NCBI GenBank assembly: GCA_964490075.1
Contig: CAZBBK010000018.1
Span: 1 to 64,000, forward strand
Length of the DNA: 64,000 bases
Source of the DNA: an uncultured Gemmatimonadota bacterium
GTDB taxonomy: Bacteria; GCA-2686955
Direction of reading: 5' to 3'
In this document: piece by piece, positions 1 to 64,000 of the stretch
Position numbering within the stretch: the first letter of the stretch is position 1
Layout: every line of letters begins with the position of its first letter
Position numbers and translations under genes: made by a program
The notes under the pieces: model-generated
What the model was told of the DNA's origin: nothing
The model's input: only the letters and a program-made list of their open reading frames with translations
Databases searched by the model: none

Positions 1-71
1 CACCAGGGCTGCGATTGCGGAATTTGGCGGCAGGAGCTGGGGGAACATGACAGGGGGGGTTCGACAACTTC

Positions 72-389
72 TTGGACATAAACAACAGCATTCTATCCAA
101 CGACGGTTCTGACGAGATCCAGACCGGCGACCCCGAACCGATCGTAGGCTACTCCAACGTCCAGGGCGGCTGGCCCGGAGTTGGCAACATCGACCAGGAT
201 GCCGAGTTCCGCTCGCTGGCCGGCTTCCACTACCTGCTGGCGCCGGGATCGCCCTGCATCGACGCCGGCGCGCCGACCATCGAGGACGGGGTCTCCGATT
301 GGCATCCGCGCTGGCCGCCGTGGTACCCCAACGGGTCGCGTTCGGACATGGGTGCCTACGGCGGACCTGGGAATGCCGACTGGTTCTGA
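72..389 (+). CDS. C-terminal fragment of a right-handed beta-helix (pectin-lyase-like) secreted protein; paralog of the next gene; 5' part missing or garbled at the window edge
   Basis: The translation is nearly identical to the last ~100 aa of 638..2755 (YSNVQGGWPG..GNIDQ..LLAPGSPC.DAGAPTIEDGVSD.HPRWPPWYPNG.RSDMGAYGGPGNADWF). Confidence 0.8.
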   Translation: MDINNSILSNDGSDEIQTGDPEPIVGYSNVQGGWPGVGNIDQDAEFRSLAGFHYLLAPGSPCIDAGAPTIEDGVSDWHPRWPPWYPNGSRSDMGAYGGPGNADWF

Positions 390-553
390 ATGCTGACGCC
401 GTGAGCGAAGCGGGACGGATTGGCACTCGATCCGATTCGCCGCGGGCCTTGCGACGGCGCGATCTCGTCACCGCCGCGGCGAGATCCGCCATGACCTCGG
501 CTATTCTGTCGAGAGTTTACCGCGTCCGCAATCAACCAAGAGGCTCGACCACC

Positions 554-2755
554 ATGCACCGCGCATCCGCAATCGCCGCAATCAGCACCCTCGTCGCCCC
601 GCTCGCCGCGGCGTAAATCATTCGCGTCCCGGGCCAGGTGGCAAAGATCCAGGGGGCGATCGACGGCGCGGCGACGGGCGACACCGTGCTCGTCGCTCCG
701 GGAACCTACTTCGAGAGACTCACCTTCCGCGGCAAGGCTCTGACCGTGACCGGCACCGCTCCCTGGGACCCGTCGGTGGTCGCGGCGACCGTGGTCGATG
801 CCTCGACCTGCTTTCGGGATTCGTGCAGCGTGGTGCGATTCAACCAGCGCGAGGACGCCCGCTCGGTGCTGGCGGGATTGACGCTGACCGCCGGAAGGGG
901 AATCGACATCTCGGACGACTGGCGATTCGACGAGAGCACGGTCGGCGGAGGCATCTACATCGCCCACTCCTCGCCGCGCATCGTCGGCTGCGTGATCCGT
1001 GGCAACGAGGTCTGGTCGGACTCCTACTGGGCGGGCGGAGCTGGCGGAGGAGTCTACTGCGACGCTTCCTCTCCCGCCCTCGAAGCCTGCGTCATCAGCG
1101 ACAACCACACCAATCAGGACGGCGCCGGCATCCACTGCGACAACGGATCGACCCCGTCTCTGATCGACTGCACGATCTCCGACAACACGGCGGGCATGTC
1201 CGGCGGCGGGCTGTACGCCGACGGCACCGGCTCGTCCCCCAAGCTGACGGACTGCGGAATCACCGACAATACCGCCCGGCAGGGAGGCGGGATCGGATTC
1301 TGGTCGGTGTCCCCGCGCCCGACTCTCACCGGCTGCACCATCACCGGCAACATCGCGACCTGGAACGAAGGCGGTGGGCTGCTGTGCTCCTCGACATCGC
1401 CGCTGCTCACGGCCTGTACGATCCAGGGCAATTGGGCGGAGGCCGGAGGCGCGCTCTTCTCCGACTGGAGCGCCCAACCCCAGATGACCCACTGCATCTT
1501 GTGGGACAACGGCCCGAGCGAGATCGCGACGGATCGTGGCGGAGGAGCCGATATCACCTACTCGGACGTGATGGGCGGCTGGAGCGGCACCGGCAACATC
1601 GACGCCGACCCGCGTTTCTGCGAAGGACCTTGCGCCCAGCTCGCGGATTTCTCGCTCGCACAGGATTCCCCCTGCCTGGGCAGCGGCCAAGGAGGCGCGG
1701 ATATGGGCGCCTGGGGACAGGGTTGCGCCTTGCCGCGGGAGGTCGTTCCCGCGCTGATCGAGGTTCCCGGCGACCACCCATCGATCCGAGCGGCCCTGGC
1801 CGCGGCCTGCGACCGAGACACGATTCTGGTGGCGCCGGGAAGCTACGTCGAACCGGGCCTGGTGGTACCACCGCTCGACCTGGTGCTGCGCGGCTGGGAT
1901 CCCCGAGATCCGGATGTCGTGGCCGCGACGGTGATCGACGGCGCGGGCGAGCAGGTGATCGTGCTGACACCCTCGCTGCTGCGCGCGCCGACCCTGTCCG
2001 GGCTCACCATCACCGGCGGCGGCACCGGGATCTCCTGCGCGCAGGGCCAACCGCTGATCGACCATTGTGTGATCACCGGCAACGACGCAATGGACGGCGG
2101 CGGGCTCTCTGCCAGACGCTCCGACTTCGTCGTCCGCAACTCCATCATCCGCGGCAATCGGGCCAGATCGGAGGGGGCGGGGCTCTACTTCTGGGGCGGG
2201 GCGCCGTCCCTCGCGAACTGCGTCGTTGCCGACAACAGCTGCGATCACGGTGGCGGCGCTTTCGACTGCCACGACAGTGAGCCCTTGATCAGCAACTGCG
2301 TCATCGCGAACAACATCGCCTCCAACGCCAGCGTGATGGCTGGAAGCGACACATCTCCGTTCTTCATCAACTGCACGATCACGGGCAACGTGGACCGGGA
2401 GCAGTGGGATGCGGCGATCTCCGGTGGTCCCGGACCGCTCACGCTGGTGAACTGCATCCTCTCCAACGACGACGCCAAGGAGATCAAATCCTGGGGAGCG
2501 GATCCCGTGATTCGCTACTCGAACGTGCAGGGCGGCTGGCCCGGGATGGGGAACATCGACCAGGAGTCGGAGCTCCGCTCGTGGCAGGGCTTCGACTACC
2601 TGCTGGCGCCGGGATCGCCCTGCGTCGACGCGGGCGCGCCCACCATCGAGGACGGAGTTTCCGATCGGCATCCGCGCTGGCCGCCGTGGTATCCGAACGG
2701 ACCGCGCTCCGACATGGGCGCCTATGGGGGACCGGGGAACGCCGACTGGTTCTGA
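554..2755 (+). CDS. Secreted right-handed parallel beta-helix repeat protein with two tandem modules; in-frame TAA at 614-616 just after the signal peptide
   Basis: Repeated GGG(I/L)xC..SSP.(L/I)..C.I.(G/D)N units. Each module starts IxVPG..I.AA..AA..DT.LVAPG and ends GNID..SPC..DMGA.G. ATG554 gives signal-like MHRASAIAAISTLVAPLAAA in the same frame as ORF 638. Confidence 0.8.
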
Positions 2756-2836
2756 GCAAAGCCCATCTCAGCCCCGCCGATCGGCCTATGATGACCGAGA
2801 CTCCTCGAGAGCGGCGGGGCTGCCCGCAGAAAACCG

Positions 2837-5161
2837 ATGGGCCTCTACGAACGCTACCAACACTGGCTGCACCCCCGCTGGCCGGCCGGCTCGGTCGAGA
2901 AGCTGCCGGTGGTGGGGGTGGAGGGGGTCACCAACGTGCCGGGGCTCAGGATCGCCGGCGACCTGAGCGGCATCCCCCTGCTGAAGCTCGCGGCCGACAG
3001 CGGCGCGCGGGCGGTGCGGGCGATCCTGGCCGAGAAGGGGTTCACGCGCGGCGACGGCTCCGACGACGTACTCGACCTGGCGATCGTCGGCGCCGGCGTG
3101 GCGGGCGTGGCGGCGGCGATCGAGGCGCGCAAGGCGGGCCTGCGGATGGAGCTCTTCGAGGCGGCGCAGCCCTTCCACACCATTCGCAACTTCCCGAAGG
3201 GCAAGCCGATCTTCAGCTACCCCTCGGGAATGAGACCGGCCGGAGAGGTCGACTTCGGACCCCGCTCGACCGTCAAGGAGGGCCTGCTGGAGGAGTTGGA
3301 AGAGCTGCGCGCGGCACACGCCATCGAGCCCACCCTCGCCCGAATCGTCGCCATCGAGCGCGCACACGGGCTCTTGGTGCTGCGCACCAGCGACGACCCG
3401 CCGGCCCTCACCCGCGCGCGCCGCGTGATCGTCGCCATCGGCCGCAGCGGCAGCTACCGCAAGCTGGGGGTCCCGGGGCAGCAGCTCGACAAGGTCTATC
3501 ACCGCCTCTACGACCCCGCGGAGCTCCACGGGCAAGACGTTCTGGTGGTGGGCGGCGGCGACTCGGCGCTGGAGAGCGCCATCGCGCTGGCGACCTGCGG
3601 CGCGGATGTGACGCTCAGCCATCGCAAGGCGGAGCTCACGCGTCCCAAGCCGGAGAACACCGAGAAACTGACCCGACTGGTGCGCGACGAAGCAGCCCAG
3701 GTGGCGATCGAGCAGCCACGCTCCGAGCGAGTCGGCAGCGCCGCCTTTCCGGCCATCCAATCCCAGCGCGGAGGCTCGCTGCGGCTTCTGCCGTCGACCG
3801 AGGTGAAGGCGATCCGCGCCGGCGAGGTCGACCTGGTCGAGAGCGAGGGCACCACGACCACGCTGCCGAACGACGCGGTATTCGCCATGATCGGTCGCGA
3901 GCCGCCGCTCGACTTCTTGCGCCGCTCGGGCGTCGCGATCCACGGCGAGCGGAGCACCGCGAGCTGGCTGGGGCTGGCGGCCTTTCTGCTCTTCGCCACC
4001 TGGCTCTATCACTGGAAAAGCTACGGTTTTACCGGCGCCTGGATGGATCCGGCGGCGTGGACCGCGGCGCTGGGCGTCGCCCTCGGCGATGCCGTCTCGA
4101 ATCCCACCAGTCTGCTCCACACCCTGCTGCGCTCCGCTTCCGGCGCCAGCTTCTACTACACCCTCGCCTACAGCCTCTGCGTGCTGGTCTTCGGAATCCG
4201 GCGCATGCGCCTGCGCAGCACGCCCTACGTGCGACGCCAGACCATCGCCTTGATGTGCGTGCAGTGGCTGCCGCTTTTCCTGTTGCCTGAGATCGTCCTG
4301 CCCTGGCTCGGTCGCAACGGGTTTTTTCTGGAAGGCGCCGCACTGCGACCGATCGCCGACCTCTTCTTCGAGAGCTACGACGGCGGCATCGGCATCGAGC
4401 GGGCCTACTGGCGATCCTACGGCCTGATCCTGGCCTGGCCGCTGATGGTCTACAACTGGTTCACGCCGCAGCCGATGTGGGGCTGGTTGGTGCTCGGCTC
4501 GCTGCAGAGCTTCGTCATCATCCCGTGGATGGTGCGGCGCTGGGGAAAGGGCGCGATGTGCAGCTGGCTGTGCTCCTGCGGCGCCCTGGCCGAGACCCTG
4601 GGCGACGGCCAGCGACACAAAATGCCGCACGGCCCGGCCTGGAACCGCCTGAACATGCTCGGCCAGTGGATTCTCGCCGCGGCGCTGCTCTTGATGGCGC
4701 TGCGCATCTGGGGCTGGGCCGCCCCCGGATCCTGGGCCGCGCGCCATTTCGACGCACTGGTCGGCGACGGGGTCCTGAGCTACAAGTACCTGGTCGACCT
4801 GCTGCTGGCCGGGATCATCGGCGTCGGGCTCTACTTCCACTACTCGGGCCGGGTCTGGTGCCGCTTCGCCTGCCCCCTGGCGGCCCTGATGAACATCTAC
4901 GGGCGCTTCTCGCGCTTTCGGATCTTCCCCGACAAGAAGAAGTGCATCTCCTGCAACTTGTGCACCGCCGTCTGCCACCAAGGGATCGACGTCATGAGCT
5001 TCGCCAACAAGGGAGTGCCGATGGAGGATCCACAGTGCGTGCGCTGTTCGGCCTGCGTCCATACCTGTCCCACCGGCACGCTGGCCTTCGGCCGCTATGG
5101 GCGCGGCGGCGACATCGTTCTGGATCGCCTTGCGGCATCGCCGGTGCGCATGCGCGAGTGA
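2837..5161 (+). CDS. Thioredoxin-reductase-like FAD/NAD(P)H oxidoreductase fused to a membrane polyferredoxin (NapH/MauN-like 4Fe-4S) domain
   Basis: GAGVAG FAD motif, VGGGDSA NAD(P) motif, several TM helices, CSWLCSCG and CRFACP motifs, two CxxCxxCxxxC clusters (CISCNLCTAVC, CVRCSACVHTCP). Confidence 0.85.
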   Translation: MGLYERYQHWLHPRWPAGSVEKLPVVGVEGVTNVPGLRIAGDLSGIPLLKLAADSGARAVRAILAEKGFTRGDGSDDVLDLAIVGAGVAGVAAAIEARKAGLRMELFEAAQPFHTIRNFPKGKPIFSYPSGMRPAGEVDFGPRSTVKEGLLEELEELRAAHAIEPTLARIVAIERAHGLLVLRTSDDPPALTRARRVIVAIGRSGSYRKLGVPGQQLDKVYHRLYDPAELHGQDVLVVGGGDSALESAIALATCGADVTLSHRKAELTRPKPENTEKLTRLVRDEAAQVAIEQPRSERVGSAAFPAIQSQRGGSLRLLPSTEVKAIRAGEVDLVESEGTTTTLPNDAVFAMIGREPPLDFLRRSGVAIHGERSTASWLGLAAFLLFATWLYHWKSYGFTGAWMDPAAWTAALGVALGDAVSNPTSLLHTLLRSASGASFYYTLAYSLCVLVFGIRRMRLRSTPYVRRQTIALMCVQWLPLFLLPEIVLPWLGRNGFFLEGAALRPIADLFFESYDGGIGIERAYWRSYGLILAWPLMVYNWFTPQPMWGWLVLGSLQSFVIIPWMVRRWGKGAMCSWLCSCGALAETLGDGQRHKMPHGPAWNRLNMLGQWILAAALLLMALRIWGWAAPGSWAARHFDALVGDGVLSYKYLVDLLLAGIIGVGLYFHYSGRVWCRFACPLAALMNIYGRFSRFRIFPDKKKCISCNLCTAVCHQGIDVMSFANKGVPMEDPQCVRCSACVHTCPTGTLAFGRYGRGGDIVLDRLAASPVRMRE

Positions 5162-5173
5162 CGCGCCCCCAGC

Positions 5174-7795
5174 TCACTCCACCATCAGCATCGAGCGAGT
5201 CTCGCGGCTGCCCAACGCATCGAGCGTGCAGATGTAGCGCCCGGAGGGCAGCTCTCCGCCGCCCTCGCCGCGCCCGTCCCAGCGTGCCGCGTGCTCGCCC
5301 GCTCCGCGAACGCCGTCCACCAGCACCCGCACCCGCCTCCCCGCCGCGTCGTAGATCGCCAGCCGCACCGGAGCGGGCCGCGGCAGCGAAAAGGAGATCG
5401 TGGTCGAGGGGTTGAAGGGATTGGGTCGGTTGGGATGCAGCCGCGGCCCGCCCTCCGGCGCCGGCGCCGGCACGCCGCCGCTCGCCCCGACCCCGCCCGG
5501 CAGCTCCAGCTTGTACATCGAACGCCCATGCGTGCCCGCCACCAGAAAGCGCTCGCTCGGATGCACCTTCAGGTCGTAGATCGAAACCAGCGGCAATCCC
5601 GTCCCCAGCACCTCCCACTCCCCACCACCGACCGTGCTGACCCAGGCGCCGGCGTCGGTGCCGACGAATACCGCGCCCGGATCTTCGTGGTCGATGGCCA
5701 GCGCGTTGATCGGAATCGAGGGCAGATTGTCACTGACGTCGATCCACGAGGCGCCCAGGTCGGTGGTCTTGAACAGGTGCGGCTCCGGATCGTGCCATTT
5801 CAGTCCCGAGAACGCGACGTAGGCCACCGAGTCGTCGCTCGGGTCGACCGCCACCCGCGTCACCCAACGCCGCGGCAGTGGCGCCGACACATCGCTCCAC
5901 GAAGCCCCGCCGTTGGAGGTCACCCAGACATGGCTGTCGTCGGTTCCGGCCCAGATCACCGCCGGATCGGTCGGCGCCACCGCGATCGTCGTCACCGTGC
6001 CGAGACGGGTGCCGGGCACCCCGTCGCTCAGGTCGCCGCTGATCGCCGTCCAGGAGCCGGCGGCGTTGGTGCTGCGGTAGACACGATCGGTTCCGTAGTA
6101 GAGCGTCGACGAGCTGCTCGGATCGATCACCACCGGCGTCGACCAGTTGGTCGGCTCGAAGGGTGAAACCCCGTGCAGCACATCGTAGTCCCAGTCCCGC
6201 GCGTCGTTCACGGTCTTGCCCAGCCAGCCGAACTGCGCCTCGGCATAGATCGTCCGGTAGTCGTCCGCGCTGACATTGACGTAGAAGCCGTCGCCGCCGA
6301 ATATATGTTCCCAGTCGTCGACCGCGCCGCTGGTAGTGCGCAAAGTGCCGTTGTCCTGGGTGCCGCCGTAAAGGCGTTCGGGGCGCTGAGCATCGAGCCC
6401 GATCTCGTAGAACTGCGTCACCGGCAGGCTCGCCACCTTGCTCCAGCTCTGCCCGCCGTTGCTGGAGATATTGATGCCTCCGTCGTTCCCTTCGACCAGG
6501 TAGCTCGGGTTCTGGGGGTGGAAGGCGAGCGCGTGGTGGTCGACGTGCAGGATTTCCGGCCCGTCGTAGCCGTACATGATCGGCCAGTTGACGCCGCCGT
6601 CGGTGGAGCGGCTGAAGGCGACGTCGAGCACGTAGACGATGTCGGGATCGGTCGGGTGGACGCGCACCTGGCCGAAGTACCAGCTGAATCCGGCGCCGGC
6701 GTTGGCCAGGCGCTTGGCCGGGTCGGCATCGCTCCAGATGTCGCCACCGTCGCTGCTGCGATAGAGCCCGACATAATCCGCACCGTCGTTGTAGAGCGCG
6801 TAGACGATGCTGGGATCGGCCTGGTGAAGGGCGATGCCGATGCGCCCGATCTGCTCGAGATCCGGGTCCGGCAGCCCGGCGCCCAGTTCCAGCCAGGAGT
6901 CGCCGCCGTCGGTCGATCGGTAGAGACCGCTGGTGGGACCGTAGAGATGACTCGAGTCGGTGCGCCGCACGCGCTCCCACATGGCGGCGTAGACGACATT
7001 CGGATCGGTCGGGTCGAGCGCCACGTCGACACAGCCGGTGGAGTCCGACACGAAGAGCGAGAGCCCCCAAGTGTCGCCACCGTCCTCGCTCAGGTAGAGG
7101 CCGCGCTGCGGCGTCGGCGCGAAGTAGGAGCCGACCGCGGCCACGAAGACCCGCTCGGGGGCGGCGGGATCGACCACCACGCGACCGATCGACGCACTCT
7201 CCTCCAGTCCCTGGAGCTGCCAGGTGGCGCCGCCGTCGGTCGACTTGTAGAGCCCGCCGCCGGGAAAGTTGTTGTGACCTCCGTTGGCCTCGCCAGTCCC
7301 CACGTAGATCGTCTCGGTGTCGTTCGGATCGAGCGCCAGGTCGCCGCAGGAGAGCGCCGCCTGGTCATCGAAGATCGACGCCCAGCTGAGCCCCGTGTCG
7401 GTCGACTTGAAGACCCCGCCGGTGGCCGCTCCGGCGTAGACCACGTCGCCATCGCTGGGATCGAACTCGATGTCGCTGATCCGCCCCCCGACGTTGGTCG
7501 GGCCGGCGAACTGCCAGGCGCCGTAGCCCGCGGACGCCCGCCGCGGCCGCGCCCGGTGGGTCTGCGCCGCGCGGATCATCTCGGCCACCGCGCCGGGGTC
7601 GGCGGTGAAATGCGGAAAGGTGCGCTTGATCCACTCGCTCTCCGAGGGGCGCTTGCTCTCCCGCTCGCCACGCTGTGCATCGCCCGATCCGCGTTCCGGC
7701 GCGCGCACGCCTCCACGAATGAGTGCCGTGCCGGCCACGGCCAGCAGCGCAAGGGCGGCCGCCGAGATGGGGCGCGTGAATGACGATCTACTCAA
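5174..7795 (-). CDS. Secreted BNR/Asp-box (VPS10/sortilin-like) beta-propeller protein with C-terminal FlgD Ig-like domain
   Basis: Many SxDGGxTW repeats; GPTNVGGRISD; C-terminal NRPNPFNPSTTISFSL..IYDAAGRRVR..WDG..SGRY. TTG start at 7795 preceded by GGAGGAG. Confidence 0.85.
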   Translation of the reverse strand: MSRSSFTRPISAAALALLAVAGTALIRGGVRAPERGSGDAQRGERESKRPSESEWIKRTFPHFTADPGAVAEMIRAAQTHRARPRRASAGYGAWQFAGPTNVGGRISDIEFDPSDGDVVYAGAATGGVFKSTDTGLSWASIFDDQAALSCGDLALDPNDTETIYVGTGEANGGHNNFPGGGLYKSTDGGATWQLQGLEESASIGRVVVDPAAPERVFVAAVGSYFAPTPQRGLYLSEDGGDTWGLSLFVSDSTGCVDVALDPTDPNVVYAAMWERVRRTDSSHLYGPTSGLYRSTDGGDSWLELGAGLPDPDLEQIGRIGIALHQADPSIVYALYNDGADYVGLYRSSDGGDIWSDADPAKRLANAGAGFSWYFGQVRVHPTDPDIVYVLDVAFSRSTDGGVNWPIMYGYDGPEILHVDHHALAFHPQNPSYLVEGNDGGINISSNGGQSWSKVASLPVTQFYEIGLDAQRPERLYGGTQDNGTLRTTSGAVDDWEHIFGGDGFYVNVSADDYRTIYAEAQFGWLGKTVNDARDWDYDVLHGVSPFEPTNWSTPVVIDPSSSSTLYYGTDRVYRSTNAAGSWTAISGDLSDGVPGTRLGTVTTIAVAPTDPAVIWAGTDDSHVWVTSNGGASWSDVSAPLPRRWVTRVAVDPSDDSVAYVAFSGLKWHDPEPHLFKTTDLGASWIDVSDNLPSIPINALAIDHEDPGAVFVGTDAGAWVSTVGGGEWEVLGTGLPLVSIYDLKVHPSERFLVAGTHGRSMYKLELPGGVGASGGVPAPAPEGGPRLHPNRPNPFNPSTTISFSLPRPAPVRLAIYDAAGRRVRVLVDGVRGAGEHAARWDGRGEGGGELPSGRYICTLDALGSRETRSMLMVE

Positions 7796-8043
7796 GGTCG
7801 ACTCCTCCGTCTGAGTCCTGATGGCCTGCGAAATGGTAGGCCCGGAATCAGCCGCCCGGCGACGAAAGCGCTTCCCCGGCTTGTCATCGACAACATCGCC
7901 CCCCGGCGCCGCGGCCGCGAGATCCTCTACAGCCTCGCCGACTACCACGTCCAGGAAGAACCGCGATGATCCTCCGCCCGGCCCGATTTGCTAGTCTCCA
8001 CCCCACGCCCGCCGGCCCAACCCCGCGCGGGCCCAACCACGCA

Positions 8044-8856
8044 ATGTTCGAAGCATCCATCCTCTTCCTGGCGACTTTGATCGGCGGATTGGTCTCGCTG
8101 GCGGTGCGCTGGACGCCGCGCCTCTTGCACGTCGCCCTGGCCTTCTCGACCGGCATCTTCCTCGGCGCGGTCTTTCTGCATCTCCTCCCCTCGCTGAGCG
8201 CCGCCGGCGCCGACCACGGCCAGCACTGGGAGGCCTCGGTGCTCGACTCGCAGAGCTTCGCCACCGCCCCCGCCCCGGCCGCCGATGAAGGCCCCCTCAC
8301 CCACCTTCTCGAAGGCGATGGCGCCTGGCTCTTCGTATTGCTCGGCGTGCTGGCGGTCTACCTGATCGAGGCCCTGATCCTGCGCACCCACGACCACGAC
8401 GACCGCCACCGGCACCGCGCCGTCGGCGTCGCCGCCCTGGTCGGCCTCTCGGTCCACTCCTTCACCGCCGGTCTGGCCCTGGCGGTCATGGCCGACCGCG
8501 GGCTCCTGATCGGCACCCTCTTGCTCGGCATGGTGGCGCACAAGGTCTTCGACGCCTTCTCTCTGGCCTCGGTGCTGCTCCTGGCGGAGCTGCGCCGCGC
8601 CCGCATCCTGCTGCTCCTGGTCGCCTTCGCCGCCGTCACCCCCCTCGGGCTGCTGCTCGGGTCGGCCGCCGCCACCCACCTCGGGGCAGCCGGCATGACG
8701 GTGGTGACCGCCCTGGCCGCCGGCACCTTCCTCTTCGTCTGCGTCGGCGAGCTGCTGCCGGAAGTGTTCCACCACCGCGAAGACGGCTTCGCCAAGGTGA
8801 CACTCCTGGGGGCCGGCATCGCGGTCACCACGCTGATGCACGGGATCGGTGCCTGA
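8044..8856 (+). CDS. ZIP-family (Zn/divalent metal) transporter
   Basis: GAVFLHLLP, His-rich loop HDHDDRHRH, SVHSFTAG, AHKVFDAF, TPLG, AAGTFLFV..ELLPE. Confidence 0.9.
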   Translation: MFEASILFLATLIGGLVSLAVRWTPRLLHVALAFSTGIFLGAVFLHLLPSLSAAGADHGQHWEASVLDSQSFATAPAPAADEGPLTHLLEGDGAWLFVLLGVLAVYLIEALILRTHDHDDRHRHRAVGVAALVGLSVHSFTAGLALAVMADRGLLIGTLLLGMVAHKVFDAFSLASVLLLAELRRARILLLLVAFAAVTPLGLLLGSAAATHLGAAGMTVVTALAAGTFLFVCVGELLPEVFHHREDGFAKVTLLGAGIAVTTLMHGIGA

Positions 8857-10880
8857 TGCTCTTCCTGACCGACTGGCTGCTGGCGATCTGGGTCATCCTC
8901 TGCGAATCGGGTCCCTTCCTGGTCGCCGGCTTCCTGATCGCCGGGCTCTTGAAGGTGCTGATCCCGGAGGAGAAGGTCTTTCGCCACCTCGGCCAGCCGA
9001 CCTTCCGCTCGGTCGCCGTCGCGTCGTGCTGCGGCGTGCCGATTCCGCTCTGCTCCTGCTCCGTGGTCCCCACCGCGATCGCCCTCAAGCGCTCCGGCGC
9101 CAGCAAGGGCGCCACCACCTCCTTTCTGATCTCCACCCCCGAGACCGGAGTCGACTCGATCGGCGTGACCTGGGCCCTGATGGACCCGGTGATGACGATC
9201 ATGCGGCCGATCTCGGCGCTGGTGACCGCGCTCACCGCCGGCGGACTGGTCAACAAGCTCGACCGCGAGGAATGGGGCGACGAGGAGCAGCTCGACCAGG
9301 AGGAGTGCTGCTCCGACGGCGCCTGCGAAGCACCGCCGACCGGCGCCCTGGAGATCGGCCGCGCCGCCGCCCGCTACGCCTTCGGCCCCCTGATGGCCGA
9401 CCTCACCCCCTCCTTCGTCTTCGGCTTCGTCCTCTCGGCGCTGATCATGGTCCTGGTTCCCGACAACTTCGTCGGCGACCAGCTCCCGGGCGGATGGCCC
9501 TCGATGCTGGCCATGCTGGTAGTCGGCATCCCGGTCTACATCTGCGCCACCGCCAGCACCCCGGTGGCCGCCGTCCTGGTCGCCAAGGGCCTCGACCCCG
9601 GCGCCGCCCTGGTCTTCCTGCTGGCCGGGCCGGCCACCAACCTGGCGACCCTGCACGTGGTGCGCAGCTTCCTGGGGCGGCGCGTGCTGCTTGCCTACCT
9701 CGGCTCGATCGCCGCCTGCGCGCTGCTCATGGGCTGGGTGGTCAACGGCATCTACGCCACGCTGCGCATCCCCCCCAGCGCCGTGGTGCGCGCCCCCGAT
9801 GCGCTGGGCTGGATCTCGGTGGCCGGCGGCCTGGCGCTGGCGGCCTTGCTGCTGCGCCACGCGATCGAGCTCGACCTGGGGCGGCGCTACGCCGCCGACC
9901 TGCGGCGTTTCCTGGCCCCGGTCGGCATCGATCCCACCTCTCGCGGCGCGCGGATCGTGGCGCTGGTGGCCGCGCTCGCTCTCTGGGGCTCCAGCGCCCT
10001 GACCCGGGTCGACGCCGGCCAGACCGGCTTCGTGCTGCGTTTCGGCGCCGTCCAGAAGGTGCTCGATTCCCCGGGCCTGCACGCCCACCTGCCCTTCCCG
10101 ATCGAATCCGTGGAGACGCTCCGCAGCGACGAGATTCGCGGCTTCGGCGTCGGCGCCGCGACACTCGAGAACGCGCCGCCGACCGCGCGCGATGCACAGC
10201 CCCCGGCCGCCGAGGTGTTGGTGGGGGACGAGAATATTCTGCAGCTCACTTGCGCCGTGCACTACACGGTCGCGGATCCCTACGAGTTTCGCTTCGGCGT
10301 CTCCGATCCGGAACGTCTGCTGCGCTCGATGGTCGAGGCCGCGGTGCGCCAAATGGCGGCGCATCGCAGCGCCGGCGAAGTGTTGGTGGAGACCCGCCCG
10401 GCGCTCGAGGCCGAGGTGGCGGGCACGCTGCAGATCGAGCTCGACGCCATCGGGGCCGGCATCGAAGTGGTGTCGGTCAACCTGCTCGACATCCACGCAC
10501 CGGGGGCGGTCCACGCGGCTTTTCGCGATGTCGCCAGCTCCCTCGAAGACAAGGAGCGCCAGGTGCGCGAGGCCGAGACCTACCAGATCGAGCGCGTGGC
10601 GCAAGCTCGAGCCTCCGGCTACGATTCGGAGCAACGAGCCCGAGCCGATCTGTCGCGCACGGTCGAAGGCGCCTCGGGAGAGGTCGCCGCCTTCATCGGC
10701 ATGCGCGAGGTGCTGCGTGAGGGCGACCCGATCAGCCGCTTTCGACTGCGCATGGAGGCGGTCGAGCGCGGTCTGCGCGGCGCGCGCTGCGTGCTGGTGC
10801 TCGATCCCGGCGTCGACGTGGTGCTGACCACCGAGGAACAGGGATTGAGGTCGGCACGCCGCAGTCCGCTGGGACCCTGA
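8856..10880 (+). CDS. SO_0444/DUF318-type predicted metal permease fused to a C-terminal HflK-like SPFH domain
   Basis: N-half has GVPIPLCSCSVVP, FLISTPETGVDS, EECCSDGAC and VYICATASTPVAA. C-half has GFVLRFG..PGLHAHLPFPIE, LVGDENI, YTVADP and VHAAFRDVASS. Start overlaps the ZIP stop (TGATG). Confidence 0.85.
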   Translation: MLFLTDWLLAIWVILCESGPFLVAGFLIAGLLKVLIPEEKVFRHLGQPTFRSVAVASCCGVPIPLCSCSVVPTAIALKRSGASKGATTSFLISTPETGVDSIGVTWALMDPVMTIMRPISALVTALTAGGLVNKLDREEWGDEEQLDQEECCSDGACEAPPTGALEIGRAAARYAFGPLMADLTPSFVFGFVLSALIMVLVPDNFVGDQLPGGWPSMLAMLVVGIPVYICATASTPVAAVLVAKGLDPGAALVFLLAGPATNLATLHVVRSFLGRRVLLAYLGSIAACALLMGWVVNGIYATLRIPPSAVVRAPDALGWISVAGGLALAALLLRHAIELDLGRRYAADLRRFLAPVGIDPTSRGARIVALVAALALWGSSALTRVDAGQTGFVLRFGAVQKVLDSPGLHAHLPFPIESVETLRSDEIRGFGVGAATLENAPPTARDAQPPAAEVLVGDENILQLTCAVHYTVADPYEFRFGVSDPERLLRSMVEAAVRQMAAHRSAGEVLVETRPALEAEVAGTLQIELDAIGAGIEVVSVNLLDIHAPGAVHAAFRDVASSLEDKERQVREAETYQIERVAQARASGYDSEQRARADLSRTVEGASGEVAAFIGMREVLREGDPISRFRLRMEAVERGLRGARCVLVLDPGVDVVLTTEEQGLRSARRSPLGP

Positions 10881-10890
10881 TGCTGGCGAA

Positions 10891-11790
10891 ATGGAGAAAC
10901 CGATGCTGAACCGAATCCTGGTCGCCTTCCTGGGCCTGGGCGCCGCGCTCGCACTGCTCTGGAGCTGCTGCTTCGTGGTCGGCGAGAACCAGCACGCCGT
11001 GGTGCAACGCTTCGGCGCTCCGCTGCGGGTGGCGAGCGAGGCGGGACTGGGCCTCAAACTGCCGGCGCCGATCGAAAGTGTCGTTCATATCGACGGGCGC
11101 GTGAACGTGCTCGATCCCACCCCCAGCGAGTACCTGACTCGCGACAAGAAGAACGTGATCGTCGACAGCTTCCTCGCCTGGTCGGTCGATGATCCGATCC
11201 GCTACATGGTCAGCGTCGCCAACCGCGCCGGCGCCGAGGCCCGCCTCACCGACGTGCTGCGCTCGGTGGTCGGCGATGTGGTCAGCTCGCACGATTTCGC
11301 CGCACTGGTCTCGCACCAGCCGCAGGAGATCGATCTGAAGGATGTGGTCGCCAAGGTAACCGAGGTGGCACGCGCCAAGGCCGAAGAGAGCTTCGGAATA
11401 GAGGTGCGGGCGGTGCGCATCAAGCGACTGAATTTCCCGCCGCAGAACAAGCAGGCGGTGTTCCAGCGGATGGAGGCCGAGCGCAAATCCTTCGCCGCCG
11501 CCTTCCGCTCCGAGGGGCTGGAAAAGTCGCAGAAGATCAAGGCCGACGCCGACCTGGTAGAGGCCAAGTTGCTGGCGGAGTCGGAGCGCAAGGCGCGCGA
11601 GCTGCGCGGTCAGGCCGACGCCGAGGCGGCGCGCATCTACGCCGACGCCTACGGCAAGGATGCCGAGCTCTATCGCTTCCTGCGTTCGCTGGAAGCGCTC
11701 GACGAAGTGCTGGGGGTGAAGTCGACGGTGATCTTGCCGGCCGATCACGAGCTGGTGAAGGTGCTCGACGGTCCCGGGGGCGAGGAGTAG
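10891..11790 (+). CDS. hflC: HflC-like SPFH protease modulator
   Basis: N-terminal TM, VVQRFG, YLTRDKKNVIVDSF..W.V.DP, VRIKRLNFP, VFQRMEAER, RGQADAEAARIYADAY.KD.ELY.FLRSL. Confidence 0.9.
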   Translation: MEKPMLNRILVAFLGLGAALALLWSCCFVVGENQHAVVQRFGAPLRVASEAGLGLKLPAPIESVVHIDGRVNVLDPTPSEYLTRDKKNVIVDSFLAWSVDDPIRYMVSVANRAGAEARLTDVLRSVVGDVVSSHDFAALVSHQPQEIDLKDVVAKVTEVARAKAEESFGIEVRAVRIKRLNFPPQNKQAVFQRMEAERKSFAAAFRSEGLEKSQKIKADADLVEAKLLAESERKARELRGQADAEAARIYADAYGKDAELYRFLRSLEALDEVLGVKSTVILPADHELVKVLDGPGGEE

Positions 11791-12732
11791 ATGGTGATGC
11801 AAGGAAGGCGCGTGGCGGCGCTGGCCGCGGCGGCGCTGGGAGCGGCCGCGGCGATCCTCCTGGCGTCCACGTCGGTCTGGACAGTGAGCCAGAACGAGTC
11901 CGGCGTGGTGTTGCGCTTCGGGCGAGCAGAGCGGGTGGTACCTTCCGGCATTTGCATGACGCTTCCCTGGCCGATGGAGACACTGATTCGGGTAGCCACC
12001 ACCGAAGTCCGCACCATGCCGATCGGCTTCCGCCTCACGGCCCGCGCCCGCGGCCTGAAGCCGACCGACGAGGAGCTGCAGTGGCTCACCGGCGACACCA
12101 ATATCGTCGAGCTCCAGGCGACCATTCAGTACACCGTCTCCGACCCGGCCGAGTACCTCTTCGGGATGGCCGACCCGGTGGCCGACGAGCCGCGCGACTT
12201 CGGCATCCGCAAAGTGGGGGAAGCGGTGTTCACGGCACTGGTCGCCAAGCGCCGCATCGACGACGTGCTGGCCAGCGGCAAGGTGCAGCTACAGATCGAC
12301 GCGATCGACGAGGTGCAGGCACTGCTCGACACCCTGCACCTGGGGGTGCGCGTCACCTCACTCAACATCGTCGAAGTGACGCCGCCGGCGGCGGTGATCG
12401 GCGCCTTCAACGATGTCTCCAGCGCCAAGGCCGATCGCGAGCGCACCATCACCGAGGCCCGCGGCGACGCCAACCGCACCCTGCCGGTGGCGCGCGCCGA
12501 GGCCAACCGGATGATCCGCGACGCCGAGATCTATCGCAGCGACCTGCTGGGACGGGCCCGCGGCGCCGCCCGCAGCTTCGCCGAGCTGTCGCGCGAGGCG
12601 GCCTCCCACCCCGCGGTGACCCGCCGGCGGATCTGGCTGGAAGCGATGGAAAAGCTGCTGCCACGCACCACCACCAAGGTGATTCAGCCGCCCTCCGGCG
12701 ACCGGCCGCGGCGCATCTTCATCGAGGGTTGA
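11791..12732 (+). CDS. hflK: HflK-like SPFH protease modulator
   Basis: GVVLRFG, LPWPME, LTGDTNIV, IQYTVSDP..YLF, PP..V..AFNDV.SA, VTRRRIWLEAME. Confidence 0.85.
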   Translation: MVMQGRRVAALAAAALGAAAAILLASTSVWTVSQNESGVVLRFGRAERVVPSGICMTLPWPMETLIRVATTEVRTMPIGFRLTARARGLKPTDEELQWLTGDTNIVELQATIQYTVSDPAEYLFGMADPVADEPRDFGIRKVGEAVFTALVAKRRIDDVLASGKVQLQIDAIDEVQALLDTLHLGVRVTSLNIVEVTPPAAVIGAFNDVSSAKADRERTITEARGDANRTLPVARAEANRMIRDAEIYRSDLLGRARGAARSFAELSREAASHPAVTRRRIWLEAMEKLLPRTTTKVIQPPSGDRPRRIFIEG

Positions 12733-15307
12733 GCATCTCGGTAGCGACGCGCCGCACCGCCAGATGCTCGGCCTCGGTCGCCTGGCGCAGCGCGTCCTGG
12801 GCCGCGGCTCCGGAAATGCGAGCCAGCGCCCAGGCCGCGTGGTATTGGCGGATGCGGTAGGCCTCGGCGTCGAAGCCGACCAGCGCCTCGATCAAGGACT
12901 CCGTCGCCGACCGGCAGCGCCCGGCGCCGGCGGCCCAGACCGCCCAGTCGCCCACCGCGTGGAACTTGTCCCCCAGCAAGGTGCGCAGCCTCTCCTCCGA
13001 AACGCACAAGCGCTGCTGGCCCAGGGCCCGCACCGCGGCCAGCCGCACCTGCGGGGCGTCGTCGTCGAGCGCCGCCCGCGTGAAGGCGCGCGCCCGGGCG
13101 GAGTCGTACCAGCCGAGCACGCGCAGCGCGGCACTGCGCACCTCGGGATCGGCGTGCTCCGCGCCCTGGCAAGCCGCGACCGCCAGGAGCGTCTCGCGCC
13201 GCATCCGGCCCTCGCGCAGCCAGCCGAGCTCCAGAGCGTGCAGTGCCGCCGCCCGCACCGGCGGATCGGGATCGGTGGCCATCGCCAGCAAGCGCGCGCG
13301 CCCCGCAGCCAACCGGCCGAGCGCCAGCGCACAGGCCTCGCGCACCCGCCCGGGCTCGGGTCCGGCAAGGACACGCTCCAGCGCCGCCGCCGCCCCCCAG
13401 TGGGCCGGACCGTTGCCCAGCGAGGTGGCCGCGCTCTCGCGCAGCGCCGGGTCGCGCTCGGGATCGGCCAGCACCGCGATCAGCTGGCGATGCACCGACT
13501 CCGAGGGGAGCCAGCCCAGGAGCCGGACGGCATCGCGGCTCAACAGGGGCCGATCCCGCCGCCGCAGCTGCGCATGGGCCCAGTCCCGCAGGATCGCGAC
13601 CGTGCTCCAGCCCGTCATGCGTCCACCACGCGCCGCGCCGCGGATCAGGATCTCGGCCGCCAGGTCGTCGGTGAGCAACGAGTCGAGCGCCGCGGCGCTC
13701 GGTTCCGCGTGAGCGCTGCGCAGCGACCAGGCCGCACCGGCGCGCACCAGCGAATCGCCGTCTCGCGCCAGCGTCTCGAGCAGCCGCGACCAGGACTGGT
13801 GCCCGATCGCCCTCCGTGGCACCCCCCCATACCAGGCCCAGGCCCGCGCGAGCCGGTCCTCGGGGGCGCCGCCCCAGGCATCGAGGCGCTCCTCCACGAT
13901 GCGGGTGTCTTCCAGCCAGGCCGCCGGTCGCGGATCGAGCGGGTCGTTCCAGATCGCCGCCGGCAGCTCGCGTTCGGGCCGCGCCAGGTGGGTCGGCGCC
14001 AGCGACCACGGCTCGCCTCCGCTCCAAGCTCGCAGATGATCCCAGACCGCCCGCGCCATGACCCCATAGCCCTCCTCGGTCGGGTGCTCGTAGTCGGCGT
14101 AGAGCGTAGTTCCGACCGCATCGCCACGCGCCCGCGCCGCCTCCTCCAGCGCACCGATCGCGTCGATCAAGGGCAGCCGCTCCTGGCGCGCCACCGACGC
14201 CAGAATCGTATTGCGGATGCGCAGGCGCTCCAGGCCGGGCCAGCCCTCGGTCCGCGCCCGCCCGGCGCTGGCGAGCCCGTTGGCCGGGCGCCCCGCCAGC
14301 TGGTGGATCGCAGCCTCGACCAGGCGCAGTCGAATCGTCTCATGAGCGCCCCACTCCTCCCCGTCGACCGGCCCCTTGCGCTTCGCCCTCGCGATCCCGG
14401 CCAGAGCCGTGTTCTCGTTGCCGGCCAGCAGCTCCCCCGTGACCCCGGGCACCCAGGCGTCCAGCGCTTCGGTCGCCATCGGCAGGTTCAGCAGGGCGAG
14501 CGGCACCCGCGCTTCGGCGGTCACGCGTGCCATCTCTCGCAGGCTGTGGGAGTAGTGCAGCAGCACACCGAAGCGGCGTTCGGGGTCGTCGGGCACCAGG
14601 TCGAACCACTGCATCTCCCCCTCGGTCACCATCGGCCGACCGAGCATGTCGCGGGTGACCGTGCGAGTCGGCTCTTCGAAGCTCAACGTCGCGCGGATCC
14701 GGAACAGCCCCGCCTTGATCGCAACGAAGAGCTTGCTCGCCGCCAGGGTCCGCTGCACGGCCAGCAGCGCGCGCGGCCGCTCCAGCAAAGGCGCGTAGAA
14801 GAGCCGCTCGTGGTACTCGTTCAGGCCGGTCGACACCAGGACCAGGTCGGGCTGATAGCGCATCACCTCCTTGAGCACGCTCAGCACCCGGAACGAGGAG
14901 TAGCCGAGCGCCCCGGCGTTGATCACCTCGACCCGGCGCCCCGCTCCCGCCTCGCGGCGCAGGATCGTCTCCAGCTGCGCCGGATAGGCGACGCTCGGAT
15001 CACCTTCCACCAACCCCGGATGGACGAAGCCGAAGGTGACCGAGCCGCCCAGGCAGAACACGCGAAAGAGGTCGTCGGGTTTCGGCATCTCGAAGGACTG
15101 CGGCTGGAAGAAACCGAGCTTGCGCGGATTGGTCTGCATCCGCCCCGGCTCGGTCTCCACGTAGACCGGGTGCATGCCGTAGAAGCCGACGAAGGGATCC
15201 TCCTGCTCCAGCGGGTGGCCGAGCCCGGCGTCGATCGCGCGCGCCGCCAGCTCCGCGCAGACCAGCAGCACGGCCATCGTCGCACACGCGAAAAGAGCTC
15301 TTCTCAT
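12719..15307 (-). CDS. Membrane-anchored SGNH/GDSL hydrolase-like protein with C-terminal HEAT repeats
   Basis: N-terminal TM (ELAARAID); FCLGGSVTFG, INAGALGYSS, GLNE and DYEHP catalytic blocks; repeated D.DP.VR.AA..ALG units. Start re-assigned to ATG15307. Confidence 0.8.
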   Translation of the reverse strand: MRRALFACATMAVLLVCAELAARAIDAGLGHPLEQEDPFVGFYGMHPVYVETEPGRMQTNPRKLGFFQPQSFEMPKPDDLFRVFCLGGSVTFGFVHPGLVEGDPSVAYPAQLETILRREAGAGRRVEVINAGALGYSSFRVLSVLKEVMRYQPDLVLVSTGLNEYHERLFYAPLLERPRALLAVQRTLAASKLFVAIKAGLFRIRATLSFEEPTRTVTRDMLGRPMVTEGEMQWFDLVPDDPERRFGVLLHYSHSLREMARVTAEARVPLALLNLPMATEALDAWVPGVTGELLAGNENTALAGIARAKRKGPVDGEEWGAHETIRLRLVEAAIHQLAGRPANGLASAGRARTEGWPGLERLRIRNTILASVARQERLPLIDAIGALEEAARARGDAVGTTLYADYEHPTEEGYGVMARAVWDHLRAWSGGEPWSLAPTHLARPERELPAAIWNDPLDPRPAAWLEDTRIVEERLDAWGGAPEDRLARAWAWYGGVPRRAIGHQSWSRLLETLARDGDSLVRAGAAWSLRSAHAEPSAAALDSLLTDDLAAEILIRGAARGGRMTGWSTVAILRDWAHAQLRRRDRPLLSRDAVRLLGWLPSESVHRQLIAVLADPERDPALRESAATSLGNGPAHWGAAAALERVLAGPEPGRVREACALALGRLAAGRARLLAMATDPDPPVRAAALHALELGWLREGRMRRETLLAVAACQGAEHADPEVRSAALRVLGWYDSARARAFTRAALDDDAPQVRLAAVRALGQQRLCVSEERLRTLLGDKFHAVGDWAVWAAGAGRCRSATESLIEALVGFDAEAYRIRQYHAAWALARISGAAAQDALRQATEAEHLAVRRVATEMLNPR

Positions 15308-16305
15308 CGATCCAGCTCGGCCGCCTGACGGCGCATGATCCGCGCCTCCTCGTCCTTGCCCCGGGCCTCCAGAGCCCGCGCCAGGTCCTTCATGTAGCGC
15401 GGGTTGCCCGGGTTCATCTCGAGCGCTCGCACGAGCAGCTTCTGCGCCCGCTCGGGTCGGCTCTCGGCCAGCGCCAGCGCGGCGAAGAGGTGCAGCGACT
15501 CCTCGCTCTGCTCGTCGACCCACTCCAGACGCTCGGCCAGGCCCCGCGCCTCGTCGAGCCGACCGCTGCGCAGGCGGAACCAGGCGGTGTCGCGCAGGTA
15601 CTTCGCCTCGGTCGGCCGCAGCTCCAGCGCCCGCGCGAAGCTGGCCGCCGCGTCGGCGTCGCGCCCCTGCGCCAGGCGCAGCCCGGCGATGCGGAAATGC
15701 AGCTCCGCCTCGCCCGGGGTGATCGCCAAGAGCCGCGCGTAGACCCGCGCCGCCTCCTGGTAGCGCCCCGCGGCGGCCAGCGCCTCGCCCAGCTTCATGC
15801 CGGCCAGGGGATGGTCGGGATTCAGGGCCAGGGCGCCGCGCTGGGTCTCGATCGCCTCCGCGGGCCTTCCGAGCTGCAGCAGCAGCTCCCCGAGCTGCAC
15901 CCGCGCCCCGATGTCGGCCGGCTCCAGGTCGATGGCCCGCCGCAGGCGCGCGTCGGCCTCCGGCAGCCGGCCGCGGCTCTCGTAGGCGGCCGCCAGGCGG
16001 CGCTGCAGCCAGAAGTCGTCGGCGTCGATCTCGACCGCCCTCCGCAGCGCCGCGATCGCCTCGTCGCTGCGCCCCGCGAGTGCCAGCACCTCGCCGCGCA
16101 GCAGGTGGTAGCCGGCCCGCCCCGGCTCCAGCTCCAGGGCCTTTTCCACCAGCTCCAGAGCCTCTTCCGGGTCGCCCGCCGCGCGCCGCAGGTCGGCCGC
16201 CACGTAGTACGCGGCAGCCCCCTCTCCGGCGACGCCCGCCGGCGGCGAGCCGCCGCAGCCCGCGAGCAGCGGCAAGATCGTCGCGAGCGCGGGAAGGCCC
16301 CTCAT
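15304..16305 (-). CDS. TPR-repeat lipoprotein
   Basis: Lipobox LLAGC and repeated A...L.RA.EL.P TPR units. Start ATG16305 overlaps the upstream stop. Confidence 0.8.
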   Translation of the reverse strand: MRGLPALATILPLLAGCGGSPPAGVAGEGAAAYYVAADLRRAAGDPEEALELVEKALELEPGRAGYHLLRGEVLALAGRSDEAIAALRRAVEIDADDFWLQRRLAAAYESRGRLPEADARLRRAIDLEPADIGARVQLGELLLQLGRPAEAIETQRGALALNPDHPLAGMKLGEALAAAGRYQEAARVYARLLAITPGEAELHFRIAGLRLAQGRDADAAASFARALELRPTEAKYLRDTAWFRLRSGRLDEARGLAERLEWVDEQSEESLHLFAALALAESRPERAQKLLVRALEMNPGNPRYMKDLARALEARGKDEEARIMRRQAAELDR

Positions 16306-17510
16306 GGCCGCAACGCCTCGCCACGTTCCATCGCCGCCAGGTACTCCTCGCGCCGCCCCAGACGCTCGAGCAGCAGCCCCTTGCCGAAATGCACGCTGCC
16401 CTGCGCCGGGTTGGCGGCGATCGCCCGGTCCCAGCAGCCCAGCGCCTCGTCGACCCGCCCGGCCCGCTCCAGCAGGTGCGAGAGCCGAAACCAGCCGTCC
16501 ACCCGCGTCGAATCGACCGCGATCGCGGCGCGCAGCTCCGACTCCACGAGTCCCCAATCCCCACGCCGCCGGTGGATCGTCGCCAGTCCCAGGTGGGCGA
16601 GCGGGTCGTTTCCATCCTCGCGCGCCGCCTGCGCCAGCGCCCGCCGCGCCTCCTCCAGGCGCCCCAGCGCCAGCAGTGCCTCGCCCCAGCGCCGCACCGG
16701 CAGCGCGTCGCCCCGCCCCGGACAGCGCACCGCTCGCTCCCAGACCTTCGCCGCCAGGTCGCCGCGCCGGGCCTCTTCGGCGACCGTCGCCTTCCACCAG
16801 AGCAGGGAATCGGCGCAGGCCCCGAACACCCCAATCGCCCGATCGAGCGCCGCGAGCGCCGCGTCGAAGCGTCGCTGGCGGCGTTGAATGCGCACGATCT
16901 GCACGTGGTACTCGCGCTCCCGCGGGCGCGCCGCGGCCGCCTCTTCGAGCAGCGCCAGGGCCTCGTCGAAGCGGTGCTTCGAGGCGTAGATCTCCGCCAG
17001 CTGGTAGTGGACGCTCATGTCCCCCGCCGGCAGCAGCGCCCGCCCTCGCTCGAAGGTCTGAATCGCCCGCCCCAGCTCCCCCAGCGCGTGCTGGTTGCGC
17101 GCCACCCCCAGATGGCCCTCGGGCCGCTCCGGCGCGGAATCGACCACCTCTCGGTAGCGCTCCAGCGCCTGCTCGGCGCGCCCCGCCGTCTCCAGGATCC
17201 CGGCCGCCGCCAGACCGATCTCGACGTTGCCCGGATGCCGCCCCGCGGCCTCGTCCAGCACCTCCAGCGCCTGGGCCGCGCGCTCCTCCCGCACCAGCAG
17301 CCGCGCCAGGCGCAGCGGGAAGCGTGGGTCGCCGGGCAGATCCTCCATGCCCTGTCGCCACAGCCGCTCGGCCGCCTCCACATCGCCTCCACCCTCGGCC
17401 TGCTCGGCCGCCACGAAGGCCCGCTCGGCCGCCGGATTCGCGGGCTCCGCCGCCCCGATCCCGCACAGCAGAATCGCCAGACAAGAGACCACCCGCGCGC
17501 GCTCGATCAT
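16302..17510 (-). CDS. Secreted TPR-repeat protein
   Basis: Signal peptide MIERARVVSCLAILLCGIGA followed by tandem TPR motifs. Confidence 0.8.
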   Translation of the reverse strand: MIERARVVSCLAILLCGIGAAEPANPAAERAFVAAEQAEGGGDVEAAERLWRQGMEDLPGDPRFPLRLARLLVREERAAQALEVLDEAAGRHPGNVEIGLAAAGILETAGRAEQALERYREVVDSAPERPEGHLGVARNQHALGELGRAIQTFERGRALLPAGDMSVHYQLAEIYASKHRFDEALALLEEAAAARPREREYHVQIVRIQRRQRRFDAALAALDRAIGVFGACADSLLWWKATVAEEARRGDLAAKVWERAVRCPGRGDALPVRRWGEALLALGRLEEARRALAQAAREDGNDPLAHLGLATIHRRRGDWGLVESELRAAIAVDSTRVDGWFRLSHLLERAGRVDEALGCWDRAIAANPAQGSVHFGKGLLLERLGRREEYLAAMERGEALRP

Positions 17511-17569
17511 CGGCCAACTCTGTCTGGCGGCATCGCCGCTGTCAATGGTCTCGGTGGGGCATCCTGCGT

Positions 17570-17730
17570 TTCGATAGAGCGCTTCTCCACGCGGAAAGCA
17601 CCCGGAACGCCCCCCATCGAGCCCCTGCCCATGCCCGATTCGGGCAGCGAAGTCGGGCAGAGGCGCGGGCAAGGGCAGGTTCTGTCACACACCGGCCGCT
17701 CCCTGCGCAGAGGCTCGCCAGATCGAAACC
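17570..17730. repeat. Imperfect palindromic intergenic repeat (REP/MITE-like) with TGCCC-rich core
   Basis: 17570-17607 matches the reverse complement of 19847-19884 at 32/38 nt. The central hairpin TGCCCGATTCGGGCA (17632-17646) also occurs inverted at 18753-18767. Confidence 0.7.
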
Positions 17731-17775
17731 TCAGGGGCCCCCTCCGACCCTCCCCACGACGCTATCCTTCCATGC

Positions 17776-18072
17776 ATGAGGCCCCTGACCACCGATCTGC
17801 GCCGCACCGACGCGCGCCCCTACTTCCTCTGGGACGAAGACGTCTCGGTGGCGGAGCTGCGCGCCTGCCTGCGGGGCGGCGACCGATGGGAGAAGGACCG
17901 GCTCCTTGGGAAGATGCTGCGCGAAGCGCGCGACACCGATGTGTGGCTCTTCGTCACCCCAGAAGAGGTCGCGCGGGCACTGCCCCGGCTGCGCAGGCGT
18001 CTGGGGCGTCGATGGGCTTTCTGGAAGTTCCTGATCGAGGGCTGGCGAGAGCATGGGATCATCGAAGAGTAG
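17776..18072 (+). CDS. Small protein, putative antitoxin partner of the downstream nucleotidyltransferase
   Basis: 98 aa with a RPYFLWD motif; overlaps an AbiEii-like gene, a typical two-gene TA layout. Confidence 0.65.
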   Translation: MRPLTTDLRRTDARPYFLWDEDVSVAELRACLRGGDRWEKDRLLGKMLREARDTDVWLFVTPEEVARALPRLRRRLGRRWAFWKFLIEGWREHGIIEE

Positions 18073-18706
18073 CCGGCTGTCCGAGTTCCAGACGCAGGTG
18101 TTGCGGGCCTTCTTCGCGCGCGAGCGGGGCTTCTTCCTGACCGGCGGCGCCGCGCTCGCCGGCTTCCACCTGAAGCACCGGACGACGACCGATCTCGATC
18201 TCTTCACGCTCGATGCGGAGGCGTTCTCTCGCGGCCGTCGCGTGCTGGAAGATGTCGCCGACGAGCTCGCGGCCAGCACTGAGATCACCCGCACCGCCCC
18301 CGGCTTCCAGCGCTTCGTTCTGGAACGGGGCGGCGACGCGGTGGTGCTCGACCTGGTTCGGGAGCGGGTCGCTCAGGCTTGCGCGGAGAAGCTCGAGCGC
18401 GACGGCATCGTGGTCGATCCCGCGCCGGAGATCGTGGCGAACAAGCTCGCCGCGCTGGCCGGCCGCGCCGAGGAGCGCGACCTGGTCGATCTGCTCATCC
18501 TGGAACGCGCGGGCCATCGCATCGAGGACTCGCTGGTCCACGCCCAGGCGAAGGACGGCGGCTGCACTCCGGCCACACTCGCATGGCTCCTCTCGGAGAT
18601 CGAGGTCCCCGAAGGTGCCCAGCTCCCCGCGGAGGTCGCCCCGGCCGAGCTGCGCTCGTTCATCGCCGACCTCATCCGCCGCCTCCTTCTCGCCGCGGCT
18701 CCCTGA
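18053..18706 (+). CDS. AbiEii/AbiGii-family nucleotidyltransferase toxin
   Basis: FFLTGGAAL..FHLKHR.T.DLDLF and NKL.AL.GR.E.RDLVDL motifs. Confidence 0.85.
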   Translation: MGSSKSSRLSEFQTQVLRAFFARERGFFLTGGAALAGFHLKHRTTTDLDLFTLDAEAFSRGRRVLEDVADELAASTEITRTAPGFQRFVLERGGDAVVLDLVRERVAQACAEKLERDGIVVDPAPEIVANKLAALAGRAEERDLVDLLILERAGHRIEDSLVHAQAKDGGCTPATLAWLLSEIEVPEGAQLPAEVAPAELRSFIADLIRRLLLAAAP

Positions 18707-18949
18707 TCGCCCAGGTCCCGGCGCCGCGCTCCCCATCCGCACGCGAATCCGTTGCCCGAATCGGGCAGGGGCTCCCCACCATTAGGCAACGAAAGACCCC
18801 GGGGCTGTGACTCCGAACGCCACTTGAGGTCGGCGAAGAGATGACTCCCCGGGTTTGCGCCCAGATGTGCCGTGGATCCGGTCGATCGGTGCCCCGACAC
18901 AAAGCCCAGCTCCGCGCCCGGAGCCGCGGTTCATGACGCCTTTTCGCGA

Positions 18950-19092
18950 CACAACTCGCCACTCTCGATCGAGAGTGCGGAGTTACGACCGTATACCCGT
19001 CACAACTCGTCACTCATCGCGATGAAACCGGAGCCACGACCGTATTCGCGCCGTAACTCCCGACTCTCGATCGAGAGTTGGGAGTTGTGACC
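18950..19092. repeat. Three degenerate 51-bp tandem units, each centred on a palindrome
   Basis: ACTCTCGATCGAGAGT at 18961 and 19063, variant ACTCATCGCGATGAAA at 19012; exact 51-nt period. Confidence 0.85.
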
Positions 19093-19110
19093 AAAATCTT
19101 GCCGAGACCT

Positions 19111-19582
19111 TCAGCTCCTCGATCGGAGGTGACAGGCGCGGCGCATGACCACCGCGCGCCGCTTCCCGCTGGCGCGGGGCACCGGGCTCACCCCGGCCAG
19201 GGAACGCAGGGCGTGGTAGTCTCGAGCCTTGATGGCTGATGAGGCCTCGGAGAGCAGCGTGGCGAGAACGATCCGCCCGACTCCCGGCAAGGAACGTAGG
19301 ATCTCAACGTCGCGCTGTTCGCATTGCTCCCCGGGAATCGACTCCTCGCCATCGCTTTCCGGAGTCTGTGCATCGCACAGCGCGTCGACCCGTTGGTGAC
19401 ACCGCCGGATCTGGCGGTTCACCACGCGAAGCCGCTCCACGAGTAGCTCCACATGGGCGACCGCCGCTTCTGAGGACAACGCCCTCTCCAGGCAGCTCGC
19501 ACGAGGGATCGATCGCACAAACCTGATGCTAAGGCGTCGCCCAATCCACTCCTACGAACACCCATACGCTCGCCTCTTCCAT
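19111..19582 (-). pseudogene. IS110 recombinase/transposase pseudogene
   Basis: N-terminus VFVGVDWATP*HQVCAID has an in-frame TAG. After a frame change and large deletion comes LRSLPGVGRIVLATLLSE..AGVSPVPRASGK..RRAC (Transposase_20-like); the C-terminus is missing. Confidence 0.9.
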
Positions 19583-19609
19583 AACCAACCCCTTGCTACA
19601 ACGGATAGA

Positions 19610-19805
19610 CAAGGCCGCCGCGATGGTCGGGGCACCCCTGTACCGGCGCTCGAAGCGCGGACTCCCCACTGGACCTTCATCGCGACGAACCCGCCGGGGC
19701 ACATCTCCCTGCCAGGCGCTCGAAGCGCCGGGCAATGAAGGTGGCTCCCGGCGGATCGGGCTGGCCTGACCGGATTATCCCTGATCAGGGGCGCCAGCTA
19801 GGTTG
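19610..19805 (-). ncRNA. Candidate IS110 bridge RNA (5' hairpin plus target-binding and donor-binding loops)
   Basis: Non-coding region upstream of the recombinase. Hairpin CCCTGATCAGGG (19779-90); two stem/internal-loop/hairpin modules sharing GCGCTTCGAGCGC; loop sequences match the element junctions. Confidence 0.75.
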
Positions 19806-19981
19806 GGAGCAACGCTACAGGGCAGGGCACGGGCACGATTGAAGACTTCCGGGCGCTCTCCGCGCAGAGAGGCGCCCTATCGAATCCCCTGACCGCTCCC
19901 CAGCCGGCGGCTGCGCGCAATCTGCTAATCTCCGCGGTTTCCGCCGATCGCCCCCCGACCACTCGACCGCCCGGAACCCGC

Positions 19982-20959
19982 ATGACCTACGCCCTCGCCC
20001 TCGACTCCCGATCGATCGCGCTGGATCTGCACCGCCTCTTGGAGGAAACCGACCCGAGCCGCTGGCGGGCCGAACTGGCCGTCGCCTTTCGCGCCCGGCT
20101 CGAGGAGGTGGAGGAACGGGTCGCGGCGCTGCTGGAGCGGTCCGAGAGCCACCCGCATTCGGAGCTGGCCGGGCGGCTCAGCGAACTGCTCGAGGTGTTG
20201 CGCGCGCACACGCCGATGCTGCCGACCGGTATTCACGTGGCCGAGCTGGGCGCCGACTGGATGGCCTTTCGCTCGCGCCTGCTCGACGCCTACGAGGGCC
20301 TCTCCTTCGATCTAGAGCCCTGGTCGATCCACGTTCCGAGCCTGCGCCCGACCAACTACGCGCGCAATCTCTATCATCTGGCCAACGGGATCACGGCGCT
20401 GGTCTTCATCGAGCTGGTGCTGCCGCCCACGGGCCTGATCGTGGTGGCGGCTCTGCTGGCGGCTCTGGCCTGGACACTGGAGCTGGGGCGGCGCCGGAGC
20501 CGGCCACTGCAGCGGGTGTTGATGACGCTCTTCGGGCGAGTCATCCACCCCCACGAGCGGCTGCGCGTCAACTCCGCCACCTGGTACGCCACCGCGCTTC
20601 TGGTGCTGGCGCTGTCGAGCCCTCCGGCGGTCTGCGCGGTGGCGGTTTCGATCCTCGCCCTGGCCGATCCCGCGGCGGCGATCGTCGGGCGGCGCTGGGG
20701 TCGTATCAGGCTGATCAACGGGCGATCGCTCGAAGGGAGCGCCACCTTCTTTGCGGTCGGATCGCTGGCGGCGTTGGCGGTGCTGTCGGTGTTCCACGGG
20801 GAGCTCGGCGTGGAAACGGCCCTTCTGGTCGCCGCCGCCGCGTCGGCCCCGGCCACCGTCGCCGAACTGGTGAGCAAGCGGATCGACGACAACCTGACGA
20901 TTCCGCTCTCGGCCGCCGCCGGGGCGACGCTGGCGTTGAGCCTGTTCGGGAGGATCTGA
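19982..20959 (+). CDS. Diacylglycerol/polyprenol (phytol/dolichol) kinase-family membrane protein with helical N-terminal extension
   Basis: ARNLYH, HPHE...NSATWY, LALADPAAAIVGRRWG, RSLEGS, DDNLTIP. Confidence 0.85.
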   Translation: MTYALALDSRSIALDLHRLLEETDPSRWRAELAVAFRARLEEVEERVAALLERSESHPHSELAGRLSELLEVLRAHTPMLPTGIHVAELGADWMAFRSRLLDAYEGLSFDLEPWSIHVPSLRPTNYARNLYHLANGITALVFIELVLPPTGLIVVAALLAALAWTLELGRRRSRPLQRVLMTLFGRVIHPHERLRVNSATWYATALLVLALSSPPAVCAVAVSILALADPAAAIVGRRWGRIRLINGRSLEGSATFFAVGSLAALAVLSVFHGELGVETALLVAAAASAPATVAELVSKRIDDNLTIPLSAAAGATLALSLFGRI

Positions 20960-20984
20960 GTCCCGGCGGCGGCACAGGCACGGG

Positions 20985-21004
20985 ATTCCGGCTTTCGCCG
21001 GAAT
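20985..21004. repeat. REP-like palindrome ATTCCGGC-TTTC-GCCGGAAT
   Basis: Perfect 8-bp stem with a GAAA/TTTC loop in an intergenic region; minus strand reads GTCATTCCGGCGAAAGCCGGAATCC. Confidence 0.55.
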
Positions 21005-21032
21005 GACGAGACGGGGGATGTAGACTCCCCGG

Positions 21033-22766
21033 GTGCCAAGCAGCCCCCACCCCACCGACCCCTCCCCGCCACGCCCGCGCCCGCCCCTGAGCCGCGCCGA
21101 GCGGCTCTCCCTCGCCCTCACCCTCCTGCTCTACGCCGCCCTCGCCGCCCACCTGATCACCCTGCCGGGCCTGCACTCCGACGAAGCGCTGCAGGCCGGC
21201 AACGCGGTCGAGATCGTCGAAGGCAGCTTCCTGCCCCTGCACGACACCGTCACCGCCTTCTCTTTCCAGGTCTGGGGCCGGACCTTCCCGATGATGACCA
21301 TCTTCTACATCGGGACCATCAAGACCTACCTCTTCGTCCCTTTCATGCTCCTGCTCGGCCCCACCCTGACCGCGATCCGTGTCACCACCATCGCCCTGGG
21401 TTGCGTCGCGCTGATTTGCACCTTCGGCTTCGCGCGCGCCGCCGCCGGCCGCGCGGCCGCCTGGATCGCCCTCGTCCTGCTGGCCGCCGACCCCGCCTTC
21501 ATCACCTACACCCGCGAAGATCACGGCCCGGTGGCGGTGATGATGGCGGTGAAGATGGCCGCACTCTGGGCCATCGCCCTGTGGTGGCGCGATCGCCGCT
21601 CCTCGCGCCTGGTCTGGGCCGCCCTCCTCCTCGGCATCGGCCTCTCCGACAAGGCCAACTTCATCTGGATGGTCGCCGCCGCGCCCCTCGCCCTCTTCCT
21701 GGCCGAGCCGCGCACCCTGCTGCGCCACCTCCCTCCTCCGCGCCGCCTGGCCCTGATCGGCGCCGCCGCCCTCGCCGCCTTCTCGCTCGGCGCCTACCAG
21801 TTCCTGCTCTTCAACCTGACCCGCGAGGCCGAGTCGCTGCAGCCCTTCTTCGACGCCCTCGGCTCCGGCGGCGGCGGCGCCGCCTGGCTCCCTCTCGACC
21901 GCGCCATCGCCCGCGCCGCGGTGCACGTCGAGCTGCTCTCGGGAATCACGCACCCGAAGTGGATCCTCGACGAGCTGGTGCCCTGGCGCGGCACCGTCCT
22001 GCCCTGGCTGACCCTGCCGGCGCTGCTTTACGGCGCGCTGCTCGCTCCATGGACCGGCCCCGCCCCCCGCCGCCGCTTCCACCGCTTCATCCTCGTCCTC
22101 TACCTCCTCCTCTTCCTGCAGATCGTGCTCACCCCCCAGGCCTACGAAGGCCACCACAGCATGATCCTCTACCCCTTGCCCCATCTCCTCATCGCCGCCG
22201 CCTGCGCCGCCCTCCTGGCCGGCGGCCGCGGTCCCTTGCGCGAGCTGCGCCTCGCCGCCGTGGCGACCGCCCTGGCGCTGCAGCTCTGGAGCTCCGGGCG
22301 CCTGATGCAGCGTTTCTGGCACGACCTCGAGCGCACCGGCGGCCGCCTGCTCTGGTCCGACGCCACCAGCCGCCTGGCCGAATGGGCCGCCACAGCCGAG
22401 GAATGCTCCATCGTCTGCATCGCCGGAGGGATCCAGAACGCCCTCGGCGTCAACACTCGCGGCCGGGTGCCGATCCGCAGCGTGCTGGCCCGCGACGACA
22501 TGAGCGCGATCGAGGAGCGAGCCTTCCACGACAACATCGAGCACGCCCTGGCCCATCCCGACGAGGTCTTCGTCGCCTTCGCCGAGGAAAACCGCTTCGA
22601 CCACTTCGCCTTCGGCCGCGTCGAGGAGCTGCTCGAGCTCGAGGGCTACCGCCTGGAGGAGATCGCCGCCTTCCCGCACCGCGACGGCCGGCCGGCCCTC
22701 AGCGTGCTCGAGGCGCGGCCGATCGAAACGCCCCTCAATCGAGCAGCGAGGGCGGCGGCCAGGTGA
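21033..22766 (+). CDS. GT-C fold (ArnT/PMT, GT39-like) membrane glycosyltransferase
   Basis: First TM followed by a PGLHSDEA loop, about 10 further TMs, DKANF motif, soluble C-terminal domain. Confidence 0.75.
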   Translation: MPSSPHPTDPSPPRPRPPLSRAERLSLALTLLLYAALAAHLITLPGLHSDEALQAGNAVEIVEGSFLPLHDTVTAFSFQVWGRTFPMMTIFYIGTIKTYLFVPFMLLLGPTLTAIRVTTIALGCVALICTFGFARAAAGRAAAWIALVLLAADPAFITYTREDHGPVAVMMAVKMAALWAIALWWRDRRSSRLVWAALLLGIGLSDKANFIWMVAAAPLALFLAEPRTLLRHLPPPRRLALIGAAALAAFSLGAYQFLLFNLTREAESLQPFFDALGSGGGGAAWLPLDRAIARAAVHVELLSGITHPKWILDELVPWRGTVLPWLTLPALLYGALLAPWTGPAPRRRFHRFILVLYLLLFLQIVLTPQAYEGHHSMILYPLPHLLIAAACAALLAGGRGPLRELRLAAVATALALQLWSSGRLMQRFWHDLERTGGRLLWSDATSRLAEWAATAEECSIVCIAGGIQNALGVNTRGRVPIRSVLARDDMSAIEERAFHDNIEHALAHPDEVFVAFAEENRFDHFAFGRVEELLELEGYRLEEIAAFPHRDGRPALSVLEARPIETPLNRAARAAAR

Positions 22767-23476
22767 AGTCGGGCTCGAAGACCCGCATCGCCGCCAGCGC
22801 CTGGTCGACCGCCTCGCGCGTTCCCAGTCCCCCCTGCCAGTCGTTCCAGGCGTCGAGCAGCCCATCCAGCGCCCGCCGCCGCCCGCTCTCCACGAAGCCC
22901 TCGTCCGCGTCCCGCTCCAGGTGGTAGAGCGACCCCCGCGAGAGCCGCGTGCGCAGATCGAAGTAGTCGGCGCGCAGGTGATCGAGCAGCCCCAAGTAGC
23001 CCTCGAAGCGCTCCGCCAGCTTCTCCAGCACCTCGACCCGCGCGGTGGTCTGGCGGTCGATCCGCTTGCGGCACGACGCCGCCTGCGTGTAGTAGATCCG
23101 TCCCCGTCCCACGTAGTCGTCGCGCGTCACCACGCCACGCTGCGCCACCCGCGGCGTCGGCAGCGCCCGGAAGATCCCCAGCGAGACCAGGATGTTGTCG
23201 GCGTTGGCCTTGAGCACCCGAAAGCTGCGCGCCCCGTCGGCCCCCTCGAGCGCCTCCACGACCTCGAAATCGCAGTCCCGCAGATAGGCCTGGGAGAGCT
23301 CGGCGTGACGCTCCGACGACAGAATCTCGGTCAAGAGCCCCGCCAAATAGACGTGCACGTCGGCGTCGCGCCCCTCCCGAACGCTCCCCCCCCCCGGCCG
23401 AGGCACACGCCTGCACCACCTTGTCCAGCAGGTAGTTGTGCGCTTCGGTCGGGTCGTTCACCGGGAGGATGTCCAT
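22735..23476 (-). pseudogene. Hypothetical protein split by a frameshift at a G10 run (23386-23395)
   Basis: GGAGG plus ATG23476 gives MDILPVNDPTEAHNYLLDKVV..; protein-like sequence continues in the adjacent frame (DADVHVYLAGLL..ADNILVSLGIF..GRIYY). Deleting one G joins the two. Confidence 0.65.
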
Positions 23477-23546
23477 CCGTGCCTCCAATGGGGCCCCTCC
23501 CCATAGAAGATCGGACGATTCCCACCCGGAAGTTGAGCGCCCCCGA

Positions 23547-25037
<1,491 letters not shown>

Positions 25038-25437
25038 CGTAGCCCATGATAGCTTCCGCCCCCCTGCCCCTGTCCATCCCCTGAATGGCGCGAAAGTGAC
25101 GGAATATGGACGTTTTTTTGGGGAAGGGGGGGGGAAGAGGGAACGCACGCCGCCACGTCGAGGTGCAGCGCCTTGCGTGGAGACCGCGGCCCGGCTCTCC
25201 GGGCCAACCATCATCGGCCGATGCCGGGCCGACGGGACATCAGTATTCCGTGAAGTCCCCGCGGCCGCCCGACTGCTGCCCTGTTGCTCACTCACGACCA
25301 AGATCCCGGTGGAAGAGTTCGCGCAAAGGCGCCAAGACGCAAGCGGCCACCCCACCCTGGCCCCGCCTCCGCCGCGACGCTACCCTGCCTCCGACTACTC
25401 TCCCCCGCCTTCCCTCGTCCCCAACCCCGAGCCCGCC

Positions 25438-26043
25438 ATGACCGATCGCCCGCGCTGCCCCTGGCCGGGCGGCGATCCCCTCTACGTCGACTACCACGAT
25501 CGCGAATGGGGCGTACCGATCCGCGACGGCCGCGCCCTCTTCGGCAAGCTGGTGCTCGACGGCTTCCAGGCCGGGCTGGCCTGGATCACCGTGCTGCGCA
25601 AGCGCGAGCACTTCCTGCGTGCCTTCGAGGGCTTCGATCCGGAGCGCGTCGCGGCCTTCGATACGCGGCGCATCGAGACGCTCGCCGCCGACCCGGGCAT
25701 CATCCGCAGCCGCGCCAAGATCGGCGCCGCGGTCGGCAACGCGCGTGCCTGGATCGCCCTGCGCGACGCGGGCGTCGACTTCGCGGAGCTGCTCTGGTCG
25801 TTCGTGGGCGGCGCGCCGCGCGTCAACCAGTGGACCGAGATGGCCCAGATCCCGGCCGCCACACCGGCCTCCGAGGCGATGGCGAAGGAGCTCAAGGCGC
25901 GCGGCTTCAAGTTCGTGGGACCGACCATCTGCTACGCCTTCATGCAGGCGGCCGGCCTGGTCAACGACCACCTCATCACCTGCTTCCGCCACCGGGAGCT
26001 GCTCGAGCCGCGCCCGCGGAACCGGGCCGGGAGGGCGCGATGA
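25438..26043 (+). CDS. tag: DNA-3-methyladenine glycosylase I
   Basis: RCPW..YHDREWG..FQAGLAW.TVL.KRE..IIRSRAKI..GFKFVGPTICYAFMQA.G.VNDH..C. Confidence 0.95.
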   Translation: MTDRPRCPWPGGDPLYVDYHDREWGVPIRDGRALFGKLVLDGFQAGLAWITVLRKREHFLRAFEGFDPERVAAFDTRRIETLAADPGIIRSRAKIGAAVGNARAWIALRDAGVDFAELLWSFVGGAPRVNQWTEMAQIPAATPASEAMAKELKARGFKFVGPTICYAFMQAAGLVNDHLITCFRHRELLEPRPRNRAGRAR

Positions 26044-27101
26044 GCACCGAAGAGAGCCCGCGGCCCGCACGTCGCTCGACCGGCGCCCGGGCGCTGATGG
26101 GTCTCGGGATCGGCTGTGGCGGGCTGCTGCTGGTGGGGGTGCTGACGCTGGCGGGGGCAGCCTACTGGGCCTTCGCCCCGGGCCACCAGGCGCCGAGCGC
26201 GCGCATCGTCGGGCCGCGTTCGGCCGGCTACGCGCACCTCGCCGACTTGCGCGACGACCCCGGCGCCCAGGCGCTCTGCGGCCGCATCCTGCGCGAGGCG
26301 ACCCGGGTGTCGAGCGCCACACCCGCCGCGGAGGAGCCGGGGCCGGGTTTCGACTGGCCCGCGCTCCTGCGCCGCGCCGCCGTAGAGGAGCGCGAGCTGC
26401 TCGAGATCCTGCTGCCCTACGACGCCACCCTCTCCTTCGAGCCGGATCCGGGCGCCGGGCCGCGGCAGCTGGCGGCGCTCAACTTCCGCCGCTTCGTGCG
26501 GCCCGCCGCGGCGCTGATCGAGCACTCCGCGGCCGCGCATCCCGAGATCGAGCACCGGCCCGAGGCGGTCCCCGGCGGGGCCTTTCTCTTCTCGGAGTCG
26601 GGCTGGCTGGTGGCCCGCGACCGAGGCACCCTGGTGGCGGCGAGCGCGGGTTCGGAGCTGGGCGCGGCCCTGGAGCTCCTGGAGGGCGAGGGTCCGGATG
26701 CGCGGACCGAGGCCCGCATCGAGGCGGGGCGGAGCGACTGGCATCTGCACGGACAGCTGGCGCCGGAGCTGCTGCCGCGCGGCGGCCTGGCCGGCAAGCT
26801 GCTCGGCGCGAAGCTGATCGAAGAGATCGTCTTCGGTCTCTCGATCCGCTCCGAGGATCGGCTCCAGGGGCGGGTCACGATCGACGCCGGGGGCCCCGAA
26901 GGCGCCGCCGCGCTGCGCCCGGCGCTGGGCCTGATGCTGATGATGGCCGAGGGCCAGGCGAGCCTCTCGGGGATGGCCCTGGAGCAGGAGCTCTCGGTGC
27001 GGGACCAGCGCGTCGTGATCGATCTCGATCTGAGCGGACTGGACCGCTTCATCGCCGCGCAGGGGGATTCGCTGATCGCGCGCCGGGCGCGACAGAGGTA
27101 G
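26040..27101 (+). CDS. Hypothetical protein with a single N-terminal membrane anchor
   Basis: ATG overlaps the tag stop; hydrophobic LMGLGIGCGGLLLVGVLTLAGAAYW; GC3-consistent frame. Confidence 0.65.
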   Translation: MSTEESPRPARRSTGARALMGLGIGCGGLLLVGVLTLAGAAYWAFAPGHQAPSARIVGPRSAGYAHLADLRDDPGAQALCGRILREATRVSSATPAAEEPGPGFDWPALLRRAAVEERELLEILLPYDATLSFEPDPGAGPRQLAALNFRRFVRPAAALIEHSAAAHPEIEHRPEAVPGGAFLFSESGWLVARDRGTLVAASAGSELGAALELLEGEGPDARTEARIEAGRSDWHLHGQLAPELLPRGGLAGKLLGAKLIEEIVFGLSIRSEDRLQGRVTIDAGGPEGAAALRPALGLMLMMAEGQASLSGMALEQELSVRDQRVVIDLDLSGLDRFIAAQGDSLIARRARQR

Positions 27102-27223
27102 AGGCTCCAGACCCGCCGGACGCTCTCCAAACCTCTGTTATCCTGTGCCTATCTCGGCCGGTGCGGGGACCAAGCCGGCCCGGGAGCGGGGGCGTTCGAT
27201 CCAGTGCGGAGAGCAGCAGCGAC

Positions 27224-30200
27224 ATGTGCACGAGCAAGCGACAACTGATCACCATTCGCGGCGTCGGCGTCGCGCTCACCTTGACGGCATCGATCAGCGC
27301 ACCCGCGCATGCGGCCACCCCGCCGATCCCCGACACCGACCAGGCCATCGTCACCACCGCGCGGATCGACGGCGGCATCGACCTGCCCCTGGTCGAGCTG
27401 ACGCGAATCGCCCGTGAGCGGGGCACCGTGGAGCGGCTGGTCTTCGATCCCGAGGTCGGACCGCACGTGGGTCTCACGCGCACCATTCTGCACGCCGGCG
27501 AGCCCGAGCATCGCTACCCCGGCTTCTGGACCGAGCTGCGACCCTTCCTGGAGGAATCGCTGAAAAACGGCGCCGCCACCCTGGCCCCCGGCGGGCTCCG
27601 GGCGCGCATGGAGGCGACCGAGACCACGCCGGCCCTCGACTGGACCCTGCCGCGCCAGGGCGAGCCGCTGCGCGCCCGGCTGATGCGCGACGAGCAGACC
27701 ATCGCCGCCGACGCGACCGTGTTCGAGGGGCGCTCCGCCGACGGCGCCTTGTGGCCGATCCTGGTGCGGGTCGACGCCCCTGGCCGCGGCGGCTCCCTGG
27801 TACAGATCCTCGACTACGAGGGCGCCGAGCCGGCACGCCTCGATCCCGGCCCCTACGGCTGCCCGATCCGGCGCCGCACCGTGATCGGCGAGGGTGCCCT
27901 CCCCATGGGCACCGAGAGCCTGGACGGCCCGATCGACTACGCCGCCGACGAGATCGACTTCCACTACTCCCTGACCGGCCTCTCCTTCCATTACGACTCG
28001 GGCTGGCAGCCGCCGGGCAACTCCGAGCCGGGCGGCTGGCCGATGCAGCTCCAGATGGTCTTCGGCGCCGGCTTCGACATCTCCTCCAACGTCTCCGGCG
28101 AGCTGCAGCTCGACCGTGACCGGCTCATGCTGGGCGACGCCTCGGGCGACCTCTTGATCGACTTCGGCGCCGAGATGTGGATGAAGGGCGCCTTCGACTT
28201 CTACATCATCGATCCGATCGTGGTCTCTCTGCCCTACGTGCCCTACTACGATCTGCGCGTCTACGACACCGAGGAGTTCGACTCCTTCCTGCTCGGGTCG
28301 GCGATCGACGTCTCCGACGCCGCCTACGGCACCCTGCTCTCGATTCCGATCTTCGGCGTGCCCTGGATCGTCACCGGCGGCGTCTCGGCCAAGGCGGCGG
28401 TGGTGCTCGAGGGCAACATGACCGCCGAGTCGATCGAGACCGAGGACGGGCTCGAGTTCAGCTACGAGGGGCAGTCGCACCTGGTCTACGCACCCGGCGG
28501 CAGCTACCACACGAATGCCGACTACAACGAGTACCTCGAGCTCGGCGTCAAGCTCTGGGTCTTTCCCAAGGGCTGGGTCAAGGTGTTCGGATTCGGTTGG
28601 AACTACGAGCTGCCCCTGGGGGTCGAGTGGGAGGTGTTGACCGGGCAGTACGATATGGACTTCAACTCCTCGCCGGTCGACTTCGAGCTGGTGCCGGGCG
28701 ACCTCTTGTGGAGCTTCCCTGCCGACACTCTCGATGCCACGCGACCGCGCGGCACGGCGGCCCTGGGCGACGTCTACTGGATCACCAGCGGCAGCGGCAT
28801 CGGGGGCGACAACTATCTCTACAAGTTCGACACCACCGGCAATCTATTGCTGCGATTCCCGCAGCCGATCGGCGACGATCCGGAGGGCTGGGGCGACCTG
28901 GCGCAGGACGGCGCCTACCTCTACGGCAGCGCGGGAGAGACGATCGAGCAGATCGACCCCGCCAGCGGCGCACCGACCGGAGTCATCATTCCCGGCCCCT
29001 TCGCCCGCAATCGAGCCCTGGCCTACGATCCCGCCAGCGACCATTTCTGGGTGGCGTCGATTGCGTCGAATCTGGTCGAGATCGACCGCACCGGCACCGA
29101 GATCGCGCGCCATGCCAACAGCATTCCGGCGACCGGCCTGGCCTGGGACAACGCCGTGCCCGACTCGTCGTGGCTGTGGGTCGTGAGCGACGGCGACAGC
29201 CTGATCTACCAGTTCGATCCCCGCAATGGTGTCTATACCGGGCTGGCGCTCGACTGCGGCACGCCGATCACCGGCGCCGGGAGCTACATCCGCGAGACCG
29301 GCGCCTTCCTGGGCGTCGATCTGGCCTGGCCGCAGAGTGTCTTCGGGATGAAGCTGAACGAGGGATTCGTGCCCGACACGGTCTACGTCGGCTTGATCGA
29401 GGCCACCGCCAACCGCTCCTACGCCATGCCGGGCGACCGGATCGGCGTCACCCTGCGCTGGAAGTACGAGAACACCATCGATCGCGAGGCGCCGGCCGAT
29501 GTGGTGATCGATGCACTGCTCGCCAAAAACGTCGCTCCCGGCTACCAGCCGAGCGAGCGCCAGCGTGAGCTGCGAGAAGAGGTGCTGCCCGGGATCTACG
29601 AGAGCCGTTTCGACTTCGAGCTGACCCGCTTCGCGCCCCTCGATTCGAGCGGCGTGACCGGCGGCCGGGTCTTCTTCCCTGGCGAAGGGCAGGCGGCCGA
29701 CACCCTGCTCGGGCCGACCTTCACGGTCGGCATCAATCCCGAGGCCGGCAGCATCTCCGGCAGCTTCATCCACTCCGGCACCGGGCTCGGCGTGGAGCGC
29801 TTGCGCGTGGCGCTCTACCGTTCCGATGGAGAGTTCAGCGGCAACGCCGTGGCCACCGACTCGAGCGGCAGCTTCCTCCTGGAGCACGTCGACCCCGGCA
29901 GCTACTACCTGGAGGCGGTCCATCCCTGGTTCGCCGCCACCCGCGAGCCGGAGATCGGCACCCTGCTGCTGGAGCCGCTCGGCGAAGTGGCGCGTGACTC
30001 GGTCGCCATCGACGAGATCGGCATGGCCTACATCCAGGCGGAGCCGCAGTCGCCTTCACAGTTCCTGGTGTCGTGGTATCCGACCGAGCTGAACGTCAAC
30101 CACTCGATGACCTACCTATCCGACTACCGCTTCGTCGAGGATCTGAAGGACGAGCCTACCGAAGGCTACTTCTTCGCCTTCGAGGACGAGGACTTCGGCT

Positions 30201-30607
30201 GGAGCCCGGGCTACATCGCCCTGAACTTCGACCTGCCCTCCGACGCATCCCTGGAGCACGTCGGGCTGGAGTGGAACGCGATCGCCGAGAAGTATCTCTG
30301 GGACAACGTCTTCGCCTACTACCTGCTGGAAGGGCACACGATCTGGAACGGGCGCGACAAGTACATCTACGACACCGCCTGGATAGACTACGCGCACGTT
30401 GCGCCGGGCTCCTGGCTGCGCCCCGGAAGCCGCAACCACATCCGTTTCGGCGCCACCAACGAGAGCGACTGGTCGGAGCATATCGTCGACACCATGCGCT
30501 GGAACCTCTACGGCTGGCATCCCGACGCTGAGGCGGGCGTGGGCTCGATGCGGATCGGGTGCGAGCAGGACGAGGAGCGAGGGATCGCCCGAACCCCATT
30601 TCCATAG
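27224..30607 (+). CDS. Large secreted multi-domain protein (beta-rich region, beta-propeller, carboxypeptidase-regulatory-like domain)
   Basis: Signal peptide ending AHA; propeller-like LAYDP..HFWV and GLAWD...WLWV; GSISG..TDSSGSF..VDPGSYYL. Start re-assigned to ATG27224. Confidence 0.7.
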   Translation: MCTSKRQLITIRGVGVALTLTASISAPAHAATPPIPDTDQAIVTTARIDGGIDLPLVELTRIARERGTVERLVFDPEVGPHVGLTRTILHAGEPEHRYPGFWTELRPFLEESLKNGAATLAPGGLRARMEATETTPALDWTLPRQGEPLRARLMRDEQTIAADATVFEGRSADGALWPILVRVDAPGRGGSLVQILDYEGAEPARLDPGPYGCPIRRRTVIGEGALPMGTESLDGPIDYAADEIDFHYSLTGLSFHYDSGWQPPGNSEPGGWPMQLQMVFGAGFDISSNVSGELQLDRDRLMLGDASGDLLIDFGAEMWMKGAFDFYIIDPIVVSLPYVPYYDLRVYDTEEFDSFLLGSAIDVSDAAYGTLLSIPIFGVPWIVTGGVSAKAAVVLEGNMTAESIETEDGLEFSYEGQSHLVYAPGGSYHTNADYNEYLELGVKLWVFPKGWVKVFGFGWNYELPLGVEWEVLTGQYDMDFNSSPVDFELVPGDLLWSFPADTLDATRPRGTAALGDVYWITSGSGIGGDNYLYKFDTTGNLLLRFPQPIGDDPEGWGDLAQDGAYLYGSAGETIEQIDPASGAPTGVIIPGPFARNRALAYDPASDHFWVASIASNLVEIDRTGTEIARHANSIPATGLAWDNAVPDSSWLWVVSDGDSLIYQFDPRNGVYTGLALDCGTPITGAGSYIRETGAFLGVDLAWPQSVFGMKLNEGFVPDTVYVGLIEATANRSYAMPGDRIGVTLRWKYENTIDREAPADVVIDALLAKNVAPGYQPSERQRELREEVLPGIYESRFDFELTRFAPLDSSGVTGGRVFFPGEGQAADTLLGPTFTVGINPEAGSISGSFIHSGTGLGVERLRVALYRSDGEFSGNAVATDSSGSFLLEHVDPGSYYLEAVHPWFAATREPEIGTLLLEPLGEVARDSVAIDEIGMAYIQAEPQSPSQFLVSWYPTELNVNHSMTYLSDYRFVEDLKDEPTEGYFFAFEDEDFGWSPGYIALNFDLPSDASLEHVGLEWNAIAEKYLWDNVFAYYLLEGHTIWNGRDKYIYDTAWIDYAHVAPGSWLRPGSRNHIRFGATNESDWSEHIVDTMRWNLYGWHPDAEAGVGSMRIGCEQDEERGIARTPFP

Positions 30608-30689
30608 CCGGCCGATCGGTCACGCGGGGCACCAGATCGCGGGTTAGCTTTCAATCCGTCCCCTCGTTCCAGAAGAAAGGCGCGTCGCC

Positions 30690-33671
30690 ATGCATCGACC
30701 GATCGTCTCCACGTTCGCCGTGACCAATCACTTGCGCCTGATCGCCGGGTCCACGGCGACGGCTCTGCTGCTCGCGCCAGCCGCCAGCGCGAGCAAGACG
30801 CCGGACTCCATCACTCCGCTGCCCGCCCACCAGCGGGTCGAGGTGCGGGCCAACACCTTTACCGGCAACCTGCAGGAAGGCGCGGCGCTGGCCGTCGATC
30901 GCCGAGGCAACATCCTCACCACCTGGGCGAGCCGCCGCCAGGAGGCCGGCACCTACGGCGTGTTCGCGCAGCGCTTCGATCCGCTCGGCCGGCCGCTGGG
31001 CACCGAGATCCACGTCAACCAGTACCTGCCGAGCGCCCAGAGCCACCCGGCTCCGGCCTTCGACGCTGCGGGCCGGGCCTGGGTCGTGTGGGAGTCGTGG
31101 GGCCAGGACGGCGAGGGCTCCGGCATCTACCTGCGGCGCTTCGCCGAGATCGAGGGCGAGCTGGTGCCGCTCGGCGACGAACGCCGGGTGAACGCCACGG
31201 GCGCGGGGGACCAGTTCCAACCCAGCATCCACTGCGGCCCCCAGGGCGGCGCGCTGGTTGCATGGGTCGCACGGGATGAGGGTGGGCAGCCGCGGATCCA
31301 GGCGCGGCTGCTGAACGCCGACGGCGCTCCCGCCGGCGATGAGCTCGAGCTGAGCACGGGGAGCGATCGGCTACCGGTGATCGCCACAGGCGACGGCGGC
31401 GACTACGTCGTCGCCTGGGCCCATACCGACGCCGCGGACCATCCCGGCAGCATCGTGGCCCGCGTAGTCGACGCGGGATGCGGGGCGCTGGGCGAGCCGA
31501 TCGTCGTCAGCGATCCGAGCGATCGGCGCGAGCAGATCGAGCCGAGCCTGGCCGGAGACCGCCAGGGCAACCTGGTCTGCGCCTGGATGCGCGCGCGCGC
31601 CGACGGCAAGGGCTACGACGTGGTCGCCCGCCGCCTCGGCACGGGCGCGCCGCGCGGCGAGGTCTTCATCGTCGCCGGCGACCACGCCGGGTGGAAGAGC
31701 GGAGTCGCGCTGGCGATGGCGCCGGACGGGCGCTTCTCCGTCTCGTACAACGTCGACCGCGCCAAGGAGCAGAGCTCGCGCAGCCGGCGTCCGGTGGTGC
31801 CTTCGACCCTCTTCGCGCGTCTCTACGCCCCCTCCGGCGAGCCGCTGGGCGCCGCCTTCCGCGTCCACCGCGAAGGCCCCGGCAAGCACTCGCTGCGCGC
31901 CGCGTCGAACGCCCCCCGCGCGCTCTGGAGCGGCCTCGACCAGCTCGCCTTCGCCTGGGACGGCCAGATCGACGACGACCCCTCGGGCACCGCTCTGACG
32001 CTCTTCGCGCCGCACTCCCTGCGGCCGCCCGCGCCGCCCCGGACGGCTCCTCGGGCCGCCACCGTGCAGGCCACCAAGGCCGAGCTGCGCGCCGCGCCGG
32101 AGCGCGACCCCGACTGGGTCGCCCGGCCCATGGTCCAGGACACCGACGCCGCCGGCCCCGACTTCGGCTTCATGGCCTTCCAGACCACCGGCTGGCAGCC
32201 GCCCGATCCCGAGTGCGCGGTGGGACCACGGCACGTCGTGTCGGTGGTCAACATGACGCTCAGGATCCACGACAAAGAGGGCACGCTGCTCTTCGACCAG
32301 CTCTTCGAGGATTTCTGGGCCGCCACCAGCGGCGGCGATTTCCTCTTCGATCCGGTCGCCCTGTACGACCACCACGCCGGGCGCTTCGTGATCGTCACCG
32401 CCGACCACCAGGGCAATCAGGATGGGCTCAACGTCGCGGTGTCGATCGCCAGCGATCCCACCGAGGGCTGGCACAAGTACTTCTTCGACACCGACCACGT
32501 CGGTGACTCCATCGATTTCGAAAACCTCGGTATGGGCCCCGACGCCTACTACGTCACCGCCGACTACTTCAGCTCCTGGCGCAACGTGATCCACATCCTG
32601 GAGAAGGCGCCGATGTTGAACGGCGACGCGGTGACCCTGCGCCACCACCGAACCGCCAACGAATTGCTCTCGCTGGCGGCGGTGAAGTCCTACGACAGCG
32701 CGCCACCGGCCCAGTACTTCGCTTCGTCGTGGATCTCGCCGACCAAGATCAGGCTCTACGCCCTGCGCGATCCGCTCGGTGCACCGACCGTCGACACCTT
32801 CGATGTGACGGTTCCGAGCTTCAGCAATCCGCCGGACGCCACCCAGAAGGGTTCGTCCCGCCGGGTCAGCACGCTGGACGATCGGATCAAGAATGGTGTC
32901 TACCGCAACGGATCGCTGTGGCTGACCCACAGCATCGGCGAAAGCAACACCGCGCGGGTGCGCTGGTACGAGATCGAGATGAACGGCTGGCCGGTCGGTG
33001 CCGGCACCCCGGCCCTGGCTCAGAACGGCAACCTGAACTACGGCGGCGGTGAGCACAACTGGTTCCCGGATATCACGGTGTCGGACGACGGCGACGCGGT
33101 CATCACCTGCAGCCGTTCGTCGTCGAACGACTACCCCTACGTGGCACGCGCCGGGCGCAAGGCCTACGACGCCGCCGGCAGCTTCCGCCATTCCGAACGC
33201 CTCAAGGAGAGCGAGGGCCCGACCACCAGCAGCCGCTGGGGCGACTACAGCGGCAACGACGAAGATCCCGTCGACGCCGGAGTGGTGTGGAGCCACACCA
33301 TCTACAATACCACCGGATCGGACTGGCGCACCTGGGTCGGCCGAACCGACACCGATCAGCTGATGGTGCTCGATGACCCGGGCCCCTTGACCCGCGGCAC
33401 CAACGCCACCATCACCTTGAAGGGAGCGGCGGCCTCCGGGACCGTCTATGTTGCTTACAGTCTGAGCGGTCCGGGCGAGCACCCGGTGCCGATGCTGGAC
33501 GCCACGCTCGACCTCGCCGATCCGGCACTGGCCGGCACCGCCACCGCCGCGGCCGACGGAAGCGTCATATTTACCGCATTCGTCCCCTTGCTGGCGCCGC
33601 TGGGACCGCTCTATTTGCAGGTCGTCGAAGAGAACAATACCTCGAATGTGATCGCGACTTCGGTGGAGTAG
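30690..33671 (+). CDS. Large secreted beta-rich protein with N-terminal repeats (GVFAQRF..G..LG.E..VN) and a ~100-aa C-terminal domain
   Basis: Signal peptide; repeated units; PPDP..AVGP.HVV..VN and RWGDYS motifs. Confidence 0.75.
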   Translation: MHRPIVSTFAVTNHLRLIAGSTATALLLAPAASASKTPDSITPLPAHQRVEVRANTFTGNLQEGAALAVDRRGNILTTWASRRQEAGTYGVFAQRFDPLGRPLGTEIHVNQYLPSAQSHPAPAFDAAGRAWVVWESWGQDGEGSGIYLRRFAEIEGELVPLGDERRVNATGAGDQFQPSIHCGPQGGALVAWVARDEGGQPRIQARLLNADGAPAGDELELSTGSDRLPVIATGDGGDYVVAWAHTDAADHPGSIVARVVDAGCGALGEPIVVSDPSDRREQIEPSLAGDRQGNLVCAWMRARADGKGYDVVARRLGTGAPRGEVFIVAGDHAGWKSGVALAMAPDGRFSVSYNVDRAKEQSSRSRRPVVPSTLFARLYAPSGEPLGAAFRVHREGPGKHSLRAASNAPRALWSGLDQLAFAWDGQIDDDPSGTALTLFAPHSLRPPAPPRTAPRAATVQATKAELRAAPERDPDWVARPMVQDTDAAGPDFGFMAFQTTGWQPPDPECAVGPRHVVSVVNMTLRIHDKEGTLLFDQLFEDFWAATSGGDFLFDPVALYDHHAGRFVIVTADHQGNQDGLNVAVSIASDPTEGWHKYFFDTDHVGDSIDFENLGMGPDAYYVTADYFSSWRNVIHILEKAPMLNGDAVTLRHHRTANELLSLAAVKSYDSAPPAQYFASSWISPTKIRLYALRDPLGAPTVDTFDVTVPSFSNPPDATQKGSSRRVSTLDDRIKNGVYRNGSLWLTHSIGESNTARVRWYEIEMNGWPVGAGTPALAQNGNLNYGGGEHNWFPDITVSDDGDAVITCSRSSSNDYPYVARAGRKAYDAAGSFRHSERLKESEGPTTSSRWGDYSGNDEDPVDAGVVWSHTIYNTTGSDWRTWVGRTDTDQLMVLDDPGPLTRGTNATITLKGAAASGTVYVAYSLSGPGEHPVPMLDATLDLADPALAGTATAAADGSVIFTAFVPLLAPLGPLYLQVVEENNTSNVIATSVE

Positions 33672-33711
33672 GAGTCGGCCGCAGGCCGGCGCCGGCCTTC
33701 GGGCGATCCCC

Positions 33712-34566
33712 TCACCACGCATCGCGGTCGAGACGCTCGAGCATCTCGCGCAGCGGGGCCTCCTGGTCGACATTCGGTATGCCCGATACCAGCACGCGGC
33801 GCGCCTCTTCCTTCTGGCCGAGGCGCACCAGGGCGTCGGCGAGCTGGCCGTAGATCACGTCGTTCTCGGGCGTGAATTCCATCGCCTGGCGGTAGATCGG
33901 CAGCGCTTCGTCGAGCCGATCCTGCTCCAGCAGCGCCTCGCCCAGCGCCTGGCGGGCCAGGCCGCAGTCGTGGTCGTCGAACTCGATGGCCTTGCGGAAG
34001 AGCTCCTCGGCCGCTTCGGCGCGCGTCGCCGAGAGCTCCAGGAAGCCGAGCTCCAGGTGGGCCTCGTGGTCCCGCGGACTGACCTCGATCGCCTGCCGGT
34101 AGCTGTCCGCGGCGGCCCGCGGGTCGCCCAGGTCGCGCAGCATGTTGCCGTAGGAGACCCGATAGCCGGCGTCCTCGGGGTTCAGCTCGATCGCCTTGTG
34201 GAACCAGTCCGCGGCCCCGCGGCGGTCGCGGCGCGCCTCGGCCAGCATGCCGCGCGTGAAGCAGACCACGTGGTCGTCGGGCGCCTCGCGCTCCAGGTCG
34301 TCCAGCTTGCGCTCGGCGGCGTCATGGTTGCCGGCGTCGATCAGGCTCCAGACGCATTCGATGGCCAGCGACTGGGATCGGTCCCGCGCCTCTTCGAGCA
34401 CGCCGAGCTTCACGCCGGCCTCCCGCTCCATGCGCTGCGCCTCCCGCTCGGCCCACCACAGGGGCGTCCGCTCTCGGAAAGCGGGGTAGCGATCCCAGAC
34501 CACCACCGCCGCCACCGGCAGCCAGGCCACCGAGGTCCAGCGCAGGACCTTGCTAATGCGAGGCAT
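33712..34566 (-). CDS. Membrane-anchored TPR protein
   Basis: N-terminal TM followed by repeated KAIEL.P / QAIEV.P TPR units. Confidence 0.8.
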   Translation of the reverse strand: MPRISKVLRWTSVAWLPVAAVVVWDRYPAFRERTPLWWAEREAQRMEREAGVKLGVLEEARDRSQSLAIECVWSLIDAGNHDAAERKLDDLEREAPDDHVVCFTRGMLAEARRDRRGAADWFHKAIELNPEDAGYRVSYGNMLRDLGDPRAAADSYRQAIEVSPRDHEAHLELGFLELSATRAEAAEELFRKAIEFDDHDCGLARQALGEALLEQDRLDEALPIYRQAMEFTPENDVIYGQLADALVRLGQKEEARRVLVSGIPNVDQEAPLREMLERLDRDAW

Positions 34567-34648
34567 GGGCGGAGGGTAGCCCTTCCAAGGGATGCTCCAC
34601 GGCGAAAACTGATAGGATCCCGGGCGCGCGCGAGCGGGGCCGCGGTCG

Positions 34649-37600
34649 TTGTCCACGATCCGCATCGATCCACTTCGTTACCTGGAAGGACTCTTGCCCA
34701 CTTTCCGCGAACTCCGGGGCTTCGCACCGGCCCTGTTCTGTGCCCTCGGCTTGCCCGGTTGCGAGGGCATCGGCAGCGACGCCGACGGCGTAGGGCGGCT
34801 CGATGTGCTGCACAACATCGCCCGGCTGGGGGAGGGGGACTGGTACCCGCGCTGGACGCTGGTCGCCGCTCCGACCGGAATCGAGCCCGGCGGCAGCGTC
34901 ACGCTCGAGATCCCCTCCGCCATCACCCGCGCCGAGATCCTGCAAGACGCGCTTGCCGGCTCCGCCGAGGTCACCACCACGGCAGCCGGGGCCCGCATCG
35001 AATCGCGGGCCGAGCTCGACGACGAACGCTGGCGGGTGGTCATCGAGATCCACGATGGACCGCTCTACGAGGGCGACGAGCTGACCCTGAACTTCTACGA
35101 GTCGGTGCCGCCGGAGAACGCCGGGCGCTTCGAGGTGCGCTGCATCGTCGACGGCAACGGCGACGGTCACGGCGAACCGCTCGAGAGCACGCCGCCGATT
35201 CTGATCCTGCCCACACTCTCGGTGCAGGCCCCGGCGCACGTCGCCCGCAGGCGGCCTTTCGATCTCTCGCTCCACATCGACACCGGCAGCCGGGGCCAGC
35301 CCTTCGAAGGCACGATCTACTTCGAGAGCTCGGACTCTCTGGCCGAGCTGCCGCCCCCGCGCCGGGTGAGCGCGGCGGAGCGCGGGCTGGTCGAGCTGCC
35401 CGGCGCCTGCACCCTGCGGAGCCTGGGCTACCAGACGCTCAGCGCCCGCGTCGAGGAGGACGAGTACGTGTTCGGCGAGACCACCATCGCCTGCGTGCCG
35501 ATCCCCTTCGAGTACGACCTCTACTTCGGCGAGACCCACGAGCACACCTCCTACTCCGACGGGCGCGGCGATCCGCGCGATTTCTGGCGCCTGGCGCGCG
35601 ACATCCGCGGGCTCGACTTCGCGGCGCTCACCGACCACGACTACCTGGTCAACGACGAGACCTGGGAGGAGCTCAAGGGCCTGACCAAGAAGTGGAACGA
35701 ACCGGGCCGCTTCGTCACCTTCCCCGCCTTCGAGTACTCCAACAAGCTGGGCGACAAGAACGTCTACTTCATCTCGGAGGCCGACGCGCCGATGCTGCGC
35801 CGGATGGAGCCCGGCACCGATCATCCCGACGGCCTCTGGGAGACACTGGGCGGCACTCGCGCGCTGACCATCCCCCACCACGCCCCCTCGGCCTTCCGCC
35901 CCACCGACTGGGGCTTCCACGACGAGCGCTACCAGCGGATCGTGGAGATCTACTCGCTGCACGGCCGCACCGAGTACTACTGGTGCCCCAACCCGATCAC
36001 GCCGCGCACGCCGCTCGACCAGAAGTACACCACCCCCTACTCCACCATCAACGTGCGCGACGCCTCGGCGCACGACGCCCTGGCGCGCGGCTACCGGCTC
36101 GGCTTCATCGGCGGCGGCGACACCCATTCCGGCAAGCCGGGCGAGCTCGGCATGGCCGCCGTGTGGGCCGAGGAGCTCACTCGCGCCAGCATCTTCGGCG
36201 CCCTGGAAGCGCGGCGCTGCTACGCCACCACCAACGCCCGCATCGTGCTCGATTTCCGTGTCGACGACCACATCATGGGCCAGGAGTACGTCAGCGACAA
36301 ATCGCCGGTCATCGAGGTGGCGACGCTCGGGCTGGCCCCGATCCAGAGCATCGAGATCGTACGCAACAACGAGGTGGTGGCGATCCAAGAAGGACGAGAC
36401 GCCTTCGAGACCTTTCGTTGGACCGACACTACGCCGCGCGGCCAGACCACCTACTACTACGCCCGGGTGACGCAACACGACGGCGAGATGGCCTGGTCGA
36501 GCCCGGTATGGGTCGATCGACCGCACCCCGACCTGGTGCCGCTCCCGGAAAATCTGTCGCTGGAGCAGGAGGGCGCCGACCTGGTGATCGGTGGCATGCT
36601 GCGCAACGCCGGCGTGAAGCGCGCGGCGCCGACCAAGTGTAGAATCGAGGCTCGGATCGACGGGCGCGACAGAGAGATCGCCCGGATCTCGATGCCGGCC
36701 CTCGCACCCGGCGCGCGCAGCGGATTTCGCACCCGCTGGAGCTCCGCGCCGGCCGGTCTGTGCTCTTTGCGAGTGATCGCCGACGCGTTGTCCGAGGTGC
36801 GCGAAGGAGACGAGACCAACAACATCGCCGAGGCCGGCTTCGTGGTCGGCCAGCGCTTGCTCTACGAGCTCGAGGGACCGCTCGAGGCGGCCCCGGCGCG
36901 GCGCTCGCCGTGGCGTTCGCTGAGCTTCGAGTCGGGTGACGAGGACGTCCGGATCGAGGTCGAGGCCGCGGTGAAGTTCGTGGGGGCCCGGGGCAAGAAT
37001 CCGCGCCTCTTGGACGACGACCTACAGCTCGAGCTGGACGGGGTGCGCTTCGGCTGGGAGGGGGAGTGGGCCTTCGACGGCTCGCATCACGGCTCCCTGG
37101 AGCGGCGCCGAGTGGTGCTGAACCGCTCGCTGGCCGCCGGCACCCACAGCTTGCGCTTGTGGACCGACCAGACCCCGACCCTGCACTCGGTGCGGGTCTG
37201 GGGCAGCGGGCGTCCGCCGCGCAGCGAGAGCACCGGCGCGCGCCGAGCCGCGGCGCCGGCCGTCGCCGACGACCCGATCCATTGGCTGAACTTCGGCTAC
37301 GAGAACGGCGCCAGCATCTTCCGCCAGCGGATCAGCAGCTCGCAGGTGCGCCTGGTGCTGATCTGGAGCAAGGACTGGGAGGCGACCAGCCCCTTCACCG
37401 AGCGCTACCGCTGGTACATGGGCGAGCTGCGCTTCCGCAATCTCACCTACACGCTGCGCCCCTGGCGCTTCACCGAATCGTCCGATCATATCTGGGACGA
37501 CGGCCGCGGCCGGGTCTCGTTCGTGTCGCGGGCGCGGAACGCGATCGGACTGGAGGTGATCTGCACCCTGATCGGCGGCGGGGAGCCCGAGGTGGTGATC

Positions 37601-38347
37601 GACCTGTGGAACGGAGGCGAGCGCTTCGCCGACCTGACCCACGTGGGTGACCAGCAAGTGCCGGCCATCCCCTTCGTGGTGCCGCTGACGGGCGCCGGCA
37701 AGGTGGTGCCGGGCGAGGAATGGGCCGAGCCGGAAGGCGCCCTTTCGATGTGTCTCGACCCCTTTGGCCGGGCCAGCGCCGCGGCGGTTCTCGACGATCT
37801 GCTGGAGCGCTGGGAGACGCCCGAGCGCCAGCTCGCCCTGGTAAGGGAAGCGCTCTCCCGCCAGCCGGACAAGGCACGGCTCCACTACAACCTGGCCCTG
37901 GTCCACAAGGCGCAGCGCAGCTGGAACGAGGCGGCGCAGGCCCTGGAGCGGGCCCGCGAGCTGGGACTCGAGGGCGAAGGGATGCTGGTGAATCTGGGAG
38001 AGGTCGAGGCGCAGCGCAAGGACTACGAGGCGGCGCTGGCGCTCTTCCGCGCGGCGGTGGCCGCCGACCAGTACTCGGTGCGGGCCTGGATCGGGTTGGG
38101 CAAAGCGCAGCGTGATCTCGGCGAGCCGGCCGAAGCGATCGAAGCTTTCGAGACCGTCACCAGGATCCAGAACTTCAACATCCGAGCCCACTACCTTCTG
38201 GGAGAGCTGCTGCTGGAAGGGGCGCAACGCGGCGCGGCGGAGCAGCATCTGCGCAAGGTGGTCGAGTTGGCCCCTTCGGAATCGAATCTGCGCAAGCGAG
38301 CGCTTGACTTGCTCGGTGAGATTGGGGTCCCCTTGGAGGGGGCATGA
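34649..38347 (+). CDS. PHP-fold (CehA/McbA-like) metallohydrolase with CARDB-like and C-terminal TPR domains
   Basis: FGETHEHTSYSDG, ALTDHD, IPHH, GGDTH, RCYATT, AWSSPVW; E.DETNN (CARDB-like); TPRs at the end. Start uncertain. Confidence 0.8.
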   Translation: MSTIRIDPLRYLEGLLPTFRELRGFAPALFCALGLPGCEGIGSDADGVGRLDVLHNIARLGEGDWYPRWTLVAAPTGIEPGGSVTLEIPSAITRAEILQDALAGSAEVTTTAAGARIESRAELDDERWRVVIEIHDGPLYEGDELTLNFYESVPPENAGRFEVRCIVDGNGDGHGEPLESTPPILILPTLSVQAPAHVARRRPFDLSLHIDTGSRGQPFEGTIYFESSDSLAELPPPRRVSAAERGLVELPGACTLRSLGYQTLSARVEEDEYVFGETTIACVPIPFEYDLYFGETHEHTSYSDGRGDPRDFWRLARDIRGLDFAALTDHDYLVNDETWEELKGLTKKWNEPGRFVTFPAFEYSNKLGDKNVYFISEADAPMLRRMEPGTDHPDGLWETLGGTRALTIPHHAPSAFRPTDWGFHDERYQRIVEIYSLHGRTEYYWCPNPITPRTPLDQKYTTPYSTINVRDASAHDALARGYRLGFIGGGDTHSGKPGELGMAAVWAEELTRASIFGALEARRCYATTNARIVLDFRVDDHIMGQEYVSDKSPVIEVATLGLAPIQSIEIVRNNEVVAIQEGRDAFETFRWTDTTPRGQTTYYYARVTQHDGEMAWSSPVWVDRPHPDLVPLPENLSLEQEGADLVIGGMLRNAGVKRAAPTKCRIEARIDGRDREIARISMPALAPGARSGFRTRWSSAPAGLCSLRVIADALSEVREGDETNNIAEAGFVVGQRLLYELEGPLEAAPARRSPWRSLSFESGDEDVRIEVEAAVKFVGARGKNPRLLDDDLQLELDGVRFGWEGEWAFDGSHHGSLERRRVVLNRSLAAGTHSLRLWTDQTPTLHSVRVWGSGRPPRSESTGARRAAAPAVADDPIHWLNFGYENGASIFRQRISSSQVRLVLIWSKDWEATSPFTERYRWYMGELRFRNLTYTLRPWRFTESSDHIWDDGRGRVSFVSRARNAIGLEVICTLIGGGEPEVVIDLWNGGERFADLTHVGDQQVPAIPFVVPLTGAGKVVPGEEWAEPEGALSMCLDPFGRASAAAVLDDLLERWETPERQLALVREALSRQPDKARLHYNLALVHKAQRSWNEAAQALERARELGLEGEGMLVNLGEVEAQRKDYEAALALFRAAVAADQYSVRAWIGLGKAQRDLGEPAEAIEAFETVTRIQNFNIRAHYLLGELLLEGAQRGAAEQHLRKVVELAPSESNLRKRALDLLGEIGVPLEGA

Positions 38348-38375
38348 GCAGCAGGGCAGCCTGCGAGGAGCGGCA

Positions 38376-38627
38376 ATGACGAGCGAGAGCACGCCGACGA
38401 GCGGCGGTCAAGAAGAGCTGGAGTCCCTGGTCGGGAAGGAGCGCAAGGGTGGAGCCGCGGGCGCGATGGGCGGCTTGAGCGAGTTCTTCGGGGAGTTCTG
38501 GTTCTTCCTCAAGACCTCGAAGAAGTGGTGGCTGCTGCCGATCGTGGTGGTCTTCCTGCTGCTGAGCGTCTTCATTCTGCTCACCGAATCGGCCGCGGTC
38601 GTGCCTTTCATCTACACGCTCTTCTAG
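38376..38627 (+). CDS. DUF5989-family small membrane protein
   Basis: EFWFFLK..KKWWLLPI....AAVVPFIYTLF signature; GAGGAG upstream. Confidence 0.85.
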   Translation: MTSESTPTSGGQEELESLVGKERKGGAAGAMGGLSEFFGEFWFFLKTSKKWWLLPIVVVFLLLSVFILLTESAAVVPFIYTLF

Positions 38628-38644
38628 GTCCGACCGCCCATCCC

Positions 38645-38680
38645 TTGACTCCGATGCGCCAAGGTATCATTTTGGAACCA
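38645..38680 (+). promoter_or_regulatory. Probable promoter/operator of the VapBC-like pair
   Basis: TTGACT at 38645-50 and an AT-rich imperfect inverted repeat GGTATCA-TTT-TGGAACC just upstream of the RBS. Confidence 0.45.
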
Positions 38681-38694
38681 TATTGGAGGTTCCG

Positions 38695-38937
38695 ATGCCT
38701 ACGCTCACGATCAAGGGCATGCCCGATGATCTCTACCAGGCGTTGAAGGAAAGGGCGACGCGCAACAGGCGAAGTCTCAACAGCGAGATCCTGATGTGCA
38801 TCGAGAGGTCCGTCGCGGCGCATCGGGTCGACCCCGAGAGCTTCCTCGCCCGCGCCGCCGACTTGAGGGCCGAGCTCAGCGGCCCGCCGCTCACCGACGA
38901 GCTCCTGAAGGAGGCGATCGACGAGGCTCGACCGTGA
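38695..38937 (+). CDS. Arc/FitA-like ribbon-helix-helix antitoxin
   Basis: MPTLTIKGMPDDLY..LK.RA..NRRSLNSEI. Confidence 0.9.
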   Translation: MPTLTIKGMPDDLYQALKERATRNRRSLNSEILMCIERSVAAHRVDPESFLARAADLRAELSGPPLTDELLKEAIDEARP

Positions 38938-39326
38938 TCGTCGTCGATACCAACGTTCTGGCCTACCTGCTCATCTCCGGCGACCGAACCGAGGCTTCTG
39001 AGCGGGCCTTCCGCGGAGACCCGATCTGGGTTTCCCCCTTGCAGTGGCGCAGCGAATTCCGCAGCGTGCTCGGCCTCCATCTGCGGCGTTCGCTCATGTC
39101 TCGAGGTACAGCCCTGAGCATCATGGAGAGCGCGGAGCTGCTCATGCGGGGTCGCGAGTACGCGGTTCGCTCGGAGCAGGTGCTGGATCTGTCCAATGCG
39201 AGCGGATGCTCCACCTACGACTGCGAGTTCGTGGCCCTCGCCCAGGACCTGGACCTGCCCTTGCTCACCAGCGATCGGCAGCTGTTGAAGCAGTTTCCGG
39301 AGATCGCCGTTGCGCTGGGGTCGTGA
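38934..39326 (+). CDS. vapC: VapC-family PIN-domain toxin
   Basis: IVVDTNV, SEF, YDCEFVALA, LLTSD; GTG start overlaps the antitoxin stop. Confidence 0.9.
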   Translation: MIVVDTNVLAYLLISGDRTEASERAFRGDPIWVSPLQWRSEFRSVLGLHLRRSLMSRGTALSIMESAELLMRGREYAVRSEQVLDLSNASGCSTYDCEFVALAQDLDLPLLTSDRQLLKQFPEIAVALGS

Positions 39327-39335
39327 GGGCGAAAG

Positions 39336-40565
39336 CTAGAAATACGCCGCCATCTCGAAGTAAAAGAGCTGCCCGTAGCAGCCGTACTCGCTGCCGATCG
39401 CCGGCTCCGGATCGAGGTGCAATGCCGCTCCAAGGCCGTGGAAGGCGCCGGCGGAGAGGGTCGTGCCCTGCAGCGGCTCGGCGGCGATCGACCAGCTGAG
39501 CAGCGCGCTGGAATCGCTCAGGTTGGCCATCGAGAGGGCGCTCAGGGTCAACAGGGGATGGGGCTGCCAGGCGATCAGCGCCCCTGCGTAGTCGCGGCCC
39601 AGCAGGTAGGTCTCGCCGCGCAGCAGGGGATCACTCGCGACCATCAGCTGCGCGTAGTAGCGCGCCGCCGCCGCCCCGTCGCCGTTGTGGTGGGCCTCCA
39701 GCGCCAGCAAGAGCTCGGCGCTGGGGTACCAGTCGAGCCCCGCGGTGGCGCGCAGCGCGGAGCCCGAGGCGCCGCCCCACCAGGCCGATTCGGCACGCAG
39801 GTTGACTTGCTCCCAGGTCTCGGTCGCCCCGGCCAGGAGCTGTGGCCGGTCCCAGAAGCGGCCGCCGGCCAGGTAGAGATCGCCCCGCTCCAGGAACCAG
39901 GAGAGCCGGCAGCCGGCGCTCAAGTCGTGCCACGAGCCGCGATCGGCGACCACCAGATCGAGCTCCGAGCGCGCGCTCGGCGAGGCGATCAGGCGCAGGG
40001 CGTCGAGCCCGCGTTTCTGCGAGGTGTCGAGATCGTAGGGGCTGAAGCCGGCCCAAAGGTCGCTGACGTCGAAGAGCCGGCTGGTTCCCCACTTGATACC
40101 CTGGCGCCCGCAGGCCAGGTCGCCCCAGGCGGTGAAGAGACGCAGCACGGCGCGATCGATGTCGTGCTCGAGCGCGAAGCCGGGCCTCTCGATCAGCTCG
40201 CTGCGCAGGTCGATGGTGCGGCGCGGCGCCGGAGTCACACCGGTCCCCACCGCCGCCGCCGCCGACTCCGGCGTGGTGGCGCGCCAGGCCAGGCGCTGGT
40301 GCAGGTCGAGGCGCCACGATCCGCGGCGCCCCAGCCCCCACTCGGCGCGCGCCACCCAGGCGCTGAAGGCGGCGAGCTCCGGCCGGTCGAGTGCCTCGAG
40401 CGCCTCGTCCGAGCCCTCGATCCGCTCGCGATGCACTGCACTGAAGGCGCGAGTGTAGCCCCCCAGCTCGAGCCAGTCGCCGAAGCGCAAGGTCTCGGCC
40501 GCGGCGCCGCCGCCCAACGCGAGACTCAGCGCGAGGGCCACGCCCGGGTCAGGACGCACGGTCAC
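39336..40565 (-). CDS. Putative outer-membrane beta-barrel protein
   Basis: Signal peptide, GRQ.I.WG motif, amphipathic strands, terminal Phe (YFEMAAYF); last gene of the ABC operon. Confidence 0.65.
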   Translation of the reverse strand: MTVRPDPGVALALSLALGGGAAAETLRFGDWLELGGYTRAFSAVHRERIEGSDEALEALDRPELAAFSAWVARAEWGLGRRGSWRLDLHQRLAWRATTPESAAAAVGTGVTPAPRRTIDLRSELIERPGFALEHDIDRAVLRLFTAWGDLACGRQGIKWGTSRLFDVSDLWAGFSPYDLDTSQKRGLDALRLIASPSARSELDLVVADRGSWHDLSAGCRLSWFLERGDLYLAGGRFWDRPQLLAGATETWEQVNLRAESAWWGGASGSALRATAGLDWYPSAELLLALEAHHNGDGAAAARYYAQLMVASDPLLRGETYLLGRDYAGALIAWQPHPLLTLSALSMANLSDSSALLSWSIAAEPLQGTTLSAGAFHGLGAALHLDPEPAIGSEYGCYGQLFYFEMAAYF

Positions 40566-41271
40566 CGCCGGCGGCGTCGCCCACGATACGCCCGTCGTGG
40601 AGGCGGACCAGGCGTCGCGCCCGGGCCATCACCCCCTGGTCGTGGCTGGCGCATACGAAGGTGGTGCCCTGCTCCTGGTTGAGCTGGGCCATCAGGTCGA
40701 GCAGGGAGTCGGACGCTTCGCTGTCGAGGTTGGCGGTCGGCTCGTCGGCCAGCACGATCTTCGGCTCCGGGGCGATGGCGCGCACCACCGCGACCCGCTG
40801 CTGCTGGCCGCCCGAGAGCTCGTGGGGCCGCCGGTCGGCCATGTCGCTCAGCCCGACCCGCTCCAGCAGCGCCAGCGCCCGCTCGCGGCGCCGGGCCCGC
40901 GGCACCCCCTGGAGCATCAGGGTGTACTCGGCGTTCTCGAGCGCGCTCAGCACCGGCAGCAGGTTGTAGGCCTGGAAGATGAAGCCGATGTGGCGCAGCC
41001 GGAAGAGCGCCGCCCGGGAGCGGCTCAAGGTGTCGGTGCGCACCCCCTCCAGCTCCACGGTGCCGGCGCTGGGGCGGTCGAGCGAGCCGATCAGGTTGAG
41101 CAAGGTCGACTTGCCGGAGCCCGAGGGCCCCGACAGCACCAGGTAGTCGCCCGCGTCGATGTCGAGATCGACGCCGCGCAAGGCGTGGATGTCGACCGCG
41201 CCCTGGCGGTAGGTGCGTCTCAGGCCGCGCGCGCGAATGATCGGCGCACCGCCCTTGGTGGAATCACTCAT
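40549..41271 (-). CDS. LolD/MacB-type ABC ATPase
   Basis: GPSGSGKS, GFIFQAYNL, LSGGQQQRVA, LADEPT. Confidence 0.95.
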   Translation of the reverse strand: MSDSTKGGAPIIRARGLRRTYRQGAVDIHALRGVDLDIDAGDYLVLSGPSGSGKSTLLNLIGSLDRPSAGTVELEGVRTDTLSRSRAALFRLRHIGFIFQAYNLLPVLSALENAEYTLMLQGVPRARRRERALALLERVGLSDMADRRPHELSGGQQQRVAVVRAIAPEPKIVLADEPTANLDSEASDSLLDLMAQLNQEQGTTFVCASHDQGVMARARRLVRLHDGRIVGDAAGGDRAS

Positions 41272-42502
41272 AGGTTCTCATCGCCTCCACCGGATCGACG
41301 CGGGTGGCGCGCCAGGCGGGGTAGATCGACGCCAGGACGACCACCGCGAACACCGCCCCCAGCGCCGCGATCCAGCGCTGGGCGACGATGTGGCTGCGCA
41401 GCACCGCGCTCTCCAGCATCACGCCCGACACCTCCAGCTCGGCCCCCGAGAGGGCCGCCAGGTCGATGCCGTGGGTCGCTAGCCAGCGGTGGCCGGCGTA
41501 GCCGATGGCCAGGCCGATCGCCGAGGCGATCGTTCCCAACATCAGCGTCTCGCTGAAGATCAACCGGGCGATGCGACCCGGCGTGAGACCCAAGGCCGCC
41601 AGCAGCCCGAGCTCGCGGATCCGCTCCAGCACCATCATCAGAAAGGTGTTGGCGATGCCGAAGCCGACCACCACGAAGAGCACGGCGCTGAACAGGTAGT
41701 TGAAGCGCGCGTCCATCTCGATGAAGCCGACCAGCTCCGGCATCGCCTCGCGCCAGCTCAACAGCTCGAGCGGCGCGCCGGCCAGGCCGAGGGCCGCCCG
41801 CAGCCCGGCGCGCGCCGCCTCCGGCTCCCGGTCCGACTCCAGCACGATGCCGATCTGGTGCAGCTCCTCTCCCAGGCCGAGAGCCCGCCGCGCGGCGTCG
41901 ATCGTGGTGTAGGCCGCGACGTCGTCGACCAGGTCGGAGCCGGTCTCGATCACTCCCCGCAGGCGGAAGAGCGCGCGGGTGAGCTCGCCCTGAGGATCGG
42001 AGGCGGTCACCACCACCCGATCGCCCAGCTCCAGCCCCAGGTCGTCGACGACGCCGCGCCCGAGGACGATCGGGCTGCGCGGCCCCGGCTCCAGGAAGGC
42101 GCCCTCGACCACGAAGCGCTCCAGGTCCTGCAGCGCCTGCTCGCGGCGCGGATCGGTGCCCACCAGCCGCACCCCGGCGTTGCCGCGCGGCGACGACACC
42201 AGGCCGGTCAGATGTACGCGCCCAATCGCCTCGGCCACGCCCGGCACCGCGCGCAACGACTCCAGCAGCTCCGCGGGCCGGCGCAGCAGCAGCGCCGAAT
42301 CCTGGCTCCCCCAGTAGCCATCGGCGTGCAGCAGCAGGTCGCCGCCGGCGGTCCGGGCCGCGCTCCGCATCATCTCGCGATACATCGCATCGCCCATCCC
42401 CAGCGACACGCACATCAGGGCCAACGAGCAGGCGATCGCCGACGCGGTGATCAGAGTGCGGGTTCGGTTGCGACGCAGATTGCGCCAACCCAACCACCAC
42501 AC
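41264..42502 (-). CDS. LolC/E (FtsX/MacB)-type ABC permease
   Basis: WRNL.RNR.RT, periplasmic domain, NTFLMMVLER.RE.G.L.ALG, YPAWRA. Confidence 0.9.
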   Translation of the reverse strand: MWWLGWRNLRRNRTRTLITASAIACSLALMCVSLGMGDAMYREMMRSAARTAGGDLLLHADGYWGSQDSALLLRRPAELLESLRAVPGVAEAIGRVHLTGLVSSPRGNAGVRLVGTDPRREQALQDLERFVVEGAFLEPGPRSPIVLGRGVVDDLGLELGDRVVVTASDPQGELTRALFRLRGVIETGSDLVDDVAAYTTIDAARRALGLGEELHQIGIVLESDREPEAARAGLRAALGLAGAPLELLSWREAMPELVGFIEMDARFNYLFSAVLFVVVGFGIANTFLMMVLERIRELGLLAALGLTPGRIARLIFSETLMLGTIASAIGLAIGYAGHRWLATHGIDLAALSGAELEVSGVMLESAVLRSHIVAQRWIAALGAVFAVVVLASIYPAWRATRVDPVEAMRTYE

Positions 42503-42505
42503 CGC

Positions 42506-43774
42506 TCAGCTCCTCCCCGCGATCGCGCGCACCGCGTCGAGCCGCGCCGACTGCCGCGCCGGCCAGAGGGCGCAGAGCAGCGCCACCGCGAAGAGCAGTA
42601 CCATCGGCGCCACCATCATGCCGGCGTCGAGATGGAAGTAGAGGCGCGGCGCGAACTCCACTCCCAGATAGCTGAAGCTGCCGTCACCGGTGCTGGCGAA
42701 GGCCCCCATGTCGAGCCCGTAACGGGCGTGGTACCAGGTGACCGCCGTGCCCAGGGCGAGCCCGGCCGCGGTGCCGATCGCCGCCAGGCAGAGCGTCTCC
42801 AGCACGATCAGGCCGGCCATCCGCCCCGGCGTGACGCCGATCGCCAACAGCACCCCGAGCTCGCGGCGGCGCTCGAAAGCGCTCATGCGCTGGGTGTTGA
42901 AGATCCCCAGCCCGGCCAGGAAGTAGAGCACGCCGTAGAGCACCCACATGGAGCGCCGCGAAAGCTCGATCATGTCGGCCAGGACGGGCACGATCTCGCT
43001 CCAGTGGCGCAGCACCAGCTGCTTCGATCCGCGCTCGGAGAGCACACGCCCGATCGCCGCCAGGGCGGGGCCGCCGCCACCCTCGTCGTCGAGGGCACAG
43101 GCGATCTCGTGGCAGCGGCCCTCGAGCGCCCCCAGCAGGCGCGCGTCGTCGATGTGCAGGTAGATCGCCGCCCGGTCGAGCATCGAGCTGCCGGTGCGAA
43201 CGATCCCCACCACCTCGAGCAGGTCGTTGCCGAGCGAGCCGTCGGCGGCCTGCAGGAAGACCACCAGCTCGGCCCCGATCTCGGCCTCCAGCTCGTCGGC
43301 CAGGATGCACCCCAGCACCACCTCGCGCGGCTCGCCCGGCGCCGCGGGCCGTTGCGCCAGCCAGCGCCCCTCGCCGGGCCGAAGCGCGCGCGCCACCCGA
43401 GTCACCCGCGCCTCGTGCTCCGGCTCCACCCCGGTCAAGCGCCCCACCCGCGAGCGGCGCTCGTTCCCCACCAGTCCGAAGAGCAGCACCCGCGGCGCGC
43501 AACCCTCCACGCCCGGCAGCTCACGCAGCTCGTCGAGCCCCGCGGCCCCCTCGTCGAAGGCGTGGAAGATGCTGCGCTCCTCGGTGTAGGCCCGGGCGTG
43601 GATCTGGGCGTCTCCCAGCTCGGCCGCGGTCACGCTGCCGGCCATCTCCGACAGATAGGCCGCGATCATCCCCTCCGACCAGATCAGCATGGCGCATGCC
43701 ACCGCGATCCCACCCAAGGTCAGGGCGCTGCGCCAGCGGTTGCGCGCCAGGTTGCGCAGCGCCAGCGTGAGCAC
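42506..43774 (-). CDS. LolC/E (FtsX/MacB)-type ABC permease
   Basis: LRNL.RNRWRS, NT..MS.FERRRE.GVL.AIG, WPARQ. Confidence 0.9.
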   Translation of the reverse strand: MLTLALRNLARNRWRSALTLGGIAVACAMLIWSEGMIAAYLSEMAGSVTAAELGDAQIHARAYTEERSIFHAFDEGAAGLDELRELPGVEGCAPRVLLFGLVGNERRSRVGRLTGVEPEHEARVTRVARALRPGEGRWLAQRPAAPGEPREVVLGCILADELEAEIGAELVVFLQAADGSLGNDLLEVVGIVRTGSSMLDRAAIYLHIDDARLLGALEGRCHEIACALDDEGGGGPALAAIGRVLSERGSKQLVLRHWSEIVPVLADMIELSRRSMWVLYGVLYFLAGLGIFNTQRMSAFERRRELGVLLAIGVTPGRMAGLIVLETLCLAAIGTAAGLALGTAVTWYHARYGLDMGAFASTGDGSFSYLGVEFAPRLYFHLDAGMMVAPMVLLFAVALLCALWPARQSARLDAVRAIAGRS

Positions 43775-44550
43775 TAGCGCCGCCGCGCGGCGCGCTTGAG
43801 ACCGCGCGGCGTGAACAGGCCCGGCTCGAGCGCCAGATCGAACTCCATCTTCTCGTAGATCACCCGCGTGATCTCTTCCGGCCGGTCGCTCGGCACCAGC
43901 TCGAGCAGCGCGGGAAGGCGCCGCCCGCCGAGCAGCCTGGGCTCACGGAAGTGCATCCGGCGCACCACCTCGTCGCCGTCGTAGTAGTCGACCCGGCGCG
44001 GCAGCCAGCTCTCGGCCTCGAGGAGCTGCACCACGCGGGTGTAGACCACCGGCGCGTCGGGGCGGGGGGTCATGGTGGCGCGCAGAAAACGTGTCTCACC
44101 CTCGCTGTGCCAGTCGAGCTCGGTGTGGTAGTCGTCGTCGTAGCTCGACTCGCGCATCAAATCGTCGTTGGTGAAATGGCTGCCCATCCAGTTGTCGGAG
44201 AGCAGCGCCGGGGGGATACGCATCAGCCGGTCGGCGCGCGGAGCGTAGTTCCACAGGCCCTCTTCGGTGCGCAGGGTGGCGGTGCCGGCCTCGCGCGCCG
44301 GGGAGCGGATCACCATCAGCGCCAGGTCTTCGCCGGAGCTCCACGACTCGATCTCCAGGGTGCGCGAGAAGTGCCGGGTCTGGACCTGCATGCGCAGGGT
44401 GCCGTGGCTGGAGCGCGAGCGGTAGAGGGTGTCGAGCTTGCGGGTGACCTCCCGGACCGAGGGCAGGGACGAGTCGGGAAGTTGGGACCGCGCGGGGGGA
44501 GCGTGGCCGTGAAGCAAGAGCGCGAGAAAGGCTCCCCCCCACAACCCCAT
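43774..44550 (-). CDS. LolA-like outer-membrane lipoprotein-sorting protein
   Basis: SPAREAGTATL, LWNYAP..DR..RI, WMGSHFTNDDL, FTPR.L. Start approximate. Confidence 0.8.
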   Translation of the reverse strand: MGLWGGAFLALLLHGHAPPARSQLPDSSLPSVREVTRKLDTLYRSRSSHGTLRMQVQTRHFSRTLEIESWSSGEDLALMVIRSPAREAGTATLRTEEGLWNYAPRADRLMRIPPALLSDNWMGSHFTNDDLMRESSYDDDYHTELDWHSEGETRFLRATMTPRPDAPVVYTRVVQLLEAESWLPRRVDYYDGDEVVRRMHFREPRLLGGRRLPALLELVPSDRPEEITRVIYEKMEFDLALEPGLFTPRGLKRAARRR

Positions 44551-44584
44551 TCCAATCTTGTTCTTCGAATTGTGGGCGGGGGAA

Positions 44585-45013
44585 TCAGTAGGTGACGATG
44601 CGAACCTTGAGCTCATGACAGAAGGTGTCGTCGGTGGCGCGCCGCAGGGTGACGGTGCTGGTGTCGAGCTGGTAGTAGTAGCAGCCGGTGTAGCCGCTGC
44701 TGAAGCCGTCGACGGCCCGTCCACCGTAGCCGATATGGTGCTGGCCGTGGGTGTCGGAACGGCTGTCGAAGAGCACGATGTAGCGCTCCAAGTCGCCGCC
44801 GACGGCGTGGGTGACGATCATCTCCTCGCCCTTTTCGAGGGCGATCCAACCGCTGTCGAAGGCGAGCGCGGGGCCGGCGGTGACGAGCGGACGGGATTCG
44901 AGAGCGGCGACGCGGGCTTCGAGGGCGGCGATCCGCTCGGCGGCGGGGCAGGCGTCGTGGTGGGCTGCGGGGGCGCAGGCGAGGGCGGCGCCGAGGGCGA
45001 TGGCTGGAAACAT
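44585..45013 (-). CDS. Small secreted hypothetical protein
   Basis: AGGAG RBS, signal-like N-terminus, short coiled coil (IAALEARVAALE), FDSGW beta domain. Confidence 0.6.
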   Translation of the reverse strand: MFPAIALGAALACAPAAHHDACPAAERIAALEARVAALESRPLVTAGPALAFDSGWIALEKGEEMIVTHAVGGDLERYIVLFDSRSDTHGQHHIGYGGRAVDGFSSGYTGCYYYQLDTSTVTLRRATDDTFCHELKVRIVTY

Positions 45014-45407
45014 GGGGCTCCTGGGTTCTCTCGGGGGGGATGGGGAACGTCCACTTTAGCCTACCGGGAGCGCTCCAGCGTCAACCAACGGCACCACCGC
45101 CTGTGTCGCCGCGTCCACGCTGCTGGACGGAGGGACCCGGCGGCGGGGCGGCTGCTGATTCGCTGATCAGCCTGTTCGGATTCTGCAATCGCGTGCGGCG
45201 CAGTTGGTTATGGAGGGGGTCGGGGGACCGCTGTGCGCTTGGCGGACAGGGCGCGGCGACGGCACCGCCCTTGCGCTTGGCAGGTCGGCGAGCGATCGGA
45301 TGCGGACCCCACCTCCAGGAGCCGGACGATGAACTTCACGCACCTGCACTTCGGGCGATTGATCGGCACGCTGCCGGCGAGCGTGACCTCGTGATGCGCT
45401 GCCGCTG

Positions 45408-46421
45408 CTACTGGAACATCTGCGCCAGCCGCCGCTCCAGCTCCGCGCCGTCGGCGATCGCGGGCGGCTCCTGGATCAGCGCACCCTGCACGCGGCGCGA
45501 GCGCGGCAGCAGCACGCCCTCGTCGACCAGCTCGGCGGCGAGCTGCAGCAGCGCGGGTGGCGGATGCTGGCGGGTCGAGGCGGAGACGGCGGAGGCGGCG
45601 CCGGCGGGACTGGGGGGACGCGGGCGGGCGCCCGACTTGTACTCCCAGAGCTCCTGGATCCTGAGCGCGGAGAGCTCGGCGTCGTTGCGCACGCCGCCGT
45701 CCCACCACTCGAGGTAGTGGGCGTTGGACCAGGGGAGGCGCAGGGAGAGCGGCAGGTAGAGGGTCCAACCGACGGTGTCTTCGAGGAAGATCGCGGTGTG
45801 CAGGAGCGCCACGCCCCGCTCGATCTGCTCGGCCCTGACCTCGCTCATGCCGAGGTCGGCGTAGATCTGCACCAGGTCGTCGAGGGGCACCCACCAAGAG
45901 GGGTGCTCGAGGTACCACCAGCGCTTCTCGACCTGGACGAAGATGTCGCAGGCGAGCTCGATGTCGGTGCGCCAGGCGCCCTCGATCGGCTGGTCCTCGG
46001 CGGTCGCGACGTTCAGGAAGGCGGTGTCGCCGAAGTGCCAGGCGTCGTCGGCTTCGCCGTGGCAGGTGAGGCCGGCGATGAAGGTGAAGAGCTTCTCGGC
46101 GTGCTCCGACCAGGGCTCGGGATAGTGGGCGATCAGGTGGTCCATGGCGGCGTACTGGAAGGGAGGCCAGTGGGCCTCTTCGCCATAGTCACCGGCGCCC
46201 GGCACGGCGTAGCCCCAGTCGGGGAAGTAGGAGGCGTGGCGGTAGATCTCGGGGTAGGCGCGGCGGATCAGGCGGTGCAGCTCGGGGTAGGCTTCGCGAT
46301 CGACCTGAGCGCGCGAGAGGTCGGCGATGTGGAAGTGGGTGCTGCCGCCGGCGGCGCGGGCCGGCGGGGGAGCGAGGAGCAGGGGGAGGAGCAGGGCGGC
46401 GAGGTGGGTGGGTCGAAGCAT
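45408..46421 (-). CDS. Zinc-dependent phospholipase C-family protein
   Basis: Signal peptide then GGSTH, FPDWGY, EEAHW and H..ADDAWH metal-ligand motifs. Confidence 0.75.
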   Translation of the reverse strand: MLRPTHLAALLLPLLLAPPPARAAGGSTHFHIADLSRAQVDREAYPELHRLIRRAYPEIYRHASYFPDWGYAVPGAGDYGEEAHWPPFQYAAMDHLIAHYPEPWSEHAEKLFTFIAGLTCHGEADDAWHFGDTAFLNVATAEDQPIEGAWRTDIELACDIFVQVEKRWWYLEHPSWWVPLDDLVQIYADLGMSEVRAEQIERGVALLHTAIFLEDTVGWTLYLPLSLRLPWSNAHYLEWWDGGVRNDAELSALRIQELWEYKSGARPRPPSPAGAASAVSASTRQHPPPALLQLAAELVDEGVLLPRSRRVQGALIQEPPAIADGAELERRLAQMFQ

Positions 46422-46747
46422 GGGCGAATCCTAACGCCGACTTGGGGGGCGGGACGGGCGGCTGCGCGGGACGCGACCACGGCAAACGATTACGGAACCG
46501 GCGAGGATTGCCTCGCGCCGATCTCTGGTCCATGTTAGAAGAGGAGTGGATGGGACCTTTTGCGGCCGGTCCTGGTGCCGGTCGAGGGGTCGGCGAGCGC
46601 TGCCCGCAGGGGGCGGTGTGCTCCCGCGCCCCGGAAAAACAAGGCACGGCCGGCTGATCAGCCCGGCCGATCCCGCACTCCCCCAGAGCTTCCCAACTCA
46701 ACCGATCAAGGACCGCGTTCGCGGCCACCCAACCTAAGGAGAACTGC

Positions 46748-47251
46748 ATGCTCCGTTGCATCCCCCGGCGGATTCTCGCCCTGGGGCTGACCGCTCCCAT
46801 TCTAGCGTGGGCGAGCACCGCAAGCGCCACCACCATCGTCCACCGGACCCTCGACGAATTGGTCCGCGAAGTCGACCGAATCGTGGTAGGCGAGATCGTC
46901 TCGGTCGAGCAGGACTGGGACGACGAGAACCTGATTGCCACCACCGCTACGCTGCGCGTCGAACGCCAGATCGCCGGGGACACCGAGGTCGACACCGTCG
47001 AGCTCCGGTCGCCGGGAGGCTCGATCGGCGATCACACCACGCAGGTTCCCGGTGCACCCGAGGTCGACCAGCTCGGGCGCCGCATGATCGTCTTCCTCTG
47101 GGACGACCGTCCCGACCACATGAGCAACGTCGCCTACTGGGGACTGGGACAGTACCTGGTGAGCGATGCCGACGTCGTGGAGCGGACCGGGCAGAGCACG
47201 GCCGAGTTCGTGCGCCACCTCGAGAACCGCGTCGCGCGAGCGGGCCGCTAG
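46748..47251 (+). CDS. Secreted hypothetical protein upstream of the matrixin gene
   Basis: AAGGAG RBS, signal ending ASA, TT....LDEL....D.IV.G..PGG....VPGAP motif. Confidence 0.75.
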   Translation: MLRCIPRRILALGLTAPILAWASTASATTIVHRTLDELVREVDRIVVGEIVSVEQDWDDENLIATTATLRVERQIAGDTEVDTVELRSPGGSIGDHTTQVPGAPEVDQLGRRMIVFLWDDRPDHMSNVAYWGLGQYLVSDADVVERTGQSTAEFVRHLENRVARAGR

Positions 47252-47268
47252 GCAAGGAGGACGATCCG

Positions 47269-47856
47269 ATGAAGAAGCTTGCAATCACCGCCGCCTGCCT
47301 GGCCTTCGCGATCGCCGGCTCGGCCCATTCCTGGGTCGCCTGGGGTCCGGTCTACGAGGACTACCAGCTCCCGGTCCCGATCTGGGGCGACGAGACCACC
47401 GATCTCGACGACTGCTCCGGCAACACGGAGTATCTCGGCACGGCGAAACGCGCCTATATCACCTGGAACCAGGTCACCGACACCAAGTTCTCCTGGACGA
47501 TCGGCGGCTGGGGCGGCCCCTACGGCGGCTTCGGCGACGGCTTCAACAACATCCGTTTCAAGGAGATCAACGACGCCGGCGTGCTCGGGCTGACGGTCTA
47601 CAACCTGTACAACGGCGACCGCGACGCGGACGTCAAGATCGACCTCTCGCAGAACTGGGAGTGTGGTCCCGGTTCGCCGTGGTGGAACGAGATGGACCTG
47701 GAGAGCGTAATCCTGCACGAGGCGGGTCACCAGCTCGGCCTCGGTCACTCCTCCAACAACCAGGCCGTGATGTGGTGGGCGATCAGCATGGGAGCGAACA
47801 AGCGCGACTTGCATTCAGACGACATCAACGGCATCCGGGGCCTCTATCCGAACTAG
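47269..47856 (+). CDS. Secreted matrixin (M10-like) zinc metalloprotease
   Basis: HEAGHQLGLGH zinc motif, AVM Met-turn, DDINGI..LY; AAGGAGG RBS. Confidence 0.9.
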   Translation: MKKLAITAACLAFAIAGSAHSWVAWGPVYEDYQLPVPIWGDETTDLDDCSGNTEYLGTAKRAYITWNQVTDTKFSWTIGGWGGPYGGFGDGFNNIRFKEINDAGVLGLTVYNLYNGDRDADVKIDLSQNWECGPGSPWWNEMDLESVILHEAGHQLGLGHSSNNQAVMWWAISMGANKRDLHSDDINGIRGLYPN

Positions 47857-47877
47857 ATAGCTCTCCGAGCACCCCAC

Positions 47878-47926
47878 GACCGGCAGCACGCGACGCGAAA
47901 GCGCGCGGCTGCCGGTCTTCTTTTTT
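47878..47926 (+). terminator. Rho-independent terminator
   Basis: GACCGGCAGC...GCTGCCGGTC stem followed by TTCTTTTTT. Confidence 0.75.
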
Positions 47927-48035
47927 CGTCGATCTCGTCGCGGCTCGGCCTCCCCGCCTGTGCTAGTATGCGGCCGGGCAAAAATAGCGGCCCATTCGTG
48001 ACGACCCCCTGGCTCCCCGCGAGCGAGGAGAATGC

Positions 48036-48344
48036 GTGAATCTGTCTGGAATCCTGGTCGTAGTAGCGCCTTCGAAAACGCGTGAGACCATCCAGCAGCT
48101 CGAGGCCCTGCCAGGCGTGGAGGTCCATCACAGCGACCCTCCCACCGGCCGCATCATCGTGGTCCAGGAAGCGCCGTCGATTCGAGACGAAGTCGCCGGC
48201 CTCGAGCGCATCAAGTCGCTTCCCAATATCGTGCTCGCCGAGATGGTCGAGCACCGCTTCGACGAAGACCGAGAGATCATCGAGTCGCTTCCTCCCTCTC
48301 TCGACGAAGGTCTTCCCGACATCCCTTCGTTCCTGAAGGACTGA
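48036..48344 (+). CDS. napD: NapD chaperone
   Basis: [22 protein letters not shown]; directly before napA. Confidence 0.9.
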
Positions 48345-48387
48345 GCCGCCGGCCGCCCTCCGCCGTGGCACCGGCCCGGAGTATGAG

Positions 48388-51132
48388 ATGGATCAAACAC
48401 GCCGCGATTTCTTGAAGACCAGCCTGGCCGCCAGCTCGGCGATGGCGGTGGGCATGCCGATCAGCAGCGAGGCCCAGGCGCGCGCGGGCGCGGGCGAGCA
48501 GGGCTGGCAGTGGGACAAGAGTGTCTGCCGTTTCTGCGGAACGGGGTGCGGGATCCTGGTGGGGACCAAGGACGGTCGCGTGGTCGCCACCAAGGGCGAT
48601 CCGGACGCGCCGGTCAACCGCGGGCTGAACTGCATCAAGGGCTACTTCAACGGCAAGATCCAGTACGGCAAGGACCGCATCACGCAGCCCCTGCTGCGGA
48701 TGACGAAGGGCGAATTCGACAAGAAGGGGAAGTTCGAGCCGGTGAGCTGGGAGCGGGCCTACGACGAGATGGAGAAGCAGTTCCGCGGCGCCTACGGAGA
48801 GCTGGGTCCCACCGGCGTGGCGATCTTCGGCTCCGGGCAGTACACCATTCAGGAAGGCTACGTGTCCGCCAAGCTGATGAAGGCGGGCTTCCGCAGCAAC
48901 AACATCGACCCCAACGCGCGCCACTGCATGGCGTCGGCGGTGGTGGCCTTCATCCAGACCTTCGGCATCGACGAGCCGGCCGGCAACTACGACGACATCG
49001 AGCTCACCGACACGATCATCACCTGGGGTGCGAACATGGCCGAGATGCACCCGATCCTGTGGTCGCGGGCGACCGACAACCGGCTGTCGAACCCCGACCG
49101 GGTGAAGGTCGTCAACCTGTCGACGCAGCGCAATCAGTGTTCCAACCTCGCCGACCTGGAGATCATCTTCAAGCCCGGCACCGATCTGGCGCTCTGGAAC
49201 TACATCGCGCGCGAGATCGTCGAGCGCGACGCCGTCGACCACGATTTCGTCGCCAAGCACTGCGTGTTCGCCACCGGGCCCTACGACATCGGCTACGGCA
49301 TGCGCGCCACCGACAAGTTCGCCTTCCCGGCCGAGAAGGACGTGATGGCCAAGGAGCTGGAGATCACTCTCGACGAGCACGAGGCGATCGCCCAGCGCAA
49401 AGCGCCCGGCACCAAAGTGAAGCAGTCCAACACCGCCAAGCCGGTCGCGCACTGGATGATCAGCTTCGAGGAGTTCAAGCGCGGCGTGGCGCCTTACACC
49501 CTGGACTTCGTCGCCGAGCTATCCAAAGGCGATCCCGATGAATCGCTGACCGCCTACAAGAAGAAGCTGCGCCAGCTCGCCGACCTGTACATCGAGAAGG
49601 GTCGCAAGGTGGCGAGCTTCTGGACCATGGGCTTCAACCAGCACCACCGGGGCAGCTGGGTCAACGAGCAGGCCTACGCGATACACCTGCTGCTGGGCAA
49701 GCAGGCCAAGCCCGGCGACGGGGCCTTTTCGCTCACCGGTCAGCCCTCCGCTTGCGGGACCGCGCGCGAGGTCGGCACCTTCGCCCACCGGCTTCCGGCC
49801 GACATGGTGGTCGCCAATCCGAAGCACCGCGCCCGCTCCGAAGAGCTCTGGAAGCTGCCCGCCCAGACCCTCAACCCGAAAACCGGCAGCCACATCGTCA
49901 AGATCATGCGCGATCTCGAAGAGGGAAAGATCAAGTTCGCCTGGGTGCAGGTGAACAACCCCTTCCAGGCCACGGCCAACGCCAACCATTGGATCAAGGC
50001 CGCGCGCGAGATGGACAACTTCATCGTCTGCTCCGATCCCTACCCGACGATCTCGGGCAAGGTGGCCGACCTGATTCTGCCCTCGGCGATGATCTTCGAG
50101 AAATGGGGCGCCTACGGCAACGCCGAGCGCCGCACCCAAATGTGGCGCCAACAGGTGCCGCCTCCCGGCAAGGCGCGCAGCGACGTCTGGCAGGTGCTGG
50201 AGTTCGCCAAGCGTTTCACGTTGAAAGACGTCTGGGGCGAGCAGCCGATCCCGGGCCTGAAGGCCGATGGCTTCGCCGAGGGCGCACTGCCCGACGTGCT
50301 GGCCGCCGCCGAGGCGATGGGCTACTCCGCCGACGACACACTATACGACGTGCTCTTCGCCACCGCGGCCAACAAGAAGGTCGCCTGGCCCGATCCGGTC
50401 GCCCGCGGTCACGACAACTGCACGGTCCGAGATCTGGGCGAGAGCTGGTTCCCGGAAAAAGCGCTCTTCGAGGAGTACGCCGAGTTCGGGCGCGGCCACC
50501 AGCACGATCTGGCCGCCTTCGATGTCTACTACCGCGACGATGTGCGGGGACTGAAATGGCCGGTGGTCGACGGCAAGGAGACGGAGTGGCGCTTCAACGA
50601 GGAGTACGATCCCTACGTGACGGCGGGGCAGGGCTTCGAGTTCTACGGCCCGGCGCTCAAGGCGCTCGCCAGCGGTGACCTGGACGGGGTCACCGAGACC
50701 GAGACGCAGAGCCTGGCCGGCAAGGCGAAGATCTTCTTCCGCCCCTACTCCGCGCCGCCGGAGCAGCCCGACCAGACTTACGATCTGTGGCTGTCGACCG
50801 GGCGGGTGCTGGAACACTGGCACACCGGCACCATGACGCGTCGGGTGCCCGAGCTGCACCGTGCGGTGCCCTCGGCGCAGATTTTCATGCACCCCGCGGA
50901 CGCCAAGCGGCGCGGTCTGAAACGCAACGACATCGCGGTCGTGGAGTCGCGCCGCGGCAAGGTGAAGGTGGTGGTGGAGACCCAGGGACGCAACCGCCCG
51001 CCCCGGGGCTACACCTTCGTGCCCTTCTTCGACGAGTCGATCCTGATCAACAAAGTCACGGCCGACATCACCTGTCCGATGTCGAAGGAGACCGACTTCA
51101 AGAAGGCCGCGGTGAAAGTCTACAAGGCGTGA
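48388..51132 (+). CDS. napA: Periplasmic nitrate reductase catalytic subunit
   Basis: Tat signal [54 protein letters not shown]. Confidence 0.98.
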
Positions 51133-51136
51133 GGCA

Positions 51137-51907
51137 ATGGACGCTTCCAGCCAGTCGCGGCGGGAGTTCTTCGCCCATTCGACGCGCGGTCTGGGAGGCG
51201 CGGCGCTAGGTGGTTCGCTGTGGGCCTATCTCGTTCGCGAGCAGGCCCAGGCAACACCTTTCGCGTTGCGCCCCCCGGGTGCTCTGCCGGAGGACGATTT
51301 CCTCGCCAAGTGCATCAAGTGCGGGCAATGTGTCGTTGATTGCCCGTACCACACTCTGCGGCTCGCCGAGCTGGGGGCGCCGGTGCCGATCGGCACGCCC
51401 CATTTCGAACCCCGTCAGACTCCTTGCTTCATGTGTCCCGATCTGCCCTGCGTCCGCGCCTGCCCGACCGGGGCTCTGGATCCCGGGCTCGAAGATGTGG
51501 ACCAGTCGCGGATGGGGATCGCGGTGATCGTCGACCGCGAAAACTGTCTCTCGTATCGAGGACTGCGCTGCGAGATCTGCCACCGGGACTGTCCTTTGAC
51601 GGGAACCGCGATCACGGTCGAGCCTCATCCGCGCATGTTGAGCAAGCACGCGGTGTTCGTGCCGGTGGTGCTGAGCGATGGCTGCACCGGCTGCGGCATC
51701 TGCGAGCAGTCGTGTCCCTTGCCCGAAGCCACGATCAAGGTGCTGCCGCCGGAGCTGGCCCGGGGAGCGCTCGGGGAGCACTACGAGTTCGGCTGGACCA
51801 GCGAAACCGAGATCACGCAGCAGTTTCGGGCGGCGGCGCGGGCCCCCGGCGATCTGAGCGGCGACCTGGAATCGAGCCTCGACTACCTGAATGAGGCCGC
51901 ACCATGA
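51137..51907 (+). CDS. napG: Ferredoxin-type protein NapG
   Basis: SRREFF Tat-like motif, LRPPGA, CIKCGQC, four Cys clusters. Confidence 0.95.
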   Translation: MDASSQSRREFFAHSTRGLGGAALGGSLWAYLVREQAQATPFALRPPGALPEDDFLAKCIKCGQCVVDCPYHTLRLAELGAPVPIGTPHFEPRQTPCFMCPDLPCVRACPTGALDPGLEDVDQSRMGIAVIVDRENCLSYRGLRCEICHRDCPLTGTAITVEPHPRMLSKHAVFVPVVLSDGCTGCGICEQSCPLPEATIKVLPPELARGALGEHYEFGWTSETEITQQFRAAARAPGDLSGDLESSLDYLNEAAP

Positions 51908-52746
51908 TTGGGCGCTACCTGATTTCGAGGCGTGCGATCCAGGCGGCGGTGATACTGCTCTTCTTCGGCAGCGCCCACTGGGGTTGGAATCTTGCCGGGG
52001 CGCCGCTGCTGCGCGGCAATCTGAGCGCGTCGCAGGTGGCGGGCGTGGTTCCGCTCGCCGATCCCTTCGCGGTGCTGCAGATCCTGGCGACCGGGCACGC
52101 CCTGGAGAGCCGGGCGTTGCTGGGAGCGGCGTGCGTGCTGCTCTTCTGGGGGATCGTGGGTGGGCGATCGTTCTGCGCCTGGGTGTGCCCGATGAACCCG
52201 GTCAGCGACCTGGCCGGCTGGCTGCGGCGACGGCTCGCGCTCGATCGCGGGGCGAGCCTCGATCGGCGCCTCAGGCTGTGGATGCTGGCGCTTTCGCTGG
52301 CGCTCAGCGCAATGACGGGAGTGGCGGCATTCGAGTGGATCAGCCCGATCGGAATGCTGCAGCGAGCGCTGATCTTCGGCCTGGGAGCGGCCTGGGTGGC
52401 GGTAGGGGCGCTATTTCTTTTCGATCTGCTCTTGGCGCGGCAGGGCTGGTGCGGTCACCTCTGCCCGCTCGGCGCCTGCTACGGTCTGGTGGGGCGTGTT
52501 GCCCAGGTGCGGGTGGCGTTCGACGCCGCCAGCTGCACCCACTGCGGCCAATGCCACGAGGTCTGCGCGGAGCCGCATGTTCTGAATCTCAAGGAAGCCG
52601 CGAACGCGGGCATGGTCGCCTCTGGGGACTGTACCAACTGTGGGCGCTGCATCACTGTTTGTCCCGAAACCAGCCTCGCTTTTGCGTGGCGTCATCGATG
52701 CGTGCCAGCGCTCGCGGGCGCATCCAACCCTCATCCGAGGAGATGA
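51904..52746 (+). CDS. napH: Quinol dehydrogenase membrane subunit NapH
   Basis: GNLSAS, DPF, GGR.FCAWVCP, WCGHLCPLG, two 4Fe-4S motifs. Confidence 0.95.
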   Translation: MIGRYLISRRAIQAAVILLFFGSAHWGWNLAGAPLLRGNLSASQVAGVVPLADPFAVLQILATGHALESRALLGAACVLLFWGIVGGRSFCAWVCPMNPVSDLAGWLRRRLALDRGASLDRRLRLWMLALSLALSAMTGVAAFEWISPIGMLQRALIFGLGAAWVAVGALFLFDLLLARQGWCGHLCPLGACYGLVGRVAQVRVAFDAASCTHCGQCHEVCAEPHVLNLKEAANAGMVASGDCTNCGRCITVCPETSLAFAWRHRCVPALAGASNPHPRR

Positions 52747-53207
52747 AGACGATGAAACGAAACGCTCTGGGCGCGGCTCTGATGGCCGTCCTGCTGCCCT
52801 GCGCGGGTGCGTTCGCCTGCGAGGACTTCGGTTTGTCGAAGGTCAGCGTATTCGACAACCCCGATCCCCTGGTCACCACCCAGGCGGGGCGGGAGCCCGG
52901 CGAAAACGAGGCATTGGGTGCCTACTTCGACGAGTCGCCGCCGCTGATTCCGCACCTGGTGGCCGACTATCTGCCGATCACCATCAAAGACAATCAGTGT
53001 CTCGACTGCCACGACGCGCCCGATCGAATCGGCAAGAAGCTGGGCCGCGACGAGGAGCCGCCGATGCCGGCCAGCCACTACACCGATCTGCGCAACGCGC
53101 CGCATAAGGTGACCGGCAAGCCGATCGGCGCCCGCTTCGTGTGTACTCAGTGCCACGCTGGCCAGCAAGAGACCGAGGTGCTGGTGGAGAGCACCTATCG
53201 GCAGTAG
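52743..53207 (+). CDS. napB: Diheme cytochrome c NapB
   Basis: PPLIPH, CLDCH, SHY, CTQCH; start 52743 or 52752. Confidence 0.93.
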   Translation: MKTMKRNALGAALMAVLLPCAGAFACEDFGLSKVSVFDNPDPLVTTQAGREPGENEALGAYFDESPPLIPHLVADYLPITIKDNQCLDCHDAPDRIGKKLGRDEEPPMPASHYTDLRNAPHKVTGKPIGARFVCTQCHAGQQETEVLVESTYRQ

Positions 53208-53226
53208 CCCCCGCGAGGCCCGCGCC

Positions 53227-53751
53227 CTGGATCGCCGCGGCTTCTTGAGCGGAGCCTGGCTGCGGCGGCCGGGAGCGGACGCGCCTTCGCCCGCCCTGTC
53301 ACCCGCGACTCCGCCCGCGCCACCTTGCCTGCCAACGGCGGCGCTGGCGGGCAGTCCCTGTGCTGGCTGCGCGGCGCCCTGTGTGGCGGCGTGCGGCGAG
53401 GGGATCATCAAAGCACCGGCCGGCGGACGGGCGCTGCTGCGCTTCGACGCGACCGGCTGCACCTTCTGCGGCGACTGCCTGGAGGTCTGTCCGCTGCCGG
53501 GCGACGATGCGCCGAGCCGCATCGGATCGGCCTTGCTCGCGCGCGCAAAATGCGTCGCCTGGGAGGGAGTGGTTTGCATGAGCTGTCGCCTCGCCTGCGG
53601 CGCCGGGGCGATTCGGATGGATGCGCGCAGCAGACCACGGGTGGATGCGGCGGCCTGCACGGGCTGCGGAATCTGTGTTGCTCCCTGTCCGACCAGCGCG
53701 ATCGAGGTGCGCGGCCTGGTGGGCGGGGTGGCGGCTAGGAGGCGCGCATAG
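53227..53751 (+). CDS. napF: Ferredoxin-type protein NapF
   Basis: DRRGFL N-terminus (possible CTG start at 53227; ORF track starts at 53245), GCTFCGDC..VCP, C.SC..AC, CTGCG.CVAPCP. Confidence 0.85.
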   Translation: MDRRGFLSGAWLRRPGADAPSPALSPATPPAPPCLPTAALAGSPCAGCAAPCVAACGEGIIKAPAGGRALLRFDATGCTFCGDCLEVCPLPGDDAPSRIGSALLARAKCVAWEGVVCMSCRLACGAGAIRMDARSRPRVDAAACTGCGICVAPCPTSAIEVRGLVGGVAARRRA

Positions 53752-56700
53752 ATGGAAGACCCGATCGAGAGCAAGGACCCCGAGGGCGCGGCGGCCGGGG
53801 GTGGAATCCGGTTGGAGCTCGGCCGGGAGCGGGTCGTGAAGATCGCGCCGTGGCCGGTGGCGAGCTCGCAGCGCCGCCAGCTCCGTCGCGAGTTCGCCCT
53901 GCTCTCGATGCTGCGCCTGGAGGGGCTGCCGGCGCCTGTGACGCTGGAGATGCGCCCCGGAAGGGGCCTGTGCCTGGAGCTGGAACGTCTGCCCGGCAAG
54001 GCACTGGATCGAGCGGTGGCGGAGCGGGCCGACCGGGCGCCCTTGCGGGCGCTGCTGGGCGTGGCCCGCACGCTGGAGGGTCTGCACGGCGCCGGGCTGG
54101 TGCACGGCGACGTGTCGCCGAGAAACGTGCTGGTGGAGCGCCAGACCGAGGGTGGGCAGGGATGGCTGCTCGACCTGGGGTTCAGCGACCGGGTCGGCCG
54201 GAGGGCGCTCGGGGGCGGGATTCGGGGAACGCCGGCGACACTGGCGCCGGAGCTGCGAGACGGTGAGGCGCCGACCCAGCTCTCCGATCTCTACGCCTTC
54301 GGGCGGTTGCTGCTGCTGGCCGCCACCGGCCGCCCGCTGGCGGCGTCGTGGACCGATCGACCCGGTTCCGCTCCGCTGCAAGGCGACCTGGCCCCCGAGG
54401 TGCGGAGTCAGATCCGAGACGGAGCGGCGCTCGCGGAGTTGATCGCGCGGGCCTGCGCAGCACAGCGGACGCGCAGGCCGGCCACCATGAGGACGTTGCG
54501 CCTGGAGCTGGCGGCGGCGCTGGGCGAGCCGGAGGACCCGGGCGGCGAGCGACTCTGGAATCCCTTGGTCGCCGGACTGCGACCGGCGGCGGAAGCGAGG
54601 CTGCTGGGGGCGCTGCGCGCCGTGGCGCGGGGCAGAGGCGGCGCGATCGCCCTGGTGGGACCCGGGGGCTCGGGCAAGCGCACGCTGCAGAGCCTCGCGG
54701 GCATCGTGGCGACCGCTCTCGGCCTGGCGCTGCGACGGGTGTCCGGTGCGCGGAGCGCGGCGGGCGGACCCCCGCGCCGCAGCGGCGCACCGGCGGTGGT
54801 GTTGCTCGACACCGGCGATCGAGCGCGCGACGAAGCGCTGCTCGGCGCCCTCGCGCGACGCCGTGGGGCGGCACAGCTGGCGATCGGCATCGCCCGCCGT
54901 CCTTCGCCCGATCCCAGAGTGACGAGCGTGGAGCTGGGCCCTCTCGATCGAGCGGGGATCGGCCGTCTGGTCGCGGCGACGCTGGGCACCGAGCGGCCGC
55001 CCGCGGAGCTGATCGGACAGCTCGGTGCCGGCACCACGCGGCAGCCGGCCGCGTTGCGGGCCGCGCTGCAAGAGGCATTGCGCGCAGGCGTGCTGCGGCG
55101 CGACGCACGCGGCGGAGTGCAGGTGATCCGCGCGGCGGGGCCACTGGGCGAGCAGCTCTCCGAGACCGGCGCCGAGGCGCGCCACGAGAGCGATCCGGGG
55201 GACGCCGGGGCGGCCCTGGTGCTGGCCGGAGCGGGCGCCCCGGTGCACAGACTCGCCGCCGGCCTGGAATGGTCCGAGCTGGCGCGGCTCGGCCGATCGT
55301 CGAGCGTCCGGACTCTGGTGGCACACCTCGGGGGACTCGCACCCGGGCAGGCGTTGCGCTGGGCGCGCGAGCAGCTGGGCGCCGATCGGGCCGACGAGCT
55401 GGCGCGGGCGGTGGGATCCGCGATGGTCGATCTGGACGCCGGCGGCCCGGGGGCGCGGAATCGCTGGGCCGAACGCGGCGCCTGGCTCTTGGCGGCTCTG
55501 CGCCGGCCGGAGCTGCGCGCCGAGACCTTGCTCGCGGTGGCGGAGAGCGAGCTCGAGCGAGGCTCGCCGCGTGCCTGCCTGCTGCTCTGCCGCCGCCTGC
55601 TGGCGGGCCTCGAGCGCGAGAGCCAATCGGCGGCGCGGGCCTGCCTGCTCGCCGCCGCCGCGGCGCGGCGCCTCGGCCGCCCGGGAATCGCGCTGCGCCT
55701 GGCGAGCGCGCGCGCCGCCACGGCGCGACCGGCCGAGCGCCGGGCGCTGCTGCGCGAGGTTCTCGAGGCGCGGATCGAATCCCATGCCCTGGATGCCGCC
55801 GAGCAGGTGGCGGCGGAGCTCGTCACGGACGTGCCGGCGGGCCAGAGATCGGGGGCCGAGGACGAGCTGCTGGTGGCGCGATTGCGCCAGCTCCAGGGCC
55901 GCCACGGCGAGGCGCGTGCCCTGGCGGCGTCGGCCCTGGCCCGGGCTCGCCGCGGCGCACCACGGATCGCCGCGCGAGCGCTGAACGTGCTCGCCCTGGT
56001 CGACATCGCCACGGGAGAGGGGCGGCGGGCAAGGCGCCGCCTGGAGCGGGCGTTGCGCATCCGCGCGGCGCTGGGGGATCCCGGCGGGCGAGCCGCCTGC
56101 CTCACCCACCTGGCGGAGCTGGACGAGACCCAGGGCGACCGAGACGCCGCCCGCGTGCGCCTGCTCGACGCATTGGAGCTGCGCCTGGAGGCCTCGGATC
56201 TCGCCGCTGCCGCGGTAGTTCTGGAGCGCCTGGGCCGCCTGGCGGCGGCGGGGCGAAACCTGGCGGAGGCGCTCGATCACTTCCGCGAGGCGCTCGGACT
56301 GCGCGAGGCGGCGCGCGACCGGGCGGGCGCGGCCGCGGCCCGCCACAACCTGGGCATCCTGGCGGCCAAGGCGGGCGACCCGGCCGGAGCGCGACGCGGC
56401 TCGCGGGTCGCGGCCGAGCATTTCCAGGCGCTGGGGATGGTGAGCTCCGCGCTGGCGGCGCGCGCCCACGCCGCCGCCTGTCTGGCCGCGTTGGGGCGGC
56501 GCGAGGAGGCGCTTCGGGAGCATCGGCGGGTGCTCGCCGACCGCCGCGGAATCGCCGACTCCCGAGGGATCGTGACCTCGCTCAAGCACCTGGCCGACCT
56601 CTACGCCAGCGCCGGGCGACCGCGGCGCAGCGCGAGCCTGTTGTGGCTGGCGAGCGAATCGGTGGGAGAGCATCGGATCCGCGGCGCCGACCTGCTCCTC

Positions 56701-58839
56701 GACGCCTGCGAACGTGAGCTCGACGCGGGCCGCGACGAGCGCGCGCTGCTGGCGCTGCACCGGCTGCAAGAGCTCAATCCGGATCACCACCAGCGCCTGC
56801 GAGCGGAGATCCTGCGTGCGCGGCGGGCGCGAGAGTCGGGCTCGCCCACCGCGATTCGGGACGCCGATGCCTTCGCGACCCGCCTGCGCCGCCACGGCGC
56901 CCGGCTGAGCGAGCGCGACCTGCAAGAGGCGGTTCGCTTGCTGGCGGACCACGCGCGACCAGAGCTGGCCCGCTCTCTGCTCGCAGAGCACGGCGCCAGC
57001 GGCAGCGAGGCGGCACGGGAGCCGGCCCTTCTCGGGCTGGCGCGGGTCGAGCTGGAGCTGGCGATGGGCAACCGCGAGGCGGCCGCGGAGCACCTGGGAA
57101 GCGCCAAGGCGGCTGCGGACCGCCTGGATCTACGCCGGGAGCGGGCGCTGGCGCGCATCCTCGAGGCCGAGCTGCGCCCGGGGAGCCCCTCCGCCCGAAG
57201 GGCCTTGCTCGATGCGGCCGCAGCTTGCCTCGGCCCCGGATCGAGCTACCCCGCCCTGCGCGCCCGCATCGACACCCTGCGCGCAAACCCGCCGCGGCGG
57301 CCCGGCCTCGCCGCCGACCAGCGCCTCGGCCTGCTGCGGGTCGCCGAGCTGCTCGGGTCGATCGACGACTCGCGACGGCTCTTGCAGGCCATCCTGGGCG
57401 TCGTTCTCGAGACCCTCGGAGCCGAGCGCGGCGTGGTGAGCCTGCGCAGCGGCACATCCGACGATTTCGAGGTGGCGTTGCAGCGCAACGTGGAGGCCGC
57501 CGGCCTGGAGGACGCGCGGCGGATCTCGCGCACGATCCTGCGCCGCGCCTATCGCGAAGGGCGCGTGCTGCACTCATCCAACGCCTTGGAGGACGAGGAT
57601 TTCCAGTCTCTGCGCTCGGTTCAGCTCTATCGCATCGTATCGTTCGCCTGCGCCCCGCTGGTGGTCGCGAAGCGCATCATCGGCACGATCTACGTCGACC
57701 GCCGGGTCGACGAGGCGAGCTTCGGCGAAGGGGAGCTCGAGTTCCTGGGTGGATTCGCCCGCATCGCCGCCGTCGCCATGGAGCGGGCACGGCTCTACGG
57801 CCGGCTGAAGCGCCAGGCGGGCACGCTGCGGCGCGAAGTGGAGTCGATCTACGGCCTGGAATGCCTGGTCCACCGCAGCGCCGAGATGAGGGCGCTGATC
57901 GACCAGGCGCGGCGCTTGGCGCAGGTCGACACGCCGCTCCTGGTGGGGGGCGAGACCGGCACCGGCAAGGGCATGCTGGCACGGGGCATTCACTACTCGG
58001 GCAGCCGTGCGGGCGGACCGTACGGGGAGGTGGACTGTGGCGCCGTCACCGAGGGGCTCGCGGAGAGCTCGCTCTTCGGCCACCTGCGCGGCGCCTTCAC
58101 CGGTGCCGTGGAGGACCGCCTCGGCGCCTTCCGGGAGGCCGACGGAGGCACGCTCCTGCTCGACGAGGTGTCGGCCCTGTCCCCCATCATCCAGGCCAAG
58201 CTCTTGCGCGTTCTAGAGAACGGCGTGGTGCGGCCGGTGGGAGGCGACCGGCCGCTCACGGTCGACGTGCGGATCCTCTGCACCACCAACGCCGATCTCG
58301 CCGCGGAGGTTCGAGCCGGGCGTTTTCGCGAGGACCTCTACTTCCGAATCAACGCGGTTACGCTACAGGTACCCGCACTCCGAGAACGGCGCAGCGATGT
58401 GCTCCCACTGGCGGAACACTTCTTGCGGCAATTGAGCGAGCGGCTGGAGCGCAAGGCGCCGGAGCTGGATCGCGAGTTCCGCCGCGCCTTGCGCGCGGCA
58501 CCCTGGCCGGGGAACGTGAGGCAGCTCGAAAATCTGCTTCACCGTCTCCTGGTGCTCCACCCCTCCACGACCTGGGGAGCCGAGGTGCTGCCGGCCGACG
58601 ATCGATCGGCGCCGCGCGCCGGCGCCACGGAGAGAGACGAGATGGATGCGGTGAGCCGCGCCGAGAAGAGACTCCTGCTGGAAGCCCTGACCACCGAGCA
58701 CTGGAATCGGCGCCGGGCCTCGGAGCGGCTGGGGCTGACCCACCGGCAGGTCTGTTACCGGATGGAGAAGTACGGGATCCGAGGGCCGGCCGGTGGTCCG
58801 GGACGGCCGCGCAAAGAGCGCGGCGGGAAAGGAGCGTGA
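53752..58839 (+). CDS. Ser/Thr kinase-like + P-loop + TPR + GAF + sigma54-dependent activator (AAA+) + Fis-type HTH
   Basis: HGDVSPRNVL, DLG, GTP..LAPE, SDLYAFG; GPGGSGK; GAF domain (IGTIYVD); GETGTGK, GAFTGA, LLLDEV, FREDLYFR, WPGNVRQL; HTH. Confidence 0.9.
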   Translation: MEDPIESKDPEGAAAGGGIRLELGRERVVKIAPWPVASSQRRQLRREFALLSMLRLEGLPAPVTLEMRPGRGLCLELERLPGKALDRAVAERADRAPLRALLGVARTLEGLHGAGLVHGDVSPRNVLVERQTEGGQGWLLDLGFSDRVGRRALGGGIRGTPATLAPELRDGEAPTQLSDLYAFGRLLLLAATGRPLAASWTDRPGSAPLQGDLAPEVRSQIRDGAALAELIARACAAQRTRRPATMRTLRLELAAALGEPEDPGGERLWNPLVAGLRPAAEARLLGALRAVARGRGGAIALVGPGGSGKRTLQSLAGIVATALGLALRRVSGARSAAGGPPRRSGAPAVVLLDTGDRARDEALLGALARRRGAAQLAIGIARRPSPDPRVTSVELGPLDRAGIGRLVAATLGTERPPAELIGQLGAGTTRQPAALRAALQEALRAGVLRRDARGGVQVIRAAGPLGEQLSETGAEARHESDPGDAGAALVLAGAGAPVHRLAAGLEWSELARLGRSSSVRTLVAHLGGLAPGQALRWAREQLGADRADELARAVGSAMVDLDAGGPGARNRWAERGAWLLAALRRPELRAETLLAVAESELERGSPRACLLLCRRLLAGLERESQSAARACLLAAAAARRLGRPGIALRLASARAATARPAERRALLREVLEARIESHALDAAEQVAAELVTDVPAGQRSGAEDELLVARLRQLQGRHGEARALAASALARARRGAPRIAARALNVLALVDIATGEGRRARRRLERALRIRAALGDPGGRAACLTHLAELDETQGDRDAARVRLLDALELRLEASDLAAAAVVLERLGRLAAAGRNLAEALDHFREALGLREAARDRAGAAAARHNLGILAAKAGDPAGARRGSRVAAEHFQALGMVSSALAARAHAAACLAALGRREEALREHRRVLADRRGIADSRGIVTSLKHLADLYASAGRPRRSASLLWLASESVGEHRIRGADLLLDACERELDAGRDERALLALHRLQELNPDHHQRLRAEILRARRARESGSPTAIRDADAFATRLRRHGARLSERDLQEAVRLLADHARPELARSLLAEHGASGSEAAREPALLGLARVELELAMGNREAAAEHLGSAKAAADRLDLRRERALARILEAELRPGSPSARRALLDAAAACLGPGSSYPALRARIDTLRANPPRRPGLAADQRLGLLRVAELLGSIDDSRRLLQAILGVVLETLGAERGVVSLRSGTSDDFEVALQRNVEAAGLEDARRISRTILRRAYREGRVLHSSNALEDEDFQSLRSVQLYRIVSFACAPLVVAKRIIGTIYVDRRVDEASFGEGELEFLGGFARIAAVAMERARLYGRLKRQAGTLRREVESIYGLECLVHRSAEMRALIDQARRLAQVDTPLLVGGETGTGKGMLARGIHYSGSRAGGPYGEVDCGAVTEGLAESSLFGHLRGAFTGAVEDRLGAFREADGGTLLLDEVSALSPIIQAKLLRVLENGVVRPVGGDRPLTVDVRILCTTNADLAAEVRAGRFREDLYFRINAVTLQVPALRERRSDVLPLAEHFLRQLSERLERKAPELDREFRRALRAAPWPGNVRQLENLLHRLLVLHPSTTWGAEVLPADDRSAPRAGATERDEMDAVSRAEKRLLLEALTTEHWNRRRASERLGLTHRQVCYRMEKYGIRGPAGGPGRPRKERGGKGA

Positions 58840-58841
58840 TC

Positions 58842-59813
58842 ATGACGCGACTCGACTCGCCGGCCGTGCTGCCGCTCTTGCTCCTGGTCTTGATCGGCGG
58901 CGCGCCCGCCGGCGCGATGATGTGCCGTGACCAGGTGGTCATCAACGAGATCATGTTCGATCCCGCAGACGTTTTGGGAGACGACGAGGACTACGAGTGG
59001 GTGGAGCTGCACAACACCACCGGACACGCCGTCAGCCTCGCCGGCTGGCGTCTGAACCACGCACCCCTCGACGGCGAGATCCCTCCGCACGACTACGTCC
59101 TGGTGGCGCGCCAGGACCGCTCCGATCCCGACGGCGACGGCGAGTTCTTCTCGGCCTTCTACCACCCCGACAACGGCTATCAGATCAGCGCCCGAATCAT
59201 CGATCTCGCCGGCCAGACGATGGGGCTCGATGGCGACGACTTCGAGCTGCGTCTCTTCGACGACCAGGACCAGGTGGTCGACTGGGCCGCGTTCCACCCG
59301 GCCCCGGGCGGTGACGGCGACGGCTCGACCCTGGAGCGGCTGGTCGCCCTGCACGGCGGCAGCGAGGCGGAGTTCCTGCCGAGCGAGCCTCCCGGGCGCC
59401 ACGGCACACCAGAAGGTCAGAACAGCACCTCTCCCCTGACCGTCCACGTCTCGCTCCCCGACGCCCCAGTCGCCCCCGGCGACACGCTGCACATCGAGGA
59501 GATCATCACCAACCGAGATCGGATGGGGCATCGGGTGCGCATCTGGCGCGAGATCCTCACCCCCTCTCAGCGGCGCATCCCCTTCGAGCATCCGGATCTG
59601 CCCACCGAGGTCCACGTGCCGGGCTGCCACAGCCTGCGCCTCGAGGCGGACGTGGTGGTTCCGGCGCCCTCACCGCTGGGAGAGTTCGGCTACCACGGAA
59701 TCATCGGCGACGGCTCGGAGTCGCTGGGATCGGACTGGGACGAGTTCATCGTGGAGTCGAGCGACCACATCGGCCCGCCGCCCGAAGAATTTCACGCAAT
59801 CGTGAAATTCTGA
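58842..59813 (+). CDS. Secreted lamin-tail-domain protein with C-terminal Ig-like domain
   Basis: Signal peptide; VVINEIMFDP, EWVELHN....VSLAGW.L, GSTLER, GTPEGQNS. Confidence 0.85.
   Translation: MTRLDSPAVLPLLLLVLIGGAPAGAMMCRDQVVINEIMFDPADVLGDDEDYEWVELHNTTGHAVSLAGWRLNHAPLDGEIPPHDYVLVARQDRSDPDGDGEFFSAFYHPDNGYQISARIIDLAGQTMGLDGDDFELRLFDDQDQVVDWAAFHPAPGGDGDGSTLERLVALHGGSEAEFLPSEPPGRHGTPEGQNSTSPLTVHVSLPDAPVAPGDTLHIEEIITNRDRMGHRVRIWREILTPSQRRIPFEHPDLPTEVHVPGCHSLRLEADVVVPAPSPLGEFGYHGIIGDGSESLGSDWDEFIVESSDHIGPPPEEFHAIVKF
59787..59810. promoter_or_regulatory. Perfect 10-bp inverted repeat, candidate enhancer (UAS)
   Basis: GAATTTCACG-CAAT-CGTGAAATTC, AT-rich in a GC-rich context, about 90-115 bp upstream of a -24/-12 motif. 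Confidence 0.6.
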
Positions 59814-59898
59814 GTCAAAGGGCGCAGTCACGGGGCGGAATCGGGCCTCCGCTCTCCGGTGTCTTCTCGGTTGTCGGCGCCCTGGCGCCGGCGCCGGC

Positions 59899-59916
59899 GC
59901 GGCACGCTTCGTGCGC
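59899..59916 (+). promoter_or_regulatory. Sigma54 (-24/-12) promoter
   Basis: CGGCACGCTTCGTGC: GG (59901-02), 10-nt spacer, GC (59913-14); intergenic, downstream of a sigma54 activator gene. Confidence 0.65.
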
Positions 59917-60097
59917 TTGGTTCGGGCATCACGAGCCCCTTCTCCGGCCGTCCCCGGTCGATCGCCCGCGGGAGCGGGCCGGCGGGAGCGGGCGCAACCG
60001 GGGGGCGCTCCGACCGGGTCGCCTTCCATCCCATCCTGCAAAAGGGCTTCGCGCGGAAACGACTTCCCATTTTGGCGCGAACCCAAAGGAGCCCGAG

Positions 60098-60490
60098 ATG
60101 TCCAAGATCCTCCTGGCCGCCGCCTGCGCCGCCGCTTTCCTCCTGCCCAGCACCGCCGGCGCCATGTGGCTCGATTGCGAGCTCACCGTGGATCCCGAGT
60201 GCGTCGCTCCCGGAGACGTGGTTGAGATCGAGGTCTGCGTCGAGAACCTGACCGACGACGACATGACCGTCGAGGGCACCCTCGAGGTGCACGCGCATCA
60301 CGGCGACCACTACGAGCTGGCGGCCAAGACCGCCACCATCGCCCCCGGAGTCACCTGTCTCACCCTGCCCATGGCGGTTCCCGTCGGAACCGACGAGGAC
60401 AGCTACGTGCTGGGCCTGTGGGTCTGGGAGGAATGGGAGCACATGACTCACTGTGCGACCTGGTTAGAGGTTTCTGACGACTGTCTCTAA
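60098..60490 (+). CDS. Small secreted acidic, Cys-containing Ig-like protein
   Basis: AAAGGAG RBS, signal ending AGA, single beta-sandwich-like domain (VAPGD..V.N..VP...Y). Confidence 0.75.
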   Translation: MSKILLAAACAAAFLLPSTAGAMWLDCELTVDPECVAPGDVVEIEVCVENLTDDDMTVEGTLEVHAHHGDHYELAAKTATIAPGVTCLTLPMAVPVGTDEDSYVLGLWVWEEWEHMTHCATWLEVSDDCL

Positions 60491-60513
60491 CCAAGCAGCG
60501 TCCGTCCGCGAAG

Positions 60514-60556
60514 GAGTGCCCATGGGCCGCCGCGTCGGTCCGTGGGCTCTCTTTTT
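60514..60556 (+). terminator. Rho-independent terminator
   Basis: GCCCATGGGCCG / CGGTCCGTGGGC stem followed by CTCTTTTT. Confidence 0.65.
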
Positions 60557-60682
60557 GTCGGGCGCCCGACCACGATTCCTGCGCTCCGCGGCGACCGATT
60601 GGATTGGAGCCCGCGCTCTCGACCGGAGACCGCTCGACCGCGGATCCCAAGCGCCATCGATTCCGCATGAGGAAGCAGGATC

Positions 60683-62092
60683 ATGTCACGACAGCATTTC
60701 GTCTGCGCAGTTTCGCTGCTGCTCGCGGCCGTCGGCCGCGCCGACACCGTACCCCAATTCACCCTGACCCAGATCGGCAACCTACCCGGTGGCACCAAGA
60801 GCTGGGCCTGGGATGTCACCCCCGACGGCGACGTCGTCGGCGACGCGTCGACCATCGGCCACACCACACCGCATGCCTTCTACTGGGATGCGCTCACCAC
60901 CACGCTGACCGATCTGGGAACCCTCACCGGTATTGCCGGCGACGAGAGCCGCGCCTACGGCGTCAGCTTCGACCAGTACACCGCGGGCAACTCCGACGCT
61001 CCCGGCACGACCGAGAAGAACGGCTTCATCTACCCGCCGCCCTTCGGTCCGCTGACGGCACTGGGGCCGCCTCCGGTAGGCTACCGTGATCCCAACGCCC
61101 AGGATGTCGAGCTGCTGGCCGGCGCCGGAGTGCACCGGGCAGTCGGCTGGGCGCTGGCGACCACTCCGGGATCCGAGCCGCACGCCGCTTACTGGGACTA
61201 CGAGCTGGGCACCGCTCTCAGCCTTGGCACCCTGACCGGCAGCCCGGCCGACTGGAGCCGAGCCTTCGGTGTCAACGAGCTGGGCGAAATCGTCGGCTTC
61301 TCGACCCGGTCGGCGCAGCCGAGCCACGCCTTTCTCATGCGCGGCGGACAGATGATCGACATCGACCCGCGGCCGGATCCGAGCGAGAGCTTCGCGTGCG
61401 GGATCAACCGGGCGTCGCAGGTCGCGGGCAACCACTACAGCTCCTTCACCCTGCCGAGCACCGCCTGCCGCTTCGATGAGCGCCGCGGCGGATGGCAGCT
61501 CACCGACCTCGGCACCCTCGGCGGGATGGAGCCCCACTACTCCTACGCCCACGATCTGAACGACGGCGCCTTGATCGTCGGCTGGTCGAACACCGACGAG
61601 AACGGACGAACGGCGACCATGTGGCTGAACGACCAGATCTACGATCTGAACACATTGGTGCCGGGCGCCGAGCTCTACCTGAAGGAGGCGACCGGCGTGA
61701 ATCTGGCCGGACAGATCGTCGGCTACGGAACCACCGGCGCCGGCTTCGAGCAGGCCTACCGGCTCGACCCGGCGACGCTGATGATGATGCAACCGGTGAG
61801 CGGCGATGCGGGCACCTCCAACCAGCTCTACGCGGTCGGTGCCACGCCCGGAGTGCCGGTGCACTTCGTCTATGGCTTCACCGCCGGCAGCACGCCGGTG
61901 CCGGGTTGCGCAGGACTGGTGGTCGACATCGCCAGCCCGAAGATCGTCGGGTCCGCGGTCGCCGATTCCCGCGGCATCGCCAATCTGTCGGCGGCGGTCC
62001 CGAGCAACGCCCTCGGGGTGACGGTGCTGATCCAGGCGGTGGAGCAACCGAGCTGCTTGGTCAGCAACCTGGTGAGCTACACATTTCAGTAG
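60683..62092 (+). CDS. Secreted HAF-repeat protein with ~100-aa C-terminal domain
   Basis: Repeated DLGTL.G..S.A.GVN..G.IVG.S....HAF units. Confidence 0.85.
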   Translation: MSRQHFVCAVSLLLAAVGRADTVPQFTLTQIGNLPGGTKSWAWDVTPDGDVVGDASTIGHTTPHAFYWDALTTTLTDLGTLTGIAGDESRAYGVSFDQYTAGNSDAPGTTEKNGFIYPPPFGPLTALGPPPVGYRDPNAQDVELLAGAGVHRAVGWALATTPGSEPHAAYWDYELGTALSLGTLTGSPADWSRAFGVNELGEIVGFSTRSAQPSHAFLMRGGQMIDIDPRPDPSESFACGINRASQVAGNHYSSFTLPSTACRFDERRGGWQLTDLGTLGGMEPHYSYAHDLNDGALIVGWSNTDENGRTATMWLNDQIYDLNTLVPGAELYLKEATGVNLAGQIVGYGTTGAGFEQAYRLDPATLMMMQPVSGDAGTSNQLYAVGATPGVPVHFVYGFTAGSTPVPGCAGLVVDIASPKIVGSAVADSRGIANLSAAVPSNALGVTVLIQAVEQPSCLVSNLVSYTFQ

Positions 62093-62362
62093 CGGCGCCA
62101 CCAGAAAACGGAAATATGTGAAGCCCGGCGCCCCGGGCGCGGCCTCACGGGGTCGGCGTCCGGGGTTTTCTCCATTGGCGGAGCGCCTTCCATGTAATCA
62201 TCGATGGACAATACTCCCCCCCCGCAACCGCACCTTCCACCTCCCCGGTCACGACCCGCCATCGAGCTCGTGAATGCAGGGTGCGGATTCCGCTCTTCGA
62301 CGTTTCAGGCGCCGTCGAGCGCGAGCTCGGTGCTGGGCCGTGGTCCAGAACTGGAGCTCCCC

Positions 62363-64000
62363 GTGCGCCAGGTCGTCCCCTCCCGCCGTCTTCTGTTCAC
62401 CCTCGGTCTCGCAATGACGGCGCTCGCCCGGTCCACCGCCGCCGCCATTCCCGCCAAAGCCCTGGTCGGCTACTGGCATAACTGGGTCGGTCCTCCGGCC
62501 GAGATGCCGCTGTCCCAGGTGTCCGCCGACTACGACGTGGTGAACATCGCCTTCGCGGAGGCCGGATCGTGGCTGGGCAGCGAAATGGTGTTCCGGCCCC
62601 ATTCCCAGATCTATCCCGACTCGACCGACTTCATGGCCGACGTCGCAGCTCTGCAGGCGGCCGGCAAAACAGTGCTGATCTCGGTCGGTGGCGCCGCGTC
62701 GCCGGTCTACCTCGATACCAGCGCCGACGCCGACTCCTTCGTCACCTCCATGACCGGCATCATCGAAAGTTACGGCTTCGACGGCATGGACATCGACTTC
62801 GAAGGACTGTCGCTCCTGCTGATGCCTGGAGACAGCGATTTCCGTGCTCCGACCAGTCCGCGCATCGTCAACCTCATCGACGCGGTGGGGCGTCTCTTGA
62901 CTCACTTCGGGCCCGATTTCGTGCTCACCACCGCCCCGGAGACGATGTTCGTGCAGGGTGGCTACGGCGCCTACGACAACTCCTGGGGCGCCTACCTGGC
63001 GCTGCTCCACGCCTTCCGCGATGACTGGACCTATGTGCACGTGCAGCACTACAACACCGGGTCGATGTACGGCCGCGACGGCAATATCTACCTGCCGCCG
63101 GAAGCAGACTTTCACGTCGCCATGGCCGACATGTTGCTGGCGGGTTTCGATGTCAACAAGTTCGTCAACCCGATCTTCTTCGAGCCGCTGCGAGCCGACC
63201 AGGTGATGATCGGTCTGCCGGCCTGCGCGCCGGCCACCGGCTCCGGCTACACCGCCCCGGCCGTGGTTCACCAGGCGCTCGACTACCTGGTGAAGGGACA
63301 GAGCTTCGGGGGCAGCTACCAGCTCTCCGACCCCGCCGGCTACGCCGGCTTCCGCGGCCTGATGACCTGGTCGATCAACTGGGATGCCGACTGCGGATTT
63401 GAGTTCTCGGGCGCCCACCGGCCCTACCTCGACGCTCTCGGCGGCGGCGGCTTGGAACTGTCGATCTCCGGCAATTTGAACAGCTACCAGCCGGGCGACA
63501 CGGCCAGCCTGGCGCTACAGGTGAGCAACACTTCTCCTGATAGCCTGTCTCTGACCCGGGCGCTCTTCTGGGCCCAGAAGAGCCCCGACGTCGATTTCCA
63601 GCGCCTGATCTACGACGGAGCCCCGTACACCATAGCCGGCGGAGACTCGGCCGCCGTGCTGCTCGAGCTGATCATTCCCGCGGCCGCTCCGCTCGGCTCC
63701 TACACCGCCGGCGCCACGATCTACGACGACGCATCCGAGCTCGACAGCGAGAGCTTTCAGTTCCAGATGACCGGCGATCCGCCGGATGAGAAGCGAATCG
63801 TCGGCTACTACATCGAATGGGGTATCTACGCCCGCGACTATCACCCGCTCGACATCCCGGCCGACAAGATCACCCACATCAACTACGCCTTCGCCAACAT
63901 CGGAACCGACCTGGAGATCGAGGTCGGAGATGCCTATGCGGCGATCGACAAATACTACCCTGGAGACAGTTGGCTAGATCCCTTTCGCGGCACCTACAAG
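62363..64000 (+). CDS. Secreted chitinase with two GH18 domains separated by an Ig-like domain (truncated by the window end)
   Basis: GTG62363 after [40 protein letters not shown]; then, in frame from 63791, [27 protein letters not shown]. Not in the ORF track because it has no stop in the window. Confidence 0.92.

Follow-up and report, generated by a model that had tools for sequence, protein, structure and literature searches.

Does an insertion sequence of the IS110 group that has lost its recombinase, and that carries an RNA with guides resembling its own junctions, still form part of a working transposition system, or is it the relic of one? This question is raised by a locus on the minus strand of a 64-kb stretch of DNA from an uncultured Gemmatimonadota bacterium, the whole of which was analysed and is called the window here. 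A sequence-only reading had described a non-autonomous IS110 element of which the recombinase was destroyed while the ends and the RNA were kept, such that it could be mobilised in trans or supply guide RNA. The analysis presented below indicates that the window copy is very probably a fossil of an IS110-group insertion sequence with a complete bridge RNA module.

The insertion sequence occupies positions 19820-18771 of the minus strand, as do all its parts listed below, and sits in a REP-like palindrome between an AbiEii-like gene (18053-18706) and an open reading frame of 325 amino acids without a Pfam match (19982-20959). Its left flank (19821-19835) is the left target half-site, which ends in the CC core (19822-19821) and lies within a REP-like array of xTGCCC units. 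The non-coding left end of 238 nt (19583-19820) begins with CTGTAGCG, the right donor half-site, which reads CTGTACC in sister copies and relatives. It contains a bridge RNA core of 143 nt (19615-19757) that consists of two stem-loops with internal loops. The target-binding loop, loop 1 (19691-19754), carries the left target guide CATTGCCC at 19737-19730 and the right target guide GGCAGGG at 19713-19707, followed by the handshake positions AG at 19706-19705. The donor-binding loop, loop 2 (19619-19684), carries the left donor guide GTGGGGAGTCC at 19669-19659 and the right donor guide CGGTACAGGG at 19645-19636. The loop strings and their coordinates (19754-19691 and 19684-19619) are those given in the sequence-only reading. 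Downstream of the left end follow an N-terminal remnant of the recombinase gene (19474-19582), a larger recombinase fragment (19126-19476), a 5'-cut copy of an abundant, partly palindromic repeat of approximately 240-285 bp (18887-19128) with a terminator-like hairpin (18926-18907) at its end, and a copy of a 64-bp repeat (18828-18891) that is present at some 15 other places in the genome. The right end of 59 nt (18771-18829) contains a -35-like TTGCCT (18789-18784) and the left donor half-site GTGGGGAGC (18779-18771). The second CC core (18770-18769), the right target half-site CTGCCCGA (18768-18761) and the remainder of the REP-like palindrome complete the locus (18735-18770 together).

A CC dinucleotide is thus located outside both element ends, at 19822-19821 and 18770-18769. 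The absence of terminal inverted repeats, the short core at both junctions and the site-specific insertion are those of the IS110 group, and the long RNA-bearing left end (238 nt) together with the short native right end (about 59 nt) is the layout of that group and not of IS1111, in which the arrangement of the ends is the reverse (PMC11208160). When the contigs were aligned to the locus, both junctions were spanned by error-free contigs; no contig joined the right end to the left end, and none skipped the element. Skips of 70 nt and 109 nt in these alignments derive from sister copies. Two other joints were discarded: 18161>19989 as an element event, with only 21 letters on one side and a misfit to the element ends, and 19883>18828, which does not fit a circle junction. 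A search of the assembly for the right-end-CC-left-end string, the circle junction proposed earlier as a check, gave 0 matches. Among sequencing runs, the stretch was located in contigs of four DNA runs from a single marine-metagenome study and in no RNA run.

The recombinase is destroyed, as had been claimed. The gene is interrupted by an in-frame stop, has lost about 195 codons to a deletion and is truncated at its 3' end, which leaves residues ~36-230 and ~347-417 absent. The N-terminal remnant, judged by eye against relative P0016 and the family consensus, reads MEEASVWVFVGVDWATP, then an in-frame TAG (19531-19529), then HQVCAIDPSCELPGEGVV, followed by an out-of-frame join to residue ~231. 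What is left of the N-terminal DEDD (RuvC-like) domain is only its first ~35 residues, which include GVDWAT with the first Asp and are interrupted by the TAG; a Pfam profile search gave no match to PF01548 within the window. The larger fragment corresponds to residues 233-346 of a 417-aa relative (62 % identity in tblastn, E 2.5e-38), and it holds the Tnp domain, which ends after residue ~346, with the SGK motif of the catalytic serine retained in the open reading frame. It matches PF02371 (Transposase_20) with an E value of 5e-10 (40 bits, against a cut-off of 21.3) and positions 178-271 of the 343 positions of NF033542 (NCBIfam 'IS110 family RNA-guided transposase') with an E value of 1e-13, the latter below the cut-off because the gene is truncated. 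These two matches bear out the assignment to the IS110 family.

Neither Pfam profiles nor tblastn found an intact IS110-family recombinase in the assembly, a draft of 136 contigs that is 95 % complete, and the intact sister element that the sequence-only reading had suggested looking for was therefore not encountered. A tblastn search of the genome with a 417-aa relative returned 12 fragments, the longest being that of the window copy. Genome-wide, PF01548 matched twice, each time weakly, over part of its length and below the cut-off, and PF02371 matched in the window only. As the assembly is a draft and several contigs end inside copies of the element, an intact recombinase gene could exist unassembled. 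A working system, with an intact recombinase that escaped assembly or resides on another replicon and that mobilises the element in trans and/or is programmed by its RNA, is nevertheless unlikely. It would be in keeping with the breaks of the assembly at many copies; against it, the recombinase survives only as fragments, and the copies inside which contigs end (C8, C24 and C60) already bear an N-terminal deletion. A 2026 preprint reports no activity for elements with truncated recombinases (10.64898/2026.08.14.744561).

Since the genome has a very high GC content and abounds in palindromic repeats, and since matches of seven bases are weak evidence on their own, the two hairpins might be ordinary GC-rich palindromes that match the element ends by chance. 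The surviving protein fragment was used to search for relatives and retrieved 822 longer proteins at E<=1e-3, and most of the best 120 are of ~417 aa, contain both PF01548 and PF02371 and share 58-68 % identity with the fragment. Eighty loci with genes for ~417-aa proteins, mostly from alphaproteobacterial metagenome-assembled genomes (MAGs) and isolates, were fetched, and in 78 of these 80 the upstream region matched the two-loop region of the window in blastn (~66-81 % identity). A covariance model (R1) was built from the left ends of 45 non-identical intact 417-aa relatives, with nothing from the genome under study. This model, the kind of check that had been proposed for homologous IS110 ends, matched 19757-19615 from its first position to its last (1-141 of 141; 113.1 bits, E 6.5e-18). 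It is this homology that lifts the hairpins above chance. RNAalifold predicted 33 pairs in the alignment of the relatives, 20 of which change on both sides in a compensatory manner, as against 6-9 when the partners were slid; the paired cells amounted to 97.0 % versus 29-48 % with slid partners, and 0 of 500 shuffles reached any of these measures.

Folded in isolation, the two loops of the window copy behave differently: the loop 1 hairpin has a z score of -5.85, with none of 200 shuffles as good, while that of loop 2 taken alone does not reach significance (z -1.28, equalled or bettered by 22 of 200 shuffles). The entire left end has a z score of -2.74. The minimum-energy fold of the RNA pairs the guides with each other. 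A search of Rfam over 17500-21000 at E<=10 gave no family, only microRNA and CRISPR noise, and the DNA of the left end of the window copy had no match in 40 further genomes, of which 3 belong to the same family and the others are distant. An exact pattern for a sister left end hit a single metagenome contig; it had no blastn or tblastn match to the element or P0016, and was rejected as what appears by eye to be a UvrA-like coding region.

The agreement between loop 2 and the element ends goes further than had been noticed. The 64 kb of the window contain the string GTGGGGAGNCC exactly two times, in each case on the minus strand: in the right end (18779-18769) and on the 5' side of loop 2 (19669-19659); shuffled sequences contain it 0.23 times on average, and 3 of 100 shuffles reach two matches. 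For CCCTGTASCG, too, there are exactly two occurrences: one in the left end (19822-19813, minus strand), the other, in reverse complement, on the 3' side of loop 2 at 19645-19636; the shuffle mean is 0.15, and 0 of 100 shuffles reach two. The donor loop therefore agrees with the right end in 10 of 11 positions, as had been reported, and with the left end in 9 of 10, a longer match than the seven bases claimed. In loop 1, the right target guide GGCAGGG is indeed the reverse complement of CCCTGCC (18770-18764), which is the CC core plus the right flank (7/7). The scheme is the one known for bridge RNAs, the donor loop of which equals the left donor plus core on its 5' side and complements the core plus right donor on its 3' side (PMC11208160). 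Because this pairing scheme is that of IS621, the two hairpins are identified as a target-binding loop followed by a donor-binding loop, with CC as the core. That assignment had already been made in the sequence-only reading, and it is strengthened by the full-length match of R1 and by covariation in the relatives.

The relatives share one architecture: a left end in which CC is followed by CTGTACC, a variable loop 1, a conserved loop 2 (GTGGGGAGT(C)C ... GTACAGGG) and a right end that finishes in cattgGTGGGGAGT before CC. Different ends in intact relatives, or a lack of covariation between loops and sites, had been named as findings that would speak against the proposal; the ends proved to be common to the family, and the guides covary with the flanks (loop 1) and with the element ends (loop 2). 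For the right target guide, one representative was taken per guide class, and the reverse complement of the 3' side of loop 1 was compared with CC plus the next five bases. Agreement with the right flank was found at 58 of 60 non-core positions in 12 guide classes, a value that none of 10,000 shuffles attained. The left target guide agreed with the left flank at 94 of 161 positions (shuffled mean 58.1, maximum 84; not equalled in any of 10,000 shuffles). The 8-mer of the left donor guide was identical to the right end in five of nine distinct pairs and differed by one mismatch in the other four. The full-length match of a model derived from other genomes, the 10- to 11-nt strings that are unique in the window to the ends and loop 2, and the covariation of guides and sites across the family together refute the explanation by chance palindromes.

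The left target guide of the window copy, CATTGCCC, fits its flank only in part, as had been remarked. In the register of most relatives, the CC core alone matches the left flank; when the register is shifted by one base, so that C 19820 is counted as target, six of eight positions match and one more could form a U-G pair. Sister copies and relatives L037, L053 and L054 are accommodated by the same shift. The shifted register is favoured for three reasons. The genome contains 17 uninterrupted arms in which TGCCCC directly precedes TGCCCGAYTC, as xTGC-CC-CTGCCCGA predicts, and 0 in which TGCCC directly precedes it. The shift also restores, in our own reading, a perfect CTGCCC periodicity for the complete C11 copy. 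Finally, the extra G of GTACAGGG would then take the part of the handshake base of the donor loop, opposite the final C of the left target, as G166 does in IS621 (PMC11208158). Since the guide fits only after a shift relative to most relatives, the left boundary of the element is at 19820 or 19819; the core is CC either way.

In bridge RNAs, strand exchange brings the handshake bases opposite non-cognate DNA, with which they pair (PMC11208158), and this logic of IS621 holds in the 417-aa relatives. There, the A that follows the core bases of the right target guide lies opposite the terminal T of the right end, and the G that follows the right donor guide lies opposite the terminal C of the left target. 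The bases after the right target guide are AC facing GT in the relatives and in the sister copies C14 and C5, as opposed to AG facing GC in the window copy, in which both handshake positions of loop 1 are mismatched. The right end of the window copy finishes in C where its own guide, seven of ten genomic right ends and the relatives have T, and its left end has a G where the guide and most sisters have a C. The RNA, which R1 matches in full, and both ends are kept; each of the ends mismatches its own guide at one base.

The flanking target is a REP-like palindrome of the form (xTGCCC)n GATTCGGGCAACGGAGTCGGGCA (GGGCAx)n, uninterrupted copies of which are present on C3, C17, C32, C75 and C88 and elsewhere. 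Of 137 TGCCCGAYTC arms in the genome, the 17 preceded by TGCCCC represent the predicted empty site. All ten genomic right ends adjoin the palindrome, in either orientation, and eight of them are followed by CC+CTGCC; the left flank ends in (x)xGCC for 16 of the 17 accepted genomic left-end starts. An 18th match to the left-end regular expression, on C71, was left out because its flank and body are unlike the element. Targeting of REP sequences is usual for IS110 elements (PMC11208160, PMC12288879).

The genome harbours about 17 decayed sister copies of the element. R1 finds only three places genome-wide: C14 (128 bits), the window copy on C18 (113 bits) and C5 (74.5 bits), in which the donor loop is cut; the window copy and C14 are the only complete bridge RNA genes left in the assembly. 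In the left ends of C8, C11, C13, C17, C24 and C60, 70 nt are missing between the GCGCTTCGAGCGCC hairpins, which are identical in the two loops, so that the 5' half of the first loop is joined to the 3' half of the second. The possibility that this fused-loop form is a stable chimeric hairpin matching the left junction was rejected (z -0.28; 71 of 200 shuffles as good), as the fused RNA folds no better than shuffled sequences, and the fusion is treated as decay.

A second deletion, through which the catalytic domain loses about 120 codons, has the same junction (ATGGAAGAG.CGAATGTG joined to TCGCGG) in C8, C13, C14, C17, C24 and C60, and the flanks 150-600 nt upstream of these six copies show no similarity to one another. 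From the shared junction and the unrelated flanks it follows that a derivative without recombinase reached at least six loci, which suggests that such derivatives probably spread in trans in the past, in the sister lineage only; gene conversion is an alternative explanation for the shared junction. Five of the six copies with the shared deletion also have the fused loop and would have needed a bridge RNA in trans as well. As C11 has the fused loop without the N-terminal deletion, either the fusion had more than one origin or copies exchanged it. Trans-mobilisation in this genome, together with the retention of both ends and the entire two-loop RNA in the window copy and the ability of the IS621 bridge RNA and a 22-bp donor to act in trans (PMC11208160), is what would be expected of a working system. 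Against it, the deletion junction of the window copy near 19473 is unique, the sisters continuing upstream at that point, and recombinase-less copies with one internal structure at several unrelated loci are found for the sister lineage and not for the window copy.

The two complete RNAs differ from each other in target and donor guides. Over 143 nt, the window copy and C14 show 11 differences; when these positions were classed by eye against the structure line of the family model, ten were unpaired, several of them in guides, and one lay in a stem, where C-G is changed to U-G (Fisher p ~0.01). This 10-to-1 distribution shows past constraint and not present function. The donor guide of C14, GTGAGGAGTCC, matches the right end GTGAGGAGT+CC at 11 of 11 positions, and that right end is carried by six of the ten genomic right ends. 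The fourth base of donor guide and right end is G in the window copy only (GTGGGGAG) and A in the other nine of ten right ends and in the guides of C14 and C5 (GTGAGGAG), a compensatory pair within one genome.

Conserved stems with diverging loops in two complete copies might also be taken to mean that the host has adopted the bridge RNA remnant as a regulatory small RNA unrelated to transposition. This is highly improbable: the same pattern is expected from constraint during the time the elements were alive, complete copies number only two of 17, six copies have lost half of each loop, and no promoter was found. A different role for the complete RNAs of the window copy and C14, that of stand-alone guides which program an unassembled recombinase and mobilise the ends-only and fused-loop derivatives, is improbable. 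If true, it would represent a natural division of labour among guide-only, ends-only and enzyme-only IS110 parts.

A scan of the integrated locus (18650-19950) found no sigma-70-like promoter. The TTGCCT of the right end and a -10-like TAGCGT in the left end would constitute a promoter only in a circular form of the element, by analogy with the junction promoters that have been described in IS110 elements (PMC11208160, PMC12288879). The lack of a promoter-like site in the integrated locus, the unique deletion junction, the C and G mismatches of the ends and the handshake AG are the grounds on which the window copy is called a fossil. The same observations (C in the right end where the guide expects T, G for C in the left end, AG for AC at the handshake, no sigma-70-like promoter) count against a working system. 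The earlier suggestion that the element could at present be mobilised in trans or supply guide RNA is not supported in view of them and of the failure to find an intact recombinase in the assembly, and we infer that the window copy is now inert. It departs from a bridge RNA element only in properties that depend on an intact recombinase or a matching handshake, as a dead member would.

When the element was alive, its left end would have been transcribed into a bridge RNA, as in IS621 and the intact 417-aa relatives. Loop 1 may have paired with a REP-like site of approximately xTGC-CC-CTGCC, and loop 2 with the joined ends of a presumed circular intermediate, GTGGGGAGT-CC-(C)TGTACCG. The DEDD/serine recombinase would then have exchanged strands at the CC core, to give an insertion into the palindrome arm without terminal inverted repeats. 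Since then the recombinase gene has been destroyed, and other repeats now lie inside the element. Sisters without recombinase may have spread earlier by means of a recombinase, and for the fused-loop forms also a bridge RNA, in trans, as their shared deletion junctions suggest.

Several features of this proposed course of events are familiar from known systems. In IS621 and other bridge RNA elements of the IS110 group, the RNA is likewise encoded in the left end and ahead of the recombinase gene, with the target loop first (PMC11208160, PMC11208158). These elements moreover share the complementarity of the 3' guide side to the core plus right half-site, the 2-nt core, a REP-like target and the absence of terminal inverted repeats. 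The element described here differs from them in having a CC instead of a CT core, other guides and a subfamily recombinase of 417 aa, and in the window copy the recombinase is destroyed and the handshake positions no longer fit. The intact 417-aa relatives (L032-L111, from Alphaproteobacteria, Myxococcales and other MAGs and isolates; P0016 is annotated as 'IS110 family transposase' by NCBI) have the same ends and two-loop RNA, and over the surviving fragment they share 60-68 % amino-acid identity with the window copy. Their target guides point mostly to C-runs or other sites, whereas the copies in this genome are directed at xTGCC-CTGCCCGA in the REP-like array.

ISPpu9 of Pseudomonas putida, an IS110-family element that also inserts in REP sequences, has recombinase-less, MITE-like derivatives (MITEPpu9) that are thought to be moved in trans (PMC12288879). 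In some copies of ISPpu9, a small repeated module that also occurs alone is present between the recombinase gene and the right end (PMC12288879), and the 240-bp repeat described here behaves likewise. Unlike MITEPpu9, the derivatives studied here have no autonomous copy in the assembly and are internal deletions that keep the left end, some of them with the bridge RNA, instead of a separate small-RNA module. MITE-like IS110 derivatives in REP sequences and the action of bridge RNA or minimal donors in trans are already known (PMC12288879, PMC11208160). A description of fused-loop derivatives was not found in the literature searched, a scope that comprised neither supplements nor ISfinder and carries no claim of absence.

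In conclusion, these results leave the known mechanism unchanged. They show that the gene for a bridge RNA can survive the loss of its recombinase and remain recognisable by a covariance model; relics of this kind might otherwise enter annotations as small RNAs or hairpins with no explanation. They add to the family a CC-core subfamily with clean natural covariation of guides, flanks and ends, including the handshake positions and one compensatory change within a genome. For recombinase-less IS110 derivatives, they provide evidence at the sequence level for multiplication, which fits with bridge RNA and minimal donors working in trans.

The insertion target of the decayed IS110-group element is a REP-like palindrome, which lies at both flanks of the element in the window (19821-19889 and 18735-18768). 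The same palindrome was found elsewhere in the host genome assembly (G000) at C3:169610, C17:59082, C32:63151, C75:95, and C88:7083 (C, contig of G000), and its TGCCCGAYTC arms occur 137 times in this genome. At 14 places among the matches listed, the window's included, it is preceded by a conserved module of approximately 65 nt (TTTCGATAGGGCGC...GAAAGCGCCCGGAAC...). The number of xTGCCC units varies between copies of the palindrome. On the minus strand of C130, around position 2370, the target repeat is uninterrupted save for CTGTAC at the insertion position (ATGCC-CTGTAC-CGATTC). The left end of the element begins with these bases, which may be the footprint of a lost copy; this is the sole case in the assembly of a target site with CTGTAC only.

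Six left ends of sister copies in G000 (C8:124360, C11:30984, C13:13759, C17:10471, C24:70678, and C60:38100) carry a deletion of 70 nt. The two bridge RNA loops have identical 14-nt sequences at their apical hairpins, and the deleted stretch lies between these. What remains is a single chimeric loop, in which the left target guide is combined with the right donor guide; this pair of guides matches the left junction of the element itself. As the chimeric RNA showed no fold stability, the fusion of the loops is probably a product of decay.

A repeat of approximately 240-285 bp with an imperfect internal palindrome is abundant in G000 (window 18887-19128, minus strand; C1:326-563, C21:19919-20160, C93:152-393, and more than 20 others). 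A terminator-like hairpin followed by CTTTGTGT is conserved in it. In several copies of the element, the recombinase gene and the right end are separated by this repeat, which is also found alone. It gave no match in Rfam and is akin to the ssr9/MITEPpu9 module of ISPpu9. A 64-bp repeat (window 18828-18891; C3:71587-71768, C9:21852-22028, and about 12 others) has some 15 copies in the genome, some as closely spaced inverted pairs. The element neighbours a plus-strand gene for an AbiEii-like nucleotidyltransferase (18053-18706; type IV toxin-antitoxin family, E 6e-11), preceded by a small ORF (17776-18072) that had no Pfam match.

Among relatives with an intact recombinase, target guides differ between closely related copies within one genome (loci L039-L050 and L060, from two MAGs in a single sample series). 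An example is CCCCAACC with GGGGCGG versus ACCCACCC with GGGGAGG. The right flank of each copy fits the right guide of that same copy, and these differences in the target loop are natural reprogramming.
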